64,000 bases of DNA from Eledone cirrhosa (taxonomy: Eukaryota): NCBI GenBank assembly GCA_964016885.1, contig OZ024744.1:105772001-105836000 (forward strand), given 5' to 3'. Position numbers and translations under genes: made by a program. Under the pieces are notes generated by a model, which saw nothing but the letters and a program-made list of their open reading frames with translations, was not told the origin of the DNA and made no database searches. Shown here piece after piece: positions 1 to 64,000 of this stretch (positions within the stretch are counted from its first letter, which is position 1; each line of letters starts with the position of its first letter).

Positions 1-13677: not shown

Positions 13678-13975
13678 AGACTCTCACAAGTCAGGATCAG
13701 ATCTGTTCACTGTTGACTCTCACAAACTGAGATGAGTTCTGTTGACTATTGACTCTCACAAGTCAGGATCAGATCTGTTGACTGTTGACTCTCACTAGTC
13801 AGGATCAGATCTGTTGACTGTTGATTCTCACAAGTCAGGATCAGTTCTGTTGACTCTCACAAGTCAGGATCAGTTCTGTTGGTTATTGACTCTCACAAGT
13901 CAGGATCAGATTTTTTGACTGTTGACTCTCACAACTGAGATCAGTTCTGTTGGTTGTTGATTCTCACTAACTGAG
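13678..13975. repeat. Diverged ~30-32-bp minisatellite (gactctcacaagtcaggatcag...)
   Basis: Visible periodicity. Confidence 0.85.
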
Positions 13976-14342
13976 ATACATTTTGTTGATGTTTTTTAGA
14001 AATTGGGAATCTATTCATAAATACCAAGATACTTATGGAAATTGATTCACAAAGATATGTAAAGTGTAATTAGACTCAAGAATATGCATTGTTTGTTTAC
14101 ATAACTTAAATAACATCTTCCTCATAGCCCTCATCACTGCTGTAATTGCTAGTGTTATTGTTCATACTGAAGTGGGTTGTACAGGTCTTCCTTTCCACAC
14201 ATTTACTTCTGCATACATGCCTTGATTTGTACTTCATGACCAACTGTTGTTGGGCTTGTTAACATATTATTTCGTAATTTGACTTGTATCCATTGTTGTC
14301 TGTCATAGATGTTTCATATGCCACTGTTTATAATATTTCTAG

Positions 14343-14457
14343 TCTAAAACTGTATCACAGTCAAGGAGAATGTGCTGAAATAATTCCATCCAGTGGAGAA
14401 TCTGATGAGGTTCTAGAAATAGTTGACCGTTTATCTGCTGTTACGTTAGGCTGTCAA
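14343..14457 (+). CDS. SIPA1L: SIPA1L exon (LKLYHSQGECAEII...EIVDRLSAVTLGCQ)
   Basis: ctAG / GTaagt; resembles SLKIFYERGEC...EIVKRL...GC; phase 2-0. Confidence 0.95.
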
Positions 14458-14794
14458 GTAAGTAGATTACACATTAAACTATTTCAAAGCCTATCCAGCC
14501 ATGACCATCCATTCTTTTTCAGAATATGGAGGACCACATCATATTATCTAATGTGTGCTGGCCATATTTAAGATAATAGGTTTTTATTTGAGGGAGATTT
14601 GGCTTCTATTTTTAGCATTCTTCTCTTTCTGTTGTGTGAGTGTATGTATTTGAGTGCCTCTGTGTGTGTTATTTAATCCATGATCAGCCATGGTTGAGTA
14701 GACCTATTATGAAAGACATTCCATATATAACCAACCTATCTGTTGAGACCAGCCTTAATTAAGCATACCTAAGATCAAACCTTAACTGTAACCA

Positions 14795-15110
14795 TGCATG
14801 GCTTAGTGGTTAAAGTGTTGGGCTTGCAATCATGAGGTTGTGAGTTTAATTCCCTGACCAGGTGATGCATTGTGTCCTTGAGCAAGTCACTTTATTTCAC
14901 GTCACTCCAGTTTACTCAGCTGTAGAAATAAGTTGTGACGTCACTTGCGCCAAGCTATATTGGTCTTTGCCTTTTCGTTAGACAATATCGGTGGTATGGA
15001 GAGGGGAGACTGGTATGTATGGGTGACTGCTGGTTTTCCACAAACAACCTTACCCTGTCTTGTGCCTCAAAGGAGGACTTTCATGGTACAAGTCCCATGG
15101 TCACTAATGA
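14795..15110 (+). mobile_element. tRNA-headed SINE (family A head with alternative body); related copy at 20586-20920
   Basis: catggcttagtggtt head, ccttgagcaag core, body shared with the 20586 copy. Confidence 0.75.
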
Positions 15111-15520
15111 AGGCGGCATATTTAAATTGTAAATACCTGACATTCAGTAATTATTTATATCCTCTCATAAATATTCTATTATTGCTTAAGAATATGTTTC
15201 ACCAATCAAATGGCGGAGTTCAATAGCCAATCAGTGGGCCATTAGTACAAGATTGATCGAACTATGAACTCACACCTCAAATACAAATCCGGTCCTGAAG
15301 AAAGCCACACATGGTTATAAACCACTACGTCTAAACATTGTCCCGTTAATGTTTGATATATTTGTGTATATGTTAATCCTTTTTTTTATTTTATAATAAA
15401 TGCTTGGATTTATTCCTTAGAATCTTTCTTAGAGCTTTCCTTGCAGGTGACATGGCGCTTGTCTGGAATTCTTTTCAGACATGACATCTTTATTCTTATT
15501 AGATATATATATATATATAT

Positions 15521-16218
15521 AAAGAAAATTTAGCTCTACATGGCTGAATACAATAAATATAATTTGAGTTTTTCGAATATTAATAATAACATTCAATTCG
15601 TTTGCAATTATGTAAACAAGCCAGAAACATTAGTGTCTGCAGTTCTGTTCGCATGCCAACACAAGAGCAAGAATGAAGTGTTCATTCTACTGACATGGCT
15701 ATAAAATTGAGGCTTGTTTGCATAATTGCAAACGAATCGAATGTTATTATTAATATTCGAAAAACTCAGATTACATTTATTGTATTCAGCCCTGTAGAGC
15801 TAAATTTTCTTTTTTATTTGAATTTGGTAAAGCTGGCCATTGATCGCTCGTATACAGGAAACTGACTGGCCAGTCTGCTGATATGCAAATCTGGCTGATC
15901 AGTGGATCTGCTAATATGCAGATCTGACTGATCAGCCAGTCTGCTAATATGCAAATCAAGCCGATCAGTCACTCTGTATTTTTGAAAATAGCATATATTT
16001 TCACTAGCTCTGACAGTTTGGCAGGTGAACAGTGAACTGTACTGATGAAGGGTGATACCCAGAAACATTAGTGTCTGCAGTTCTGTTCACATGCCAACAC
16101 AAGAGCAAGAATGAAGGGTTCATTCTACTGACATGGCTATAAAATTGAGGCTTGTTTGCATAATTGCAAACGAATCGAATGTTATTATTAATATTCAAAA
16201 AACTGAGATTACATTTAT
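15521..16218 (+). mobile_element. Penelope-like pLTR unit: inverted tail, truncated copy, then tandem copy bearing a hammerhead; flanked by (TA)n
   Basis: 15521-15622 is inverted against ~15711-15812; 15622-15780 is repeated directly at 16060-16218. Confidence 0.75.
16018..16097 (+). ncRNA. Type I hammerhead ribozyme, GUC cleavage triplet (site after 16075)
   Basis: Long stem I (ttggca-gtgaaca-gaactgta / tgcagttc-tgttcac-tgccaa), CTGATGA 16042-16048, stem II gggt/accc, GAAA 16062-16065, stem III aca/tgt, GTC 16073-16075. Confidence 0.8.
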
Positions 16219-16539
16219 ATATATATATAAGACCCGTCCCACCCTTGCAAGCAGGGAAAAGCGGACGTAAAATGATGATGATGATGATGATATATATATC
16301 AAAATGAAGTAACGGAGTCAGAAAATCGTGTTAGTCCCTGTAATTCATGAGCTCAAAGGAAAAAGAATCCTGGGCTCTTCTAATATAAAATAGAGAAGAA
16401 AACTCACAAGAGAGAGAGAGAGAGTGTGTTTATTAGGTTAGAGGGGATACCCTTTCCTCACCTTTCTTAGTTTATAAGTTCCATACGCTAGTGGTATCCC
16501 CTGTAACCTGATAAACACACACTCTCTCTCATGTGCTTT

Positions 16540-16621
<82 letters not shown>

Positions 16622-16796
16622 TATCATCATCGTTAACTTTGGTTGACTTTGCCTTTCATCCATACGGGGTCGATAAAATAAAGTACCAGTAATGCACTGG
16701 GTAATTGCTGGCCTTGTGCCTAAAGTAGAAACAATTATCATCATCGTTAAATGATGTTGATGATGATGATGATGATGATGACATATTATTTTCCAG

Positions 16797-17047
16797 ACAC
16801 AAGAAATGACACTGAAGCGGAATGGTCTGGGACAGCTTGGTTTTCACATACAGGCTGAAGGAATTGTCACTGATGTTGAACATTATGGTTTTGCTTGGGA
16901 TGCTGGAATCAGGAAAGGAACGAGACTAGTTGAAATATGTAAAATAGCTACAATAACGATGACACATGAGCAAATAGTAGATTTACTGCGCACATCATCA
17001 ACAGTTAAAGTGGTAGCCATACCACCAGATGCAAATGGTAATCCAAG
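16797..17047 (+). CDS. SIPA1L: SIPA1L PDZ-domain exon ([18 protein letters not shown]...[22 protein letters not shown])
   Basis: ttccAG / GTaata; close match to recalled SIPA1L PDZ; phase 0-2. Confidence 0.98.
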
Positions 17048-17117
17048 GTAATAAACCTTTATTATTATTATCTTTATTAATTATATGTTAGAAAAATAAT
17101 GATGATAATGATAATAA

Positions 17118-17385
17118 TAATTGTTTCTACTTTTGGCACAAGGCCAGCAATTATTCCAGTGTATTACTGGTACTTTATTTTATCGACCCCGTAAGGATGA
17201 AAGGCACAGTTTACCTTGGCGGGATTTGAACTCGGACCATAAAAGTTACGTCCCTTTATGGTCTGAGTTCAAATCCCGCCGAGGTTAACTTTGCCTTTCA
17301 TCCTTACGGGGTCGATAAAATAAAGTACCAGTAACGCACTGAGATAATTGCCGGCCTTGTGCCTATATAAGAAACCATTATTATT
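17118..17385. mobile_element. Head-to-head inverted pair of SINE family B fragments
   Basis: - copy ~17118-17240 and + copy ~17244-17385 of the tctgagttcaaatcccgccgagg...gataaaataaagtaccagt family. Confidence 0.8.
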
Positions 17386-17937
17386 AAGTTTTTCCTTTCC
17401 CTTCAGTTTTGTTTCCATTTCTTGCCGAGTGTCTTCTTCCTGACCCCCAAGGCAGAGAAACTCACTACATACACCACCCACCCCAATAAACACACCAGGC
17501 TGTTCACATCACACACTTTACACAGTTACAAGTATATCATTAGCTTTATACATACATTATCTGATTAAAGTTATATTTACAACAGAATGATATTCAATCT
17601 TATAAGAGAACTCAATTATTTACAACTAATTATGGAATATAATCTAAGTTATGTAAAATAACTTACAAAGATGATTATCTTTCTCTCAGTGATAGGCTTC
17701 TTCTCAATATCTGTACTCTACCAATTAAAACAATGTCTTCTACTTCTTGCAGTGATAGTAAGCCAGGGGTTATTATTATTGTTATTGTTATTATTATTAT
17801 TATTGGAGGATGACAGAATCGGTAGAGTGCTGGACAAAATACCTTGTGTTATTTGTTTGCATCTGTTTACATTATTTGTTCAGTTCTTGGCAAGAGAGAT
17901 TTTAGCTTCCATCATTTGAAGGTAGATAAAATATATA

Positions 17938-18290
17938 TCAATCCCACTATCCCCTAAAATAAACACCAATCCCACTGTCCCCTAAAATAAATACCAATTC
18001 CACTGTCCCCTAAAATATATACCAATCCCACTGTCCCCTAAAATAAACACCAATACCACTGTCCCCTAAAATAAACACCAATCCCACTATCCCCTAAAAT
18101 ATATACCAATCCCACTGTCCCCTAAAATAAATACCAATCCCGCTGTCCCTTAAAATAATCAAGTCTTGCTGTCCCCTAAATTAAGCACCAATCTCACTAT
18201 CTTTTAGACTAATCAATGATCCCACTCTCCCCTAAAATAAGCAACAACCGCACTGCCCCTTAAAATAAACACCAGAATTACTGTTCTCCC
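17938..18290. repeat. ~28-bp minisatellite (accaatcccactgtcccctaaaataaac)
   Basis: Visible periodicity. Confidence 0.85.
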
Positions 18291-18443
18291 CACCAAAATT
18301 GTTGGCATTGTGCCTAAATCAAAAACCCTTATTATTATTATCCCGCCGAGGTTAACTTTGCCTTTTATCCTTACAAAGTCGATAAAATAAAGTACCAGTA
18401 ATGTACTGGAGTAATTGCTGGCCTTGTGCCAAAAGTAGAAACA

Positions 18444-18503
<60 letters not shown>

Positions 18504-18737
18504 GATAAGGTGATGGATGGCAGTATTGGTAGAGGATTGGACGCCATGTTCTGCAGCATAGAGTTATTGCCCTTCATGATCTGATTTCAAATCCTGCTGA
18601 GGTTAACTTTGCCTTTCATCCTTACAGGGGAGATAAATTAAAGTACCAGTAATGTACTGGGATAATTGCTGGCCTTGTGCCAAAAGTAGAAATAATAATT
18701 ATTGATGGTATCGTAGAGAAATCTTGAGTCATATTTT

Positions 18738-19281
18738 AGAAGCTGAAGAGGAAGGGATAACTAATGGTCAACAGTTGTTTGGGATTCTTTCTAGAAGCTG
18801 AAGAGGAAGGGATAACCAGTGGTCAACAATTGTTTGGGATTCTTTCTAGAAGCTGAAGAGGAAGGGATAACTCATGGTCAACAGTCGTTTGGGATTCTTT
18901 CTAGAAGCTGAAGAGGAAGGGATAACCAGTGGTCAGCAGTCGTTTGGGATTCTTTCTAGAAGCTGAAGAGGAAGGGATAACTAATGGTCAACAGTCGTTT
19001 GGGATTCTTTCTAGAAGCTGAAGAGGAAGGGATAACTAATGGTCAACAGTTGTTTGGGATTCTTTCTAGAAGCTGAAGAGGAAGGGATAACTAGTGGTCA
19101 ACAGTCGTTTGGGATTCGTTCTAGAAGCTGAAGAGGAAGGGATAACTAGTGGTCAGCAGTTGTTTGGGATTCTTTCTAGAAGCTGAAGAGGAAGGGATAA
19201 CCAGTGGTCAGCAGTCGTTTGGGATTCTTTCTAGAAGCTGAAGAGGAAGGGATAACCAGTGGTCAGCAGTCGTTTGGGATC
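18738..19281. repeat. 55-bp minisatellite, ~10 copies
   Basis: agaagctgaagaggaagggataac recurs at 55-nt spacing. Confidence 0.95.
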
Positions 19282-20027
19282 CTTCCAACAACTCCATGTT
19301 AAAGTGTCTTCCTTATGATCCGTCAGCCTCCTAATAATATCGTTTTCTTTAATAGATTTCTTGGAACTTTGATCCCAATCTTCTCCAAACATGATTCTTC
19401 AAAGAGCCCCTACCACTACCACCACCACACCACTACAACTACTACTACCACCACCACACCACTACAACAACCACCACCACTACTACCACCACCACACCGC
19501 TACAACTACTACCACCACTACCACCACCACATCACTACAACTATCACCACCACCATTACAACTACTACCACCACCACCACCACACCACTACAACCACTAA
19601 CACCACCACCACATCACTACAACTATCACCACCACCACCACCATTACAACTACTACCACCACCACCACACCACTACAACTACTACTAACACCACCGCACC
19701 ACTACAGCTACTACTAACACCACCAGCACCACCACCACAGCACTACAACCACCATCCACCATAACCATCTACTACTATCCCTCTACATTTCTTATATATA
19801 CATATATATGTATATATACACATACACACACATATATATATAGTTTGAGATGTATTTAACATTTCATGATAAAATGTTCATTTTTTACTGAATGAATTAA
19901 GTTTTATTTTTGTTTTTATCTGTCAATATATTTTTTAAATTACATTTTAAGGTCCTAAAATTCAATTTTTATGATAATCTTATTTCTTGTTTGTATTTAT
20001 TTTTCTCTTACAATACCAATTGTTTAG

Positions 20028-20090
20028 GGGGTTCCCAAACCTCAGAAGTTTCCAATTTCTGGTCAGCGCAGTTTACCTAAAATATACCAG
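20028..20090 (+). CDS. Candidate 63-bp frame-preserving cassette exon of SIPA1L
   Basis: Strong pyrimidine tract plus tttAG; weak AG/GTttct donor; open in the required phase (RGFPNLRSFQFLVSAVYLKYT). Confidence 0.35.
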
Positions 20091-21139
20091 GTTTCTCTTT
20101 TCATTATTTGGTACTCCATCCAGTATTCTTCTTTATACTTTGCTCTAGAAAAGATTATTTGCCAATGCATAAATAATTTGCTAGGTATTTTCTTTAATCT
20201 TCATTTGAAAATGACTGTGCTGTCATGATGTTGTTTCTTTAAAATTATACAATATATAGAAAATATATATTTCTGCTTCCATTTTCGTCTTATTTTCATA
20301 TAAATAGCTTTTAACCCTTTAGCATTTACATTACTCTATATATACTATTGTATTTTTACAGTTAAGGCTTTATCTCACATAATTTCAAATCTATGAGATT
20401 TTGATATCATTTATTTTGAGAACAATACCTTAACATCAGTATGAGTGGCTGGTGACAGCTGGTTAGAACAGAAAGGGGTGAGAGAATTCTGGCTGGATAT
20501 GGCCGGTTTAAATGCTAAAGGGTTAATTCTAAGACTGGTTTCCCCAAAAGAAGAAAAAAAAATGTGTATTTTTTGTTTTCATATGTGAAGGCACATAGCT
20601 TAGTGGTTAGAGCATTGTGATTGCAATTGGAAGGTTGTGAGTTTGATTCTTGGACTGGGCTTTGTGTTGTGTTCTTGGACAAGACACTTTATTTCACGTT
20701 GCTCCAGTTCACTCAGTTATTGAAATGTATTGTGATGTTACTGGTGCCAAGCTGTATCAACCATTGCCTTTCTCTTGGTCAACATCAGTGGCATGGAGAG
20801 GGGAGACTGGTATACATGGGAGACTACTGGTCTTCCACAAACAACCTTGCTCGGATTTGTGCCTCAGAGGGGAACTTTCTAGGTACAAATCTCAAGGTCA
20901 TTAGTGAGCGAAGGGGGTCTTTACTTTTACCATATGTGGTTGCATCAAATATTAATGAGACATTTATTCAAGTATGAGGGTAATAAAGGTAAATTTATCC
21001 AGGTTCATTTCTAGAAGATATATGTGTGTGTATATATATATATATATATGCAAAAGGCAAACAGAAATAACAAAGCAAACAACACAGTACAATGAAGAAA
21101 TATATTATTAGTTTTACACTTGATATAGTAGGAAAAGAG

Positions 21140-21175
21140 TCTTAATGTTTCAGACGCTAGTCCTTCATCAGAAAA
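21140..21175 (-). ncRNA. Minimal hammerhead-like motif in a TA-flanked PLE-like tail
   Basis: Reverse complement tttt-CTGATGA-aggac tagc gtct-GAAAC-ATT-aaga. Confidence 0.5.
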
Positions 21176-21839
21176 TTGATCGAGAAATTAAAGAAGAAAT
21201 AGAAATATATATATATATCATCATTATCATTATCATCATTTAACATCTATTTTCCACACTTGCATGGGTTGTCATATTATGAGACAAGTCATGTCTGGAG
21301 ACTATGTCTTGCTCATATGAATCTGTATTTTGGCTTGGTTTCTACCGCTCGATGCCCTTCCAAACACTCTCCTCCTTACACCATATACTGGGTGCTTTAA
21401 ATTGTGGTACCAGAATGACCACATAACAAAATGGATTGGGTGCTTTTTATCATGTCACCAGCGCAACCACCTACATGGTGGACTGGTTGCTTTTTCTTCG
21501 TGGCATTAGCTCTATCACCATACATGGTGTACTGGATGCCCTTTGTCATGGCAGTATCACTGTAGAAGAGCAGGTGTGGAGCGTGTCCAGTTTTCCATGC
21601 ATGGGTTTGACAGTTGTGTGGTGGAGTACATCCTCATCATCATTAAACATCTATTTCCTTCACCCTCCTGCATAGATAGGTTGTCATGCTTCGAGACTTA
21701 AGCTTGTCAGACCATGCCCAGTCCATACATGCCACATACTGAAATTAGACATATCAGATGACCATTTCTTGCTCATACATTCCATTTTGGCATCGTTTCT
21801 ATGGCTGGATGCCCTTCCTAATGTCAACTATTTTACAGA

Positions 21840-22190
21840 ATCTACCACTTTACAGTGTGCATTCAGTGCATTTTATCATAGCACCTGCACTACCACTTTA
21901 CAGTATATAGTGGGTGCATTTTATCATAGCACCAGCACTACCACTTTACAGCATATAATGGGTGCATTTTATTATAGCACCAGCACTACCACTTTACAGA
22001 GTGTACTGGGTGTATTTTATCATGACACCAACACTACCACTTTACAGAGTGTACTGGGTGTATTTTATTGTGACAACACCACTACCACTTTACAGAGTAT
22101 ACTGGGTGTATTTTATTGTAGTACCACTACTACCACTTTACAGTATGCAGTGGGTACATTTTATCATAGCACCACCACTACCACTTTACA
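21840..22190. repeat. 39-bp minisatellite (accactttacag...gggtgcattttat)
   Basis: 13-aa repeat ORFs; direct periodicity. Confidence 0.85.
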
Positions 22191-22199
22191 GACTGGTCC

Positions 22200-22640
22200 A
22201 GATGCATAGGCTCCATGTTCTTTGAGTGAGCTGCACATCTTTATGCAGTTGTCATCTGCTAAACACATCACATGTCTATACCAGCACAATCTCCTCTCTT
22301 GTATATTCCATCTGATCCATCTTAAGTCCAGTTTTTCTCTCAGTTTGTTAATGATGTAATTCATGTATTCTTCTATTACCCAACAATCAGAACATAGATC
22401 TTCTGCAGTGGAGGCCTATATCTCACTTTCATGTAGCATTGCAAGTTCACACACAATCATCATACAATCTGCCTCTCATTCTGAAGGAGAAACCTTATGC
22501 AGCTCGTCAGGGTGGTAGTTCTCTGAACTTTTTCCACCCAGTTCTTACTCTAGGTACTGTAGTTTCAGAACACCCACCTCCACTACTAATTATGTCACCT
22601 AGGTATCAGAAGCTAACAACTATTTTGCTGTGCTGTCATA
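22200..22640 (-). mobile_element. Degenerate RTE-type LINE 3' fragment
   Basis: RRLCWYRHV (R.RW.GHV-like) and YLGD-like remnants on - strand. Confidence 0.6.
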
Positions 22641-23734
22641 AGTTAGATGGGTTTTCAAATACTGTTCTGGATCCCTTTCTGTGAATTCCCATATTCTCAG
22701 AATGTGCCCTGTCTCAGATTCATGATGCTCATGTGGCTTCTATGGATAAAGTGCGATTCCTCATGGTGCCTATAGATATAAGTGGACATTATGTTGGTCA
22801 TGGTTATAGGACAGTACTAATGTCAACTTAAAAACTATTCAGTTTGGTAACCTAACCCATTATTGGTTCAGCCAACTTCTGTTCTGTTAAACCTGTTATA
22901 ATATCACACAAAATCTATTGATAGTTGTCTATATTTTATGGTTTAACAAAATAAACTTACATTTTTTATTACTTGTTATGAATATATTTTCACCAAGAAT
23001 TTTCCTAAATTCTGATTTAAAAAATAAGTGCCAAAAATGCTACTCCATTTTATACAGCTGATCAGCTAATAGCTAATTTGCAATGCTTGTAATAAAGGTT
23101 GTCCAAATGTATTTGAAAGCTTTCTTCTGCAGCTGTCTACAAACATACTTTTCTTATCTTTCCTTTTTTTGCTTTATTTATTCATTTAAATTTCACTTGA
23201 GAGAAATATATTTATATTTATCCCAATAAAATGTTCAAAGGAGACAATAAATTATTTCTGCTCATTTTTAGGGAGTGTTTTTTATGGTTAGAATTAAGTT
23301 GCAATATATTTTTTAATTGTCAATTGCTATTTTCTTGCACTTAATAAAAATGATTTTATTTTTATAAATAGTATAATCTTTCAAGTTTTCTGAGAAAATG
23401 TTTCCATTTTTCAGAAGTTTTTAAACATAATGATGTTGCCATTATAGCTGCTAAAATGGATATACCATATTTACATGAATATAATTACCCCTTCCTATTT
23501 TATATCTGAGAAATAGACAAAAATCCAAACCCTGTTTATAAGCCAAGGTAGGTAATCAACACATTATGTTTAGATGGCTTGGGTTTGAAATTCTCATGAG
23601 TGGAGATCTGTTTGTGAAGTTTTAAAGTGTGATTTAGAGTATAGTTTCACAACTCCATTATGTAATGATTATTTCTGACTGTTTTGAAGACTATATTCAT
23701 TTGAAACATCAATAGCAACAGGAAATATGAATTT

Positions 23735-24243
23735 CACCTCCAAAGTGAAACCGGTGTAATATTCCCCTCCAAAGTGAAACTGGTGTAATATTCCCCTCCA
23801 AAGTGAATCTCGTGTAATATTCACCTCTAAAGTGAAACAGGTGTAACATTCACTTCCAAAGTGAAACCGGTGTAATATTCACCTCCAAAGTGAAACAGGT
23901 GCAATATTCCCCTCCAAAGTGAAACCGGTGTAATATTCACCTCCAAAGTGAAACCGGTGTAATAGTATCCTCCAAAGTGAAACCGGTGTAATAGTACCCT
24001 CCAAAGTGAAACCGGTGTAATAGTACCCTCCAAAGTGAAACAGGTGTAATAGTACCCTCCAAAGTGAAACAGGTGTAATATTACCCTCCAAAGTGAAACC
24101 GGTGTAATATTACCTTCCAAAGTGAAACCGGTGTAATATTACCCTCCAAAGTGAAACCGGTGTAATATTACCCTCCAAAGTGAAACAGTGTAATATTACC
24201 CTCCAAAGTGAAACCGGTGTAATATTACCCTCCAAAGTGAAAC
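23735..24243. repeat. 26-bp minisatellite (ctccaaagtgaaaccggtgtaatatt...)
   Basis: Direct periodicity. Confidence 0.93.
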
Positions 24244-24864
24244 TTATGCTGTCTTAGCTCTCCAGGCCTAAAACAATGGGACCACTATGTATGGAATATA
24301 GTCGAGCTCTTCTTTCATGACTTATGTCTTTTACTAAATTCATGCAAATGTTCTCAAGCAACTGAGCAGCCCTACTCACACACACACACACACCCTCACT
24401 AGTCGAAAGTATGTGAAGTATTGTCTCTTCCTTTAGAATATCTTGATCATAATCTAGTTTTATAACTTTACATTAACAACTTATATTTTCAGAATGTTGA
24501 CTATAAAAAAATGTTTTATTTTTTTATTATTTAAAGAAAGATGAAGACTAAAAAACAAGATTATTGCAAGATTTTCCTTTTTTTTTTTTCTTTCTTTTCT
24601 GTAAATAACATTGTAAAAGGCGTTTCTGAAAAAGGTGAATCAATTCCAAATGTGAATAGAAAACTTTCTTACTATTGATCTCCAGTGTTGACAATTATTT
24701 CCTTTATCAGATCTTGCAATAACTCTTCTTTTAATACCAATAATTGAACAATTCTATAGTGATTTTATATGTTTCTAGAATAATCAATTAGATGCGATTG
24801 ATTTTTGTATTAAATTTATTTTCCCTGTGCAGTAAATAGTATAAACTATTGTTATATTTCCTAG

Positions 24865-25079
24865 GTCAGATATTAAGTCTTCGCCTAGTGAGATAAGAAC
24901 AGCTGAGAAGTGTGAAACAAATAATCAAGAAATAGCTACAGAGATGACATCATCTGTAAAAATCACTGACAATAAGGAAAATCGTTGGTCTAAAGACAGT
25001 TTAGAACATAACCAACATTTAAAAGATGGAGTCCATTCTCGAAGCAGTTCCCAAGATAGCGGTGACCGGTCTCTTTCAG
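24865..25079 (+). CDS. SIPA1L: SIPA1L Ser-rich region exon (SDIKSSPSEIR...HSRSSSQDSGDRSLS)
   Basis: cctAG / GTaaac; open frame, phase 2-1, compatible with neighbours. Confidence 0.85.
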
Positions 25080-25198
25080 GTAAACAGATGAAACTCTCTT
25101 ATTCTTCTAATCTGATGTTGTAATTGACAAACTAAATACCTTCTGCAATTTCTTTTGACTCTTTACATTCTGAGTTCAAATCCCACCAAAGTCAACTG

Positions 25199-25366
25199 TG
25201 AAGGCGCATGGCTTAGTGGTTAGAGCATTGGGCTTGCAATCGAAAGGTTGTGAGTTCAATTCTCGGACCGGGTGATGTGTTGTTTCCTTGAGCAAGACAC
25301 TTTATTTCATGTTGCCCCAGTTTATTCAGCTGTAGAAATGAGATGATAGGGACTGGGGTCCCTATC
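25199..25366 (+). mobile_element. SINE family A 5' part
   Basis: gaaggcgcatggcttagtggttagagc...gagttcaattc; reverse complement of the 7880-8042 region. Confidence 0.85.
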
Positions 25367-26269
25367 ATTAAAAAAATCACCCAAGACACCTCCAACGAGA
25401 TATACCTTGGAGGAGGCCAGCTAAACCTGCATAGGTATGAGCTGTAACAACAACAAAAAAACAACAAAAGTCAACTTTGCCTTTCATCCTTCCATTGTTG
25501 ATACAATTAACTTTAACCCTCCTTCCAAATGTGAGGTCTTCTGCCTACATAAAGAATTATTACTAATAATAATAAAATGTAATAGCAGAAATCAAAAGTT
25601 GCAAGGGAGGATGGAGAAAGGGTAGGAAAGGACTTGTAGCTACAGGAGAATTAGTACGTGTTGATGATGTTGCAGTTTGGTAACGAGATAGTAGTTAATC
25701 ACTTAACCCTTTCATTACCATATTTCTAATGAAAGACCTGGCTTATGATTTTTAAATAATTTTGAAAATAATCAAGAATTTGGAAGGATTTAGTAATATG
25801 AATAACATTCTCATTATTAAGTTGGTATTTGGAACATAACTTAACAAAGGTTCTTTCAGAAAACTATGTTGCAAAGATTTTAAAAGTCTTTAAAATAACT
25901 TTACATCATAGAATGAGGGGTGGTTTCAGGTGGGTTGGTGTTAAAAGGGTTAAACCCAACATTGTCAGATAATAGAATCTTAATAAATTCTATAGTTCTA
26001 CTGCATCCAATATTAAGGTGTACTTCTAAAACAAAGTTAAGTATGTCAACAACACAGTCTTTCAGAGGTGTTGACTTCTGAACAGTTGGCACCACAGACA
26101 GGGATAAAGACATTCTAATTATTTAAACATCTGCAAGTTTTACATTTCTTTTTACTGAAACTGAATTACAAATATAATGTAATAATAGCAATTAGGTTAA
26201 ATGGGTTCCTCTGAAGGGTTTTGGAGTAACATTACTCAATAAAGTACGTAGCATTGAGATCAGAGAGTC

Positions 26270-26545
26270 ACTCCAGGTAGAGTCGCTACTTTCTCCAAAT
26301 TGAGAGATCACAGGTCTGATACTATGGACATGGGGTTAGAATGTCTCAGGAAAGAATTGCTGGACAGATTTTATGGGCAAAAGCAAAACCAATCAGTAGG
26401 AGACCCAGGGGTAGATTCTGAGCAAGATGGTTGGATAACATCCATAAGCTTGGCAGGTCACCCTTAGGGATCCAGTCGGATCAGTGGAGATGGTTGCTTC
26501 TGACAGGACCTCCTATAAAGAGTGTTTGAGGTCAGGAGTAAGTGG
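26270..26545 (+). mobile_element. Degenerate RTE-like LINE 3' fragment
   Basis: IERSQ..YYGH..RMSQER remnant. Confidence 0.5.
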
Positions 26546-26640
26546 GTGAAACAGAAGTCGTATCACTACTTTTAAAGTTAGAAATGTAGCTAAATAGTAT
26601 TTGTTACCTGAAACATGTTAACTTTCTTCTATAATTCCAG

Positions 26641-26687
26641 GTAGCAAAGAAAAATCAAACAGTACAAACCAAAGATCTCATATGCAA
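26641..26687 (+). CDS. SIPA1L: SIPA1L small exon (GSKEKSNSTNQRSHMQ)
   Basis: ttccAG / GTatgt; phase 1-0 bridges the 25079 and 29840 exons. Confidence 0.8.
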
Positions 26688-40476: not shown

Positions 40477-41829
40477 GTGAGTAGCAATTTCTTTAAAATA
40501 ACATTTCTGTTGTAATTAGGGAATCATCAAATAGTGTGGCATTTAAACTGAGTCAGTAGAGCATTGGATTAAATTACTTGTGGTATTAGTTTTGACTCCT
40601 TGTTTTCTGGGTTCAAATCACATCAAAGTCAACACTGCCTTCCATCCTTTTGAGATCAATAAATAAAGTAACAGTCAAGTGCAATTGATTAGTAGAAATG
40701 TTAGTGTTAGATAGGATACTTTGCAGTGCTTGTTCTATCTCTCTGTGTTCTCAATTCAAATCCCACCCCCTCCTATTAGGAAAATGGTGACATGATAGGA
40801 CTAGAGCCTCTATCATAGTATGCACCATCATTAATTCTTAATGTCCTGTTCCACATGAAACCACATTAACAAAACATCCTGAAAAGTACAAAACAACACT
40901 ATGAGTGCATTACAAACACCTGACAAAGAACAGAAGGCAAACTGAGAGAAATATGTTACATGGAGCAAACCACAGGGATTTGCTAAAGATCAGAGAGATT
41001 GGTGTTGAAATGTCAAAGCCTTATTTCATTATTAAGAAGAAAAAGAAGAGTGTTAATAAGGGTTTCTGATTTAGGCACAAGGCCAGCAATTTTGGGGAGG
41101 GGAAAGTTGATTAAATTGACCCAGTGCATTACTGGTACTTTATTTTATTGACCCTATAAGGATGAAAGGCAAAGCTAACCTTGGCGTGATTTGAACTCAG
41201 AACTTAATCAGTCGCAACTCAATGCTGCAAAACCTGTTGTCCAGCGCTCTACCGATTACTATGAGTCTGCTGTTCTATAGCATAGTGTTAATAATAATAA
41301 TAATGGTTATTGTATTTAAATATATTAATTAAATTATGTATTATTTTTACATATGGAATATAAAATATAGTTGGTCACAGAGCTAGATATGGATATAAAT
41401 TACATAAATATTACATATAATGTGTGAAGGTATGTGGCATAGTGGTTAGGGTGGTGAGCTCAGAATCATAAGGTAATACGTTTAGTCAATGTGTTGTGTC
41501 CTTGAGCAAGACACTTTATTTCATATTGCTCCAGTACACTAAGATGGTAAATTACATCTGTAATTCAAGGTGTCACACACAGCAACATGCTAAATCTCCC
41601 TGAGAACTATGTTAAGTGTGCACATGTTTGTGGAATGCTCAGCCACTTACATGTTAATTTCATGAGCAGGCAGTTCTGTTGATTGAATTAACTGGAGTAC
41701 TTGCCATTGGAAATTATGGAGGTTCAACAACAACATTGTTTTAACATACACTTTCCCTGCTAGCAACAGTTCAATAACTGCTAATTGTTAAATGAAAGCA
41801 GTATTGGAAAGGACTATAAATGCCATAAA

Positions 41830-42100
41830 TGAGAGGAAAAGAGCAAGAACTACTAGACAAAGGAGAAAGGGTGACAGACTCTACACCTTGGTTAGAGTGG
41901 TGTTTCAGCTGTGCCCTGGTAAAGGCCAGCGACACAACAGCCACCCCCACCTTGCAAGACTCCTTCCTCAGATGGGTTGTTATTAATCCAATTTTGCAGA
42001 AGAGGTCAGCTGTCCAGGGTCCGAGGACACTTATAGTCTCAGCAGTGACCAATGTAACAAGGAAGTCATCATCCAACAACTTCAGCTGGACTCAGCTCAA
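41830..42100 (-). mobile_element. Old, degenerate 3' fragment of the CRE-like retroelement family
   Basis: FLVTLVTAETISVLGPWTADLFCKIG aligns with FLFTPGAVETSGVLEPRTANLLHKIG at 43774-43998. Confidence 0.65.
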
Positions 42101-42159
42101 AACGGCGTCACCCAGCCCCAGCAAACAAGGTCAATGGCAGGCCCATGAGGCATTCATTG

Positions 42160-42860
42160 TGGTCATCCAGTGTGGGGCTCCAGAAGTGAAATCTGATTTC
42201 GTATTGATATGGGCTTGTCGCATGGAGAGTGACCGGCTCCGAAACTGAGGTGCTGCTGTGAGAAGGGGAGCTACGCGGCATCCAACACCTGAAGTGAGAG
42301 GGGCCCACTGTCTTAAGGGTTCGGCAGGGCCAACTGGCCTATCCCTTCACATAGTAGTGCCATCAAGACCCAATGCTTCCAGAATGTGGTTTCATATTGA
42401 GAAGGGTTCATCAGATGGAGAGTGTCCAGCACCGGTATGAGATGGGTTCGGCGCGGCCAACTGGCCAATCCCTCCTCATAATGAACTGAAGGTCCGATGT
42501 GTGAAGTTTTTTGGTGTTGTATTGAGTAAGGGGGCTGCTGCTGTGAGAAGGGTTTGGCGCAACCAACTGGCCTTTCCCTCCTCATAGTGTTGCCATTCAG
42601 TCCCAGGCTCCCCAAATGTGGTTTCATATTGAGAAGGGTTTGTTGTGTGGAGAGTGACTGGCTCTGAAATTGGGGTGCTGCAGTGAGAAGGGTTCAATGT
42701 GGCCAACTGGCCTGTCCTTCCTCATAGCGGTGTCATCCTGTGTCGGGCCCTGAGACTGTGGTTCTGCTGCAAGATCCAATACCTGAACTGATGGGTGTGC
42801 CGCTGTGAGAAGGGTTTGGTGTGGCCAACTGACCTGTCCTTCCTCATAGCGGTGCCATCC
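42160..42860. repeat. GC-rich composite repeat with five hairpin motifs; 42382-42854 duplicated at 45629-46101
   Basis: Near-identical 473-bp direct repeat; motif gctgtgagaaggg...ccaactggcc...cctcatag. Confidence 0.85.
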
Positions 42861-42879
42861 AATGCCAAGATAAATCCCT

Positions 42880-43622
42880 TATCTCAGCCACAAACCCCGG
42901 TACTGCAGTGTCAAGGACAGTATGATAAACAAATACCGTGGTCTAGTTTTTGTTGACTTTAGAAAAACTTTTGACAGCATAATCAGACATTCTGTTTGAA
43001 ATTCTACCCTTGTATGGCATACTAACAAGACTTGTGGAAGCAATTAAGGCTCTGTATCTCAACACAAGTGCCACTATCATCACCCCTGATGGCTAAACAG
43101 AGTTCTTTGACATCTCAGCAGGTGTGCTGCAGGATGACACTCTTGCCCCATTCCTCTTCATCATTGCCCTAGACTACACCCTGAGATTCTCAATTGACAA
43201 AATCAATAACAAAGGTATAACCATCAAACCCCGCATGAGCTCTAGGCACCCCTCTAAACATCTCACTGACCTTGACTTTGTGGATGACATTGCGCTTGTA
43301 GATTGCCTAGAAAATGCACAACTTTTGACATCTCTCCAGGATGCAGCCACCCTCGTTGGCCTTCATCTCAGTGAGGGTAAAACAGAGTACATATCAAACT
43401 GTACAGGTAACAGCATCAAAGCAATCAACAGCAGTGGCATCAAGCAAGTCGAGGATTTCAAGTATCTTGGGTCCTGGATCATGGACTCTGAGAAGGATTT
43501 CGCCACCAGAAAAGCCCAAGCATGGTCAGCTTGCAACAAGATGAAACGAGTTTGGCACTCAAATCTTTCCAACCATGCCCAAATCAGACTCTTTCAAGTA
43601 ACAATTCAACCAATCTTGCTAT
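42880..43622 (+). mobile_element. Non-LTR retrotransposon RT fragment (RTE-like), pseudogenised
   Basis: VFVDFRKTFDSI, GVLQDDTLAPFLF, DFVDDIAL, VEDFKYLGS; in-frame stops upstream. Confidence 0.85.
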
Positions 43623-43624
43623 AA

Positions 43625-45115
43625 CGAAAAAATAAAAGAAAAGGGGAAACAAAAGGAAAGAATAGGGGAATATAGAAAAAATAGAGAAAGAAAGAAGAAA
43701 AAGAACAGGAGGGGGAGAGGATGGCAAGACTCTGATGTCGCAGAAGAGTGAGGTGGGTGATAGGGCTTTGGGTCTAGAGTAAGAGGGCAGAATTGCAGCG
43801 CCCCACTGACAAGACGGCAAAAGCATTCCCCCGGACGATGGCCAATGACACCCTCTGCAACAGCCACCCAACCTCGCGGGGCTCCCTCCTCAGACGGGTT
43901 GCCGATGCTCCGATCTTGTGGAGGAGGTTGGCAGTACGGGGTTCAAGTACGCCTGAGGTCTCAACAGCGCCCGGAGTGAAGAGGAAGTGGCCAGACAAAC
44001 CCCGGTATTTGTTTATTTTACGTTCTTCTGCGAGGCTGGCTGCAATGCCGGGGTTTTGGGCCGAAGTGACTCAGTTGCAAGCGGAGAACATGTCGCAGCA
44101 GGTGGCGTCCCAGATAAGGGATCTACCTCCTTCGAATGGGAAGAGAGAGATTCTGTCGGGGTGCTTACCATCTCCGCAGTCTAGGCCTGCTGGAGGGAAG
44201 GCCGACTGCGTCCAGGCTTCTTCTCAATATGGCATTGAGAGTGGCACGTTGGGGGAACCAGCCTGCACTCTGGCAGCAAGACAGAGGGTGCAGGCTCAAC
44301 TTGTCAACAACCGCCCTGCAGATGACAAGGCGTTGGGCTACTCCAATGCAAGTGCATTCATCATCAAGAAGGGTACTGGTTGATGAGGAGGGCACCGATT
44401 TGAACCATGCACCACTGTGGGGCTGAGAAGCGGAGCGGAGACAAGCGAGACGATGTTGGTCCAAGCCAGACTCGATCCGCCTGACAGAAGACCTGCAATT
44501 GATGTTGTCCCAGTTACGTTAGACCGTAGCATACTTGGGTATAGAGAGGCCTTCTCCTCTCCAGTAGGTCAGAGCCTGTTCCATCTCAGGGGCCAGGTCA
44601 GGTTTGGCTGTCTGGCTAAGAACCTCATTGACGAGAGTGCGACAGGAGGAGATAGAGGAGAGGTAGGCAGGTAAAGCTAGATTCGAAGCAGATCGGAGGC
44701 CGAGCACACCGAACCTCGCTGGGAATGCCACCTGTTGCCAGCCTGCACTGTCAATATTGACATTGCAGATGAGTTCCACACACCATCAAATGGTGGTGTC
44801 AAATTCCCTGAGAAGATCTGCATGGGGGTGGCAAGATGCACCACGCAGTGTGAATGTGAGTTTGGGGAGGGCGAAACAGTTCCTCAAGAGGAAGAGCGCG
44901 GGGTGAGCGTCAATGAGGCTCAGCCTTTCTGCTAATTGAGACAAATCCACGTGCTTGGTCTCCAGGAATTCTCTTATGGCTTTCAGGAGAATGGGGGTGC
45001 CAAGAATGCATGCGGTGTCCTTGGGGATCGGCCGAGAACCGGCCAGGAAGAGGTGGGAGCAGAGTACGGTGTTGCGGAATTCGGCCTCTCTGTAGCTGAT
45101 GTTTTGATTCATTAT
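43625..45115 (-). mobile_element. 5'-truncated CRE-like non-LTR retrotransposon with C-terminal restriction-like endonuclease region
   Basis: FPARFGVLGLR thumb, GAWF..VP, zinc-knuckle-like region, DGISLFPFEGGRSLIWDATC, AEERK..KY, VETSG, LQRVSLAIVRGN; frameshifted. Confidence 0.75.
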
Positions 45116-45119
45116 TGAA

Positions 45120-45302
45120 TTGGCAGTATTGGTAGAGGGTCGGACGCCATGCTTTGACGCATAGAGTTACGTCCCTTTACGATCTGAGTTCAAATCCCGC
45201 CGAGGTTGACTTTGCCTTTCATCCTTACGGGGTCGATAAAATAAAGTACCAGTAATGCACTGGGTAATTGCTGGCCTTGTGCCTAAAGTAGAAACAATTA
45301 TT
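45120..45302 (+). mobile_element. SINE family B, apparently full length; other copies or fragments at 2262-2372, 16634-16738, 18340-18450, 18518-18700, 41055-41270(-), 51415-51582, 63388-63490(-)
   Basis: tggcagtattggtagag A box, gagttcaaatccc B box, (ATT)n-like tail. Confidence 0.8.
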
Positions 45303-45949
45303 TGTATATATGTATCATCATCGTTTAACGTTTTTTTTTTGTTTTATAAAAGAAAAAGCTCTATTTAGATTATCTATCTCCTTTTTATCATCATCATCAT
45401 CATCATTGTTTAACGTCTATCTTCCACGCTAGCATGGGTTAGACGGGAATTATCCCACTTGAGGTAAGATTGGTTGGGTAACCATGTCTTGCTCATATAG
45501 GACTATCTGGCAGGTTTTCTACGGTTGGATGCCCTTCTTAACACCAACCACATTTACAGTGCGGACTGGGAGCTTTTTGCCGTGTTACCTACACACCACA
45601 TTACTGCGTGGACTGTGTGTTTTTTATTGAATGTGGTTTCATATTGAGAAGGGTTCATCAGATGGAGAGTGCCCAGTGCCGGTATGAGATGGGTTCGGCG
45701 CAGCCAACTGGCCAATCCCCCCTCATAATGAACTGAAGGTCCGATGTGTGAAGTTTTTTGGTGTTGTATTGAGTAAGGGGACTGCTGCTGTGAGAAGGGT
45801 TTGGCGCAACCAACTGGCCTTTCCCTCCTCATAGTGTTGCCATTCTGTCCCAGGCTCCCCAAATGTGGTTTCATATTGAGAAGGGTTTGTCGTGTGGAGA
45901 GTGACTGGCTCTGAAATTGGGGTGCTGCAGTGAGAAGGGTTCAATGTGG

Positions 45950-46326
45950 CCAACTGGCCTGTCTCTCCTCATAGCGGTGTCGTCCTGTGTCGGGCCCTGA
46001 GACTGTGGTTCTGCTGCAAGATCCAATACCTGAACTGATGGGTGTGCCGCTGTGAGAAGGGTTTGGTGTGGCCAACTGACCTGTCCTTCCTCATAGCGGT
46101 GTCATCCTGTGTCGGGCCCTGAGACTGTGGTTCTGCTGCAAGATCCAATACCTGAACTGATGGGTGTGCCGCTGTGAGAAGGGTTTGGTGTGGCCAACTG
46201 ACCTGTCCTTCCTCATAGCGGTGTCATCCTGTGTCGGGCCCTGAGACTGTGGTTCTGCTGCAAGACCCAATACCTGAACTGATGGGTGTGCCGCTGTGAG
46301 AAGGGTTTGGTGTGGCCAACTGACCT
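45950..46326. repeat. 123-bp tandem repeat, ~3 copies
   Basis: cctcatagcggtgtc at 45967, 46089 and 46212. Confidence 0.9.
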
Positions 46327-46471
46327 CATTAGTTTGGACTGGACGTTGTGGTACCAACATAACTTTACAGAGAAAGGGTGGTGTTGCTGTGAGTGGGAGG
46401 TTGGTGTAGGGGTAGAGGGTTGGGGTGTAATGTGTGCGTGTGTGTCTGTGTTTGTATGTATATATATGTAT

Positions 46472-46733
46472 GTGTTGTTTCCTTGAGCAAGACACTTTAT
46501 TTCACAGTGCTCCAGTTTACTCAGCTGTAGAAATGAGATGATAGAGACTGGGGTCCCTATCATTCCACTGTAAAGTGGATGTGGAGGTACCACGGCAAAA
46601 AAGCACCCAGCACTCACTGTAAATGAGGTTGGTGTTAGGAAGGGCATCCAGCTGTAGAAATCAAGCCAGCATCAGTTCCCGTCCCACCCTTGCAAGCAAG
46701 CAGGGAAAAGTGGACGTAAAAATGATGATGATG
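46472..46733 (+). mobile_element. 5'-truncated SINE family A with (ATG)n tail
   Basis: Reverse complement of 7691-7965. Confidence 0.85.
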
Positions 46734-47282
46734 TATGTTAGTAACTAGACATTCTCTTGGTTATTGGTATATTTATTATTAAATTAAGCTTCCATAACTT
46801 TTGTGTTGTTTTTCTATTAATATTAATATTATAATTGTTATTACTTCAATTAATATATATTATTAAACTGATATCGTCTATAGCTGTAAATGAATACTAT
46901 ATGTATATCAGTGTGTAATAGTTTCAGTATTATATCTATACTTACTACACGTTTTATCTTTATTACTAATAAATATTTAATTGCGTGTTTAGTCTTCCAT
47001 AAAGTTTTAACGTTTTTCCAACTGTATTTATGTATTTTAAATTTGTTTACATTTTCGGGATTGAGATGTATGCGTTCCGTTTTGGACTGGTAAATATGAA
47101 TGTTATTTAATAGATTCCGAAGAGATTGAAATAACAGGTATATCTATTCCAAAAGGTTCGTTAATCGATTAAATAATTTAATTAAATTTAATCCTGGTTA
47201 TTTTGTTCATACATATATATTAAAATAACGGATTAAAGTTTAAGCAAACAATCGCTGCTTTCACCCTTGTTTGTTTGCTCTA

Positions 47283-47366
<84 letters not shown>

Positions 47367-47519
47367 CCACTGCATTTTAAGTTACCTTAAATAGCAACTA
47401 CACAGCCATTTCTATTCTCTCTCTATATATATATATAGAGAGAGAGATATGTTTCTTTATTCATATATAGAGATAGATAGATAAATATACAAGGGTGTGT
47501 ATGATTGTGTATAGAAGAT

Positions 47520-47913
47520 TATATTAATGAAAGGAATTCCAACTTTATCTGATTTACTCGTTTTATTTACAATCCTTTAAAATTTATAATGGTATTATAA
47601 TGAAGTAATATGCTAGAATATTAAATGTTAAGTGTTAATTGAACAAGTGCTTTCATGCTTTCGCAATCTTCAGGTTCATAATGTGTGGTGACAGTCAAGT
47701 TTGCAATTTTCAACTGAGTTTCAATAGTTGAAAATTGCAAATTTGACTGTCACCACACATTATGAACCTGAAGATTGCGAAAGCATGAAAGTACTTGTTC
47801 AATTAACACTTAACATTTAATATTCTACCATACTATTTCATTATAATACCATTATAAATTTTAAAGGATTGTAAATAAAACGAGTAAATCAGACAAAATT
47901 GGAATTCCTCTTA

Positions 47914-47920
<7 letters not shown>
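47520..47920. mobile_element. Fold-back PLE-like element (~195-bp arms, 10-nt loop) with a minimal hammerhead in each arm, next to (TA)n
   Basis: Arms 47520-47715 and 47726-47920; AATAAA downstream of the motif. Confidence 0.8.
47763..47801 (+). ncRNA. Minimal type I hammerhead (CUU triplet, palindromic stem III)
   Basis: tgaac-CTGAAGA-t tgc gaaa gca t-GAAA-gtac-TT-gttca; mirror copy at 47640-47678 on - strand. Confidence 0.65.
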
Positions 47921-47967
<47 letters not shown>

Positions 47968-48009
47968 CGGATACCTTTTGATGGTCTTTAATTTTCTTCT
48001 ACAGCATGG

Positions 48010-48067
<58 letters not shown>

Positions 48068-48069
<2 letters not shown>

Positions 48070-48770
48070 TAAACGGAAAAAATGAAAACGAAATTTCATT
48101 TCTCACTCATAGTACTTGTCAGTGTTGAACAAAAAGAGCAACGATGGTTGCTAAACACTGTACGGCTTAATTCGGGATGTTTGTTTACAAACACACCGAG
48201 CATTATAATAAATGTTCGGTGAATCAATACGTACATATATATATATGTGTGCATGTATGTATATATATATATATATACTACTGTACGTCTGTATACATAT
48301 ATGTATGTACGTATACATACTTATATTTAAGTAACAGCCGTACTAAGAGTGAGAAATGAAATTTCGTTTCATTTTTTCCGTTTATCGTGTTCGGTGCGCC
48401 CGGCCAATTAACTCACTCGATATGCAAATTAGGCTGCTCAGCCGTTAATATCCATAAGGAAAGTAGATACTTTCAGACGGTCAACCATGTGGCAGGAAGG
48501 TATACGGTGCTGACGAGAGCTAAAAAGCTTGAAACTAGTACATCGTACCTTTGTCAGTGTTGAACAAAAAGGGCAACGATGGTTCCTAACACTGTACGGC
48601 TTAATTCGGGATGTTTGTTTACAAACACACCAAGCATTATAATAAATGTTCGGTGAATCCATACGTACATATATATATATATGTGCATGTATGTATATAT
48701 ATATACATACTAATGTACGTCTGTATACATATATGTATGTACGTATACATACTTATATATATATATATAT
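48068..48770 (+). mobile_element. PLE-like pLTR unit: inverted tail plus tandem copies with a hammerhead, TA-flanked
   Basis: 48070-48115 is inverted against 48340-48384; 48116-48326 is repeated at 48551-48757. Confidence 0.75.
48503..48547 (+). ncRNA. Type I hammerhead ribozyme, GUA triplet (site after 48540)
   Basis: tacggtg-CTGACGA-gagct aaaa agctt-GAAAC-ta-GTA-catcgta; 7-bp stem I, 5-bp stem II, palindromic ACTAGT stem III. Confidence 0.8.
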
Positions 48771-49439
48771 ATTGTAAAATTTTTACATAGATCTATATGA
48801 TATACATACCAACACACACATATATATCCTAGAAACGATCGTAAAATGATGAATTTTTTAATGTAAGGAACTGTTTCTTTGTTTTTATTCATTGTTTTTA
48901 TTAATTTCATCATCATCAGCAGCACCGTTTTACGTCCGTTCTTCCACGCTAGCATGGGTTAGACGGGTTGTCCTGTTGTCGGCAGTGTCTGGTCGGCTGA
49001 CCATGCCTTGCTCATACAGGAACTGATTTGGCTTGATTTCTACAGCTGGATGCCCTTCCTAACACCAACCTCATTTACAGTGAGTGCTGGGTGCGTTTTC
49101 GTGGCGCCTACACGTCCACTTTACAGTGTGGGCTGGGTGCTTTTTTGCCGTGGCACCTCCACGACCACCTTGCAGTGGGAGAGTGTGGGGGCATATTGTC
49201 TATATGCTTCAGCTTGTACCCATGGGAGGTCGGGTACTCTGTATTACTGCGTGACGCCAGAGGTCACGGTCGTGTGCCATCGCCTTTGAGAGGTGTAATT
49301 GGGTAAGGTCGGCTTTTATCACCTCATCCCAGGTCATCATAATTTATATATATATATATTATATATATATATAATATTATATATATATATTATATTATAT
49401 ATATATTATATTATATATATATATATATTATATTATATA

Positions 49440-50251
49440 CTAGCAGTAAAGCCCGGCGTTGCTCGGGGTCGCTCAGTAGCTGTGTTAAAGTTACAATGTT
49501 AAGTTTCTTTTTTGGCTTAAAAACTGTAGTGTCTACTGTGCAGACTTGCATGTGGTGTTTTTGATTAATATTCCCTCAACCAACAATATGCCTTATGAAG
49601 TTAAGAAAACATAACGATAACCCGAATGTTATAACAAAAGAGGATGCTGGGGATAAAAACTGCACTGGTTATTTATTAACAAATATCGAAAATGTAAACA
49701 CTGCAACGCAGAGAAAAACATTAGCGTAACCAAATTATCAGTTATGTCTGTCTGCACGCCTATATCACCTCTCTGCACGACTGTCTGTCTGCACGCCTAT
49801 ATCACCTCTCTGCACGACTGTCTGTCTGCACGCCTAACGACGAAATATTTGCTTGTTTTACGTAGTCTTTAAATAGACTTGTTTTCAAGTAAAAATATTG
49901 TTTTAAAATGCTTTTAAATGGAAATGAAGCAAAACGGAAGCTTAGTGTTCGAACTGATGAATTTTGCAGGTCAATGTTTTGCTGGCTCGACAACTGTTCG
50001 TAAAGCCAGCGTAATTTTTTACGTAAGACGCTCAATGTAAACAGAACAAAGGGAAATAACTGATCACTTACGCTCAAAAATCGATACATTATATTCGATT
50101 TCGTCAGATAGGGCGGGTCAATTTGAAATATTTTTTTTCCGATGTCTTCGCTAGGGCTCAATGTACAAGTATAGCAATTTCGGTGCAATTCCGTGAGAGA
50201 TTCTAAGAGGAGATGTGTGCCAAAAATCGATAGACAGACAGACAACCACAG
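49440..50251 (-). mobile_element. Non-autonomous Helitron-like element, inverted copy lacking the extreme 5' end
   Basis: CTAG terminus and cccggcgttgctcggg hairpin; reverse complement of 50387-51018 apart from indels. Confidence 0.75.
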
Positions 50252-50371
50252 TACATTGAGCCCTAGCGAAGACATCGGAAAAAAAATATTTCAAATTGAC
50301 CCACCCTATGTGACGAAATCGAATCTAATGTATCGATTTTTGAGCGTAAGTGACGAGTTATTTCCCTTTGT

Positions 50372-51018
50372 TCTATATATATAAAGCTGTGGTTGTCTGT
50401 CTGTCTATCGATTTTTGGCACACATCTCCTCTTAGAATCTCTGACGGAATTGCACCGAAATTGCTATACTTGTACATTGAGCCCTAGCGAAGACATCGGA
50501 AAAAAAATATTTCAAATTGACCCACCCTATGTGACGAAATCGAATCTAATGTATCGATTTTTGAGCGTAAGTGACGAGTTATTTCCCTTTGTTCTGTTTA
50601 CATTGAGCGTCTTACGTTCTGTTTACATTTTCTGCATGCAAAAATTAAAAAAATTACGCTGGCTTTCTCAGCGTTTAAAATGACACGAACAGTTGTCGAG
50701 CCAGCAAAATTTTGACCTGCAAAATTCATCAGTTCGAACACTAAGCTTCCGTTTTGCTTCATTTCCATTTAAAAGCCTTTTAAAACAATATTTTTACTTG
50801 AAAACAAGTCTATTTAAAGACTACGTAAAACAAGCAAATATTTCGTAAAAAAAAGCAAAAATTATATAAGTTTATTTAAAATATATGTATCTGTAAATTT
50901 CGTTAGGCGTGCAGACAGACAGTCGTGCAGACAGATTTTAAGCCAAAAAAGAAACTTAACATTGTAACTTTAACACAGCTACTGAGCGACCCCGAGCAAC
51001 GCCGGGCTTTACTCCTAG
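50372..51018 (+). mobile_element. Non-autonomous Helitron-like element
   Basis: 5' TCtatatatataaag; 3' cccgagcaacgccggg hairpin followed by CTAG then T. Confidence 0.8.
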
Positions 51019-51258
51019 TATTATATATATTATATTATATATATATATATTATAATATATATTATATTATATTATATATATATATTATATTATATATATA
51101 ATATATATATATATATGTTATATTATAATATTAAGGATACTATTTATGGTTATGTATATTTTAAACCCTAAACAGTGAAGGTCAGTAATTTATTACTACC
51201 TTATTACCAGTAAGATAAATAGCTCAATGTAATAACATCAGTTGTTCTACAGAGCAGT

Positions 51259-51400
51259 TATATAGAATTCACAAGAATCAAAGCTATGTTCAAAGCATTT
51301 ATTCACTTACAATTGTTTCATCCAAACCTAGGCTTGGATGAAACAATTGTAAGTGAATAAATGCTTTGAACATAGCTTTGATTCTTGTGAATTCTATATA
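51259..51400. repeat. 67-bp-arm palindrome carrying the 3' half of a hammerhead (GAAAC aatt GTA) and AATAAA
   Basis: Arms 51259-51325 and 51334-51400; loop acctaggc. Confidence 0.85.
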
Positions 51401-51663
51401 TTATATTACATATAAAGGGTCGGACGCCATGCTTTGACGCATAGAGTTACGGCCCTTGCCATTCTGAGTTCAAATCCCGCCGGGGTTAACTTTGCCTTTC
51501 ATCCTTATGGGGTCGATAAAATAAAGTACCAGTAATACACTGGGTAATTGCTGGCCTTGTGCCAAAAGTAGAAACAATTATATTACATATATAATATATA
51601 TATTATATATATAATATATATATTATATATATAATATATATATTATATTATATATATAATATA

Positions 51664-51714
<51 letters not shown>

Positions 51715-51884
51715 ATATATAATATTATATAATATATATATATATATAATATTATATATAATATTATATAATATATATATATATTATATAATATATAATA
51801 TTATATAATATATATAATATATATATATATTATATAATATATATTTATTATATATATTTATTATATATATATATTGTATTATAA

Positions 51885-52522
51885 ATAAATGGGGAAAATG
51901 AAACAAAATTTCATTTCTCACTCTTACTACGGCTGTTACTTAAATATAAGTATGTATACGTACATACATATATGTATACAGACGTACAGTAGTATGTATA
52001 TACATACATGCACACATATATATATATGTACGTATGGATTTACCGAACATTTATTATAATGCTCGGTTTGTTTGTAAACAAATATCCCGAATTAAGCCGT
52101 ACAGTGTAAACAAATATCCCGAATTAAGCCGTACAGTGTAAACAAATATCCCGAATTAAGCCGTACAGTGTTTAGCAAACATCGTTCAACACTGACAAAG
52201 CAACGATGTTCTAGTTTCAAGCTTATTAGCTATCGTCAGCACTGTATACCTTCCGGCCAGATGATTGAACGTCTGAAAGTATATACTTTCCTTATGCATA
52301 TTAATGGCTGAGCAGCCTAATTTGCACATTTAGTGAGTTAATCGACCGGACGGACCGAAACGATACGGCTTAATTCGGGATGTTTGTTTACAAACAAACC
52401 GAGCATTATAATAAATGTTCGGTAAATCCATACGTACATATATCTGTGTGCATGTATGTACATATATACGTACTACTGTACGTCTGTATACATATATGTA
52501 TGTACGTATACATACTTATATT
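51885..52522 (-). mobile_element. Second, inverted copy of the 48068-48770 PLE-like family, itself fold-back; hammerhead with mutated cleavage triplet at 52202-52246
   Basis: Reverse-complement similarity; CTGACGA...GAAAC-ta-GAA; internal 31-bp triplication. Confidence 0.75.
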
Positions 52523-52547
52523 ATATGTTATTATATATATATTATTT

Positions 52548-64000: not shown

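Follow-up and report, generated by a model that had tools for sequence, protein, structure and literature searches.

The window, i.e., the whole 64,000-nucleotide stretch of Eledone cirrhosa DNA considered here, contains a gene with Rap-GAP and PDZ domains (Pfam), which I take to be SIPA1L-like. Exons 3' of 17047 are assigned to that gene on the basis of frame, with no Pfam support found for them. In the intron just upstream of the PDZ exon a (TA)n tract has received a 698-nt insertion, consisting of 1.37 forward units of a 438-nt repeat plus an inverted, 5'-truncated piece of the same repeat (Table 1). Seen as sequence, this is a 160-nt direct repeat at 438-nt spacing along with a 102-nt inverted arm. 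The unit is non-coding, with no coding match inside, and is numbered here from the base following the predicted ribozyme cut (u1, i.e., 15638 and again 16076). Only one whole ribozyme is carried by this copy, with a second represented by its 3' half; both that partial hammerhead copy and the membership of the locus in a repeat had been passed over by an earlier, sequence-only reading.

Table 1. Features of the host intron and of the insertion that it carries, in window coordinates
Feature	Position	Strand	Basis or detail
Host intron, GT..AG, phase 0	14458..16796	+	inferred from frame
(TA)n target tract, left flank	15503..15520	.	sequence
Inverted 5'-truncated piece, u74 to u175, long 3' end (tail)	15521..15622	-	head-to-head join, 2-nt overlap with forward piece
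Forward piece, 598 nt = 1.37 units (u422, whole unit, to u143; short 3' end)	15621..16218	+	predicted cut site crossed twice
3' half of second hammerhead (GAAAC..GUC, helix I 3' strand)	15621..15659	+	C17 equivalent 15637; without CUGAUGA
One 438-nt monomer, cut site to cut site (u1-u438)	15638..16075	+	predicted circle
32-37-nt 'tail' between family 3' ends u143/148 and u175-180	15781..15812	+	sequence
Internal 33-nt minisatellite of unit	15861..15976	+	copy number varies among loci
Type I hammerhead	16018..16097	+	sequence, family covariation
Long helix I overall	16018-41/16076-97	+	G16024-A16091 mismatch inside
Proximal helix I, 6 bp	16036-41/16076-81	+	then 3x1 loop (UGA/U) 16033-35/16082, distal helix
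Hammerhead core CUGAUGA	16042-48	+	C3 = 16042; extra A16049 after
Helix II GGGU/ACCC	16050-53/16057-60	+	loop GAU; A16061 after
GAAA of hammerhead core	16062-65	+	sequence
Helix III ACA/UGU	16065-67/16072-74	+	3 bp, loop UUAG
Self-complementary ACAUUAGUGU	16065..16074	+	self-duplex of 10 bp at -8.8 kcal/mol; CAUUAGUG within it also binds core in predicted off-fold
Predicted cut site, triplet GUC	after C16075 (C17)	+	sequence
(TA)n target tract, right flank	16219..16229	.	sequence
PDZ exon	16797..17047	+	PF00595, E 5.4e-09

Other repeats occupy the window as well. Another hammerhead repeat family is present twice, at 48108-48761 (+; core 48510) and 51725-52543 (-; core 52239), with a 433-nt direct-repeat period, inverted pieces, a GUA triplet and helix II starting from a G-U pair, its architecture being like that of the element studied here. 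A further hammerhead-like core is found at 21171 (-), and also at L177:1131, with an extra A after A9, its helix I 5' strand seemingly being lost in the window copy. At 35053-38723, within the inferred gene span, is a tRNA-derived tandem array: a 92-bp satellite of about 40 copies with 95% matches, 11 units of which, read on the minus strand, pass the gathering threshold of the Rfam tRNA model. Retrotransposon ORF remnants at 43097-43621, 54692-56128 and 57344-58132, as labelled by eye, represent a LINE-type RT twice and a gypsy-like pol.

The hammerhead itself had been described as canonical, with a complete core but with A-A in place of the usual G10.1-C11.1, and as lying on the sense strand upstream of the PDZ exon. 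Core, mismatch and position all hold: CUGAUGA, GAAA and GUC are present, A16049 and A16061 are seen opposite each other at 10.1/11.1, and C17 is found 722 nt before the start of the exon. What is expected of a type I hammerhead is indeed seen, i.e., CUGANGA, GAAA, A15.1-U16.1 and an NUH triplet, as well as three helices with helix I open, these supported by covariation over 50 copies. The label 'canonical', however, has to be dropped. There is no Rfam hammerhead match, either at the gathering score or at E <= 10, and no purine10.1-pyrimidine11.1 pair beside the core, an A preceding G12 in 2,600 of 2,668 family cores. With this second extra A in place, no G10.1-C11.1 pair of the usual kind directly adjoins the core. 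The proposed stem I survives in part, with its G-A mismatch standing and its 2-nt bulge giving way, as comparison over the family favours a probable 6-bp helix I followed by a 3x1 internal loop, which would resemble a canonical helix I.

Folding of the window hammerhead beats that of 200 of 200 shuffles (z = -4.37). The predicted lowest-energy fold (ViennaRNA) is not the hammerhead but one in which UACUGAUG is paired to CAUUAGUG, the active fold of the monomer lying 6.6 kcal/mol above the ensemble in that model. Activation as a dimer is not supported by the model: a double-hammerhead fold that recruits the half-ribozyme upstream, with its cut at 15637, costs +8.1 kcal/mol, or +46 if the inverted arm is included, and that in a natural tandem (L030) +11.3 kcal/mol. 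In the model it is the 102-bp inverted arm that blocks the two-copy fold of the window, and only the self-complementarity of the 10-nt helix III speaks for rescue through dimers. As tertiary contacts are left out of this model, its energies argue for slow, rather than zero, cleavage at the window. A reading of the motif as a miRNA hairpin was also rejected, Rfam scores being far below threshold.

Across the 3.0-Gb genome the exact 34-nt core is found 1,104 times (556 forward, 548 reverse; 0 for a reversed control), a looser core 2,600 times, and a downstream 24-mer (u60-83) 1,946 times. A genome search gave 2,660 candidates, and the 40 of these that were scored are 96-100% identical. Over 598 positions the window copy carries 10 differences from the majority of the sampled copies, about 1.7% private change, and thus is young. 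With a non-coding unit of 438 nt, a type I hammerhead and GC < 50%, the family falls within the 150-450 bp of non-LTR retrozymes; the circle predicted for the window monomer has a folding energy of -153.9 kcal/mol, with a z near -11 in comparison with 40 shuffles. Several copies appear to have a longer unit, which was ruled out, the extra 184 nt being a SINE-like repeat in its own right, bounded by separate flanks. That repeat has inserted repeatedly into one site within the unit (ATTATTAATA, u109-120; e.g., L002:1122-1305), and is found in the window at 16620-16740 and 17150-17370. No description of the family was found in a search of mainly open-access literature, and A-A variants or the family itself may already be listed elsewhere.

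The A-A foot of helix II is a fixed state of the family rather than damage private to the window copy, a possibility that the frequency given above rules out. Only 3 cores in the genome go without the A before G12, and the A-A form spans the helix II loops GAU, AAU, AAUC and AAUG. In loci sampled independently of the core, the minor-allele rate of the core is 23/970, and an older subfamily (218 matches, 75-91% identity to the window unit) has kept the core and both extra As. Among 50 copies, 94.2% of helix cells are paired, 8 pairs show two-sided change and none of 500 shuffles reaches the cell score, with helix II being fixed by the search pattern and kinship of the sequences inflating the shuffle test. 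One helix I pair, for example, is U-A in 33 and G-C in 8 of 50 sequences (9 of these cells being unpaired), and one in distal helix I is A-U in 23, G-U in 13 and G-C in 11; helix III displays no covariation among the 50 copies. The window motif therefore is real and not a chance occurrence, as seen in the shuffles, in 1,104 exact cores vs. none in the control, and in the compensated changes of helix I. PLE (Penelope-like element) hammerheads characteristically have an extra base after A9 (PMC4209133), and the axolotl HHR_Amex2 tolerates a mismatched base pair where its helix II begins (PMC7229834).

Insertion anatomy was read from loci chosen by the 24-mer, because selection by ribozyme was to be avoided. 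The first 100 listed of the 1,946 matches, all on contig C1, yielded 84 loci comprising 170 pieces. In this sample 3' ends cluster at u143 (29), u148 (27), u175 (7) and u180 (35), i.e., as a short and a long 3' end about 35 nt apart, and 5' ends are scattered across the family. (TA)n directly follows 91 of 124 canonical 3' ends. Inverted head-to-head partners accompany 5'-truncated pieces at 58 of the 84 loci, with 44 of these 58 pairs combining a short with a long 3' end, i.e., one end with a tail, vs. 2 short-short, 1 long-long and 11 with an unclassified end. Such features are among those ascribed to PLEs in the portion of PMC8557442 drawn upon here: 5' truncation, partial tandems, an adjacent inverted copy, a 30-40-bp tail at one end, and microsatellite targets. 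In vitro, moreover, AT-rich DNA has both of its strands cut by a PLE protein, with RT starting at two internal, tail-defining sites (PMC11167929). Given the PLE insertion anatomy over the 84 loci, the family is most likely a non-autonomous, PLE-mobilised retrozyme.

Pieces may extend for more than a unit. After exclusion of 37 of the 170 pieces (SINE-cut, short or with odd 3' ends), the predicted cut site is crossed once in 69 and twice in 6 of the 133 kept. Tandem ribozymes, i.e., two cores 430-450 nt apart, exist at 56 places genome-wide, none of which is beside another at that period, and extended arrays of the kind known from classical retrozymes were not seen. The longest piece among 13 loci inspected, their 5' ends again scattered, is 1,212 nt; long copies run into another turn of the unit, not into an ORF, i.e., they are without the RT + GIY-YIG ORF of an autonomous PLE. 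Between two passes within a piece, 10 of 75 polymorphic sites show a difference, and between inverted partners 35 of 142 do (127 loci; tandem vs. inverted, p = 0.054), references being 37% in random pairs and a background of about 6%. The low within-piece differences fit one template that was read more than once, and those between inverted partners weakly suggest that each inverted insertion drew on two RNAs. In the window the two passes disagree at 2 of 4 of these sites, a result that one circle does not account for unless later change or a jump is allowed. Two pairs of cores at wide spacing (L061, L062) and a cluster of three dimers (L314), considered as full-length PLEs, proved to be unrelated PLE fragments or a 2-kb satellite without an ORF. 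That satellite (C3:17746500-17756400; unit about 2.06 kb, holding a two-core piece) is present in four copies and adjoins an assembly gap; it is a possible source locus of the element.

Whether the ribozyme has cut in vivo may be judged from 5'-end positions. At first pass, 37 of 104 pieces stop within u436-u20, as do 4 of 9 at second pass, vs. 58 of 680 (8.5%) for background in equal bins. With end-position uncertainty included, 31-40 of 146 ends fall in u1-20 and 4-6 in u419-438; for solo pieces (n = 30) these are 10 and 0. Paired ends, minus 8 fold-back pairs, number 15 in u1-20, 4 in u419-438, 6 in u21-40 and 15 in u41-60. A sharp spike exactly at u1 is absent genome-wide, with a step seen instead: junction patterns number 33 at u1, 30 at u9 and 9 at u431, with 24 of 30, 29 of 30 and 5 of 9 inspected, respectively, classed as junctions. 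This pile-up just 3' of the predicted cut suggests in-vivo cleavage, and that the family's ribozyme does so cleave is a reasonably good bet. RT stalling in helix I or microhomology of the u6-24 quasi-palindrome could contribute.

Indeed, such contributors might be the whole of it. It is possible, if not the reading that I would choose, that the element is the same but its ribozyme inactive or irrelevant, the pile-up coming from an RT stall in the 20-bp helix I or from a microhomology hot spot at u6-24, a rival that touches the ribozyme step only and otherwise overlaps the best explanation. The A-A at 10.1/11.1, the predicted off-fold, the step rather than spike, and fold-back within u1-30 in 8 of 58 pairs are all as this would have it, as is the failure of 8 of 9 Xenopus retrozyme dimers to cleave in vitro in the results available from 10.64898/2026.07.22.740005. 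Against inactivity, however, the core and both extra As have been kept over four loop II variants, with changes in helix I compensated; ends fall at u1-16 rather than at the helix entry, u17-24, expected for a stall; and several solo copies (L182, L237, L248) begin exactly at u1. From the available part of PMC11167929, an Anolis PLE has no reads at the ribozyme cut site, and its ribozyme is dispensable for insertion in vitro. For the present family a type I hammerhead of likely descent from active ribozymes is indicated by core, covariation and the 5'-end pile-up of sister copies.

An autonomous driver may be sought among PLEs of the same genome, in which RT + GIY-YIG ORFs are present. One PLE family there has a minimal hammerhead of its own, two 3' ends and (TA)n flanks; that hammerhead is located about 400 nt after the RT + GIY-YIG ORFs in L086, L087, L092 and L098, and the window holds, at 47520-47921 (cores 47673, -, and 47768, +), an inverted pair of 3' ends of this family, one short and one tailed. 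Could the 438-nt unit then be the pseudo-LTR of an undetected autonomous PLE, its copies being 5'-truncated insertions of that element? All insertion traits are PLE-like, and the GIY-YIG search scored only 150 of 10,596 candidates, with the unit found as terminal repeat in 0 of 40 GIY-YIG loci from these. Matches to a set of PLE ORFs lie near 34 of 248 loci, and at one of the 248 (L278:762-1680) a GIY-YIG C-terminus runs, without change of orientation, into a unit of the older subfamily near u151. That join nevertheless falls inside coding sequence, ahead of the stop seen in L093, and may represent a template switch to a driver mRNA; long copies, up to 1,212 nt, furthermore continue as the same 438-nt unit rather than as an ORF. 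The pseudo-LTR reading hence is unlikely.

Least credible, indeed quite improbable, is co-option of the window copy as a cutter of host pre-mRNA upstream of the PDZ exon, altering splicing or output, for although it is in sense orientation, with its core intact and 722 nt from the acceptor, it is a young copy with about 1.7% private change, one of thousands, in a gene with other repeat-borne hammerhead cores on both strands (four, two per strand, plus one doubtful), and its active folds, that with two copies being blocked, are disfavoured at the locus. The sequence-only reading's proposal of such a cutter is thus left unsupported. As the conformer predicted for the window is inactive (+6.6 kcal/mol to activate), efficient cutting of pre-mRNA there is doubtful, and as the copy is one of thousands in a mobile repeat, it probably is no purpose-built gene switch. 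Nor, in its own genome, is it single copy and outside of a repeat, as a domesticated intronic hammerhead would be.

What is most likely present, then, is a non-autonomous retrozyme, the RNA of which is predicted to be ribozyme-cut, that was inserted into (TA)n of the intron by a Penelope-like RT/GIY-YIG protein. The unit, its copy number, the anatomy of its insertions and the PLE ORFs in the genome are directly observed, and the cycle built upon these would run as follows. Rare two-ribozyme copies would be transcribed, with self-cleavage after GUC freeing a 438-nt monomer, which likely is circularised or else bridged through template jumps. The PLE protein would cut both strands of (TA)n DNA, and reverse transcription would be primed at two internal positions, located 143/148 and 175-180 nt beyond the cut in the 3' direction. 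Each cDNA would extend back to a stop, often a cleaved 5' end, or otherwise read through into more than one unit, and two cDNAs would be joined head-to-head via microhomology. The window copy would be a passive product, with the host intron cut slowly at most. In a more ambitious version, which can be offered only tentatively, the fixed A-A hammerhead with its built-in off-fold cleaves in the germ line, and the insertions record the whole cycle, i.e., cut 5' ends, more-than-unit RT around a circle, and twin priming on two RNAs, for which a dimer of the Penelope protein would use the two tail sites.

With the metazoan non-LTR retrozymes of Mytilus and of axolotl (Rtz_353/HHR_Amex2), so far as these are described in the available part of Cervera and de la Pena 2020 (PMC7229834), the family shares a non-coding unit of 150-450 bp, GC < 50%, a type I hammerhead, thousands of copies and co-occurring PLEs. 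It differs in that its copies are mostly shorter than two units and dispersed (56 two-core places), with PLE inversion and tail marks; in having A-A rather than the U-U of HHR_Amex2 at the base of helix II, a ribozyme whose monomer, the mismatch notwithstanding, cleaves 22% in 1 h and whose dimer does better; and in a circle predicted to block its own core, which would be unusual for metazoan retrozymes as that source presents them. With PLEs bearing pLTR hammerheads (PMC4209133; PMC8557442; Anolis Poseidon PAc, PMC11167929; each as available in part) it has in common 5' truncation, partial tandems, an inverted 5' partner, a tail and microsatellite targets, along with the extra nucleotide after A9 and a palindromic helix III. 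Unlike these, it is without an ORF, its helix I is long rather than a minimal 4-5 bp, and no pLTR homology was found for the window unit in 40 GIY-YIG loci.

Vertebrate retrozymes have been proposed, in the available text of bioRxiv 10.64898/2026.07.22.740005, to be PLE-mobilised, non-autonomous derivatives, with a PLE-retrozyme link proposed also in what is available of PMC7229834; a general retrozyme model is that of PMC6765202, likewise drawn upon in part. As in those vertebrates, dispersed monomers here accompany rarer dimers, and about 44% of the Xenopus copies are intronic (10.64898/2026.07.22.740005, same text). The evidence differs in kind, co-occurrence and pLTR homology in that text vs. 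junction anatomy and 5'-end positions here, without driver homology in the 40 GIY-YIG loci. The family thus probably belongs with the metazoan non-LTR retrozymes and is mobilised in the manner of a non-autonomous PLE. HH9 and HH10 of amniotes are single-copy, conserved, isolated, intronic type I hammerheads. Like those, the window hammerhead sits on the sense strand of an intron; unlike those, it belongs, as a young copy, to a large repeat family and matches no Rfam hammerhead model.

Considered as a gene switch within an intron, the window copy is most likely ordinary repeat debris. The A-A core variant escapes Rfam, and such ribozymes therefore are likely undercounted by descriptor searches. 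As a family, these repeats bear on two questions: what machinery mobilises animal retrozymes, for which PLEs have been proposed but evidence on the life cycle is limited (PMC7229834 and 10.64898/2026.07.22.740005, as available in part), and whether PLE-type hammerheads cut in vivo (PMC11167929, likewise). To these the family brings PLE marks at insertion junctions and a step in 5' ends at the cut site, and, young and uniform as it is, it would lend itself to PLE assays in vitro as a simple substrate.
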